Shown here: positions 1 through 64,000 of the stretch, in pieces
How the letters are laid out: the number at the start of each line of letters is the position of its first letter
Numbering within the stretch: the stretch's first letter is position 1
Origin: Octopus sinensis
Lineage: Eukaryota
Direction of reading: 5' to 3'
DNA: 64,000 bases
Assembly (NCBI RefSeq): GCF_006345805.1
Contig: NC_043009.1
Coordinates: forward strand, 54,188,001-54,252,000
Program-made: the position numbers and the translations under genes
Notes under the pieces: generated by a model
Seen by the model: the letters and a program-made list of their open reading frames with translations, nothing else
What the model was told of the DNA's origin: nothing
Databases searched by the model: none

Positions 1-239
1 TTGAGTATTTGTTAAAGGTTCTTTTCCACTTGCGTAGTGAATGTGTATATGTAAGTTACATCAATCTGGGAAATTATTCGGCAGACATGTTAAGCGTAAA
101 AGTAAATCGTTTTTACGAGATGTACAAATGTTTCGTTGGAAGGATGAGAGAAGGAATTTTCCCACAGGAGCATGCTATCTGATTTATGATAGCAGAACCA
201 CAACCTTGAATAACTTGTAGATGAAAAAGCTGAGTTAGT

Positions 240-1560
240 GTCAGTTGAGAAATATCCCTCAAATAGCTTTCCCCAAGCACATTAACTGATCATGATAATG
301 TTATCAAAGGGACATCATGATCAACTCCCGTTTCCTGTTCAACAACCGATGCATCATAATGTTCCAGTAAAGTAATCATTATAACAGATTATCGTCATGA
401 ATAGTAGAACTGCCACTTGCTAATATTCAATTTCCAACATTTCCTAAGCAATCCTGGCAGCAACGTCATAATATAGCAATATCACTGTTCAAACTGCAGA
501 ATCCCCAAAGGAATTCGCAAGCCACAAAGATAAATTAATTAACACAATACCTAAGGATGTTGTATTCATAATGACCCAAACAATGACATATTTTTCTCTG
601 TATGATATCATAAATATATAATACAGAGGAAAACTAGCAACAGACAGCACATTAAACACTTAACATGACAAAATCCCAACGTCGCTCCAAACACCCAGAC
701 GAACAGACCTAACAGAAAATACAAAAACCATCATGGCTTCTGGTGCAACCAAATCTGGGACTCGAACATCTCATCCAACATTGCAAAACAAGTCTTCGCT
801 GCATTCGATCATTGGTTCCCTAAAGACAGCAAAATATCCGACCGTCACACTATAAAACTGTCCCATGATGACTTATTAAAAATGGAGCATCATATTCATA
901 GGATGCTCACAATAACCCAAAAAAATTGACTATGACTCATATAACCAACCTACAGACAATGCTAATACCACCCAATTAGTGCATCAACGTGATAATGACA
1001 CGAAGTGTAATACCAACCAACCGATAGGAGACAACAGTAATATCTACAATAATTAACCAACGTTTCACACCAGCAACAATTCAAACAATAGCACGAACAC
1101 ACCCAGAAATAGTAATAATAATAGGATAACCATCACCAGGAATATACTGAATAAAACCAATCCATCTAATGTTCGCTGCACAAAAGCAAACAAAAGAACC
1201 AACCAATTATGCTCATGCAGAGACAGATCCAAAAGTCCCATGAACAATCAGTGTATGACCAGAAATGTGGTGTATACGTATATATCGGTGAATCGGCCGA
1301 TATATTCAAATATCGATATCGCAACCACATTGCCAGCTTTCAAAAAATCCTTAAATGGCTTGTACATCACTGGGCGATTTTATCTAGAGATTCAAGAGAG
1401 AGAAGACAAAAATGACATGACCTGATCCATAATTAGATATGCGAGTCCCTACACCACAGCAATCTAAACTACACTTAACTGGTGTAAACCTAACAATCAC
1501 AGCCCGTATCAATCCTCCCGAATTAAAACCTCATATATTGATAAAGATCGGAATGACATG
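240..1560 (+). mobile_element. Degenerate Penelope-like retroelement (end of RT region, zinc-binding linker, GIY-YIG endonuclease), Naiad-like
   Basis: Broken frames give DHWFPKDSKISDRHTIKLS (~805-865; compare DKHFP..KIFNRNTVKxSYSC), CSCRDRSKSPMNNQCMTRNVVY (1210-1275) and YIGESADIFKYRYRNHIASF (~1280-1340), in the expected order. The 5' boundary is approximate. Confidence 0.72.
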
Positions 1561-1594
1561 TATTTAGAAATGTAACTTTGCAATCCATAAGAGT

Positions 1595-1817
1595 ATATCT
1601 ATATATGTATGTGAATGGATATATACATATGTTTGTGTGCGTGTGTGTTTGTCTTCGTGTGTGTGACTGGATCTATGAATGCATCTATATATATATATAT
1701 CTTTATGCACGTGTGTATATGTATATATGTGCATATGCGGATGTGTACGTGCATATATGTGTTTATGTATATATGTATATCTACATTTCTCCTGTTTTCC
1801 ATTATCTTTCGTTGTTA

Positions 1818-1850
<33 letters not shown>

Positions 1851-1880
1851 TACATACATACATTCATATATACATACATA

Positions 1881-1915
<35 letters not shown>

Positions 1916-1925
1916 TATTTATATT
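1595..1925. repeat. Compound (TA)n/(TG)n/(TACA)n microsatellite
   Basis: Directly visible; accounts for the YI/VC-rich ORFs here. Confidence 0.9.
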
Positions 1926-2839
1926 ATTCTTTAATTGAACGCCACGCATCCATTTCCAAGTAAGTTTATCTTACCCTTTTTAATATAACTCTATACTCTT
2001 TTCTCCCCCACACTTCTCTAATCCCCGTTTTCTCCCCTTCATCGTTTTCTATCTGTCTCTCCACCCCCTCTTTCTCTTTTTTATCCCTTTCGTCCATCTT
2101 TCGTTTCCTCACGTGACCATCTTTCTTTTTCTGAACGACGTTCTAAGGACTGGACGTTCTGTTTTTCTCTTTTCCCTTTTTAAAGAAAATATTTCTCCTA
2201 GCGTTCACTATTTTCCTTTCTTTTTTCAAGTCTAATAACCCTCCATGTTTGTTTTCATTCGCTTTCCTTGTATGTCTCCACTGACATGTTTTTGTTCCCA
2301 ATTTTGAACCTCCATAAATCCAAAATTTTATTTTGGAATTTATAGGAGATACTGTCTTCGAAGCCTCGTATTGTCATTGACTGCTCAATATGGAGAGTAG
2401 ATAGACAGTCAACAATTAATGAATAGTCGTTCTATGTGTTACTTGTCCTGCTTACCATTTTTACTCTCGTTGGTTGTTTATTTAACTCGTTTGCATTCAA
2501 ACTTCATGTTGTCTACTTAGTTGGTGACGTCCCGTACCATTATATGCATATATATCATTTATATTATATTATATTATATTATATATATATAATATATATA
2601 TATATGTTTGAATATATGTCTATATTTATGTATACCTGTGTATATGTGTATGTCTATGTGCGTGTGTGTGTTTGTGTGTGTGCGTGAGTGTGTGTGCGTG
2701 TGTGTGTGTGTGTGTGACTCTTGAAATGTTTTGCTTCCATCTGCCAAAGTCAGTAGCAAGATACGCAGCCACAAAGCCAAACTGACCGTTTACACAGACA
2801 TACACACACACAGACATACACACACACACACACACACCA

Positions 2840-2875
<36 letters not shown>

Positions 2876-3101
2876 CTTTTACTCTTTTACTCTTTTACTT
2901 GTTTCAGTCATTTTGACTGCGGCCATGCTGGAGCACCGCCTTTAGTCGAGCAAATCGACCCCGGGACTTATTCTTTGTAAGCCCAGTACTTATTCTATCA
3001 GTCTCTTTTGCCGAACCGTTAAGTGACGGGGACGTAAACACACCAGCATCGGTTGTCAAGCAATGCTAGGGGGACAAACACAGACACACAAACACACACA
3101 C

Positions 3102-3151
<50 letters not shown>

Positions 3152-3320
3152 TATATACATATATACGACAGGCTTCTTTCAGTTTCCGTCTACCAAATCC
3201 ACTCACAAGGCATTGGTCGCCCCGGGGCTATAGCAGAAGACACTTGCCCAAGATGCCACGCAGTGGGACTGAACCCGGAACCATGTGGCTGGTTAGCAAG
3301 CTATTTACCACACAACCACT
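2876..3320 (-). mobile_element. tRNA-derived SINE, family A, full length with internal microsatellite
   Basis: Minus strand: tRNA-like head (gtggttgtgtggtaaatagc...ggttcagtccca), CORE-like cttgggcaagtgtctt, internal (TA)/(TG) tract, 3' ggcggtgctccagcatggccgcagtca..tgactgaaac and (aagtaaaaga)-type tail. Many copies in the window. Confidence 0.9.
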
Positions 3321-3420
3321 CACAGGCCAATATAAGAGATATTGGAGATGATGAAGTGATGTGCACATGATAGTAGATATATATATATATATATACGCAC
3401 ACACACACACACACACACAC

Positions 3421-3492
<72 letters not shown>

Positions 3493-4379
3493 ATATGCAA
3501 CCACGTTTTTATATACAAACTCGTAAATACAATTTTCTACTTAACTATAAATTATACCCTAAACAAACAAGCAAATAACAAAAAACTCACACCCACAAAA
3601 GAGAATATATCTATATATACACTTCTCTAATACCTTCAAATAATCAAAGCGTCGGTCACATGAGAAAGAATGTACACATATATCTGAAACAGAACAAAAC
3701 AAAACCAAGAGAAGAGAAGAAACAAAAAGAAGAAGAAAAATCCATGGCGACTAACCAGCAAACTTAAAACAAACGAAATTGGTCTGATATGGTAATTAAC
3801 TTCCTAATAAGTACATGGTTTTCTATCTCGCAAAGGGGAAAACAAACACTTCGTGTCTAAATGAGATTGCCAAAAAAAAAAAACAGCACAAATATTCTAC
3901 ACGCGAACTGTTAAGCAGATTCGCAGCAAACTAAGGGTCATTTTGAAAAACTTCGATATATATATTGGTCAAGCACAACAACAACAGCAACAACAGTCAG
4001 AAAACTTTGAACAGCAACAATATACAAAACAACAACAACAACAACAACAACAACCAAGAAATCATGAAGAGCTACATGCTAAACGAGAAAAATAGCCAGA
4101 GAATTAGGAACAGCAACAACAGGAAGAGACTATCCTGAATTCTAGGATAATAGCTAATTTACTGAGCGGTAGTATCTTTTCACCTCTCTCTCTCGCTCAC
4201 CACTCTCACAGCAGCCACCACAATTATCTTCGTCGTCCTCTTCATCGTCATCACCACCGCTGCCACCATCGTCTTCTACTACCTCAAATACTAAAAATAA
4301 ACCACTGCTTTCTTCCCTAACATCGCTACCTCAAACCTATTGTAGTATAAAGAAAAGAAAAAAAAATCTATGAAACGGT

Positions 4380-5640
4380 GTGTGTCCCCCACGAAACTAA
4401 CAAGAAATCCCTAAAATTTGCCGTTATTTCCTACGTTACAGGCTCTTCACACGTAGCGACTGCATCTTTAAACATCTACCTGGTACTAGACGCACAATCC
4501 CGACAAACACTACCAGCCAAGGCCAAAGCGCGCATCCCACAATAACATCAACACTACCAAATAGTAAATTGAATGTTAAAACACGCATAACATGGAATCT
4601 CAGAATTTGCCGGCATTTCCAACGCTAGAAACTATGTCTGTTGCGTGACTGCCCCTTTACTTATTTTCCAGGGACCCGAAGCACTAACAGAAATGGGGTC
4701 CAAGCTAACGCACAGACCATAGTAAAACCACTGCCTATTGCAGTAATACTGGTCCAGTCTTTTCACGAAGACACAAATAACAATAACAACAAAAACCAGA
4801 AGAAGAGCGGAAACGACAACCCTATCCAACAGTGCAACAACACCTCCAGTCAAAACCTGCTCCCTAAGCAGGAGATTTCTTTTTGCCATGTGGACCCTGA
4901 CAAAAGTAATGCAAAAAAAAATTTAGCAATCATTCAATACCATCCTATATTATTATCCCTGTGCACCAACTCCCCACATTACTATCATTAACACACAATC
5001 AGAAAACAGGCTCCCCGCAAAAGTCAAAACCTGCCACTACGCTAGCCTCCATATTTCTGCTCAATGTACAAGTTATCACTCCCTCCACCAATGCACAAAA
5101 ATAGAAGATCCAGTTTATTGAGAATTGGGTTGGTAACCATCCATATTACATCTATTTCTTAATTCTTACCGAGACCCGCCTTGACAACTCCCACTTGGAA
5201 GCCGAAATGAAAGTAAATAATTTCACAATTATCTGCGCGGATCGAGTCGACAGAAGGATGAGTGGAACTATATTTTTCCGGCATGGTTCCTTTTCGGCAG
5301 TTAGAAATATGACGTTACCCAATGGCTACTGTGAATCGGTCACCGAGCAAAACAAACCCAATGAACTGATAGTAGTTGAGCTGTACAGGCCACCTCAAAT
5401 GCCCATACTGCGCTTTAATGAATGCCCCAACAACATTAAGTGCTTTATTCAACAGTGCCATTCTAATAACATAATTATGATGGGAGATTTTAATCTACCC
5501 TGTGTTGAGTGGCCAACAAACAGTTTGAAATCAGGCACTCCAACCTCAACTGCTGACAAAGAAGCAACAGAATCACTTCTCGACTTCATAAATGAATTCA
5601 AATGTCTAGTATTTGAACAGTTCCGGGACTATGTACTCCA
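4380..5640 (+). mobile_element. CR1/L2-type LINE relic: possible end of ORF1 plus APE endonuclease domain, no RT
   Basis: LTETRLDNSHLEAEM (~5165-5210), VELYRPP, IMMGDFNLPCVEW and ESLLDFINEF are typical APE motifs. Upstream KICRYFLR and RICRHFQR*KLCLLRDCPF resemble CCCH fingers. Confidence 0.7.
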
Positions 5641-5842
5641 AACTGTTGCAGTAACGAGTTTGTATGGCAACAGATAGAGTTTGGTGCTTTATAGCATGCT
5701 GCTATCTTATTCGGTCATCTGTATAGCATTCAATCTTTAGGCTTGATGATTGAACCCACATGCTCTTCCTTACCTATATGGCTAGTTCCGCCTACCCGAC
5801 TTTAGTCGTGTAACACACAAGGCTGACATAGATTGCATATCA

Positions 5843-5884
<42 letters not shown>

Positions 5885-6072
5885 AATAATGAAGGGTGAA
5901 ATTAATTAATTTGGAATAATTATCAATTACACCAAGTAGTCTTCGGCATGTAAAAGCCTCATTCGAGGAAAATTTAAGTAATACTAAGCAATAAAGGGTT
6001 TAGCAACGAATTGCCTTACCACAGACCGAATTTAGAAATAGCAGTCAATATAATATATATATATATATATAT

Positions 6073-6281
6073 ATTTCTTTATTGCCCACAAGGGGCTAAA
6101 CATAGAGGGGACAAACAAGGACAGACAAACGGATTAAGTGCGTAACTGGTACTTAATTTATCGACCCCGAAAGGATGAAGGGCAAAGTCGACCTCGACGG
6201 AATTTGAACTCAGAACGTAACGGCAGACGAAATACGGCTGCGCATTTCGCCCGGCGTGCTAACGATTCTGCCAGCTCGCCG
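6073..6281 (-). mobile_element. tRNA-derived SINE, family B, with small internal deletion
   Basis: Minus strand ggcgagctggcagaatcgttagcacg...gagttcaaattcc (A/B boxes), central gtcgactttgcccttcatcctttcggggtcgataaa, tail ggcaataaagaaat. Confidence 0.9.
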
Positions 6282-6902
<621 letters not shown>

Positions 6903-6959
6903 ACATGGTCACGTGATATATATATATATATATTATATATTATATATATATAACATGGT

Positions 6960-7006
<47 letters not shown>

Positions 7007-8404
7007 CTCAACGGGGCTGCGCTGAAGAAATGGGAGATATCTTGTTGATATCACCTCAACTAGTTGTTCTTGTACACACTCCCAACACACATGACAACCG
7101 ACTGTATTGATAGCATATATGTTAGATAATTTTTTTATTCATTGAGCTAAAATAAAATATTGTACAATAATTTAATATTGGTCATTACTAAAGATGTAAT
7201 TATTTGTTCAGATACTGAAAAATTGCTATAAAGCTTATGTCAAATTAATTCCTCTCGATTACATCGCAGTACGAACTTACCGCATATAGCGTAAAAATGT
7301 CGACATTTACGTCAAGTAAAGTTAACATGAGATAATCGAACATAGCATAAAAAAGAGATAGTAATAATAGATAGAAACAAGTAGAAAAACAAAAAAATAA
7401 AAGCAGTGTAGTTTACATTAATCGCGGAACCATAAATGTAGAAACAAAAGCCAAATTCAAACGAATAAATGACTTAGAGGAAGATGTAATCGCCTAACAG
7501 CTATAGGGAAAAAAATTAATCTTGGAGAAATAAAATTTTACATAATTGAAAATAAACCATAAATGAACAAGATATCATCCATCGTTAAAAAAATGCGATG
7601 CGATATAACTCACACAAACACATCACAGACACGCACACACACATGCATATAATATTGCATATAAATGCAATTTGTAACGTAACGAAAGTCATTAAATATC
7701 TACAGATATAATCTTTGACTTAATGTAACAATTCTAGCAAAGATGTTATTTGCTGGCATTGCTGTTGCTGAAAAAATAAAAATGAAAGGCAAAATTGAAA
7801 ATACAAAAACCGAAACGAAATTCTATGGCAATACAATATATACAAAACAAAAATAAGATACATTATAAAGTTATATAACATGCCCTATGAAAATGTCACA
7901 AGTATTAATCAGGGTTTATATAGGGCTATACAAAATTAAAGAAAAATAATGACTTTACAACAAAGAAAGAAACTTTAAGAAAAGATTAGCAACACTTTAA
8001 AAGTGTATGAGAGGAGTAAAGGTAATGAAACGAAAATAAAGTGTTTGGAAATATCAAATGCTATCAAATATCAAATGTATTAAAATCTGATCTAAGATTT
8101 TATAGTGGATTAAGAATGAAAATCATAAGGATGAATAACAATTCACTGACGGCAGAAATAATGGAAACGTTAGGGAAATGTTAGATAAGAAATGTTTTTA
8201 ATAACAATTGATAAAATATAAAAATGAAGGCAAAACCATTTATGGTAATTTCTCAGACATCGAAAACAACTAACGGAATAGAGATGACAAAAAATGGTGA
8301 TAACAGTAAAAGAAACAGCTTGGTTGTCACGGAAATCACTTCGGGTAACTATTTATAATATACAAACTTTCTAAATATGTGAGTTTCCTCGTATAAGAGT
8401 ATTT

Positions 8405-8771
8405 ATTTCTTTATTGCCCACAGGGGGCTAAACATAGAGGGGACCCCAGTTACTGATACTCATTTAATCGACCCCGAAAGGGTGAAAGGCAAAGTCGACC
8501 TCGGCAGAATTTGAACTCAGAACGTAGCGGCAGACGAAATACCTATTTCTTTACTACCCCCAATGGGGCTAAACACAGAGAGGACAAACAAGGACAGACA
8601 AATTAAGTCGATTATATCGACCCCAGTGCGTAACTGGTACTTATTTAATCGACCCCGAAAGGATGAAAGGCAAAGTCGACCTCGGCGGAATTTGAACTCA
8701 GAACGTAGCGGCAGACGATATACCGCTAAGCATTTCACTCGGCGTGCTAACGCTTCTGCCAGCTCGCCGCC
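8405..8771 (-). mobile_element. Tandem family-B SINE: full unit 8771-8544 plus 5'-truncated unit 8543-8405
   Basis: Two consecutive family-B units; junction cagacgaaatacc|tatttctttac. Confidence 0.88.
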
Positions 8772-8849
8772 CTGTATAAGAGTATTGAGTATTAATAAGA
8801 GTATAAGTGTATTGTGCCTAAGAGTATTGTTCATTTCTTTGATTCTTTG

Positions 8850-9015
8850 TGACGAAAAGCTGGCAGAATGGTTCGTATGTGGGACAAAATGCATAGCGGC
8901 ATTTCTTCTCGCTTTTACGGTCTGCATTCAAATCCTGCGTAAGTCAACTTTCACTTCATCCTACCTGTGCTGATGAAATAAAATACCACTCCAGTACTGG
9001 GGTCAATATAATTAT
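8850..9015 (+). mobile_element. Diverged family-B-like SINE
   Basis: agctggcagaatggtt...cattcaaatcctg..gtcaactttcacttcatcc...gtactggggtcaat aligns with the younger family-B copies. Confidence 0.65.
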
Positions 9016-9112
9016 CAAAAACCCACCACTATATCTAGTAGTCTTATACCAATTGTGAAACATTTAGATGGTGCAAAAACTCAATATGAATGCATGCATA
9101 TATCTATGTATG

Positions 9113-9203
<91 letters not shown>

Positions 9204-10461
9204 CTGGTTTTGGACAAAATAATGGAAACACCTTAAATTTCAAGCAAGTTTTATTTTAATATGGGGAAGGACTGCTAATTACAGCTTTAATTCTATGAAC
9301 TTGTACAAAGTTTGAATTGTTTCTAAAGGAATTTTTGTCGATACTTCAGCTAAAACAGTCTCCAGTTCTTGTAATGATAATAGTAGAGTATATCGACTCC
9401 TTACTTGTTTTTTTCTAAAATGCACCTTAAATGTTCAATAAGATTGAGATTTGGGGACTGTGGTGGTCAGATGAGATGTTCAACGTCACTAGGATCTTCC
9501 TCGTTCCAATCAGTAACAACTTTAGCTGTGTGAATTGATGCATTATCATCCTGAAAGATTGCGTTTCCCTCCGGAAACAGTTCCGCAACCATAGGATGGA
9601 TTTGATCAGAAAAAATGCTTAAATAGCATTGACTATTAATTTTGTAATGAAGGGGAACCATTAGGCCGGCTTATTTCCAAGATATACCCCACTCCCTAGA
9701 TCATCACATATCTTCCTCCATGTTCAACAGTTGGAAGAAGGCAGTCTGCGTCAAATCCTTCTTTTGGCAGTCCCCGCACGTATATTCGGCCGCTGGTTGG
9801 AAATATGGTACAGGATGACTCGTCCGAGAAAATGGCATTCTTCCACTGCTCTAGGGACCAATTCTGTAGGTTTTTACTCTACTCTAACTACTTTGCAAAC
9901 TTTGATTTTGAATGTAGGGGTTTTCTGATTGCATACCCGTGAAATCTGGCTTTGTGCAGCTCCCGGCGAACAGTTTTTGTGAAAACTGGATTCCCGAGGT
10001 GGCCATTAAGCTCTGCAGTAATTTTTGGAGCTGTACTTCTAAGGTTCTTTCTAACAATTCGCGTAAGAATCCGACGATCCCTATTTGAAAGTTTTCGTTT
10101 TCTTCAAGAGTTTTGTTTCGACGAGGAGGTTTTTCCCTCTTTCTCAAAGGCTGTTATTTCTTTCGAGACAGTACTTCTTGATGCACCAAACATTTCGGCT
10201 GTTTTCGTTACGCTAGCTCCTGCCAAACGAGCACCAGCAATTTTACCTCTTTGAAAGTCCGATACATCTGTTATTTTTAATAAATTTTAATTACCTCTTT
10301 CTGTTTATATCTCAAAAGAAACAGCAATTTTAACAAAACATATTAAGCAACACAAATAATAAATCAAAACACAAAAATAAACGAGCTTTTGACGGTTTTA
10401 TAGATATTTCAAAATTATGATGCTATGATGCTACGCGTTCCATTATTTTGTCCAACCCCTG
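9204..10461 (-). mobile_element. Full-length but inactivated Tc1-family transposon with DD36E spacing
   Basis: TIRs ctggttttggacaaaataatggaa and ttccattattttgtccaacccctg, TA on both flanks, 1258 bp. Transposase SDFQRGKIAGARLAGASVTKTAEMFG...RKLSNRDRR...TVRRELHK, FSDESS, FQDDNASIHTAK...I*PPQSPNLNLIE, with stops and frameshifts. Confidence 0.92.
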
Positions 10462-10675
10462 TATATTTGTATGTATGAATGTATGTATGTACCCATGTAT
10501 GGGTGTGTGTGTTCGTATGTGTGCTTGTGTGTGTACGTTTGTGTGTGTGTGTGTGAAAAACGAATAGAAATGTCCTTTCTGATTATTTCTGCACTTTAAT
10601 AATTAGATGTTTATAAAAGTCTTAGTGTTTACAAATGTGTATATATAAGTATCTGTATATGCGTATATGTATATC

Positions 10676-10724
<49 letters not shown>

Positions 10725-11891
10725 TATATATATAACTTAATATATCTATACACACACACACCACACCACACACACACACACACACACCCACATATATATA
10801 TATATATATGTATATATGTATATATAACATAAATGTGTGAGCGTATGTCTGCGTGTGAGTGCGCGTGCACGTGTATGTATATATGTAGGTTGATAGGTAG
10901 GTAGGTAGGTTGGTAGTAATGTACGTACGCATATATTTTCTTAAGAATTACTCTGATTTCTTTTCTTCAAATTTACTAAGTCACAGCTGCTATAGCAGAT
11001 CTAATTAATTGAATTTTGAATTGCTTTATGTGTATTTTCTGAGAAATCTCTCGTTTTCAGATGGATTAAAAAGTGCACTGTGAAACACAGGCATGTCTGA
11101 TCTATGCCTGTGCATGCGTGTCTGTCTATATCTCTGCTCCATTCTGTTTCTCTTTTTCTTTCTCTGTCCCTCCATCTGTGGGTCTGTATTCGTTCTGCCT
11201 TTTCTAGAATATATATGTCTACACTAAGTGTGTGTGAGTGTGTTTGTGTGTGTGCTTGTGTGTGCGTGCACGTGCTTGAGTGTTTTCCTCGCGACTCGGT
11301 CTAAGAATCGAACGCAGGATCTTGCGATTGTAGTGTAACATCCTAACAAATAGGACACGTGGCTTCCCAAAAATATAGCAGAACCGTAAAGCAAATTCTT
11401 GTATGTCTTATATGAAGATAAATACTATTAGGAATGCCGTAGTGTACATGAAAGCAGAGATAATTCCTAGTCCTGATTTCTGTACATAAGGGATGATACC
11501 GCTCCCAATTGCTTACATCGTACATGTAGTGAGTTCACAGTGCTACACTTAATCTTATTGAAGAAATGCCAACGCAAAACATTTCGAATGCTGTGTAGCT
11601 AGAATAATTTTTCATCTTAATCGGTAAAACAATTTTTTTTTCGCTTTTACATGAAAAAAATGACCATTTCAAATAATAATACCGTGTGGTTTGTTCAATA
11701 AAAGTAAAGATAAAACAGAATACAATTGAATGAACATAGTTTTACCTAGTGATAGGAGACATTGATCGACGTGTAAATAAACAGAACGTATAGGGAATTC
11801 AAAACCATTGTGAATGATTTATACTTAAAAATCCCAAAGCCTAGAGGAATAACTTTATATATATATACGTATGCATATATTTTGGTATGTA

Positions 11892-11926
<35 letters not shown>

Positions 11927-11994
11927 ATATACTTATATGTATATATAAATATATATATATGCATATATATATATAAATATATATGTATAAATAA

Positions 11995-12029
<35 letters not shown>

Positions 12030-12111
12030 AATAAATATATATAAATACACACATATATATATCAGTACATATATATGTATATACACATATATATGAATAT
12101 ATATATATATA

Positions 12112-12145
<34 letters not shown>

Positions 12146-12458
12146 AACATATATTTATATAAACATATACATATATATATGAATGTATATATACATACAT
12201 ATATACATACATAATGCATACATACATACAATATAGAATGCCTGTGGCTTTATGCCTGCGATGTTAGTGTATAAATTTGATATTCCTTTAATGAACCTTT
12301 AGCAGTTCTTTATTAGCCATTTATATTGAGTTTGGAACAATAAAATTCTTACATTTTTTAACAATTTTCCCTATATTTTTCTACTGGGAATAATGTTTGT
12401 GGCTTTTGTTATCCTATACAGATATAACACAAAAGTCAATGAACTCCAAGCATGTATT

Positions 12459-12671
12459 CAGGGCGCCCAAACTTAGGTTTATATTTATTACCTAGGCTCT
12501 CTAAATTTCCTTTAAAACGTTTTATTACATTTAAATTTCTATCTTACAATTAACTGAATTAGAGTACGAATAATGGTTTCATATTTTTGCTATATGTAAG
12601 ATCTAATCTATTAATATATGAAAGTGAAAGGGATAATTGAATAACTGTAAGCTTTCTTTGGGGCTACCCTG
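12459..12671. mobile_element. Possible old Tc1/mariner MITE
   Basis: Imperfect termini cagggcgcccaaa and tttggggctaccctg followed by TA; AT-rich interior. Confidence 0.3.
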
Positions 12672-13332
12672 TATGTAATGTGCATTACCATCCTTGTTAT
12701 GGAACAATGAATATGTTATGAAAGGAACTCAGAACAGACCATACGTATTAAAGCGAATCACAAAGCGAACAGTTAGAATATTGTACAAAAACCCCAGATT
12801 TAAAGATCTTCTGATCAATATGGAAACAGATTTAAAGATCTGATCAATATGGAAACACGAGCCTAAAATTCATGTAAAGTTCTTAACCTATGAAAATTAC
12901 GAAGAGCAAATTCCAATATAAGTTGTTATGCTTATTACATCAGACATAGAAGACTGATACCTTTTTTTTTATGCCAAGTGACTATGCATTTACAATGATA
13001 AGTTACCATAGCAATGTTCTCTCAGAATACATATAAAACACTAAACCTGAATAAAACAGCAGCTAACGCAGTCTTAAACCACGGGCTGTTGTTTAAAAAG
13101 AAAATACGCTGTATGTTGTATTCTACGCAAACGATTGCCTGAAGAATAACAGGATGTTCACGGCTGGAACCCCCTGGTCTCTTCAATTAGTGTACACTTA
13201 CGGTTGAAAAACAACGAAGATCAATTACTGATCAGTGGATGTTACTGGAGTTTACAATAACATTTTATATGCGATGTTGTTACATCATCAGTAACAATAT
13301 CGTTGCTGCGTTAATTAGTAAGACGCTCTGAA

Positions 13333-13366
<34 letters not shown>

Positions 13367-13820
13367 TACATACATACATACATACATACATACATACATA
13401 CATACATACATACATACGTACATACATAGATATATATATATATATATATGTATTCTAAAACCTGAAACTTTAGTGTTGTATAAATGACTTGAAAATGAAT
13501 ATCATTTATCAAAAATAGTTATGCTTGTGGGACAGCAAATCTATTACATACAAGTAGTGGGGTTAAAATATTAATGTTTAATATTACAACACTTTTAAAT
13601 GAGAAGACTCTGAACATTGTGGCTATCATAAAGAAGCGACTATGTCTAAGAGCTACCAATTCGTTGCAACACTGAATAGATAATAATATGAGGAATTATA
13701 AGATGTTATAAAAGTAATGACAGGGTAGGAGAGATTAAAGGAAGGCCAGGATGCAAACAAGAATATAACAGACTATGACCTCCTAAGGCATTCTCATCTG
13801 ATAATTGCTAGGCAACATCT

Positions 13821-14240
13821 TATTTCTTTACTCCCCACAAAGGGGCTACACAGAGAGTGGACAAGCAAGGACAGACAAACAGATTAAGTCGATTATATCG
13901 ACTCCAGTGCGTAACTGGTACTTATTTAATCGACCCCGAAAGGATGAAAGGCAAAGTCGACCTCGGCGGAATTTGAACTCAGAACGTAACTGCAGACAAA
14001 ATACCTATCTCTTCACTACCCACAAGGGACTAAACACAGAGAGAGGACAAACAAGGACAGACAAACGGATTAAGTCGATTATATCGACCTTAGTGCGTAA
14101 CTGGTACTTATTTAATCGACCCCGAAAGGATGAAAGTCAAAGTCGACCTCGGCGGAATTTGAACTCAGAACGTAACGCAGACGAAATACCGCTATGCATT
14201 TCGCCCGGCGCGCTAACGTTTCTGCCAGCTCGCCGCCTTA
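13821..14240 (-). mobile_element. Tandem family-B SINE: full unit 14240-14006 plus 5'-truncated unit 14005-13821
   Basis: Same architecture and junction (aaatacc|tatctcttcac) as 8405-8771. Confidence 0.88.
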
Positions 14241-14249
14241 GGCATCTAG

Positions 14250-15010
14250 CAGAGGATGTGCGTTAGACAAGAAACCTCTCGTTATGAACCCCAATATCAA
14301 TGATGGCGCAGGAATTTCAACACTGAAATCCACTCTGAATCGGGGTAAAATTTGTAGACCCATTTACATTCCTTTAGGGGATCTTCAGAATTGTGATCTT
14401 GATAGAGTAAACCAAGAGAAACTTGCCTCGATGAAAACCGGCATGACCATGGTCCATCTCTGTCTCTCTGTCTCTCTGTCTCTCTGTCTCTCTCTCTCTC
14501 TCTATCTCTCTCTCTCACTCTTTCCCTCCTTTCTCTCTACGTCCAGCTGAATCAAGTGGAAATAAAGACCCATCAAAGTCAGAGAACTACATGCACCATT
14601 GCTAAAATGCTCTAACGCATGTAACAACATGGGCGTCAACAACTGTCCCATCCTATGAGAGAACCTCGAAACCCAGCACATTACCTTAAGAAATATCATC
14701 GATGAGTTGTAAACCAATAAGTTCACACTAGTTCTGTGTTTGATTGATTTCAAAACGGTATCATGATGAAGTAGTTGAAGTCTACGGTATCATGATGAAA
14801 ATAGTTGAAGACCACGCTGTCTTTTCCGAGTTATTTCAGATAAAAAAAAAGTCATGTACGTATTTACAAGAGCCAAAATTGCAATCCTGGACAGCAACAA
14901 GGAGGAATTTGACATATTCTCGTCGCTTTCTTCTTCCTTGTTGTCGCGGAAAACGCTCTAAATGCGTGGAGCTGTCGAACTGGGCAAGAGGCAGGTAACA
15001 GCAGTCGTTA
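14250..15010 (+). mobile_element. Highly decayed LINE RT fragment (RTE-like)
   Basis: Remnant motifs GNKDPSKSENY, LVLCLIDFK (compare F+DF.KAFD) and AKIAILDSNKEEFDI, with many stops. Confidence 0.42.
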
Positions 15011-15312
15011 AAAATCAATGATATTTAAATTCTCCTTCCTTAGAAGAACAAACATTGAATTGATTACTATTCTAAATATGATGTGGTCATAGAGGTGAAT
15101 ATATATTTTCGACATCACTGTTGTGAAGAGTTTGAACTGTAAACTATCTGCGGTGGTACACATACCAGGTAAGGTATAAACACCTGATGAGAAATCACTA
15201 CCAGGTGAGGTACACCCAACTTGACAATGTGCACCCAGTCAGGATACAAAAGACAGAATTATAGAAAACAAAGAAAATAAAGAAGAATAAAATATATGAG
15301 GCACGCTGTATA

Positions 15313-15402
<90 letters not shown>

Positions 15403-15967
15403 CGTTATACAACTCAACGCCAGCGCATTGACAAAAATATGTTATTCCTTATCAAATACCAACTACGTATACATTCTTAGATTGAAAACAACATCCACCA
15501 GCAACAATAACGCAACTAATGCAATTTTATAGATGGAAAACTGTACTAGATAGATCAAAGACTGTTTCGAGCAATAGGGATATTTGCTATTATTATTACT
15601 GTTCCTCTTCCCACTGCTAAGAGAGACCCACCTGTTACCAATTTTATCAACCTAATTACAGTAGCATATGATCTTTATCAGAAAAACATGTGAACTGATA
15701 TTATAAACATTTCATTTCTTTCAATGTTTTGACATTTTATTCCAGGATAAAGAGGTCGTATCAAAGGACCGAAACCGTTAATAGGTGGGTTATACACATA
15801 TGGGTGGGTTCGATAACAGTGCCCTGGAATCCACTTACCTGTAAACGTGAGGTACCCAAATATTTCCCCATCATAATGCAAAAATGTATATAAAATGCGA
15901 AATACTCAGAAATTACCAACTGACGCTAATAAGCAGAAAATATTACAGTGATCTGGATTAAAGCCTG

Positions 15968-16050
15968 TATTGGCTGGCCAAAAAAGCGGCTTCCTTCTTC
16001 CTGCTCTGCCATAGTAACCAAGTTTGTAGAGATACCTGACAGCTGATCTG
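15968..16050 (-). mobile_element. Short Tc1 transposase fragment
   Basis: Reverse complement aligns with 17683-17764 (cagatcagct.tcaggtatctcta.aaacttggttactatgg.agagcag.aagaaggaagcc). Confidence 0.75.
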
Positions 16051-16054
16051 TATT

Positions 16055-16378
16055 AATGTAGTAACACAGTTCTGTATAGAACATCCATGTTATAGTGGCA
16101 AAACAATGTTACCGTCTAGTATTGTTACTACTTATATCTCGTTCAGAGATTTTAGAAGTAGCTACTTTGCTCGTTATGAGATCAGCAGCTTTCTGCCACT
16201 TCTCTGTTTATATACGATGAGTAGAGACGTTAACCAGCTGGAAAAGATGTTTTCGTGGATTTCAAATGTAGTAACACAGTTCTGTATAGAACAGCGATTT
16301 TAAAGGTGTAACAAAATGTTACCGTCTAGTATTGTTAATACTTATATCTCGTTTAGAGATTTTAGAACTATGCTCGTT
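16055..16378. repeat. Direct duplication of about 115-120 bp (16055-16175 and 16264-16378)
   Basis: Shared aatgtagtaacacagttctgtatagaaca...tgttaccgtctagtattgtta.tacttatatctcgtt.agagattttagaa. Confidence 0.85.
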
Positions 16379-16382
16379 TGAT

Positions 16383-16538
16383 AGTGCTCGTGTGGTAAGT
16401 ATCTTGCTTATCAAGCACGTGGTTCCCGGTTCAGTCCCACTGTGTGGCACCTTGTTCAGGTGTCTTCTGCTATAGCTTCGGGCCAACCAAAGCCTTGTGA
16501 GTGGATTTGGTAGACGGAAACTGAAAGAAGCCCGTCGT
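16383..16538 (+). mobile_element. Family-A SINE 5' half
   Basis: gtgtggtaagtatcttgct...ggttcagtcccactg...gtagacggaaactgaaagaagcccgtcgt, then the internal TA tract. The 3' half is missing and the palindrome follows instead. Confidence 0.85.
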
Positions 16539-16616
16539 ATATATATATATATATATTTTTAAAATAATAAGTATATGAAAGAATGGAGTTGAACGACTAG
16601 TTAACAAATATCCTTT

Positions 16617-16701
16617 ATTCTCGACATATGTTTCGAAGGCTGCATATTCCTAATTCCGATGGAATAAGGAGTACATTATGCAGATTTCTCATCAGGAAAA
16701 T
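16617..16701 (-). ncRNA. Minimal type-I hammerhead ribozyme (mirror copy in left arm)
   Basis: Exact reverse complement of 16843-16927. Confidence 0.8.
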
Positions 16702-16842
16702 CAAGGAACTTATGTCGACATCAAAATTCACAAAAAACGTTTAGCTGACCGCTCTCAAGGAGCCCATATTATCGCCATGGGCTCCTTGAGAGCGGTCAAC
16801 TAAAAGTTTTTTGTGAATTTTGATGTCGACATAAGTTCCTTG

Positions 16843-16927
16843 ATTTTCCTGATGAGAAATCTGCATAATGTACTCCTTATTCCATCGGAATTAGGAATAT
16901 GCAGCCTTCGAAACATATGTCGAGAAT
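16843..16927 (+). ncRNA. Minimal type-I hammerhead ribozyme (Penelope-type)
   Basis: Stem I attttc/gagaat; core CTGATGA 16849-16855; stem II gaa/ttc plus ctgcata/tatgcag with inner ttcc-atc-ggaa hairpin; GAAA 16910-16913; palindromic stem III CATATG; GUC cleavage site after 16921. Confidence 0.82.
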
Positions 16928-17158
16928 AAAGGATATTTGTTAACTAGTCGTTCAACTCCATTCTTTCATATACTTATTATTTTAAAATAAACATACAAAT
17001 TTCCGCACGAAGACACGTAGTCTATGCCCTAGGGACGTAGCTTCAACCGTGTTCTTTCTGATGTGAATTTGCTACCCAGGTATCGGCTATCTTTCGAATT
17101 ATCCTTAATAAGATAATTCATTCAATTACTCAAATATTATATATATATATATATGCGC

Positions 17159-17192
<34 letters not shown>

Positions 17193-17199
17193 ATATATA

Positions 17200-17247
<48 letters not shown>

Positions 17248-17388
17248 GTGCATATATATATGTGTGTGTATATATATATATACAGCAGACCATAAAACAT
17301 TGCTTTATGGTTATTATAACTTGTAAGGTTTATATTTTTTTAGAATTGACATTTTTATGTTTTAGGTTCTACATGTGACTTTTTAATT

Positions 17389-18300
17389 ATGCCATGTACA
17401 AAAGAAACGTTGAAACTGTCTGAATTTCAAAGAGGCCATATTGTGGAACACTCTGAAGGTGGATATAGTCTGAGTAAAATCATAGAAAACGTTGAGATCC
17501 CTCTTCTTCCAGTTAATAGAGTGATTGTGCATACAATTCACCAAAGAGGAGAAGGAGTCCACATCACCACGCCCAGTTTGACCAGGGCTCTCTGACAAGA
17601 CCATTCTCTTTGTTAAGAAAAGTATGGAGGATAATCCTCGTTGCAAGACCTATGGCATAGCAGAAAACGTTGATGTCAGTGCCAGATCAGCTCTCAGGTA
17701 TCTCTATAAACTTGGTTACTATGGTAGAGCAGCAAGAAGGAAGCCACTTCTTTGACCAGCCACTATCAATCGGAGAAAAGATTGGGCCAGTGAGATGGTA
17801 TAGAGGCCACTGTCATTTTGGGGCACTGTCATATTCTCCAATGAGTCCAGATTTGCTGTATTTCCTGACAGTAGTGAAGTCTAGAGACCCTGTGAACAAC
17901 GATTTTATGTGAAAAGTTTGCAGCCAACAAAGAAACATGCCAGCTATGCTGTGATGGTCCGGGAAGCAATTTGAAGCAATGGTCAATCAGAGCTAGTGGA
18001 TTATGAGAGAAAATTAAACTCAGATTAATATTCCTTACAATCTTCTCCAGTGGTGAAATAAATAAAGACAACTCTTCCTTTATGGAAGATGTGACCCCTT
18101 GACACACGGGTAAAATGACCCAAGATTTTTTGGATGAGAATAACATTAAAAAGCTTCCATGGTGAAGCCAGTCACCAGATATGAACTCTTTTAACACCTC
18201 TGAGGCATAATGTACAGGACACTTCATAAAAACAACAAGAACGCATCTTCAAAGCCATATCTTTTAAGATTGCTCCATGGAACTTGGCAAGAAATTCTTC
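17389..18300 (+). mobile_element. Decayed Tc1-family transposase (DD34E spacing)
   Basis: MPCTKETLKLSEFQRGHIV..., RAARRKPLL, FSNESRF, MEDVTP*H, PW*SQSPDMN; the catalytic-Glu position lies 34 residues after the second Asp. TIRs not resolved. Confidence 0.8.
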
Positions 18301-18747
18301 AAGAGAATATTCATCCTCCACACACACCCACACACACACATATAACACACACACATGCATGTTAGAAAAGTTCCTTTCACAAATAAGAACATAGATGTTG
18401 GACGAAAATGGTGCATCATCATAGTGATTCTGTAAATTTGCCAGGGCCCATGAAGTTCAACCGGCAGGGTGATGCGGGTGGCAAGGATTGAAATAATAGT
18501 AGATTGGGTAGGGGTAGATTAATTATCTTGGAATCCGTGAATCCGTGAACGGTTGTCAATGGTGAACTAATGTCGAAGGAAAAGGAAGGGACAAGTGAGG
18601 TGACTTAGGCTGCACAGACAGACACACAGACCACACGCAAGTACACAGTCACAGACATACATGCGTGCGTTTGTATCTACAAATATACGTACATATTCAT
18701 ATGCATGTATTTGTCTATGTATGTGTGTATGTATGTATGTATGTATG

Positions 18748-18788
<41 letters not shown>

Positions 18789-19326
18789 ATGTATATATGT
18801 ATATATATATATAGAGAGAGAGAGAGGGGGGGGAGATAGAGGGGCGAGAGAGAGACGTAGATGCGCGTGAGTACATGATTGTTTTACTTTGAATATCTGT
18901 ATGTAGATCAGTTGACCTATTGACTTTCTGTACGTGATGACAATTATATTAATATTATTGCTATTATCATTATTACCAAATAATTATCAAGAGATATAAT
19001 TAATAAGGTTAGATTTGGCCGACGCTCAAATTTACGTTAAGCAACGTTAGAGAGTCTGGTAAATGTCATAGCTTCCCCGCTTTTGCTTATGCCTGATGTT
19101 CGAGACTAAACGGTGCCAAAATGTGACACGCGAACAAGCAACGTTGAGTCTGTGCCATTCTAATTCCAGAACTCTTTACTAACAGCGTTGTTTCATACGC
19201 ATTTGCTATGTTATTCAAAGGTCATTGATTTTAAGCCGTAGGGTTCTGAAACTTTGCAAACGGACATTCATTTTGTATTCACTTTAGATAGGATTGATAT
19301 TTTTGATCACTTTTCCAAAATATATA

Positions 19327-19715
19327 GGTAGGCACAGAAGTTGCTTACTAACCCCATGGTTCCGGGTTCAATCCCACTGCATGACACCTTGGGCAAGTGT
19401 CTTCTACTATAGCCTCGGCCGATCAAAGACTTGTGAGTGGATTTGGGAGACGGAAACTGAAAGAAGTCCGTCATATATATATATATACGTGTGTATGTTT
19501 GTGTGCCTGAGTGTATCCCCTAACATCGCTTGACAACTGATGCTGGTGGGTTTACGTCTCTGTATCTTAGCGGTTCGGCAAGAGAGACCGATAGAATAAG
19601 TAATAGGCTTTCAAAGAATATGTCCTGGCACCGATTTGCTCGACTAAACGCGGTACTCCAGCATGGCCGCAGTCAAATGACTGAAACAAGTAAAAGACTA
19701 AAAAGAGTAAGAGAG
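19327..19715 (+). mobile_element. Family-A SINE, full length
   Basis: Head gggttcaatcccactgc, accttgggcaagtgtctt, short TA/TG linker, tail gcatggccgcagtcaaatgactgaaacaagtaaaaga. Confidence 0.88.
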
Positions 19716-20134
19716 TTATTTTCTTATATTTGTAAAATGTAAACACCTTCGGAAGAAATCAGTTGCGTTATGTGAATTGCATATTGATTCTTTCGTCACA
19801 CTGCCGGTTGAGACCGTAAATTGGGGAATGCCTTTTTCATGTTAAATCTTCATAATAATTTAGGAGGGGAAAAGAGAGACTTAAAGATGGACCAAGGACT
19901 GACGTCATGCAACAGCTAGCACTGAGGAAAACGCTGGTCGTGTTCACATGCTGATGAATGACAGGTGGTTGGCGCTAACTCAATAGTCAATACTATTAGC
20001 ACATCGCGTGCGAGAGTTTAGAGTATTGTGTACAATGAACTTGGCATGACGAAAGTTTCTGCCTGATGAGTGCCTTCTGACACCTGATTAAAAGTACACA
20101 GGAATGACCACATTTAAAAAAATTTTTTTTTTAT

Positions 20135-20525
20135 ACTTGCTTCAGTCATTTGACTGCGGCCATGCTGGAGCACCGCCTTTAGTCGAGCAAATCAACCCCA
20201 GGACTTATTCTTTGTAAGCCCAGTACTTATTCTATCGGTCTCTTTTGCCGAACCGCTAAGTGACGGGAACGTAAACACACCAGCATCGGTTGTCAAGCAA
20301 TGCTAGGGGGACAAACACAGATACACAAACATATACACACACACACATATATATATATACATATATACGACAGGCTTCTTTCAGTTTCCGTCTACCAAAT
20401 CCACTCACAAGGCATTGGTCGGCCCGGGGCTATAGCAGAAGACACTTGCCCAAGATACCACGCAGTGGGACTGAACCCGGAACCATGTGGTTGGTTAGCA
20501 AGCTACTTATCACACAGCCACTCCT
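20135..20525 (-). mobile_element. Family-A SINE, full length
   Basis: Colinear with, and very similar to, 2876-3320. Confidence 0.9.
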
Positions 20526-20689
20526 GCCACTTCATAGGAAAATTAGAAATTGTTTCAAGCAAATCCAGTTGGTTTCCTTGAAAGTTCCCTAAGGCAGGAT
20601 CAGTGTTGGTCGCATCGCTTTGACAATTCATGCAGCATAAACACCCCTCCTCACCTGCCCTAAAGAACACCATGGTTGTTTCATAGCAG

Positions 20690-21175
20690 AGAAGATGACG
20701 ACTTTAGATTTTGGAATCCAAAAGGCATTGTCTTATTGACTACCTTCAAAATGACCACACCATCAACGGAGAGTAGTATGCCAACTAAATGAGACAGTTA
20801 AGAAAGGCTATCAAGAAAGACTATCAAGAAAGGCCCAGGAAACATGAAGAAAGTGATCTCTTTTCATCAAGACGAAGCCCCAGTAAACTAGTTCTTCATT
20901 TCAATGGCTGCTATCCTATCGATTTAGCCCATCTGGCTATCATCTGTGCCTCAACATAAATAACACTTGGCTGGGAACTAGTATCACTATGTTGAGGATG
21001 TCAGATCTGCTGGTAATAACGTTTTGACTAAAAGGATGAAACTTTTTCCCCAATGAGATCCAAGCGCTGCAACAATGATGGAAGAAGTGTATGGACCTTA
21101 AGGAAAATAAACCTCATGTTCATTTTCCATGAGAATGTCTTGGTCAGCCTATTAACTTTTCAGCCGACCTTCATA
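20690..21175 (+). mobile_element. Mariner transposase 3' half relic
   Basis: WNPKGIV, DYLQNDHTINGE, FHQDEAP, DLAPSGYHL, then a probable right TIR (gcctattaacttttcagccgaccttcata). Confidence 0.7.
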
Positions 21176-21981
21176 TATTGTTTTCCTCTTTATCTTTCAA
21201 CCTTTGTTTTTGTTGTTCCACTTCTTTCTTGTTTTCAATGTTTTATTATATATAATTCTGCGGATGAAATGAAATTTTAGTCAATGTTGTCACCATTATC
21301 AGATGTACAAATGCATATGAGCATAACATTTACTCCCTAAGTAGGGGACGAGACAAATGATATTTCTTCCATATAGACACGCTACTGTTAGCCCATCCAG
21401 ATATACAGTTCAGACTATGTTATATATTCTCTGGAATATCACCCATGCACTGTAGAAAATGCTTGTGTATAGGTTTAGCGATCTTGTTTCCAGACTAGCA
21501 TATTCTGTAGCACACTTATTACCTCATAAAACACGCGCACACACATGCTATATACACCAGTACACATAAGAACTCCTACACAAACATATGCATATATTCG
21601 TGCATGCAATCAGCCCCAATTACACAAGATGCGTTTATGTATGACATCCATGAAAATCAGCAGTTCGATACGAAAGTTTAACTACGTGAGGAAAACGATT
21701 TTCCTCCATTCATTTCTGACTTTGTATTACTTATGTATATCTATACATGTGTGCATATGTGTGTGCGTTTGAATGCCTGCGTGTGTGTGTGTGTGTGTGC
21801 GTGTGCATATGCTTCTTTTGCTTGCTTTTTCATGTTTTACATCCGAACATCCGAATAATATTTTTTTTCTTTCTCAGCGGGTGTTGATAGTTTGAAAGTT
21901 TGGGATATATATACATGCGTGTATGTGCTGGAAAACAGGCATGTATGCATGTATATAAACATATCATATATATATATATAT

Positions 21982-22026
<45 letters not shown>

Positions 22027-22030
<4 letters not shown>

Positions 22031-22495
22031 TGTATATATGTATATATATGTATATTATATATATGTATATGGATATATATATGTACATGCATATATAATA
22101 TTATATACATATATATACATAATAAATATATATATATATATACAGATATATAAATGCATATATATATATATATATGTATACATTAATATATTTATATATA
22201 TAATATTTAAATGCATTTTGTATGCGCGTATCTATATATATATATATATATATATTATGCATTTATATATGCATGTATATATGTATATATATGTATATAT
22301 ATATATGTATATGTATATATATATGTACATGCATATATAATATTATATACATATATATACATATATAAATATATATATATATATATACAGATATATAAAA
22401 ATGCATATATATATATATATGTATACATTAATATATTTATATATAAATATTTAAATGCATATTTGTATGCGCGTATGTATATATATATATATACT
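22027..22495. repeat. Tandem duplication (period about 240 bp) of a TA-rich unit
   Basis: The landmarks gtacatgcatatataatattatatac, tacagatatataaa and tttaaatgcat...tgtatgcgcgtat each occur twice. Confidence 0.8.
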
Positions 22496-22679
22496 GTTTG
22501 CATTGCGTGAGTAGAGTCGGAGTGTCTGTTTATATGTGCGTGTTTGTGTCTTCTTTGGTGGCTCTCCTGCGGTTTATTGGTAGGTGGCGGATGTATGTCT
22601 GCAAAGAGTGCGTGGGTAGATGCGTTGTGTTTATAGTCGATGCACAATAACATGCACTCGGATTAGATAGATCTGTAGG

Positions 22680-22731
22680 AATAATAATGATGATAATAAT
22701 AATAATAACAATAATAATAATAATAATGATG

Positions 22732-22772
<41 letters not shown>

Positions 22773-22773
22773 G

Positions 22774-22822
<49 letters not shown>

Positions 22823-23043
22823 TGATGATGATGATGATAATAATAATAATAAAAATAGTAATAATAATAATGATAATAATAATAATAATAATAATAATAA
22901 TATAATAATAATGCCTGGTGTACCTTTATCAGACGGTAGTCATGATGGGTATATTGGGCTTCGTATATTTTACCCCAGTGTCACTTTGATGGCATGAACT
23001 GCTCTCTCACTCATAATATATAATAATATAATAATAATAATAT

Positions 23044-23078
<35 letters not shown>

Positions 23079-23099
23079 TATATAATTAATAATATAATA

Positions 23100-23134
<35 letters not shown>

Positions 23135-23500
23135 TAATAATAATAGTAATAAAATAATAATAATAGTAATAATAATAATAATGAAATAATAATGCGAATA
23201 TAAAACAGTAGAAGGAACCACAAAATTTATTTATGAAATATATATCTTAACAATGATAGCAAGTAGTAGTAGTAGTAGTGGTGGTGGTGATGATGGTGGT
23301 GGTGGTGGTGGTGGTGGTGGTAGTTATAGTACTAGTAGTAGTAGTAGTAGTAGTTACATTTTAATAATATTAACAGCTTCATAGTGATGGTTTCGCTGTT
23401 GTTGGTGATGATGCTGTTGTTGGTGATTATGGTGATGATAGCGGCGGTGATGGTGATGGTGGTGATTACGATAATGATGACAACGGTGATGAACATTTCA
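22680..23500. repeat. (AAT)n/(GAT)n tracts followed by (GTA)/(GGT) trinucleotide tracts
   Basis: Directly visible; source of the poly-Ile ORF. Confidence 0.9.
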
Positions 23501-23733
23501 TTTCATCCCAGGGATTATTTATAATAAACTAATTAAAATCAAGGAAGAAATGAATTGCAAAAAAAAATAAATAAAAAATAAATAAATAAATAAAATAGAG
23601 GCCGAAAGATAAAAAGAAGTAACTTCAATGTTCGAATCAAATTCTATGGCTAATTCAATTGATTTTTTTTTCTCTCTCATTGTCTCTTGCTATTTCTAAC
23701 TCTCAAATAACTGTGTGGGAGTGTTTCTCTCTC

Positions 23734-23780
<47 letters not shown>

Positions 23781-23799
23781 CTCCCTCTCTGTCTCTGTC

Positions 23800-23859
<60 letters not shown>

Positions 23860-24104
23860 GATATATACATATATATAAAGATATATATACACACATATAT
23901 ATAAAGATATATATACATATATATATATAAAGATATATAACATATATATATATGTATACATACATATTAACTATATGCATACACGACATATATATATCAT
24001 ATATATTTGTGTATGTATGTCTATGTGTGTATCATAAATACGCATGCATATAAAAATATACCAGTATATAACACAAATACGAAAATAATATATTATATAT
24101 ATAT

Positions 24105-24135
<31 letters not shown>

Positions 24136-24604
24136 AAGACTAGAAACTCGGTAATTATGTAGGTATATAGATAACTCGGTAGTTATATAGTTGTAAAACA
24201 TACGTATATAATATACATACAGAAATTCGGTGGATGGTAAAGTTTATATAATTCCAGGTACGTATGTAGCTAAGCCGGTAGTGTATATGTGAAAGGTTGA
24301 CTGTTGATGTGATCATTACAGACTTGAAGTGTTTGTTTATGAATACATCATATGTATACAGACGTACGCTTGCATATATGTGTATTTGTGTGTGTGTGTG
24401 TATATATACACTCATATACGCACAATTATATACACACACATATATACGTAGTGATAATGTATATCTGGGTTTGTTATATTTTGTTTACATAAACATCAAC
24501 AACATCAACACATAGGGCTATATATATAACTGAATATGAATGTTAGATGTCTTTTTCATTATCTCTGTTCTGCCTTACTTTCTCAATCTCTCTCTCTCTC
24601 TTTT

Positions 24605-24657
<53 letters not shown>

Positions 24658-27355
24658 TTCTTGCTTCCATATTTAGGATTACTAATCCATCAATAGATAA
24701 CTTCTGTTCACATATTGATACTATAACTAGTTACAGGTTCAGGAGTTCAGTTATATTAATATATCTTTTGTTACCTAGGCACAATTAATGGATTCCGAGG
24801 GTCAATAAGGTGGTCTGTAGATCTGCTAGAAATAGCCAGCAATATTCATTCAAATGATTCCCTACTCATTTACATATGCAATGGACATTTTAGAATCTGC
24901 CCTATGGCCAACATGGTGAGGAGCGTAACATATCTTTAATCATAGATCAACTGAACAAGGAAAGCCTGTGTTTAGAAAAGAACGTAGTGTATTTATCTTA
25001 TGGTGGTGGTGGTGATGGTGGTGGTGGTGATGGTGGTGGTTGCGGCGGCGGCGGTGGCTGCGGGGCCGCGAGGGTGGTGATGGTAGCAGTGCAGGAACAG
25101 CTACCTCTGTTATTAAATATATTTGCACGTGACAATTTCCTATTAAGTTCTCGTCATGCCAGTAATTTACCATTCTACATTATCTTCTAATAAATCCAAA
25201 CTACTGATGTTGTCTCGATAAAATTCATACAGTGCCACGTACTGAAAATAGAAGCATAGAACCTTCCACTATGACATTCATAAAATTGCAATGGTTTCTT
25301 CTATAAATAATTCCCTAAAAATCACCAAAACTAAAGACTGAATTAAATGCTTTCAGAAGCCTCGAAACAAACTGTATTGCTTCTTATAACAAGTTTTCAT
25401 TTGCAACTGAACCGCAACAAATTTAGTTTACATGTCCGTGATTATGTTACTACCGAATAAGGATTTAGATTCGAATTGCATAAATTCTGAGATGAAGCCA
25501 TTTATTCTTTGATTTATACGTCGAAGCAGTCTTGTATTGCGGTATTAAAACAGTAGCATTACAGTGACCAATCCTATCAGTATACCCCTATAATAGTCGT
25601 CTACTGTGATCTCTCATAACACATCACTGCAATTTCTGAAAACTCTAAGCTTGGCTATAATTGGATTCTACTCATACTGATAACCAAAATCAGTTATTAA
25701 CATATCATTAGTGTCGCAAATAGCTAGCGGGTGAGGTGAAAAATTCGTTCCTCGGAGGAACAATCTAGATAGTTAAAAACAGTAGAGAACACACATATAA
25801 CGTATATATACATATATGAAAATACACACGTATACTTTCCGCACACGCGTGCACGGATACACATACGCAATATAGCACGCCGGATTTGTGTTTACAAAAA
25901 CAATTCTATTTACTAAATGATCAAAAGACGGAACTCAAAACAACTCCATATAGAAGTTAAAAGAAATTCTTCTGTCGATGTTAGCTCAGGCTATTTTTCG
26001 TTTCATTTCATTTCTCACGGTGAGCTATCTCCAAACGAAGTTGCTTCATGGTGAAGTACCACCTCTATACGTTTGGCTGATATAGTAAACATCAGGCTTG
26101 CTAGTTTTATATGAATACGTTTCACACTCTGTCAATCGAGACACAGATCGTCACCTTAGTTGAAGTTCATCAATTGGTAAACCGGACGAAGCCGACCCAA
26201 AACTAGTGCCAAATCGTCGAAATTTCTCTTGTATCACCCAACATTACTGAAGATCTCAACATCACTCTCCTTGCGTGAGGTTTCTATCTGCATGTGAAAT
26301 AATAAGCAATTAGAAGTGAAATGACCTAACCTAGGGTAACGAATATATGTACGCGTGAATGTGTGTGTGTGCTTCATGTGTGTGTGTGTGCGCGTGTGTG
26401 ATTGAACATATATTCCTTATATTTATACATATCATCTCTCTGTCACTCTGTCTTCCCCTCTCTCTCTCTCTAACACAACGCCTCTCCCTTTTCTTGTGCC
26501 GTGTTCATACATACATACACACATACACACACACACACACTCACAAACACACACACTCACACACACACACACACATATATATATACATATATATATATAT
26601 ATAAAGCGAGAGAGGGTGAGTGAGAGAGGGAATTATATATATACATGTATGCATGTATATATGTATGTATGTACGTATGTGTGTATGTATGTATATATAT
26701 GTATATATATGTTTTATATATATATATTGTATATATATATATATATATAGTATATATATTATAAATTATATATATATATATATAATATATATTATATATA
26801 TATATACTGTATATATATATACTGTATATCTGTATATATATATGTGTGTGTTTGTATATTATATATTTACAAACATGCATACATATACTTGAAACTAGAA
26901 ATGGTTTGTTTACGTCTCCATACCTTAGTAGTTCAGGAAAAATATCGTTACAAAAAGTACCTAGTATACAAAAGTAATGAGTACACAAGTCGATTCATTC
27001 ACGTGTCAGAAGGAACGGCCAGTTATATTGTCCACGAAGACATCAGATATAAGTCTTATATGATGGGATCTAAAAGGCTCTTAAACAAACTGAAAATCTA
27101 GCAGAAGATTTCATTTACACCAGCGAATCATCTGATGTAAAGATCGCGTTAACAAAGAGATGTGGTTTCGACTCCCACGCGGATAGGAAAGCCTTCTTTT
27201 GTCTGTCGAGGGCTTTTATGCCTGTTTATCACACTATTTTCCTTCATCTGTGCACGGTGATCGCCATAAACTTTAAGCTTATATGAAAATACCATTCTCA
27301 TTATTTACAGGATTGTAAATCACGGTGCCGTAACTATAACCATTCGCACCGAAAG

Positions 27356-27397
<42 letters not shown>

Positions 27398-27460
27398 TGT
27401 CTGTCTGTCAGTGTCTGTGTGTGTGTAAGTATATATATATATGTATATATAATATATGTA

Positions 27461-27780
27461 CCACCGTGATCATCGTGACCGATCAGGCTAGCAGATGTTG
27501 TTACAAATCGCTGGTCACAATGCGCTTCGCATTGTTTTAACCTTCAAATGACGCCACTCCGCTGGCTAAGCGAGCAGAGTAGGCCAACAGAAGACAGAGT
27601 GAGAGAAAGTTGTGGCGAAAGATTACAGCAGGGATCGCCACCCCAACCCCTGAGGGAGCCTCGTGGAGTTTTAGGGGTTTTCGCTCAATAAACACTCACA
27701 ACGCCCGGTCTGGGAATCAAAACCGCGATCGTAGGACCGCGAGTCCGCTGCCCTAACCACTGGGCCATTGCGCCTCCACA
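27461..27780 (-). mobile_element. tRNA(Arg)-like SINE, family D
   Basis: Minus strand ggaggcgcaatggcccagtggttagggcagcggactcgcggtc...gattcccagacc; the body resembles 59120-59410. Confidence 0.8.
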
Positions 27781-27850
27781 TATTATATATATATACATAT
27801 GCATATATAAATATGCACAATATATATATACATAATACATATATATATAC

Positions 27851-27903
<53 letters not shown>

Positions 27904-27948
27904 GCATATATATATATACATATGCATATATATATATACGTGTTCATA

Positions 27949-27979
<31 letters not shown>

Positions 27980-28441
27980 TAGGGAGAGGGAAAAAGAGGA
28001 AGAGGGAGAGAGATTGAGGATGCTGATTCCTAATACCTCTCGACAAAAGTGCTATACAACTATCCTATGAAATGGTCGGTGAAATCTGCGAAAGATTGCC
28101 TCATTTAAATATTGTTTACACCAAAGAAACCTTATCCACATAAGAATATTGATGTCTGAGATAATTAGTTTCATTTCGTTAATTGTTTATTGATATGAAT
28201 TGAAAAGTACAGTCCACTTTGAACGTTGTTAACCTTTTAAATTTGTTTTACAATTTTCTCTCTACCGATTAATTTGACAGTACTCGTTTTAAAATTATCA
28301 TTGATCTAAATTGTAAGTATCCTTTATAACCTATCTGAGTATATTGTCGAAATATAATTGCTTTTCGAAAGTTTTCGATCGATCAATAGAATATAATTAA
28401 TAGAGGGAGAGTGTGTGTAAAAGAGAGAGAGATAGAGTGAG

Positions 28442-28448
<7 letters not shown>

Positions 28449-28522
<74 letters not shown>
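28449..28522. repeat. (GATA)n microsatellite
   Basis: Directly visible. Confidence 0.95.
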
Positions 28523-28524
<2 letters not shown>

Positions 28525-28854
28525 CTATCGAGTATGATGAATTTAACCGGTGAATTGTCTTTATGAAATTATCCTTATTGTGTAACGGTTGACAGCACCA
28601 GTCTTGTCATTAATAGCGTGTTCTATGAAAGCTAACCCAAAATACTTTTTTATTAATAATTGAGCAGTTCTGGTTGCGTGAGATTTTTAATAACGAGTTG
28701 TAATCAAGGTCTTTATTTGAAAACAAGTTTTACAAAACCCCCGTAGGGAAAGGGCGATGCTATCATCGATCTAGAGATCGAGCCGGGACTCTTGACACCG
28801 AATGGATTCCATTAGAACTTCATTGTCACATTACTGCGCCATTTAGGAGAACAG

Positions 28855-30758
28855 ATGAAGTCTACTACGCATGCACAAGTTACACTCGCCCGGTTTCACA
28901 CTTTCCGCCTGCTAATATTCATCCCTAATGACTGAAACAACCGGAGGCTTCCTGCCTCTTCGTTATCACAGAAAAATTCCACATATATTGTCCTTGTTTA
29001 CCGCCTAATATGCCTCTACAGGAAACAGTTAGTAGTACTTAGGAGTTCAGAAATCAATTTCTAAATAACAATACCATTCCAACTGCTAGTGGGGGAATTA
29101 AGACACGGTCGCGTCGTTATCGTTTATACCATAATACTGGTCAACAAAGGAAACGGAACTCAGATCCGTAAGCTAAGGAAAAGTTGCTCAGTTGATCAAT
29201 GCTGCTAGAGCGGCTCGTACTACTGCTTACAGTGGTGAGGTCATTAGGGAACATATTTTCTTGTTCAACATATTAGGGTAAAGAGTGGTAAACTTGTTTG
29301 ACTCGCCCGATAAAGTTATCAAGAAATTAGATAGATCATATGGCGATCATACATATAAAGAGCTGTGTTCTTAACCACAATCTAAACACTTCTCTCCCTA
29401 CCACTTAATGCTGAAAACATAAAACGTCTAACAGTATTTACAAACCTGTTGACGAATTAAAAGATTCCTACATAAGTGTATTAATTGTATTATGAGAATT
29501 TACTCGGCTTTTGACAAAGAATAAGACAAGTCGCCGGTATTAACGGGTTGCCTAATTACTAGTTATTGTCCCGCCGTTAAATGATTTGATTAAATCGGTA
29601 TTTAATTGCACAAATTAGTTTGTAATTAATTTATAAGAATGTCTAATTAAATAGGAATTGGTATATACACTTCAACTCTATAAACTCGAAAGTTAAATAA
29701 GTTTCTTGAATCACTAAGTCTTATGGGGTTGCTAGTTAATTATCTTTTCAGTTGCATTATGCGGTTGTAAGAATAACAAGACGTCTCCCTCATGTAGAAT
29801 GCTAGTCTACTTCGGTGGACTATGCCATAAGACTTTGCCACACATTAGTGACGGATACATGAAACAGTGGTGGTGGTATTGGTGGTGGCTGTGGTGGTGG
29901 TGGTGGTGGTGGTCGTCGTCGTCGTCGTCATCGTCATCGTGGTCGTGATGTGGTGGTCGTGGTGTTGGTGTTGGTGCTGGTGCTATTCGTGGCTAAGCTG
30001 GCAGTATTTGGCAGTCGTAATAGTAAGACACAACCGTCTTTACCGTTTATATTATAACTCGGGTCAACGAAGGAAACCGATCTTGGAAAGGAAATACTAC
30101 TCAGTTTATCATTGCCACTGGTATTTACAGCTTCAACTTTCTAAACTCAATTTGAATCACGAAAATGTTGTGAAGCTGCCAGCTAATTTTCTTTTCGATG
30201 GCGTTAAACGGTTGAAGGAATAACATAATATCTAACCTTACATAGAATGCCAGTATACTTCAGCAGATTCTGTCAGAGAAAACCACATACTATTGGTCAC
30301 AGATACTTGATTACTCGATATATAAATCACTTACTTCGAAAGAGAACTAACAATTTCGAGAGACTTGAGATCGCATTTAATATCGAGATTTATTCTTCCT
30401 CGGATGAAAACAGAAAGAATTAACAACCATCGCAGGACGTGATAATTTCAGGAAATTTAGCTACTATTTCAAGCAGATCGAACCACTCTGTAATGGTCCT
30501 CTTTTTTGCTCGGCCCCATTCACTGACGTTTATTACAGTTTGGCTATACTGGATATCTTTTTGAAGACAACGAGTATATCTGTACATGATCACTTGATAG
30601 AAATGGCAAAAGAAATCTCCCTCCAGCTAATTCCTACAGTCTTAAAATTGGCAGACTATATTATTTTTAAAGGCCAAGCAAAATTAACACATTCGCTAAA
30701 ATACCGTAAAATAAGCCGTGTGATCGATTGTTTCTCTCGTTATGCTGATACAGAATAG
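28855..30758 (+). pseudogene. Decayed leucine-rich-repeat gene (possibly Toll-like receptor ectodomain)
   Basis: Broken + frames give SCLFVITEKFHIYCPCLPPNMP (LRRNT-like), IKSCVLNHNLNTSLPTT (29355-29405), LSKLNLNHENVVKLPANFLFDGVKRLKE (~30135-30220), RNNIISNLT, FERLEIAFN and IFKGQAKLTHSLKYRKIS. Many stops and frameshifts; a GGT/GTC microsatellite is inserted at 29867-29990. Confidence 0.45.
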
Positions 30759-31194
30759 TCTTCCCGGTCATGACACTTAACCATCTGAAACATAATCTTC
30801 AATCCGTTGACCAACATTTTAAACGAAACAGAAAGGAATGAAAACGGTGATAATCCGTTGTTGTAAATCCGTTGTCAAAGAATTCTTAGGAATCTAAATA
30901 ATCTGGCGCCATTTCCACAGTGACCCGATTGAAGTATTTATCAATAATGATGAATATTGAATGAATAATAACTATTAGAGTCCCCCCTTGTTTTTGTTTT
31001 TTTGTTTTGTGTGTGTGTGTAATCTTCTATTATTACAGACCGATTGCAAAATGACAAGTTCTTGCGACTTTTTAAGCACTGAGTTCAAATTGTGGCGATT
31101 CCGAGTTAATCTTTTATCCTTACAGTTTCGATAAAATAAAGTAGAGTCAACTATTGAAATCAATGTACTCGTTTTTTCTCCTCCCCTCAAAAAA

Positions 31195-32015
31195 TTGGGT
31201 TGGCAACTAAGTTCCCACCGTTTTATTAAATTTTGGAATTTATTGCGTTTTTAAATTTTGCAATCTAATTTTTTCGAGAATTCTATTTTTGAATAATTTT
31301 GGAATCTTTTTTTTTCTAGTTAATTTTAGTTAATTTTTGTTTATTTTCAGATCATTAAAATAGAATGTCAAGTTAAGAAAAACGGGCATTTTCGATACCT
31401 CCTTTTCGCTTTTAATCAAGGTTCTAAGGCCGCTCACGACATTTGTGATGTATATGGAAAGGGTGCCATAGCTGAAAGAACCTCTCGTGATTGGTATGCC
31501 AAGTTCAAAAATGGTAATTTTCACCTCAAAGACGCACCTCGTTCTGGCCGTCCAGTTGAGTAGGATGAAGAGCGATTAAACCAACTTTTGCACGTAAATT
31601 CTCGTCAAACGACAGGGGAACTGGCAGTGAAAATGGAATGCTCCGACACTGTTATAGAGAAGCATCTTCACTCGATGGGAAAGTTTCAGAAGTATGGAGC
31701 ATGGATTCCGCATGCTCTAAGTGACATCAACAAAATCAACGAGCCACTATCTCCGCCGGTTTGCTTGCTCGTCACCGCTCAACTAATGGACACAAGCAAC
31801 GATTTGTTTACCGAATCGTTACTGGCGACGAAAAATGGTTCTGTACATGAATATCAAGCAGCGTTAGGAATGGTTTAGCCCGTAAAACAAACGACACTGC
31901 GCATGAAACAAGATCTTCGTCCGCGTAAAACGATGGTGTGCGTAAGGTGGGACTGGGAATGGATTATCTATTACGAATTGTTTGAACAGAACCCATCGGT
32001 CAACGTGGAACTCTA
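31195..32015 (+). mobile_element. Mariner transposon, 3'-truncated
   Basis: Left TIR ttgggttggcaactaagttccc. Transposase HFRYLLFAFNQG...DWYAKFKNGNFHLKDAPRSGRP, WIPHALS (WVPHEL motif), RIVTGDEKW. Ends at a TA microsatellite. Confidence 0.9.
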
Positions 32016-32025
32016 AGTATGTATA

Positions 32026-32060
<35 letters not shown>

Positions 32061-32062
<2 letters not shown>

Positions 32063-32190
32063 GACGGGCTTCTTTCAGTTTCCGTCTACCAATTCCACTC
32101 ACAGGGTAGTAGAAGACACTTGCCCAAGGTGCCATGCAGTGGGAGGGAACCCGGAATCATGTGGTTCGTAAGCAAGCTACTTAACACACA
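32061..32190 (-). mobile_element. Family-A SINE 5' half
   Basis: acgacgggcttctttcagtttccgtctacc...gaagacacttgcccaagg...gaacccggaatcatgtgg. Confidence 0.8.
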
Positions 32191-32928
32191 CCCAATCCTA
32201 AGCCTATATATATATATATATATTATTATTATTATTATTATTATCATTATTATTATTATTATTATTATTTGAGGGAATAAAATCCAATTTAGAAATACTA
32301 AATGAAATTTCACACCATATAATATATATATAAAAAATTAGAAAAGAAAACACCTTTTATCAATTCAGAATGAACAATTTAATTACACTATCTAGAAAAT
32401 TACATATAATGGAAAAATTGTTTGCTATAGATTTTTATATTAAATTTATAGATACTACACATGTATATTTATTATATGGTTAGTTTATTTAAGGAGTTTG
32501 TCTATATTTGAATTATTTCTTATTTTAATTACAATTTAATGACTTGTACTAGCTTTGTGTATTTTATTTAATTTGAAAGTATTTAATTATTTAAGTATTA
32601 TTTTATTTTTCACTTATGCATATTTAGTATTTTCATATATATATTAAAATATATAATTAATTAATTATTTTATTGTTCTAATTTATTTTTAACCTTATAA
32701 GTGACTATATTTATATCAAAGTGATTTCTTTACTACTATATAGCCACGAAACACATGTCGTTTTTCTACCTATTATATACGTTTTCATTTTTTTTTTTTG
32801 CAATTTACTTAATCTTTGACATTCTATTGTTATTTTAGCTTTAATTTTTCTATGATACGTAATTTTCTAGATGGTTTAAATTAAATGTTCATTTTGAATT
32901 GATAAAAGCTGTTTTTTTTCCTAATTTC

Positions 32929-32992
<64 letters not shown>

Positions 32993-33892
32993 TGTGTGTA
33001 TGTGTATGTGTGTGTGTGTATGTGTGTATGTGTATATATGTATGTATGTATACACACACAGACACTCGCGCACGGGCACACATACATTTACAACAACATA
33101 TATAAACAAACATTTTTTTTTCTGTTTGAATATCTGTAAAAAGATCATTGAAGACTGCGAATAACTATGCTTTTGCGACCGAGCCTTGTTTTGTACGCAT
33201 GTATACAACGTTACGTTGAGGAATAGCATGTGCCTGCCCTACATCACCTGAGCCGAGTAGGAATGGGAAGGACTAATTTCCATAATCGAGAGTAAAACTA
33301 TGTCGGATTATTGAATTTCTCACTTAAAATGGATGCTTCTAAATCGATATGAGTAGACTGTAGGACACAAGTTCCGGAACCGACTATTACAATTTTATAT
33401 ACATATATATGTGTGTGTAAGTATTATAGATATATATATGTGTAGGCAGAGAGAGAGTAATAACGAGAGTGAAATACGGCTTTTAGTAGAGTAGGATATA
33501 TATACATAATTACAGAAGGAGAGTTGCAATGAGTTAGAGAGAGGGGGATGGAGAGAGAAAGTGAGAGGAAGAGAGACCGGGTGATACAGATAAACATGCA
33601 CAAAGTGACAAAAGAGACAGGTGCTTGACGAGAGATGTAGGAGGAGGGTGATACGTTGCTTCATTATCCAATGTCGAGACATTGAAAATCAATTCGGTTA
33701 GAATGCAACGTTCAGTCGTTGATACAGCGTTCTAGGTATATGAAAACGCGGTAAGTAGGTGACAATTTGACACCTTACAAGATTTCTGAGATTATATGTA
33801 ATAACGCAATACGTACACAACGAGTTGTGCTTGTGTGTGCGGAGATGAATATTGTATGTATATATATATATATATATATATGTATATGCATA

Positions 33893-33985
<93 letters not shown>

Positions 33986-34149
33986 TGTATGTATGCATGT
34001 ATGTATACATATATATATATGTATACATACATGCATATATTTTGAAGAACTGGTAAAATCAGAATTTAAGATACACAGAAACATTTCATAAAGTATATGT
34101 ACTCACACACACACACACGTACACATACATAGATATATGATGCATACAT

Positions 34150-34239
<90 letters not shown>

Positions 34240-34242
<3 letters not shown>

Positions 34243-34445
34243 CTTTGGAGCAAGGCCAACAAGTTCAATGGAGCGGACTAGTCCATTACATCGACCGCAG
34301 TGCTCAACTGGTACTTATTTTATTGATCTCAAAAGGAGTGAAACTAAAATTCGACCTGAGGCGGACTTTGAACTCAGAATGTAAAGACAGACGAAATGCC
34401 ACTAATTATGCTGCTCGGCTTGCAAAACATTCTGCCAGTTAGCCT
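34240..34445 (-). mobile_element. Diverged family-B SINE
   Basis: ctggtacttatttt...ttcgacctgaggcggactttgaactcagaatgt...ttctgccag. Confidence 0.7.
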
Positions 34446-34639
34446 CCTACACATACATTATATTAAGATAGAGTTGTCTGAATATTCCTACACACTCTCA
34501 CTGACAAATATATATGACAGAAAATGGCAGTGGCTTTGGAGTTTTGGACCGCTAGCTATATCGAAAAGGCACCGGCTAGGAAGATACCGAAACCATTGCC
34601 ATTTCTTTTTTTAAAAAATCCATAAATATGTTTTCAGTG

Positions 34640-34865
34640 AGTAAGTAGAGAGTGCTACTTATTTCAAATTATGGCACAAGTCCAGCAATTTGGAAGGTGG
34701 TGAAAGTCGATTGCATCATCTCCAGCGTTCAACAGGCACTTCATTGATCCCTTCATTGATAGGCGAAGTGGAACTCGGCGTTATTTGAACTGAGAATGTA
34801 ATGACGGACGAATTACTGCTAAATACTTTGCCCGGCGTGCTAATGATTCTGTCAGATCGCCACTT
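34640..34865 (-). mobile_element. Diverged family-B SINE
   Basis: ctcggcgttatttgaactgagaatgt...tttgcccggcgtgctaatgattctgtcagatcgcc. Confidence 0.65.
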
Positions 34866-35129
34866 TCGTTCAACTTAATATTAAATTGTCCGCATATACA
34901 AATTCACAAAAGCAAGCATTTATATATATGATTTCTATATCAAAAGTAACGGGACTAGATGTGCTGTGTGAGTTATGGGCGAAGAGGGATAAGCGGATTG
35001 TGTTATCATCTAACATGATATCTTGGAAGTATGTAATTGTAATCTTAGCTTTCTGCAACCATTGCATATTGTTTCAACATGCTTTTGTATGCACCTCTTC
35101 TTGTCAGACCGTTCGGCTATGAGCTCTGA

Positions 35130-35470
35130 GGAAGGAAGGATGAACACCGAGCAACGAATAAACCGGAAGAGACGAGAGTCGTGCCAGGACAAATCGTGAT
35201 TGCTTCACCAAAACGAAGAACCTGCTGACACCTGATTTTGACTGTATGTCTTTTTTCTTTTTCTCCCAAGCTCATGAAGGCGTGGAGGCCATCAAGAGGG
35301 CATCCCCCATGAATCCTTTCAGAAGTGCATACAAGCGTGGCAGAGAACGATTTAAAATTGCATTAGACTCGATGGGTACTACTTTGAAGGGGAAACCATG
35401 AAGATTGTTGTTTGAAATTGAAATTAATTGTTTGTGAAACGAGGTCCATAGTATTCAGACAGACCTCATA
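35130..35470 (+). mobile_element. Internally deleted mariner relic
   Basis: N-terminal MNTEQRIN is fused to RKRRESCQDKS*LLH and a C-terminal ESFQKCIQAW...GYYFEGE; probable right TIR ending cagacagacctcata. Confidence 0.55.
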
Positions 35471-36399
35471 TACATGTATACCTCTGGAATAAAAATCTAC
35501 ACTAAATGATATAAACCGTAAAATTGAATTCACAATGGAATATAGCAAAGAACAGCTCCCATTTTTAATTCACGATTACATACCCATTACTGTACATATT
35601 TCTCCCCACCACTCTAGTTTTTGAATTTTTGTGTATATATAAGAACCCCCACCCAAAAATTTACAATTATCTTCCCTGTCCACAATAATAACGATCACCA
35701 GTTGCCTCCCCTTAGATTATTCTACTTATTGAATCATTCATTCATAAACTCCACACAAAACATGGACAAGCATTTTTTCGTAAGAAAATATGTATTTAAA
35801 TAAATTTTAATGCCATGATTAGCGAAAGCGAAGCCGGTCGACAAACACAATATAAAAGATACTAAAAAATATATCAAAACTATGTAAAGTGTGTGCATCT
35901 TCCTTCTTTAATTTTATATATATTACAACTCGCCACGTGGGGATAATCGAAATTCCTCTCTTTCTGTTACTATATATATATATGTTCTAAATATACATAT
36001 ATAAATATATATACATTTATGCGTGCATGTGTGTGCGTGTGTTTAACACCAAACACTATCTGCAGACACTATAGCCGTTCTAGTTAAATATCTAAACATA
36101 CAAGAAAACTTCTCACATCAACTTTAGTTGATTACGTCGACAAAGATGAGAGATATTTAAGTATGTGTAAGGAATAATCAATTTTGGGGTACAAGGACGT
36201 TGTATTAGATATTGAAAGAAGTCTCTCAATACGCAGTTTGCTGAAACATGGCAACGGGAGAATGAATCAATAATATATGATAATTCAAACCAACCTAAAA
36301 TGATACATTTGTAGCTTATAAACATATATCATAAACATGTATTTAACTTCGTATGTGTGTATATACATACATAAATACGTGTATATATGTATATATATA

Positions 36400-37320
36400 C
36401 CGTGAAATGGGGTTCATTTGAACACCGGGATAACTTTTAATAAAATGTATTTTTTTCTCTTATTGCTTGTTACTAAAGTTTCTTACAGAATTGTGTACTG
36501 TGATGTTAAACTTAAGAATTATATTTCTAAGATAGGATAATTTCAAAACATAAAGAAAAAATTTGTAAATAAAACTTTGATTATCCACTGAAAAAATAGA
36601 ATTTGTCAACTTCAAATTCCAGCACAACAAATATTTTTGCATGATGTAAATACTTTTGACAGTAACTAGAGAGCTTCTTGCATAAAAGATACAAGCCTTT
36701 TTTGAAATATGATGCTAATATAACTAGTTAATAATTTTCTATTGAAGTGTTTTTATACCTTTGGCATCTTTGTAAAAACGTTTATGACATGATATATCCC
36801 ACGTTTGATTATCCAGCAGGATAAATTTGAACGCCGTTCAAATTAACCCCGTTCATTGCTTCCGGCAGTAAACAAGCTGCTACCACCCAATTCCACACTT
36901 CATCCACATGACGTAGCATTCTATGGGCGTCTTTAAAATGTTGGACAAAAATTTTAGATGACTGGATCGCTTATGGCAGGAAGAGCTCAAAGACCTTAAC
37001 TAAGGTTGCTTCCCTGCTCTGCTCACAGAGCTGCATGCTGCTCTCTTTCCTGGTGGTAACACTCACAGCAAGAATCTGGAAAGTGGGTTCATGAAATGCG
37101 GAATTCACCCTTTTCATCCACACAAAGTTTGGGATTAGCTACCATGTTTCGGATGTTGTGTTGGGAATGCTAAAGTCAATGAGAGCGGAGAATGTGAGCA
37201 GACCAAAGAAGAGACGAAAGAAGTTGAACGTAACCCCGTGGCAAAAGTATAAATGCTGAGGACGCCAGAGTTTCTTTTGCAGATGTTGCAGAATACTCAT
37301 AGAAAGAAAAACAAAGCATG
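36400..37320 (+). mobile_element. pogo-like (DDE_1) DNA transposon relic
   Basis: TA followed by ccgtgaaatggggttcatttgaaca (TIR-like; inverted copy at ~36835-36856). Transposase remnants KLLPPNST, DVAFYG and NLESGFMKCGIHPFHPHKV. Confidence 0.7.
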
Positions 37321-39171
37321 AAAAAATGTTCTTAAATAATATAGGAAAAATCTGTCCTCTATTTGCTATTTTGTATTTCTTCTTTTATACTTTACACGCA
37401 CATATATAAATATATGTGTGTGTGTGTGCCTGTCTGTACATATATATATGATATATAAATAATATGTATATATACGTATAATACATATATAAGTATAATT
37501 ATATATATTTAATATATATATATATATAGTATATAAAAATATATATTATATATATAATATATAACATATATATGCATTATATATTATATATATATATTTA
37601 TATATATATATATGTTATGTATGTATGTATGTATGTATGTATGTATGTATGTATATGTATGTTATGGTATGTATGTATTTGTTTTGTTGCATAAATATGT
37701 GATTACAATATATGTTTATAATTTACGTCTATATATCCTTTTAGGTTAGCTGATAAGACTATATTTTATTGATTCGTTCTCCTGCTACATATTTACAATA
37801 CGATAACTGCCTAATTGTGCGTATCGGCAGATTGATTTCTATATAATTTTACTTCAGTACGAAGTAATACTTCGTACTTGATTAAAATTATACAGAAGCA
37901 CTCTTTGTCTAGTAGCCAAAAAAATCAATAGACTCTTCCAGACTCTTAAATACCTTTATCTTTCTCGATGCAATCGACGAATAATGTAACCTGTTTAACA
38001 CCTTTAAACTTAATGTGTGAATTTTTCTAGAAGCAAAAATATTTTAATTACAACATCTTCGACGTCTGAAAATTATCTTTGATGTTCAATTTATAAACGT
38101 ATAAAAATCAGTCCCAAAAAAGGCATAGATGTACGATAAAGATATGTATAGAATACAAACATGAATAGATTTAAGTTATGTGTATGTGTGTACGCGTGGA
38201 TGTATGCATCGACTCACACTCTTTAAACACATACATATGGATTCAGACATATTTATAGATGATGTTTACCTAATCATAAACACCACTAAAGTTTATTTAA
38301 ACTTTTATCTCTTAACTAAGTCATGCGTATGTAGACACACACTTACATGTATGTATGTATGTATGTATGTATGTATGTATGTATGTATGTATGTATGTAT
38401 GTATGTATGTATGTATTACATACTAATACTGATACATACAAGCTTATTGTGTATATGTCGGGCATGCGTGTAGCGATTTGGTATATTTATCTCAGCGTAG
38501 TTGTGTGCATATGTACGTAGTACGTACAGCCACAGGCAACTTCAATGATTCTGATGTGGACTCATATATACGTGAGCTTGTTTTAAAGCAGAATATCCGA
38601 AATAAAATTTAATTAACAGTAAGTATTTATTGAAATCCACACAGAATTTTTAATATTCCATTAAACAGCTTCTCGATTATACATATATCTAATTAATTCT
38701 ATATCAGCCATTACTATATGCAGATTTGTCGCACGTGGTCAATAGTGCGTATATGTTTAGTTGCTGTGAGAAATGTTATGCACACAACTTTTATGTTGTC
38801 AAATGAAAGTTTGTGACTTCAAAGTTTACCTGTCGATAGAGCAACACAAATGTTTGCTACAACACAGGTACCATTCATTTGTTTCAGTCATTGGATTGTG
38901 ATCATCGTTTTAAATGGATTTAGTTGAACGGACCGATTATGTCTAAAGCATGGTGCTCATTCTATCGATGCTTATAGTGAAACAGCCATGTTACAAGGAC
39001 GGAAAGAAACTAAAGTGTGGTGTGGGAAGAGTGGAAACACACACACACACACATCCATACAGACATACACGCAAACACATATACATACAGATATATATAT
39101 GCGTGTATATATACATACATATATATATATATAGATATATACACATATATGTGTATATGTATGTATGTATG

Positions 39172-39228
<57 letters not shown>

Positions 39229-39361
39229 TATGTATATATATGTATATATATATGTATGTATATATATATTTATATATATATATATATAGATATATATATA
39301 TATATGTATATGTATATATGTATATATATATGTATGTATATATATATATATATATTATATG

Positions 39362-39427
<66 letters not shown>

Positions 39428-39463
39428 TGTGTGTGTGTGTGTGTTATATATATAATTTTTTTA

Positions 39464-39520
39464 GGCGGTGCTCCAGAATGGCCGCAGTCAAATGACTGAA
39501 ACAAGTAAAAGAGTAAAAGA
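39464..39520 (+). mobile_element. Family-A SINE extreme 3' fragment
   Basis: ggcggtgctccagaatggccgcagtcaaatgactgaaacaagtaaaagagtaaaagag. Confidence 0.85.
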
Positions 39521-39540
39521 GTAATATATATATATACCAA

Positions 39541-39883
39541 CGTGCATGGTTCAATGTTTAGAGCATCGGGCTCACAATCATGAGGTAGAGAGTTTGGATA
39601 CCGGACAGGGCTGTGCCTTGTGTTCTTGGGAAAGACGCTTTACTTCGCGTTGCTCCAGTTCCCTGAGATGTAGAAATGAGTTGCGGCGTCATTGGTGTCA
39701 AACTGTATCGGCTGTTGCGTTTCGATTGGACAACATCGGTGGCGTGCAGAGTGGGAGGTGATTGATATGCATGGGTAACTGCTGGTCTTCCATAAATAAC
39801 TTTGCCTAGACTTGTTCCTTGTAAGGAACTTTCTAGGTGCAATCCCATGATCTTTCATGACTGGAGAGAGCCTTTACCCTTTA
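39541..39883 (+). mobile_element. Family-C SINE, diverged
   Basis: Colinear with 6541-6875; tail cctttacccttt. Confidence 0.85.
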
Positions 39884-39903
39884 ACCTGTCATACACACAC
39901 ACA

Positions 39904-39934
<31 letters not shown>

Positions 39935-39935
39935 G

Positions 39936-40085
39936 ACGATATTCTTTCAGTTTCCACCTACCAAATCCATTCATAACGCTTTGGTCGGTTGAACCTATTG
40001 TACAAAATATTCATGCAAAGTGCCACGCAGTGGGACTGAGTCTGAACCCTTTACTGTGTGTTTGGCAAGCGAGTTTCTTATCACA
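39936..40085 (-). mobile_element. Family-A SINE 5' half, diverged
   Basis: ttctttcagtttccacctaccaaatcca...gtgccacgcagtgggactga. Confidence 0.75.
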
Positions 40086-40141
<56 letters not shown>

Positions 40142-40347
40142 CTTCGATTAGCCACGCATGCACCTGGCCATGCCTGAAAACGAAATCTTATTTGAGGCCT
40201 GCTCCACATCTGTCCCGAAGATCTTTGATGTAGCAGGTTGTTAGCCTCAACCTCAAGGAAATCGCAGCCAATTGTTTCCGAAATCCTACTGTATCGTTTT
40301 CGGTAATACGAAGTATAAGAATGTTGTTCATGTACATGCACAGCGCC

Positions 40348-40434
40348 TGAGGAATATACGGATCTCACTGCCGGAAAAGGAAACGGATCTCACTGAGGAA
40401 AAGATTTCCGGCAGTGAGATCCGTATATTCCTCA
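40348..40434. repeat. Perfect 30-bp inverted repeat with 27-nt loop
   Basis: tgaggaatatacggatctcactgccggaaa (40348-40377) and tttccggcagtgagatccgtatattcctca (40405-40434). Confidence 0.93.
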
Positions 40435-41269
40435 TATGTGTACTTCATAGGAGATGACCTGGGGTTAAAAGCAGTGACAACAATTATACATTTTCTTTTT
40501 TTTACATGGCTCCTATACAAAATGCAGCTCTGTACCGTGTCTGTTTAGGTGATCACTTGGTGATGCCGACAGCGACACCCTGTCTAATAAGTATTAGATA
40601 ACCGGAAAGTTTCACATTTCCTTTGTCTTCACATTGGCTGATTGACTTGTAAGAAAGCCAAATAAACGTTGACTCAACAAACGTCGTAACTGAAAGTGTT
40701 AAGAGATGAATCACTCGGATATAACTTTAACTAGACCTAAATAAAGTGAGTAATTAAAGCAGACGATGTGATAGACGTTTAATTAGTGGAGCTGTGAAAG
40801 AAAATGGCTACATTACAACTAATTCCAATGTGCTTGAGGATAAATGCAGACACAGTAGTAAAAAAAAAGAAAAAAGATCGAAAAGTATTAAAGGGAAACA
40901 GTGGCAATGAATTTACATATGCGTCAAAATGTATTAAATAAATTTTTCACATTTCAAGAATATTATGACTTATAAGTAAAGAATTGTTAAAATAATAGAA
41001 TTATAATAGAATTATGATTATTAATTAAGGTGAATTATTAAAGATATAAAGAAATTTGAATATTATAATATGATTTAATTTAATGACTAATATAACAATA
41101 ATTGCGCTTAAAATCCGAAAAAAATTACGTACTATAGCACTTTCAAATATATTTTGTAGAAAGAAATAACTTTTACAAAGTGGATTATAATGGCAAAATA
41201 CCATAAATAAATTTTTAAAATACTTAGAAGTGACATACGTATAGATTTGTGATTTAAAAGCTCTTTTTG

Positions 41270-41446
41270 CAACTATGTGGTTTGGGGTTCAGTTCCACTG
41301 CGATGCAACTTGGGCAATTGCCTTCTACCATAGTTTAGGGCCACCAAATGCCTTGCTAGTGAGTCTGGTAGATGGAAACTGCGCGTAGAGGACAATCGTA
41401 TGCATACGCAAACTCTCGTTCTCATATATATATATATATATTATAT

Positions 41447-41481
<35 letters not shown>

Positions 41482-41700
41482 GATATATATATATATTTGT
41501 GTGTGCATCTGTGTTTGTCTTTTTCTTCACCAGCGCTTGAGAACTTATGCTTTCTTTAAGTCTCCGCAATATAGCGGTTCGGCGAAAGAGAGCGAAATAA
41601 TAAGAACCAGATTTTAAAATAAATACTGGGAATTATTTCTTCGAAGAATACTCCAGAGTGGTCGCAATACACTAAGAGAAACAAGTAAAATGTAAAAGCA
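41270..41700 (+). mobile_element. Old family-A-like SINE with internal microsatellite
   Basis: ggggttcagttccactgc...cttgggcaa...ggtagatggaaactg, TA tract, then gtgtttgtc...gcggttcggcgaaagag...ctccagagtggtcgca. Confidence 0.65.
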
Positions 41701-42018
41701 TTGCAACTGTAAAGCACCTGAATTATCATCATATAGGAAATATGTTTAATTGATTGTTTTGAGGCTTCTAGCACGTCACAATCTTTAGATCGTCCAACAA
41801 AATGTTTCGTGATGCTTATGCAGGTTCTTCATACTTTGAATTGAGACCTAGCAGCATTTAACTTTGCTTACATCTCTTCGAGATCGATAAAATAGAGAAT
41901 TACAGAAGTACTGGGTCGTTGTAATTAACTAAACCCAATTTCCTGAAAACTGATAGACATCAACACAGAAAAAATTATTTAGTGGGCGTTTTTAGTTTAT
42001 TAGGCATGGAGTATTTTT

Positions 42019-42361
42019 GGTGCAACTATAGCGTGCGATATACCGTAGTATCCGTTGCCTACGCTATGAAATGACCTGATCTGAGTAAAGAATATTGTTA
42101 AGGTTTCGGGTTAAGATTAGTTTCTAGGGTTAGGGTTGAGGTTTAGTGTTACGATTATGGTTCTAGTTAGGGCTAAAGTTTAGGATTGGGGTTAGGGATA
42201 GGGTTATGGTTTGATTTAAGAGGAGCAGGAGTTGTGGTTCGAGGTTTGGGTTTAAGCTTAAGGTTAGAGTTGAAGAATAGAGTTAGATTTAGCATTAGCT
42301 TTAGAGTAGACCACATGCTAAAATATAAATGGCCTGGTAAACGTGACGCTAAAGTGGCACC
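42019..42361. mobile_element. MITE-like element with short TIRs enclosing a degenerate (TTAGGG)n tract
   Basis: ggtgcaactatagcgt (42019-42034) versus acgctaaagtggcacc (42346-42361), 14/16 complementary. The interior ~42103-42310 is degenerate telomere-like repeat (tagggttagggttgagg, ggggttagggatagggtt). Confidence 0.6.
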
Positions 42362-42804
42362 GTACTTTAAATCACATAATTTTTTCTTATTTATATATCA
42401 TTCAAATATCAATTATTTTGCATTAACCGAGAGTTTTTATACTTGCTTGCACAGAATAATGTTGAGCAAATTAAGCTGACGTTTCTCTTGAACCTCGTAG
42501 CATTTCAGGTTTTCAATAGGTATTAATAAGTTCAAACTTACCAATAACTTCACACCTGATTTAAGATGCAATTTTATATGAAGTATAATTAAAAATAACA
42601 ATTAAAATACGTATTGCTATCTCACTCAATTCAAATCTCGAGTTGCCAAGAGTATTTCAATATCGAAATAATAAGCCTCAGGATTAATTTAAAGTTAGCG
42701 TACCTTACATGACCGTAGTTTTGTAAATGACCTACTTTCTGTTCAATAATTAAAAACGAAAGTATTTGGTATTTGTAAAATGCTTGTTTTCCAGCTATAA
42801 ATTA

Positions 42805-43370
42805 TTGGGTTGTCCGGAAAGTTCGTGCCGATTTATAGTAGCTTACCTTTCGACTTATTTTAGAACATGGTTGAGTCCATAAAAGAGGATTTGACTACAT
42901 CCCCATTTAGAGCACAGTTTAAGCTATCTTTTCGTGAAAGAAGATTTATGTTCCTATAACCTGTGGTAATTCTGTAACCCTTTAAAATGGAAGATAAGAA
43001 AGTTCATTTTCGGTACTTGATGCTTTGGGAACCAGACAAAAATTACTACAGCTCGCCTGGGATGTGTTACCCCATTCTCCATATTCACCAGATACTGCTC
43101 CTTCGCATTTCCACTTATTCAGGTCTCTGCAGAATAGTCTTAATGGTAAAAGTTAAACTTCTTTGGATGACGTAAAAAGATACCTTGATGAATTCTTTGC
43201 CATGAAACCACCTCAATTCTGGGAAGAGGGTATTTTCAAGTTAAAGGAAAGATGGAGACGCATTGTGCAACAAAATTGTTCATATTTGGTTGATTAAAAA
43301 TGTAAGCGCAAGTATTTATTGACCTTTTTCTTTCCTTTAAAAATCGGCACGAACTTTCCGTACACCCCAA
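42805..43370 (+). mobile_element. Non-autonomous mariner deletion derivative (566 bp)
   Basis: 30-bp TIRs ttgggttgtccggaaagttcgtgccgattt and aaatcggcacgaactttccgtacaccccaa, TA on both flanks. MEDKKVHFRYLMLW is joined to TRQKLLQLAWDVLPHSPYSPDTAPSHFHLFRSL...KERWRRIVQQNCSYLVD*. Confidence 0.92.
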
Positions 43371-44301
43371 TACAATGCTGTAATCTTAGTTGTAGAAGGA
43401 AATAGAAGTGCTCGTTGTTGTTATATAAACCGATAGCAATTCTGACTGACTGAGCGAAACAATAATTGAAATGCGTTCCAGCCGTGGCCACAATCGTCGA
43501 TGTTTTGCATAATGCAATGTATCTCGAACAGCATAAAACAATCTATTCTTTTCATGTTGGTAGACAGTGGAGTAAGCGAAATTCGGTTTCTGTTGTATGA
43601 GCTCGAATAAAGACAACGAGACCCGCCCGTTTGACTTTTAAACTTATGAGCATTCAATAGGAAATTTACACAGACATTTATTTACAGTGTGCATATACCT
43701 GTGTACATGCGTGTGTGTGTGTGTATGTGTGTGTGTGTTGCGTGTGAGCGGGGTGGGGCAGTATATTCATATAGTTAGATCTGCGAACACATTTATATTT
43801 CGCTTCCAATATTCTATCGGTAAACAATAAATAAAGCATAATAATAGTTGTCGATTAAACATTTCGCAACCTTAGCTATTATTCACACCAACACATACAA
43901 AATGTGAACTGGGTCGATAGCTCGATATCCAATATTATTAATTATGATTGATTGATCCTGAACTCAAACCTGTGCAAGCATTCAACCGCGTGCACACACG
44001 CGCACCACACACACACACACAGACACACACACACTCATATACACACATACACACACATACGTACATATATATGTCTCTCTGTCTCGGTTTCTATGTGTGA
44101 GTGCTTATGTGCGTTGTGTTTGTGTGTGTACGTATATAGATACGCATAGATACATATCAAATATGTGTGTGTGTACATAAAAGTCCATATTTATTTACTA
44201 AAATAGAATATGCATATGAGATATATGCTTATAAGATATATACCGCATATAAATTATACACACACACATATATATATATATATATATGTGTATATGTATA
44301 T

Positions 44302-44334
<33 letters not shown>

Positions 44335-44520
44335 GTATGTATATGTATAGAGAGATAGATAGATAGATAGATAGGATATATATATATATATATATACACG
44401 ATACATATATATATATATATATATACGATACACAAAATTAAACATATACACAAGGCGAAACAAATGAAGATACGGATGGCAAGTATATACATATATACAT
44501 ATATATGCATATAAACATTC

Positions 44521-44555
<35 letters not shown>

Positions 44556-45430
44556 AACAGAGGCACATACCCTCCCCAACATATACATACGTGTATATAT
44601 GTGTGTTTGTGTTTGGGGGGGGCTGTATGCTGCCCCTTCAATATACTGTCGCAACTGTAGATAAAGTTAACAAAGTATGGCTATTTGAATTGTGAAAAAT
44701 TCTTCGAGTTTTGTTCAATAACGAAACTATTATTGGAACGAAGAGTCAAGAAGTCTGATCAATAAAGACAGTTATTGTTTACCGCGAAAAATCTTGGCAT
44801 GTTATCACACAACCATCGATTTTTGAAGACGAGAAAATACGCCAATTACTGCACAGGATGAGCTGTTGTCCTTTGGAGTAATAATCATATAATTTTGGTG
44901 TTTATGTTGTCATTTTCTTTAAGACTAAACGGTTCTCTGTATATGTATATTTTGCTCGAACCTGTAATTTCTGAATTATTACAAAATAATAATATATATA
45001 GACTTTTCTTTCTTTTATCGTCTTGTCTGGGTGCAAGGACACTTGCAGGAAGAGAGAAGACAACAGAAAAGAGGGAGAGAGAAAGAGTGAGAGAGGCTAC
45101 CGATGATTATATTACTTGAAGTCCATTACTGAATTACTTTTGTTATTATTATTATGTCTAGTATTTTGTCCTTAGGCACACCTCATCAAGCAGACCAGTG
45201 ATGAAACATAATCCTGTCGTGAGCCTATCATTATTTTTTGTTGTTTATTTTTTTCCTGGTAGTGTTTACTTCAGGCCGTATAATTCAATAGGCCTTACGT
45301 TTTTGTTTTTATTTTGAAACAGAGAGGTTTGAGAATAGTGAGAATAAGCTGTAATCTTTTTTCTTATCATGTGTAAGCTGTAATCTTTCTTATGACATGT
45401 AAGCTGTAATCTTTTTTCTTTCCATGTGAA

Positions 45431-45770
45431 GGCGCATGGTTCAGTGGTTAGAGCGTCGAGCTTACGATCGTGAGGTTGTGAGCTCGAATCCCGGACTGGG
45501 CTGCGTGTTGTGTTCTCGAGCAAGGCACTTTATTTCACGTTGTTCCAGTTCACTCAGCTGTAGAAATGAGTTGCGACGTCCCTGGTACCAAGCTGTATCG
45601 ACCTTTGTCTTTCCCTTTGGATAACACTGGTGGCGTGGAGAGGGAAGGCTGGTATGCATGGGCGACTGCTGGCCTTCCATAAACAACTTTGCCCGGACAT
45701 GTGTCTAGGAGGGTAACTTTCTAGGTGCAATCCCATGGTCATTCATGACCGAAGGGGATCTTTACCCTTT
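45431..45770 (+). mobile_element. Family-C SINE, full length
   Basis: ggcgcatggttcagtggttagagcgtcgagcttacgatcg...ggtcattcatgacc...tttacccttt; preceded by three ~29-bp tandem repeats (45345-45425). Confidence 0.9.
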
Positions 45771-46161
45771 TTCTTATCGAGCGTCAATACAAAGGAATCG
45801 TCCTCTACTTGGCATAATCGGTACGAAGTCAGTTTGGTCTTTTGTCTTATGTTCACGTTTCAGTTTCATTGGGCCTCGTCAAAAAAGAAAAAAGTATGGT
45901 GTATGAATTCTTCCACGTATTTTATTGTTTAGCAAAGTATAACTGTATTTGTAAATAATCTTAGAGTAGAGATATAGTGTCAGCAACAACAGCAAAAAGC
46001 AATTTAAATTCTGCAAGATACAAGAAGGAGAACGGAAATCTCTAAAGCCATTTTTATTACTTCGAGTTGGAAGAGATAAAGAAAGCTTGAACAGCTGACG
46101 AGAGAACGTAAAACTTGAGTTGTAAGGAAACATCAGACAGCTGATTCCTGGAGTGTGGAAT

Positions 46162-46499
46162 GTAGACGAAGTCAGTGAGTTTATATATGCATGTGTGTAT
46201 ATAGCGTTTGTATGTGTATATTGCGTATGTACATATGCATTATATTAATAAATATATGTATATATACGTTTACATATATATACTTATATTACGTGGGTGT
46301 AAGTATGTATGTATATATAAGTATTTATATATATGTATATATATATATATATATGTATATATAAATGTAAATATGTGTGTATATATGGATGTAGAGGAAG
46401 TCAGTGAGTTTATATACGCATGTGTGTATATAGCGTTGGTGTGTGTATATTGCGTATGTACATATGCATTATATTAATAAATATATGTATATATACGTT

Positions 46500-46558
<59 letters not shown>

Positions 46559-46560
46559 CT
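46162..46560. repeat. Tandem duplication, period 229 bp
   Basis: gtaga.gaagtcagtgagtttatata.gcatgtgtgtatatagcgtt occurs at 46162 and 46391. Confidence 0.85.
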
Positions 46561-49115
46561 GTAAATAAATATGTGTGTATGTATGGATACATAGATAGAT
46601 GTAGCATTTTTGAAGAAAGATTTGACATACCTTTCAATTCTTAGAACTTTGGCGTTTTTATTTATGGCGGTTATTTATTGTTTATTTCATTTGATGCTAG
46701 AGAAGACAATTTCATTGGTGTATAACAATTTCCTTTTATCTATTACAAAATTTTCATAAGGTTTATATTTTTTTTAAAAATTGTGGATGCAAAATGTTTC
46801 ATAAATATGAATTAGGTAGGTATTACATTCACCTAATTCAGTTTGCCTGTACGAGCCTATAAATTTAGAACAGTAGATTCTGTTTCAAGAAGATGGTATA
46901 ATCGCGACCACATGAAATATCTAACTGTGACAAATGGGTAAAATCACTCCACCATGTATCTAGTTGTTACTACAATGGGTGCAGTGTCTTTTGTTAAGAA
47001 GATACCTTTGCAATCATGTGAACTTCGGTCAAATGTCTTTCACCATATTGCTCTAGACCGACCAATGCTTCATGATGTTGTCAAAAATAAACCATTCTTG
47101 TTTTGTTGACATCCCGTGTTTCAAAGGAATTTTATAGGATGAATAATGACTTAAAATCCAAGTACTGGTATCAATTCGTTCACGGTAGTGTCCCAAAATG
47201 GCATCAGTCCAATGATTGAAACAAGTGAAAGAAAACGATACAACATATCTAAAAACTATATGAAAGTAAACAAATCATAATAAAACTAACTTGAAGATCA
47301 AAAAAATAGTGCGCGATTTTATTGACAAAATGACCGCCCCCAAATATAATATCTGTTTAAAAACACAGTTTTACATGAAGAATCTTGCAAAAAAAATTCA
47401 TAAACGATACAACATATGCCCCCCTTTAAATGCAGCACTCAGTTTATTTCCGTATTATCGTTGCTTTCTCACTCAAACTGATAAAATATTAATTGACTGA
47501 CATTCGGAAGAATATCAGCTGTTCTACAATAAACCTAATTTCAGCATTTTTCAAATTTTTTTTTCCTTCATTTCATGCCTGCGGATAAAACGAAAAGCTT
47601 TCCATTTAAGCCGTTCTTAAAGAAGCCTAGCCGCACCATATTTTTTCTAATTTGAACTTGTGATGTTGAAAGTTAAATCTATAATACTTCAAGGTGAAAT
47701 CTTTTGTTTCATGATGAAATGCCTTTCCCTGAGTAGTACTTCTGGCATCTTTAGCTACAAGTAAAGTCTAAACTGTTTCTATCTCTTGTACTGGGCTAAA
47801 GAAGACGATCACGCATAGTTTTTTGTTGAGTTTCCTTTGGAATTATGCATAAACTTTGAGTTCTAATGTATGACTATAGATTTTAGAACATCAAAACTAG
47901 CTTTAATAACTCTAGCTATTCTTTACCATATTTTATCTTCTACTCTTTTAGCAGATCTTTGTGAAATACTCAAAATTTTGAGGTATATCACAAAACTACT
48001 TCAAAAAGGAGATATATATGTTCTTTCTCTAAATAAACTATCTCTGAAGTTACACATCAATTATGATCGCATTATATTCTTTTTTAATACGGTAGGATCA
48101 CGTTTTTGAAACTCTTTTCAACATCGTTCATTCTTCCTTCCATTTTCTGCAATTCATGAACGCAATTTACCTCCACGCCTACCCCAAACATTCTGCTTCC
48201 ATCTACTTTCGTCCTGTGAAATTTCAAGCTAACAAAAGTGCTGAAAATATTTTCCCTGTGTCTCCATTCATTTGCTCAGCGGTGTATGCAACCATGTCAA
48301 ATAACTTAGCAAGTTTTACTTCCAAAAGTTGTGAGTTGCCCATTGTCAGTAATTTAGACAGGTTGGTACATTAATTCGGCCCTAGGATTTCTATTTCACA
48401 TCTTATGATGGTATTATAGTTGCTATTCAATGTTCTTTAGATTCATTGAACACAATGGCCTTCATGTAACGTTGATTTTATTGTTTAATCTTATATGGAG
48501 TTAATAGAAGAAGTGCATCGAAATTAAATACAAATAGTCTAGACTCAAACTCCCTTCAACGAAGCATTTTATATACAAAAAGAAGTTATAGCTGCGAGTT
48601 TGAAAAAATTCTTATTTCATATTGTACAGCAACATAATGTCATATTCACTGGAATAAAGTACTCATATATTTTTCTAGTTTTGTACAAGAAGGAAAATCG
48701 AACGTGACATTTAAATATATCTTTTGTTGTTTTGGAAATTTGTAATGAGTAATTTCTTTACCAAACTATATAAGCTGCACCTGCATGTTCCATATATGTG
48801 AAATTGTCTTCTTTCAGAATTTAACAACGTTAAATTCCGGGACGAGACAATTTTATGTAATCGGAAAAAAGCTTGCGCAGCTTTTTTAAGGCGTCTAACA
48901 TCGTATTTATTTATGTTGTCTGTCGCGGTATATTATAGTTCTATAGTTTGGTAACAATGTAACACTCTCCCAGCTTCTAATTACTAAAAAGAACGAACTA
49001 ACAAGACGTGGTCATATCTGCGACCACAGGCGTCTGTTTCATGGCGGGAAACACAGGTTGAAAAACGTGGCCAAGTGGCGAGGAGAAAATACATTAGCTA
49101 TGCATGTATGTGTCT

Positions 49116-49177
<62 letters not shown>

Positions 49178-49337
49178 GTGGGTGAATGGCCTATTATGGC
49201 CGTTGCTTGATTGTGATGTTGAACTTAAAAATGGTCTATGACTATTTAATTTTTTCCCACTAGGCCGCTGGTGGCAAAAAAATTCTACAAAATTTTTTGC
49301 CACCCTATTGATTAATTATATATATATATATATTATA

Positions 49338-49384
<47 letters not shown>

Positions 49385-49419
49385 GCGTGGAGGATTATTC
49401 GAATATATATATATATGCA

Positions 49420-49590
49420 GCAACGACGTTTTAAAAGGTTTTAGTCGAAGAAATTGACCCCAGAACTTATTCTTTGTAGACCTAGTTCTTATTCTATCGG
49501 TGTCTTTCTCCGAATCACTAAGTCACGAGGTCGTAAACGCACGGTCATCGGTTGTCAAGCGATGGTGGGAGAACAAACAGACACAAGGAC
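49420..49590 (-). mobile_element. Family-A SINE 3' part, diverged
   Basis: tttagtcgaagaaattgaccccagaacttattctttgt...catcggttgtcaagcgatggtgggagaacaaacagaca. Confidence 0.75.
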
Positions 49591-49633
49591 TCACACACAC
49601 ACACACACATACACACATAAATATTTACATATA

Positions 49634-49829
49634 AAACAGCCATGGAACTCGAATCCACATTCAAGATAAGGCTGAGTGACTTACCATTAAGCTAAACTGC
49701 TCACTGACAAATTCATCCGCAAGTTTAGACGCAGAATAGCTAAATGAACAACTACGTGTATATAAATGTAAAGAAACGTGTGTATAAATATAACCTAAGG
49801 GGATGTGGGTTCGAGTCCCATGGCTGTTT
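49634..49829. other. Back-to-back pair of tRNA-derived segments forming terminal inverted repeats
   Basis: aaacagccatggaactcgaatccacattc versus ggatgtgggttcgagtcccatggctgttt. Each end carries a B-box/T-arm, and A-box-like tagcttaatgg (minus) and tagctaaatga (plus) lie inside. Confidence 0.55.
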
Positions 49830-50199
49830 GTTGACAAACGTTTTATGCTGCATAAGGCTAATTTATCAGTACTTCTGCTGTTCTAACTGGAATTGTGCCT
49901 TCGAAAATTATTATCTTATTTGTATCGTACAATATACATTTCAACGCTTATTGGAAATAAAGGTTAGTTTGACAAAAAATCTTCTGCAATGTAAGGCTAA
50001 TTTACCAATTATTTCTACTGTCCTAACGGCAATTCTGCCTCCGAAAAAGAAATTTATGTAAATGTATGATAGTGATTGTCTCTTTGTCTAACCGTGTGTG
50101 TGTGTGTGTGTGTGTGTTTGAGGTTGTGGATTTCACTGTGCATATCGAACATATATATCCATGGTTTTGGAGGCAGGTTTCTTACCACACAGTCAGGCC

Positions 50200-50257
<58 letters not shown>

Positions 50258-50721
50258 AGTCTGTCTGTGTCTGTGTGCGTATGTGTGTATCTTTGTGTGT
50301 ATATATTTGAGAAGATTATGTGAACAAATTTATGGTATAAACATTACTTGTAATATTAATGAATGCACCAATGTTTATAACTAAGGAATTAAACCTTATG
50401 TGTATACTTAACGTCTTTAGAAATTCTGTTGGTTTGAATCATTTTGGTTCCGAACAAATAATTTATGTATATCACTAGTAATTCTTTAAGACATTTATTG
50501 AATTCTTCTTTGATATTCTGTTCTTATGTCCTGTTTTCGCATCCAAGAGAACAACATATGGATATTCTTCACTGTCCTTACAGACATTCTTTTTAAAACA
50601 TGTCTAATGATTTTCTTTTTAACAAATATCTTATACGTATTCTTTTAAACAGCTGTCGTAATGATGTATAAATATATATATATATATCTCACATGTATAA
50701 CATATACACATGTACATATAT

Positions 50722-50794
<73 letters not shown>

Positions 50795-51220
50795 ACAGAG
50801 AGAGAAACAGATTGATTGTTAGATGAATATACATATATATATATGCATATATACATCTATATATGTATATATGTACATACGCATATGCTTCATATATATG
50901 TATATATATATTTATGTATGTATATATGAATGTATGTATATATGTGTGTATGCATGTATGTGTGTATGTATATATATATGTGTTTATCGAAACATTAGTT
51001 ATGAAGCATATCGAAATATATACTAAATACTGAAAACTTTCTCTGGCATAGAAATCAATATTCTGAGTACAGTAGAATGATTTGTCTGGCATATCAAAGT
51101 TTTTTCCATGACTCAGATACTCACGACAATTCTGACCTCACCATCTTGTAGCCTGTATTAAGATATAATAAGCATTATATATATACACACACACACACAT
51201 ACACACACATATATATATAC

Positions 51221-51292
<72 letters not shown>

Positions 51293-51375
51293 ATATATAT
51301 ATACATATATATATACATATATATATACATATATATATATACATATATATATACATATACATATATATATATATA

Positions 51376-51417
<42 letters not shown>

Positions 51418-52535
51418 GATACATATATATATATAAATATTTACACATATATAACATTATATACCTATACCTACAAATATATACACAGGTATAAATAGAT
51501 AGATAAATAGATAGATAATTTAGGAGCGTTGTAGTTCGCTTGAAGCATTGTAAAATCGAAGGTAAAGAGAGAAAATAGAAAGCTTCTGACAATGTGGAAA
51601 GTTTTATAAAACCCTTATATTTCAGGTGCAAAGCACTTTTTCAGAAGAAAAACAATTTAGAAAATCTCCACGTATGAAAAGTGGGAGAGGCAGAAATTGA
51701 TAGATGCACAAATAGATATATAAGCATATGTATATATGCATATCTATATCTGTATGTCAATCTATTTATATGTGTGTGTATGTCTATGGCTTCAGTGAAC
51801 TTGTAAGATGCTGCACAACCTCTCAGTTTTTACTGCATTGAGCCCTGTAACAGAAACATCTGTAAGTTTATGAACTTGATTATGTAAATGTTCTTCCCTT
51901 GTCATTAAATAATTAATATCAGACTCTGTCTTAGCTTAAATCTTAATTCGAAACGATATGCATTTATTAAGTTACAACGACTGGTTATGAGTACTGTTAT
52001 GCCAAAGCGACGGCATAAGAGAATTTACTTAAATATATATATATATATATGTATCAATGTTTTATGGGCAAAAGATATCTATGGTTGCATTCGTTTCTTT
52101 AATTATTCTCAGAATTTGTTTAAAAAATCCTCCCTTGACAACAGAAGGACAGATCATATGATATTAGAAAACTGGAATTCCTGAGAAAACATAGTCTTCA
52201 AATGTTATCAACAGAAGCATGCTGAATCATGGCTGACCGTTGGTTAAACGCCAGCAACAATGACAAAGGTTGTATTCTTAGATTTCCAGGTAAAACTTTT
52301 TATTTATTAATCTTTTTTTAACTCGAAATGTTTTGCAGATTCAGTATTTCACATTCATCGATAAAAAAATGTTCTCGTTTATAGAAATGGTCTTTATGTT
52401 TTCTTTTTGTTTTGTTCTAATCTGCTTTTTTTTTCCAGTTCTTTACTGTGATACATTTCCTTATAGCGTAAACATGCATTTGGTAGCATAAGTAAAGATT
52501 TCAATAAACGAACATTTGTATATTTGTGTGGCTGA

Positions 52536-52576
<41 letters not shown>

Positions 52577-52597
52577 TGTGTAGGAGAGTATACAGGT

Positions 52598-52716
<119 letters not shown>

Positions 52717-53358
52717 TATACACATACACATACACACATACACACATATATATATATGCATATACACATACATACTTACAAACAGACATTTGTATATATA
52801 TAAAGATACCTAAATATATAAGCTTATAAGCGTATGTACATATATATATGTATGTATATATATATATGTGAGTGTGCGTGTGTGTGTGAGTGTGTGTGTG
52901 AATAAATAGATATACATATATATATATATGTGCGTATGTGTATAAATATACAGGTGTATGCACATATGTATGTATGTATTATGTATGTATCTACATAATG
53001 CCTTTAATCTTATATATCACTTCGGCATTAGCTGCATGTAGATATCAACTTTTTAAACTGGCATATCATGTTTGATGTGACATTTCCATCAACTGGACGC
53101 ATGATCTCTGCAATTTCGTGCGTCTCTTCCTTTTCTCTTTTCTTTCTGTCCAACAAGAAACAGAAAATTATTTTCAGTTTTATTTCCGGAATTTATAGCG
53201 GTTGTATATTTTAAATGGAATGTTACAGCAGAAGATGTTATTTTTATTGCTGTTAGTTTTATTGTGAACAAATATTATGATGCATTAAACATGCTTGATG
53301 TTTGAACATATTAACCTACGTAAACCGAAACAAATACTTACTATTCACACACAAGACT

Positions 53359-53396
<38 letters not shown>

Positions 53397-53491
53397 GAAA
53401 CAAATGTAAATACAGGTATATAAATATAGATGTATATATACATACACTTATAAATTTATATATCTATATATCTTTAGATGCAAATGCCAGC

Positions 53492-53539
<48 letters not shown>

Positions 53540-53553
53540 TGATACATAAATAC

Positions 53554-53643
<90 letters not shown>

Positions 53644-53747
53644 TACAAGTACATTTGAATGTGCTTATATGCTTACGTGTAAATGTCTCAGAAATCTAGT
53701 TTTATATATATATACACATATATATATATACATACATATATATGTAT

Positions 53748-53826
<79 letters not shown>

Positions 53827-53885
53827 CATACATATATATATATATATATACATACATATATATATATACACACACACACACATAT

Positions 53886-53920
<35 letters not shown>

Positions 53921-54562
53921 CACTAATTGTACGTGTTCTTGTAGCATGTCTCTTGAACTAAATGCCATTTTCCGTACATTTTTCGAAACGAAGATCCATC
54001 TTCTGAGCTATTTTAGTTCTACTCTTCCATGCCTTTTTTTTTTTTCGTTTTGACCTTGTTTTTTTTTTTACTTTGCTTTTTCTTCCTTCTGCGACAGAAA
54101 TATCTTTCCAAGAATGCACAAGACGATAGATATGCATGCCTTCGCATTACATACACAAATAGATTTTAAGTAGGAACAAACACGTAGACACATATATGCA
54201 TACATACATATATACGTACACACATATATACACGTATAAAAATATATGTATAGATATATGCTCACATATATACATACATGTATATATACAAATATATATT
54301 CTCATATGTACGCGTGTCACTACATGTCTGTGAGTGGGTAGACCTCCATTTCTTAAATACTTAAAAAGTATGTAGACAGATGTGCCAAGAGTCAAACTGA
54401 CAGGCGCAGAATCAGAATGGTTGAACAATTTCATTGCTCTTGGATACATAGAAATCCGAGTGTGGCAGTCTGTGTGTGTCTGTGTGCTTGCGTGATTGCG
54501 TTTTGTGTCTATGAGTTTATGTATTGGTACACGTGTGTTAGTATGTGCATGTGTGTATTTAA

Positions 54563-54598
<36 letters not shown>

Positions 54599-55561
54599 GT
54601 ATGTATGTACGTATGTATCTACGTATGTATACGTATACATGAATACGTATGTAAATGTATGCGCAAAAGCATATCGATATATATATATATGTATGTATGT
54701 ATATGTATATATACACACATGCTTAATAGATATAACTTTGCTTGAGAGATAGATAGATAGATACATAGATACATAGATACATAGATAGATAGAGAAAGAC
54801 TGAGACAGGAATAGAGAGGCAGAGATCGACAATGGGAAGTATAATGATCTGAAGAGCAGGAGTCGTCACGCACACACATGTATAATATAGTATATAGATT
54901 TATATAAGTGTATTTGACTGAATACATGCAGCCACAAGCGCAGAGACATATATATGCATATGTCTATTTCCCATCATTTCAACGTATGTTATGGCGTCAA
55001 CATCATACTGTATATAAGCAGGTTATTCTCACCACTCACCACATCGTATACCTTGTTGTAGAGTTAAGTTATTGGAATATTATAGTTCTCAATATTGACA
55101 GGCACGTTTCATAGACAGTCTGCCGTTTCGGTATTAGCCTTAACCACTGCATGTCTTTTATGTATTACACTGAAGTTTCTATCGATCTAGACACTCGAAA
55201 TTGGCTGCCATTTTGTCGGGCAAGCGAAACACCGTAACTGATTAGCTCATAAATAATTTTGCAACGCAATTAAAGACCTAAGCGTAAATTTGGGAGTGGG
55301 CCAGCGAGATTTTTCACTACCCTCAATCAATTTTGTTCTATGATTGAAATTATTAGCCTGTGATATACGTATGTGCTGCATGCATATACACACACGCATA
55401 TATATGCACATAGATGTAGTCAGAGAGACAGAGAGAATTACAAAGATAAGATATATAAGATGAATAGAAAGACAGATAGAAAGATTCGCATACATACATC
55501 CACACATACGTACAGAGAGATACATACACACACAAACATATATATATATATATAAATATAT

Positions 55562-55790
55562 ATTCCTTTATTGCCCACAAGGGGCTAAACATAGAGGGTA
55601 CAAACAAAGACGGACAAAGGGATTAAGTCAATTACATCGACCCCAGTGCGTAACTGGTACTTTATTTATCGACCCCGAAAGGATGAAGGGCAAAGTCGAC
55701 CTCGGCGGAATTTGAACTCAGACCGTAACGGCAGACGAAATACGTCTACGCATTTCGCTCGGCGCGCTAACGTTTCTGCCAGCTCACCGC
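55562..55790 (-). mobile_element. Family-B SINE, monomer
   Basis: Full match to the family-B pattern; tail ggcaataaaggaat. Confidence 0.9.
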
Positions 55791-56684
55791 ATATATACAT
55801 GCATATATGGGTACAGGACGTTACCGACGGTGTAAAAAACATGAAATACGTAAGCAAGAAGAAAAATCAGAGAGAAAGGAACACGCATCATTTGTCGCCT
55901 GTCTATCTACTCCTCATTTCGAGCATTCAACGACAAGGCGTATATAGACAGCCGACAACTGATGAAACGTCCTTTCTCTTTGTTTACTTGTCAGCTTTTC
56001 CATTTATTCTTGATGTTTACCTATTTTACTCATTTTTTTCTTCGTTTGTTTACACATTTCATGTTATTTGCACCGTGGGTGACGTCATGTACACATATAT
56101 GCACGTATTTCTTCATTTATTTATCTATTATATATATATATATACTTTCTAAGCCAGATTACGAGGATGCAAACACACCAGCATCGGTTGTCAAGCGACT
56201 GTGAGAGGACAAACACAGACACACAAATAATACCTAAATTTTCCTTATTCCATCAGACCCTTTCGTCCACTCGTTAAATTACTCGGACATAAACAAACCA
56301 GTACCCGTACATGAGTGGTGGGGCAGAAACGACTCAGAAATAAGCACGCACTCTCACACATATACACGCCCACTCCTGTATATATACACACACACACACA
56401 AACTAATCTGTCCCTATGTTGTGCCCGTATCTGTGAATGTTAAATCGTATGTGCCTATATGCTAGCTTTTCTTACGTAGTTATTGGTTCATATAAGCAAT
56501 TATATACACGATTATATAACATTAATACGTCTAGCTATCACATAGGTATCAAACTTTAACCTTGTATTGATATTATATTATATCATTTTATATTATTATA
56601 TTATCATATTATTTTGCAGTTTGATATTTCTACCATTTCGTCGAGGCAAGCGGAAATATAAACAGAATATATGCAGTTAATTAA

Positions 56685-56915
56685 GGCGGCGAGCTGGCAG
56701 AACCGTTAGCACGCCGGGCGAAATGCGTAGCCGTATTTCATCCGCCGCTACGTTCTGAGTTCAAATTCCGCCGAGGTCGACTTTGCCTTTCATCCTTTCG
56801 GGGTCGATAAATTAAGTACTAGTTTCGCACTGGGGTCGATGTAATCGACCTAATCCCTTTGTCTGTCATTGTTTGTCCCCTCTATGTTTAGCCCCTTGTG
56901 GGTAGTAAAGAAATA
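56685..56915 (+). mobile_element. Family-B SINE, monomer with target-site duplication
   Basis: ggcggcgagctggcagaaccgttagcacg...ggtagtaaagaaata, flanked by atatatgcagttaatt (56667-56682) and atatatgcagccaatt (56915-56930). Confidence 0.92.
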
Positions 56916-57894
56916 TATATGCAGCCAATTATAGACTTGCATTGATGCAATTAATTCGCTAACAGAAAATCTATAGGTTAAAATGAACGAGAAAATAAGC
57001 ATTCATGAGATGGGGGCAATTAAAGACACTAAAGGAAGTGAGAAGTGTGTTGTTATCGTTGTTGTTAATGTTATAGTCTTTGTTGTAGTTACTATTCTTG
57101 ATATTGCTTGTGTTGGTGTTGTTAGGTCCACCTCAGACTGCATGCAGCAAACTCATACACCACAATGTCCTGTTTGTGACAAACCTACTATTTATACCTG
57201 TATAATTCCTCTAGGACTTCGTTACGCAATGTTTCAATCCTTGAGTGTGTGATGTGTTGTTTCATGAAGGCTAGACTGTTATTTCTAGCAGATCAGGTAA
57301 CCACGTATGAGATCTTTGACTCGTGGTTTATGCATAATAAATTTGCTGCTTATTCAACGCTATGCCTTATTGTACAGAAGTATGATGGAAGACATTTTAA
57401 TCACGAGTCCCTCATCCTTTAATACGTATGATCCAATATATCCTTTAATATATGTTTTCTTTATTGGTGTTGTAATTTCATAATTGGTTAGATCTAGAAA
57501 AGGGACATTCACACCGAGACAAGCCTTCCGAAAATGGCAACATAATTTGATTGTTGTTAATCAAAGATGACAGATTACCTGATGTCAATAATGAATTGGA
57601 TGTTCTCAAAGAGAACATGCGCCGGAATTGCAAGAAATTTTATCGATTATATTTCAAACATGAGTTTCAGAAGTGAAAAATTCGTTTTTCAAAAGCCGCA
57701 AACAAACGCAGACTTACGTAAATGAATGAAAAAGAGAAAATGCATCCATTGATTCTGATAAACAGAATCGCATTCCTAGAACATCCTGTGTCTTTCATGC
57801 ATGTTTTATGTGAGAAAGTAGCTGATGCTAAAGGCTGTCAGCCTGTAGCTCTTCAGGTCCCTACTTTTAAAATGTCCTTAGAAAATAATGTGTG

Positions 57895-57901
57895 TGTGGT
57901 G

Positions 57902-57950
<49 letters not shown>

Positions 57951-58125
57951 CAGCAGCAGCAGTAGTAGTAGTAGTAGTAGTAGCAGCAGCAGCAGCAGTA
58001 GTGGTAGTAGTAGTAGTAGCAGTAGCAGTAGTAGTACTAGTACTAGTAGTAGTTGCTGTTGTTGTTGTTGGCGGTGGCAGTGGCAGTGGCGGTGGTGGTG
58101 GTGGTGGTGGTGGCGGTAGTGTTTG
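57895..58125. repeat. Compound (GTG)/(GTA)/(GCA)/(GGT) trinucleotide microsatellite
   Basis: Directly visible; explains the poly-V, poly-S and poly-L ORFs. Confidence 0.92.
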
Positions 58126-58290
58126 TGGTTATACACGTTATGGCCACGAGTGTATGTTATCGCTTTTTTCTGTAATTCTATTTAGAAAGTACAAAATTGA
58201 ATATGATTTAGCAGTCACACAGACACACTGATACAAAAATGCACATGTAGGTGCATCTATTAATCCTATCTATCTATCTATATATCTATA

Positions 58291-58340
<50 letters not shown>

Positions 58341-58571
58341 CAGGGAGAGAGAAGTAGAGAGATGATACATACATAAATACATACATGCAGACAGACATAC
58401 AAACATACATACAGACAGACAGGCAGACAGACAGAAAGGCAGACAGACAGACTGGCAGGCATACAGCCAGCCAGACAATCAGATAGATAGAGAAAGAGAG
58501 AGAGAGAGATAAAAGAATACTATATATATGTGTGTATGTATATATATTTTTGTATTAATGGAAAACCTCTA

Positions 58572-58664
58572 TAATTGGCTGATGAGTACTCAGCATCTTA
58601 AATCTGTTGTAATACTTACAACATTTAATAAAATGACGTAGTACGAAACGATCGTATCAAATTA
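58572..58664 (+). ncRNA. Minimal type-I hammerhead ribozyme
   Basis: Stem I taattgg/tcaaatta (one G-U, one bulge); CTGATGA 58579-58585; stem II gtact/agtac with inner tgttgtaa/ttacaaca hairpin; GAAA 58645-58648; palindromic stem III CGATCG; GUA cleavage site after 58656. Confidence 0.75.
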
Positions 58665-59119
58665 CCGGAGTCATTCTTGTTGCTTATTTTGATTATATAT
58701 ATATATATAAAACAAGAATATATTGTTGCAGTCGAAAGTCACAAGATCTAAAAGCAGATTATCTTCAAGCTAAAAATGTTAATTAAACGAATTTTTTGAG
58801 AAAAACATTAATACACACGATGTTACAAATGGTCTGTGCTGTTCATGTATTTTTTTATGATGTCTTTACATAATTAATAATGTTTAATCTAATCAAAGAC
58901 ATTTTTTCTTCTTTTTAAATATACGTATATACAAGTATAGTTCAAATTTACAAAAAAATCAAAAGACGAATACAAGTGAAGGAGCAACAAGCAGGTGATA
59001 GTTTGATGCTCGGGGAGAATGGAAAAATCTTTGACGTTTCGGCATAAAAGATTGAGAGGGAACCAGATGGAGAGAAAATGTGTGAGAGTGTGTTTGTATG
59101 TGTACATACATAATAGTAT

Positions 59120-59410
59120 CCACGGTATTGACCCGACTAACGGATGTCGTCATACATTGTTGGCCACAATGCGCTTCACACTGTTGTAAACTTCGAATGA
59201 TGCCACCTCCCTGATTAGACAGGTAGGCGAACACTTCCCCTGTTCCGAAAACTATTCTGTCGCAGGGTTACTATTTTACGATTTACAGCCGACTGGACTG
59301 TAGCAATGCAAAATGAAGTGCTTTGCTCATGAACACCACGCGTCGCCCTGTCTGGAAATCGAGCTTACATTCCAGTAATAGATACTACAACACCCTAACT
59401 ACTAGGCCAC
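59120..59410 (-). mobile_element. Diverged family-D-like SINE
   Basis: ggccacaatgcgcttcacactgttgtaaacttcgaatgatgccacc matches 27513-27560; the head region gccctgtctggaaatcgagc...ccctaactactaggcca is also similar. Confidence 0.6.
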
Positions 59411-59480
59411 ACACCTGCTTAAAGTATATATAAATTTATATGCATACATATATGTATGTATGCGTGTATGTATGTATGTG

Positions 59481-59520
<40 letters not shown>

Positions 59521-60025
59521 TAGAGATATACAAACTCTTCTATTTTGTTTTGATATATATATAAATATATTCACATATACATATTTCTCATTGAGTACAT
59601 TAAGACACTTAGTATTTAAATGCATCACATTCCTAGTGACTACTTAATTCAACTATTGGCTTTTATTTCAAATATCTCAACTCTTGAACCCTGTTGTTGC
59701 AGATCCAAACTTCTCTTGGCAATACTCTGTTCGTGTCATAATTACTTCATTTTAATTAGTTCAGCCGATTTATACAGTATTCCTAATATCAATCCTCAGT
59801 AACTATTATTTGTCGACAAATTCAGATTATTTTAAGATATCGTCTTACAAATATTCACAAATGCATTAACTATACTGAGATTTATCTCAATTAACATCAT
59901 TATGTATTAATCGGTATCGAATTCTAAGCATTTATTACATGAAGATTTCAAGAGCGTTGTAACGTGTCACTTCTGAATAAAACTGGGGCCAGACACTTAA
60001 AAACAAATATCATATCATATCATAT

Positions 60026-63000
60026 GATTGATTGATTGATTGATTCCAGTTCCAGCCTATGAGCTGTGGCCATGCTGGGGCACCGCCATTTGGTGTTGCT
60101 ACTTGGTTTTACTTCATGGAGGCTTTCTAGCAACTGCTATTTGGTGCATGAGAGAGTTCGATGCAGCTGCCCTCATCTGCCCCTCCTGCCGTGAAGTTGG
60201 TTCATCTGGGACACCTGACAGGAAGAGATCCAGCTTCATTTTAAAGACATCTGTATCCACCCCATGCAGGTCTCTCAGGTTCTTCGGGAGGATATTGAAG
60301 AGCTGTGGGCCTCGGAAGCCCAGGCTATCACAGAATCTTGTCCTACATCTTGATGGCAGGTTTGGAGTCCTAGGCACCACGCAGTGGCGCCCAGTTCTGG
60401 CATTTGTGTAACTCTCGATGCCAAAGTTCAGGACACTTCCCTCCAGGATCTTCCAGATGTATATTATGGCATATCTTTCCGCCTACGCTCCAGGGAGTAT
60501 AATTTTAATCTCTTGAGTCTTTCCCAGTAGCTTACATTCTGCATAGAGGCTATCTTCTTTGTGTAGCTTCGTTGGATCGCCTCAAGTTCTGTGATCAACT
60601 TGACACTGGATGGTGACCATAGCTGAGAGCAATAGTCAAAGTGGCTTAGGACAAGTGTCTTCCAGAGGACCATCATGGTTTCTTGTTCTCTTGTTCTAAA
60701 GGTTCTAAGAATCCAGCCAGCCAGCCGTCTACATTTCACTGTCAGTTTAGCAACATGTACATGAAAGGTCGCGTCATCACTCATGTGAATACCCAGGTCA
60801 CGCACTGATTGTGCCTCTGGGATTGCAATCCCTCCGGGTCCAGTGTATTCATTGGGTATTGCATTCAATTTTGCATGCTGATAGTATAAAGCTTGAAACT
60901 TTCCAGCATTGAACTGCATGCTATCTTCTTTCAGCCCACTTGTATATTTCGTCCAGCTCACATTGCAGGTTTTTAGTGTCCTCAGGGTTCTGTATTGCCT
61001 GTGAAACTTTTGTATCATCTGCATAACTTGTGATCGTGGATCTCTGCGTGGCTGAGGGCATGTCTGAGAGGGCCATTATGAACAGTAGTGGTCCAAAACA
61101 GTGCCCTGTGGAACACCACTCATTATTTGCGTGTTAATGGAAGTGGCCCCATTGGCTACTACACACCTGACTTCTATTCTTCAGAAAGTCGTGAAGCCAT
61201 TCTCCTAGTTTTCCAACTATGCCAAGATCACGCAGCCTGTGACATATCATTCCGTGATCGACTTTATCGAAGGCCTTGCGCGAAGTCGAGATATATGACT
61301 TCCACATTTGAGTGGTTGAGCAGTTGTTTCAGCACCCAGTCATAGTGCTGCAGGAGCTGAGTTAAGCAGCTTCTTCCTGGTCGGAAACCATGTTGGGTGT
61401 CAGGCAGCAAGTCATTTTCTTCAAGGAAGGTGATTAGTTTCCTTCTGACTATTCGTTCCATGACCTTGCTGATGTGTGAGGTCAGAGAGATAGGTCTGTA
61501 GTTCTTTGCCTCCGCTCTGCTACCTCCTTTATGAATAGGGCATATTTTACCTTCCTTCAGTCCCCTTGGAAGTTTGCCAGCTGCAAGGAAGCTCTGAAAG
61601 AGGGACTGCAGTGGTCTTGCTAAGACTCTCTTACATACTTTTAGGAGGATTGCCGGGAATCCATCGGGGCCAGTAGCTGAGTCTATTTTCATTTCATCTA
61701 TAGCCTTTATTACATCGTCTTCCTTTATCTCGATGTAACTTATCGTCGCCGCCTCTGATTCTATATCTGCAGTGGTAAAGAAGTCAGTTGGATTGCTGAT
61801 TTGGAAATGCCCAAGGGGTGGAGTGAAAACACTCTTGAATTGTTCATTCAGTATTTCACTTACCCTCATTGGTTTTCCTGTGAGTGTGCCATCCTTTTCA
61901 AGGAGTGGCCCTATCCTACAGTGCACTGTAGCCGTTTCTTTGGCATACCTGTAGAAAGCTCTGGGGTTAGTTTTTATGTTGTCTATAGCCCAGGCTTCTT
62001 TGTCTGCTCTTTCCTTCTCATGGGAAAGTTGCAGACAATTTTCAATTTCCAACAGTTTTATTTTCAGGCGGGACTTTTCACTACTTTCAATTTGTTTGTT
62101 TAGGCGATTTGAAATTTTTGTACGCCGTCTCATTAGAATTTTCCTCTCTCTGGGGATTTTGTTCTTGTGTACAGTGGCCTTTCTCTCTGGGACACATTTG
62201 TAGCATATGGCTTGCATTACAGACATGAATTGTTGAAGTATCATGTCGATGTCCGGCGGGGAGAGACATTCAGGCCAGTTTTGTTTGAGGATCTCTTTCT
62301 CAATTTGTTTCCAGTTTGCCTTATTGAAGTTCAAGCTGGAAAGATTCTGAGGGTTTCTTGTAGGCTGCATGTCCGTGCTCTCTTTTGGCCCGTACATGGT
62401 CAGCTCTACCATGTTGTGATCCGAGAGTAGTGTCGGTGTCACTTTCACATTATGGATGAGATCCATATTATTTGTGAAGCAGAGATCCAGTGTGTTACCT
62501 GCTCTGGTTGGTTGCAGTATTACTTGCTCCATGTACAGGGTGTTGGTAAGGTTCAGGAGGGACCTCGCCTGTCCACGTTCACATCTTGTCATTCCTGGGA
62601 GAGAAAGGCCCTCGGGCCATCTGACATTCGGTAGATTGAAGTCTCCCATGAGAAGTACACTTATGTGTTGTTCTAATGTGGTTAGAACTTCTTCTATTTT
62701 TAAAAGGCAGTCCTCGAACTTGCCCATATGACTTGGGGCATCTGGAGGGCGATATGTAGCACACACAACTACATCAAGTTGCCTTTGTGTACAATTAGTG
62801 TGTCACACACCGAGTTTGAGTATGACAAAAGGACCTGGGGTGTGAGGTCCCCACGGATGTACATAGCAACTCCTCCATGACTCCTTTCTTTCCTGTCGGT
62901 CCGTAGTACAACATACTGTGGTATGTGTAATTCCGCATCTGCTATGTCCGGTTTCAGATGCGTTTCTGTGAGTGCTATGCATAAGGCTTGATTGCATGCG

Positions 63001-63268
63001 ACAAAGTCTCTCAGGAACGGGACTTTTGTCCTGTTACTGTGTGTTAGTAAACCTCTGATGTTCAGTAGGAGCATCGAGGTGAGGTGTATGCTGTTGCCGG
63101 CGTTGTCCACCCTGGGTCCATCTGCTGTGGCGGTCTTGTGAACTGTGGGCAGTTCCATCTGCGAGCCTGAGCCTGATGGAGCCAGGTTAGCTGCTGTACA
63201 ATCTTTTGTGCCATGCACAAAAAAGATTCCTGCTCAGCAGCTGCCCTTTCAACAACACGTTGGTGGTT
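60026..63268 (-). mobile_element. CR1-clade LINE, 5'-truncated near the end of ORF1; ORF2 (APE plus RT) nearly complete but frameshifted
   Basis: APE: LLNIRGL, ALTETHL, RTDRKERSHGGV, ATYRPP, LMGDFNLP, PTRAGNTLDL, SDHNMV. RT: TGPDGFP, NYRPISLTS, QHGFRPGRSCLTQL, YLDFA, GVPQGTV, YADDTK (61008-61025). CR1-type C-terminus: SQLWSP, LEAIQR, LYSLERRR, FNILPKNLR. Tail (AATC)5. Confidence 0.95.
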
Positions 63269-63280
63269 TATATATATATA

Positions 63281-63480
63281 TTCTTTTACTTGTTTCAATC
63301 ATTTCACAGCAGCCATGCTGGAGCACTGCATTTAGTCGAACAAATCCGCCCCAGGACTTATTCTTTGTAAGAAATTATTCTATCGGGCTCTTTTGCCGAA
63401 TCGCTATTTTTGCGGGTACGTAAACACACCAACATCGATGGTCAAGTGATTGTAGGAGGAAAACACAGACACAAAAACAC
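63281..63480 (-). mobile_element. Family-A SINE 3' half
   Basis: ttcttttacttgtttcaatcatttcacagcagccatgctggagcactgcatttagtcg...gtaaacacaccaacatcgatggtcaag. Confidence 0.8.
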
Positions 63481-63511
63481 ATACACATACATACACACAT
63501 ACATACATACA

Positions 63512-63584
<73 letters not shown>

Positions 63585-63620
63585 ATATATATATATATCG
63601 AGAAGTATATTTAGCACCGC

Positions 63621-63989
63621 AATGTGGCTAACCCTTAAGGGTTGATGCTACTGTACCTCGTAACCCAAGTAAGACATCTCCTCCAGATGGCTGTTGACAC
63701 ACTCTCTGTGCCCTATCAGTAGTTGCAAAGTCACTGATCTCGAAAAATTATATATATATTTGCATTGAGAATCAATTCCCATCACCAACCGGTGGTCGTC
63801 ACGCAGTGATGACGGGTCAATACCCAGAAACTCTGGTCCATGTGTATCACGTCAGACTGCAGATGGGAATGATGACTTCTATTTGCAAATACTGATAGGG
63901 CATAGAAACTGTGCGATAGGCAGCTGGAGGAGATGTCTTCCTGGGACTACAAGCTACAGTATCATCAACCCTTAAGAGTTAGCCACATT
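63621..63989. mobile_element. MITE with imperfect TIRs of about 109 bp
   Basis: aatgtggctaacccttaagggttgatg...aagacatctcctccag...tgccctatcagtagttgcaaa (63621-63729) mirrors 63882-63989. The repeats may extend to the window edge. Confidence 0.85.
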
Positions 63990-64000
63990 TAGGTGGAAAA

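What the first reader, a model, noticed from the sequence alone, without database searches (positions are those of the whole stretch)
16557..16987. 431-bp palindrome carrying two outward-facing hammerhead ribozymes
The 211-bp arms have only 2 mismatches around a 9-nt spacer. The right arm encodes a complete minimal type-I hammerhead on + (16843-16927) and the left arm its mirror on minus. Minimal hammerheads with a palindromic stem III (here CAUAUG) are known from Penelope pseudo-LTRs and are reported to cleave well as dimers; inverted pLTRs are also known. Inference: a read-through transcript from either side would fold into ~211 bp of dsRNA that sequesters the ribozyme and is an ADAR/Dicer substrate, whereas transcripts starting near the centre would self-cleave. 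That would make it a ribozyme switch depending on transcription start, or a fold-back retrozyme-like element. It sits in the TA linker of a family-A SINE, and the right arm continues into ~150 bp of unpaired sequence.
Basis: partly seen in the sequence, partly recalled or inferred. Interest (0 to 1): 0.78.

Follow-up and report, generated by a model that had tools for sequence, protein, structure and literature searches.

The report
Inverted hammerhead retroelement insertion in octopus
A real 431-bp near-perfect palindrome carrying two mirror-image hammerhead ribozyme motifs sits in an octopus-type genome, and it is most likely the ordinary head-to-head scar left by a Penelope-like retroelement rather than a purpose-built ribozyme switch.

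Summary
Arms 16557-16767 and 16777-16987 (211 nt, 2 mismatches, 9-nt spacer) form the only complex near-perfect palindrome in the window. Each arm carries a complete type-I hammerhead motif facing outward (Rfam Hammerhead_1, full model, 29.2 bits, below the 34-bit gathering score; predicted cuts after C16921 on + and C16623 on -).

The window comes from an octopod genome. Joining the flanks shows that the inserted unit is 581 nt (16557-17137): the palindrome plus a 150-nt extension on one side. It was dropped into the (TA)n linker of a SINE.

Published descriptions of endonuclease-bearing Penelope-like elements (PLEs) match five features: head-to-head inverted repeats of about 200 bp, a palindromic junction, a one-sided 3' extension, an AT-rich/(TA)n target, and a hammerhead with a short palindromic helix III.

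So the best reading is a short, non-coding, PLE-type retrotransposition product. The palindrome is a by-product of integration (self-primed fold-back or priming from both target strands).

The "transcription-start-dependent ribozyme switch" is thermodynamically possible but has no supporting evidence. Monomer self-cleavage is not expected for this kind of motif.

I found no other family copy and no parent PLE, because these tools do not index cephalopod genomes at the DNA level.

Verdict: new member of a known kind, modest interest.

The parts
16383..16537 (+). tRNA-related head of an octopus SINE, the host of the target site. This copy lacks the ~200-nt SINE body.
   Evidence: Five other copies in the window at 74-88% identity. 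Six copies at about 88% in the Octopus sinensis locus L001. Full copies continue as head-(TA)n(TG)n-body.
16538..16556 (.). Left half of the split (TA)n target microsatellite (SINE linker)
   Evidence: TRF: (TA)9.5, 100% matches. Joined-flank test.
16557..16767 (-). Left arm: inverted copy of the first 211 nt of the element. Sense is on the minus strand, with its 5' end at the centre.
   Evidence: 209 of 211 positions complementary to the right arm.
16617..16701 (-). Mirror type-I hammerhead motif. Predicted cut after C16623, between 16623 and 16622.
   Evidence: Rfam RF00163, 29.2 bits, E 8.3e-6, full model. Descriptor hit at 16623-16695. Sequence identical to the plus-strand copy.
16768..16776 (.). 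9-nt non-palindromic spacer ATTATCGCC at the head-to-head junction
16777..16987 (+). Right arm: direct copy (pLTR-like), with its 5' end at the centre
16843..16927 (+). Type-I hammerhead motif. Helix I: 16837-16848 paired with 16922-16933 (12 positions, one G.A mismatch). Core CUGAUGA: 16849-16855. Extended helix II: 16856-16909 (54 nt). GAAA: 16910-16913. Helix III ACAUAUGU: 16913-16920. C17 at 16921, predicted cut between 16921 and 16922.
   Evidence: Rfam RF00163, 29.2 bits, E 8.3e-6, model 1-45/45. Coordinates and folds. Dimer cofold.
16988..17137 (+). 150-nt one-sided 3' extension of the direct copy. It is part of the insertion and has no counterpart on the left.
   Evidence: No other copy in the window. 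Removing 16557-17137 restores the canonical SINE linker order (TA)n then (TG)n, whereas removing only the palindrome does not. CpG observed/expected is 1.38.
17138..17282 (.). Right half of the split linker microsatellite: (TA)n GCGC (TG)n (TATG)n (TA)n
   Evidence: TRF. Comparison with intact SINE linkers.

Best explanation
The locus is a 581-nt non-coding insertion (16557-17137) made by Penelope-like-element (PLE) type retrotransposition into the (TA)n linker of an octopus SINE.

The template RNA was a hammerhead-bearing pLTR-like sequence. It was either the heavily 5'-truncated 3' end of a PLE transcript or a non-autonomous pLTR derivative, and 361-370 nt of it were copied (16777-17137 on the + strand).

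The second arm, inverted and 211 nt long, arose during the same integration event. Either the cDNA end folded back and primed on itself (the self-priming model proposed for PLE palindromic junctions), or both strands of the cut target primed reverse transcription, as the only reconstituted PLE enzyme does in vitro. Either route gives the head-to-head palindrome with a 9-nt junction and a 3' extension on one side only.

The two hammerheads are inherited cargo of the PLE/retrozyme lineage. In that lineage such motifs have a 2-bp helix III with a palindromic loop and are thought to act as dimers on multimeric transcripts.

At this locus they have no dedicated role. If the region is transcribed through, the RNA becomes a hairpin of about 211 bp (a generic ADAR/Dicer substrate) and the ribozyme fold is sequestered.

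Shown: the palindrome, the motifs, the insertion boundaries, the target, and the absence of coding capacity or tandem copies. Inferred: the PLE origin, the integration mechanism, and the lack of function.
For: 1. Structure: head-to-head 211-nt arms with a 9-nt junction and outward-facing hammerheads, so the 5' ends meet at the centre.
2. The insertion is the asymmetric 581-nt unit. The joined flanks rebuild the canonical SINE linker order (TA)n then (TG)n, as seen in intact copies here and in O. sinensis.
3. The motif design matches PLE hammerheads: full conserved core, G10.1-C11.1, long helix II, and a short helix III with a palindromic loop. A homodimer forms an 8-bp intermolecular helix III (PMC4209133).
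4. Literature match: PLE copies are bounded by inverted pLTRs of 181-218 bp, head-to-head is the most frequent arrangement, the junctions are palindromic and interpreted as self-priming, and an optional tail occurs at the 3' end of only one inverted pLTR (PMC3846280). Insertions are highly 5'-truncated, often with an adjacent inverted copy, and at least one clade prefers (TA)n targets (PMC8557442).
5. The PAc enzyme cleaves and extends both target strands, prefers AT-rich DNA and starts reverse transcription internally. Every PLE 3' end therefore carries the hammerhead plus downstream sequence (PMC11167929).
6. PLEs are annotated in octopus genomes, with 31 families and 336 insertions in the O. 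vulgaris table that lists them (PMC13282606; PMC8967140). The window is octopod.
7. The insertion looks young: arms differ by 0.95% and CpG is not depleted (observed/expected 1.18 vs 0.84 for the window).
Against: - I found no second copy of the arm or the extension, in the window, in the one O. sinensis locus fetched, or in the metagenome and viral collections. Family membership is therefore not demonstrated.
- No PLE RT/GIY-YIG remnant is present in the window.
- The one-sided extension is 150 nt, far longer than the 30-40-nt tail described for PLEs.
- Described PLE insertions usually place the inverted pLTR next to a full or partial element. A bare inverted pair without internal sequence is the minimal case, and the papers I read do not describe it as such.
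- The target-site duplication cannot be read because both flanks are (TA)n.
- The Rfam score is below the gathering threshold, and cleavage is untested.
Confidence: 0.68

Rival explanations
1. Secondary inverted duplication. A single-copy hammerhead element (16777-17137) inserted first. The left arm was made later by DNA-level template switching or fold-back repair at a replication fork or double-strand break, independently of retrotransposition.
For: Replication template switching is a documented source of perfect hairpins and inverted duplications (titles and abstracts of PMC8794818 and PMC10766183, listed). The short spacer and near-identity of the arms are equally compatible with this. The (TA)n flanks are fragile, structure-prone DNA.
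Against: It is less parsimonious, because inverted head-to-head copies are the signature outcome of PLE integration itself (PMC3846280, PMC8557442). The left arm also ends exactly at the (TA)n target, as expected for an integration junction.
Confidence: 0.12
2. DNA-transposon derivative: a fold-back element or MITE made of two long terminal inverted repeats, inserted at a TA dinucleotide. In this reading the hammerhead is incidental and the 150-nt stretch is pre-existing target DNA.
For: The palindrome is bordered by T/A-rich sequence on both sides, so a TA duplication cannot be excluded. Tc1/mariner remnants occur in the window. MITEs are annotated in octopus genomes (PMC13282606).
Against: The joined-flank test favours the asymmetric 581-nt unit as the insertion. 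A complete hammerhead with a 12-position helix I and a 54-nt helix II is very unlikely by chance in a 211-nt arm (about 0.17 hits expected per 128 kb of shuffled sequence). The termini (TTTTAAAATAA...) do not resemble the CAGT-type ends I recall for Tc1/mariner elements (from memory, not tested). There is no other copy in the window.
Confidence: 0.05
3. Assembly artefact: a fold-back chimeric read or mis-join created the inverted copy.
For: PLE tandem and inverted structures are known to trouble assemblies (PMC8557442, PMC3846280). Long perfect palindromes are generally unstable in vivo (established knowledge). I have no read-level data.
Against: A fold-back chimera mirrors everything up to the break. 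Here the mirror stops after 211 nt and the two outer flanks differ: SINE head plus (TA)n on the left, a unique 150 nt on the right. The arms differ at 2 positions and are separated by a non-palindromic 9-nt spacer. No other such palindrome occurs in the window. The structure matches a known biological architecture.
Confidence: 0.05
4. Functional element: a ribozyme switch dependent on the transcription start site, or a domesticated hairpin locus producing ADAR-edited dsRNA or small RNAs.
For: Read-through RNA is locked in a hairpin (-391.9 kcal/mol), while arm-only RNA keeps helices I and II. Cephalopods edit dsRNA heavily and editing tracks dsRNA abundance (PMC5625713). Small-RNA polarity switches occur at inverted PLE structures in a rotifer (PMC3846280).
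Against: There is no evidence of a promoter at the centre, of conservation, or of expression. A single PLE-type hammerhead with a 2-bp helix III is not expected to cleave as a monomer (PMC4209133). Each transcript carries only one sense ribozyme. The two-state behaviour is an automatic property of any inverted repeat that contains a structured RNA.
Confidence: 0.04

Closest known systems
Head-to-head inverted pseudo-LTRs of endonuclease-bearing Penelope-like elements (e.g. Pen2a_Av and Pen2_Av of Adineta vaga, PMC3846280; general PLE scheme in PMC8557442)
   Same: Inverted repeats about 200 bp long (181-218 bp there, 211 bp here), 5' ends meeting at a short or palindromic junction, an extension at the 3' end of only one arm, an AT-rich or microsatellite target, and a hammerhead inside the repeat.
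   Different: There is no RT/GIY-YIG ORF or second direct pLTR between or beside the arms, so this is a bare inverted pair. The extension is 150 nt rather than 30-40 nt. Sequence homology to any named PLE could not be tested.
PLE-type hammerhead ribozymes with a small palindromic helix III (Cervera & de la Pena 2014, PMC4209133)
   Same: Type-I topology, full conserved core, G10.1-C11.1, enlarged helix II, helix III of 2 bp capped by a palindromic loop that can extend to an intermolecular helix in a dimer.
   Different: Helix II is very long (54 nt, with 19 base pairs in four segments). [quoted passage not shown] Activity is untested.
Metazoan non-LTR retrozymes (PMC7229834; proposed PLE derivatives in bioRxiv 10.64898/2026.07.22.740005)
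   Same: Short non-coding unit of a few hundred nt with low GC (35%) and a type-I hammerhead; probably mobilised by PLE machinery.
   Different: Retrozymes are tandem direct repeats, which lets the ribozymes excise a monomer that circularises. Here the two copies are inverted, so no strand has two sense ribozymes and no circle can form.
Rfam Hammerhead_1 (RF00163)
   Same: The whole 45-position model is matched, with all core positions.
   Different: The score is 29.2 bits, below the 34-bit gathering threshold, because of the 50-nt helix II insert and the minimal helix III.

Membership tests
Type-I hammerhead ribozyme (Rfam RF00163) | Conserved catalytic core: C3 U4 G5 A6 N7 G8 A9, G12 A13 A14, A15.1-U16.1, H17 | tested here: met
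   CUGAUGA at 16849-16855, GAAA at 16910-16913, U16.1 at 16920, C17 at 16921. Identical on the minus strand.
Type-I hammerhead ribozyme (Rfam RF00163) | Three helices around the core, with helix I open-ended | tested here: met
   Helix I has 11 pairs in 12 positions. Helix II has 3+7+4+5 bp. Helix III has only 2 bp plus an AUAU loop as a monomer, and 8 bp in the homodimer.
Type-I hammerhead ribozyme (Rfam RF00163) | Score at or above the curated gathering threshold (34 bits) | tested here: not met
   29.2 bits, E 8.3e-6 on a 121-nt search. No hit at gathering thresholds on the whole window.
Type-I hammerhead ribozyme (Rfam RF00163) | Site-specific self-cleavage | not testable with these tools
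   Needs in vitro transcription of monomer, dimer and palindrome constructs.
Penelope-like element (EN+ PLE) insertion | ORF with PLE-type reverse transcriptase and GIY-YIG endonuclease | tested here: not met
   tblastn of the published Poseidon_Ac protein against the window gives a best E of 1.8. The only RT in the window is an EEP-type LINE. The unit has no ORF longer than 49 aa. It can therefore be at most a truncated or non-autonomous product.
Penelope-like element (EN+ PLE) insertion | Pseudo-LTRs in direct and/or inverted (head-to-head) arrangement with a palindromic junction | tested here: met
   compared with the descriptions in PMC3846280 and PMC8557442.
Penelope-like element (EN+ PLE) insertion | Hammerhead motif inside the pLTR, in sense orientation | tested here: met
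   Each arm carries the motif pointing away from the junction.
Penelope-like element (EN+ PLE) insertion | Optional 30-40-bp tail at one end only | tested here: inconclusive
   A one-sided extension exists, but it is 150 nt long.
Penelope-like element (EN+ PLE) insertion | AT-rich or microsatellite target | tested here: met
   The insertion splits a SINE (TA)n linker. The target-site duplication is unreadable in the repeat.
Penelope-like element (EN+ PLE) insertion | Sequence homology of the repeat to the pLTR of an identified PLE family in the same genome | not testable with these tools
   No cephalopod genome is searchable at the DNA level. Indirect routes failed.
Non-LTR retrozyme | Tandem direct repeats (150-450 bp), each with a type-I hammerhead | tested here: not met
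   No direct repeat of the unit was found, only microsatellites. The copies are inverted.
Non-LTR retrozyme | Low GC, non-coding monomer of a few hundred nt | tested here: met
   GC is 35% and the direct copy is 361 nt.
Non-LTR retrozyme | Expression as circular RNA | not testable with these tools
   No transcriptome access.
MITE / fold-back DNA transposon | Symmetric element bounded by terminal inverted repeats and a target-site duplication, and present as a multicopy family | tested here: inconclusive
   A TA duplication cannot be excluded, but the joined-flank test indicates an asymmetric 581-nt insertion. There is no second copy in the window.

The most novel reading that the evidence does not exclude
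The locus could be one member of a recently active, non-autonomous family of hammerhead-bearing PLE derivatives in octopus. Such a family would home to the (TA)n linkers of the hyper-abundant SINEs. Its obligatory head-to-head structure would make each copy a two-state RNA: a hairpin dsRNA feeding ADAR or small-RNA pathways when read through, and a ribozyme-competent RNA that dimerises in trans when transcribed outward from the junction. That would be a natural ribozyme/dsRNA toggle in the animal group with the most extensive RNA editing.
Probability: 0.05. Interest if true: 0.6.

Novelty: new member of a known kind. Interest (0 to 1): 0.3.

Why it matters
If the reading is right, this is a clean, minimal example of the head-to-head product of PLE integration: two arms, a 9-nt junction, one longer 3' end, and an unambiguous (TA)n target with a reconstructible empty site. 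Such minimal products are useful for choosing between the self-priming and dual-strand-priming models of PLE integration, a question the PLE papers describe as still open.

It also suggests fairly recent activity of a hammerhead-bearing PLE lineage in an octopus, and that SINE linkers serve as its landing pads.

It does not, on present evidence, show a new kind of ribozyme regulation.

Tried and rejected
1. Rfam at gathering thresholds on the whole window gave no hit. The permissive scan of 16300-17200 gave only spurious miRNA-precursor matches driven by the hairpin. The hammerhead appears only when one arm is searched alone.
2. My first regex descriptor missed even the known motif because of lazy matching. 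I rewrote it.
3. Search for other copies:
   - self-BLAST of the arm and the extension against the window: none;
   - pattern CTGATGAGAAAN{35,60}TTCGAAACATATGTC in metagenome and viral contigs: 0 hits;
   - exact look-up of six ORFs from the element and two LINE ORFs: none in the collection;
   - homologue search with the 47-aa stop-free frame of the arm: no candidates;
   - BLAST against the one O. sinensis locus fetched: none.
4. Parent PLE in the window. A GIY-YIG-looking peptide at about 1240-1340 was rejected by Pfam and by tblastn with the Poseidon_Ac protein. The RT at 60-63 kb is an EEP-type LINE.
5. Supplement of the retrozyme paper searched for cephalopods: nothing.
6. A Tc1-like HTH at 17350-17592 was suspected, but Pfam did not confirm it.
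7. I considered reaching the orthologous locus through a gene anchor. I dropped it because no convincing exon was found among the window's ORFs.
8. I considered using the Poseidon_Ac protein to fish for octopus PLE proteins. I dropped it because the 120 rows returned would very likely be filled by vertebrate PLEs.

Full report
OBSERVATION

Arms 16557-16767 and 16777-16987 are 211 nt long and 99% complementary, 9 nt apart. There are exactly two mismatches (16799, 16805), the spacer is ATTATCGCC, and the palindrome does not extend further. As RNA, the unit folds into a nearly perfect hairpin at -391.9 kcal/mol, against -115.8 +/- 6.6 for shuffles (z = -42). It is the only complex-sequence near-perfect palindrome in the 64 kb. 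The other long inverted repeats are SINE pairs at 87% or less, or microsatellites.

Both hammerheads are also real as motifs. Rfam finds nothing at gathering thresholds, and a regional permissive scan is swamped by hairpin-driven miRNA matches. When one arm is searched alone, Hammerhead_1 (RF00163) matches its full model at 16843-16927 on the + strand (29.2 bits, E 8.3e-6, gathering score 34). It matches identically at 16617-16701 on the - strand. A descriptor of my own finds just these two sites in the window, against about 0.17 per shuffled window. Rescaled to a single family, the Rfam E-value is about 1e-6 for the window and about 0.04 for a 2.7-Gb genome.

ANATOMY OF THE RIBOZYME

- Helix I: 16837-16848 paired with 16922-16933, 12 positions with one G.A mismatch after the sixth pair.
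- Core: CUGAUGA at 16849-16855.
- Helix II: 16856-16909, 54 nt. It forms 3 bp, a 2x2 internal loop, 7 bp, an asymmetric loop, 4 bp, a bulge on each strand, 5 bp and an AUC loop.
- GAAA: 16910-16913.
- Helix III: A-U and C-G closing a palindromic AUAU loop (ACAUAUGU, 16913-16920).
- C17 is at 16921, so the predicted cut is between 16921 and 16922. The mirror cut lies between 16623 and 16622.

The hammerhead-shaped monomer fold (-23.1 kcal/mol) lies 2.2 kcal/mol above the minimum-energy fold (-25.3), which mispairs the core. Two molecules cofold at -58.0 kcal/mol with an 8-bp intermolecular helix III. This is the design described for metazoan and PLE hammerheads: a 1-2-bp helix III with a palindromic loop, thought to be active as dimers (PMC4209133).

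SURROUNDINGS AND INSERTION BOUNDARIES

The window is octopod. The LINE ORF at 61267-62802(-) has its best matches in Argonauta hians and Octopus sinensis. A fetched O. sinensis locus carries six copies of the window's SINE at about 88% identity.

That SINE has a tRNA-related head, a (TA)n(TG)n linker and a body of about 200 nt. The copy at 16383 has the head and the linker only.

With 16557-17137 removed, the joined flanks read ...CGTCGTATATAT...(TA)n GCGC (TG)n (TATG)n. This is the same order as the linkers of intact copies in this window and in O. sinensis. Removing only the palindrome leaves 150 nt of foreign sequence inside the linker.

The inserted unit is therefore 581 nt: 211 nt inverted, a 9-nt spacer, then 211 + 150 nt direct. 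Its features:
- no ORF longer than 49 aa;
- no tandem direct repeat;
- GC of 35%;
- CpG observed/expected of 1.18, against 0.84 for the window.

Together with 0.95% divergence between the arms, this suggests a fairly young insertion. That is an inference.

WHAT IT IS

The literature on endonuclease-bearing Penelope-like elements describes this architecture.
- In Adineta vaga, copies are bounded by inverted pLTRs of 181-218 bp. Head-to-head is the most frequent arrangement. The junctions carry palindromes that the authors interpret as self-priming. [quoted passage not shown]
- PLE insertions are highly 5'-truncated and often carry an adjacent inverted copy. Insertion is biased toward microsatellites, with (TA)n often preferred by the Naiad clade (PMC8557442).
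- The only reconstituted PLE enzyme cleaves and extends both target strands and prefers AT-rich DNA. It starts reverse transcription internally, downstream of the hammerhead, so every 3' end carries the ribozyme plus downstream sequence (PMC11167929).
- Hammerheads with a small palindromic helix III are the hallmark of PLE pLTRs (PMC4209133).
- Animal retrozymes have recently been proposed to be non-autonomous PLE derivatives (bioRxiv 10.64898/2026.07.22.740005).
- PLEs are annotated in octopus genomes (PMC13282606, PMC8967140).

The locus matches on six points: arm length, orientation, junction, one-sided 3' extension, target and ribozyme type. It differs in three: it has no ORF or second direct pLTR, its extension is 150 nt rather than 30-40 nt, and no homology to a named PLE has been shown.

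MECHANISM (inferred)

An endonuclease nick in the (TA)n tract primed reverse transcription on an A/U-rich site of the template. Both outer junctions are A/T-rich and blend into the repeat. The cDNA ran 361-370 nt to the 5' end or to a truncation point near 16770.

The inverted arm then arose in one of two ways:
(a) by fold-back self-priming of the cDNA end, which naturally gives arms that meet at one point with a short loop; or
(b) by a second priming event from the opposite target strand on another RNA copy. This requires a defined RNA 5' end but would explain two different 3' start points (66 and 216 nt past the cleavage site).

I slightly favour (a) because the inner ends of the arms coincide. 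The data here cannot decide between them.

WHAT IT DOES NOW

Probably nothing specific. Each strand's transcript contains only one sense ribozyme, so no intramolecular dimer and no excisable, circularisable unit can form. It therefore fails the retrozyme definition.

Read-through RNA is a hairpin with a stem of about 211 bp, which hides the ribozyme and is a generic substrate for ADAR or Dicer. Editing tracks dsRNA abundance across Metazoa, octopus included (PMC5625713).

The claim that centre-initiated transcripts would self-cleave is not supported. PLE-type single motifs showed no detectable cleavage, and dimers cleaved only weakly in vitro (PMC4209133). 'Cleave well as dimers' applies to amphibian satellite hammerheads (PMC7229834).

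RIVALS

- A later DNA-level fold-back duplication of a single-copy element (0.12).
- A TA-targeting fold-back element or MITE (0.05). The asymmetric insertion unit and the improbability of an incidental full hammerhead count against it.
- An assembly artefact (0.05). Against it: the mirror stops after 211 nt, the outer flanks differ, the arms have two mismatches, and the spacer is non-palindromic.
- A functional switch or hairpin locus (0.04), for which there is no evidence.

LIMITS

No cephalopod genome can be searched at the DNA level with these tools. Every indirect route to other family copies or to a parent PLE failed. Family membership, the orthologous empty site, read support, expression and cleavage all remain to be tested.

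VERDICT

The most likely reading is a minimal head-to-head product of PLE-type retrotransposition carrying inherited hammerheads, inserted into a SINE (TA)n linker in an octopus genome. It is a new member of a known kind, with interest of about 0.3.

Noticed in passing
window 15968-16050 and 17683-17765: An 83-nt inverted repeat (90% complementary, 1632 nt apart) encloses the SINE head and the hammerhead unit. The right copy lies in sequence that, read by eye, looks like a decayed Tc1-type transposase region, but Pfam did not confirm any domain in the frames I tested nearby. It may be two inverted fragments of an older DNA transposon.
   Followed up: partly
window 16055-16169 and 16265-16380: A 116-nt direct repeat (87% identity) lies immediately upstream of the SINE head, with its second copy ending 3 nt before the head. 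Origin unknown.
   Followed up: no
window 16383-17282, compared with 2875-3320(-), 20123-20515(-) and 19341-19714(+): The SINE copy hosting the insertion has the head and the (TA)n(TG)n linker but lacks the ~200-nt body found in full copies. A second head-only copy is at 32043-32189(-). The same SINE family occurs six times in 21.5 kb of O. sinensis (L001).
   Followed up: partly
window 60117-63233 (-) and 5105-5674 (+): A LINE with an EEP endonuclease (Exo_endo_phos_2) and an RVT_1 domain, broken into several frames, with best relatives in Argonauta hians and Octopus sinensis at 54-65% identity. A second EEP-endonuclease fragment lies at 5.1-5.7 kb.
   Followed up: partly
window 9891-10103 (-) and 31330-31560 (+): DNA-transposon remnants: a Tc3-type HTH (PF01498, E 1.4e-8) and a Mos1-type HTH_48 (PF17906, E 3.7e-13).
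   Followed up: partly
window 6072-6281, 8538-8771, 13821-14240, 55555-55790, 56682-56915: A further interspersed repeat family (about 230 nt, 83-91% identity between copies) whose translation reads ...[24 protein letters not shown].... Not classified.
   Followed up: no
window 1240-1340 (+): The peptide SVYDQKCGVYVYIGESADIFKYRYRNH looks like a GIY-YIG core next to the published Poseidon_Ac endonuclease. Neither Pfam nor tblastn supports it, so it is probably chance or decayed beyond recognition.
   Followed up: yes
window 16799 and 16805: The only two differences between the arms lie 23 and 29 nt from the inner end of the right arm, close to the junction. They could be later mutations or copying errors made during fold-back synthesis.
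   Followed up: no
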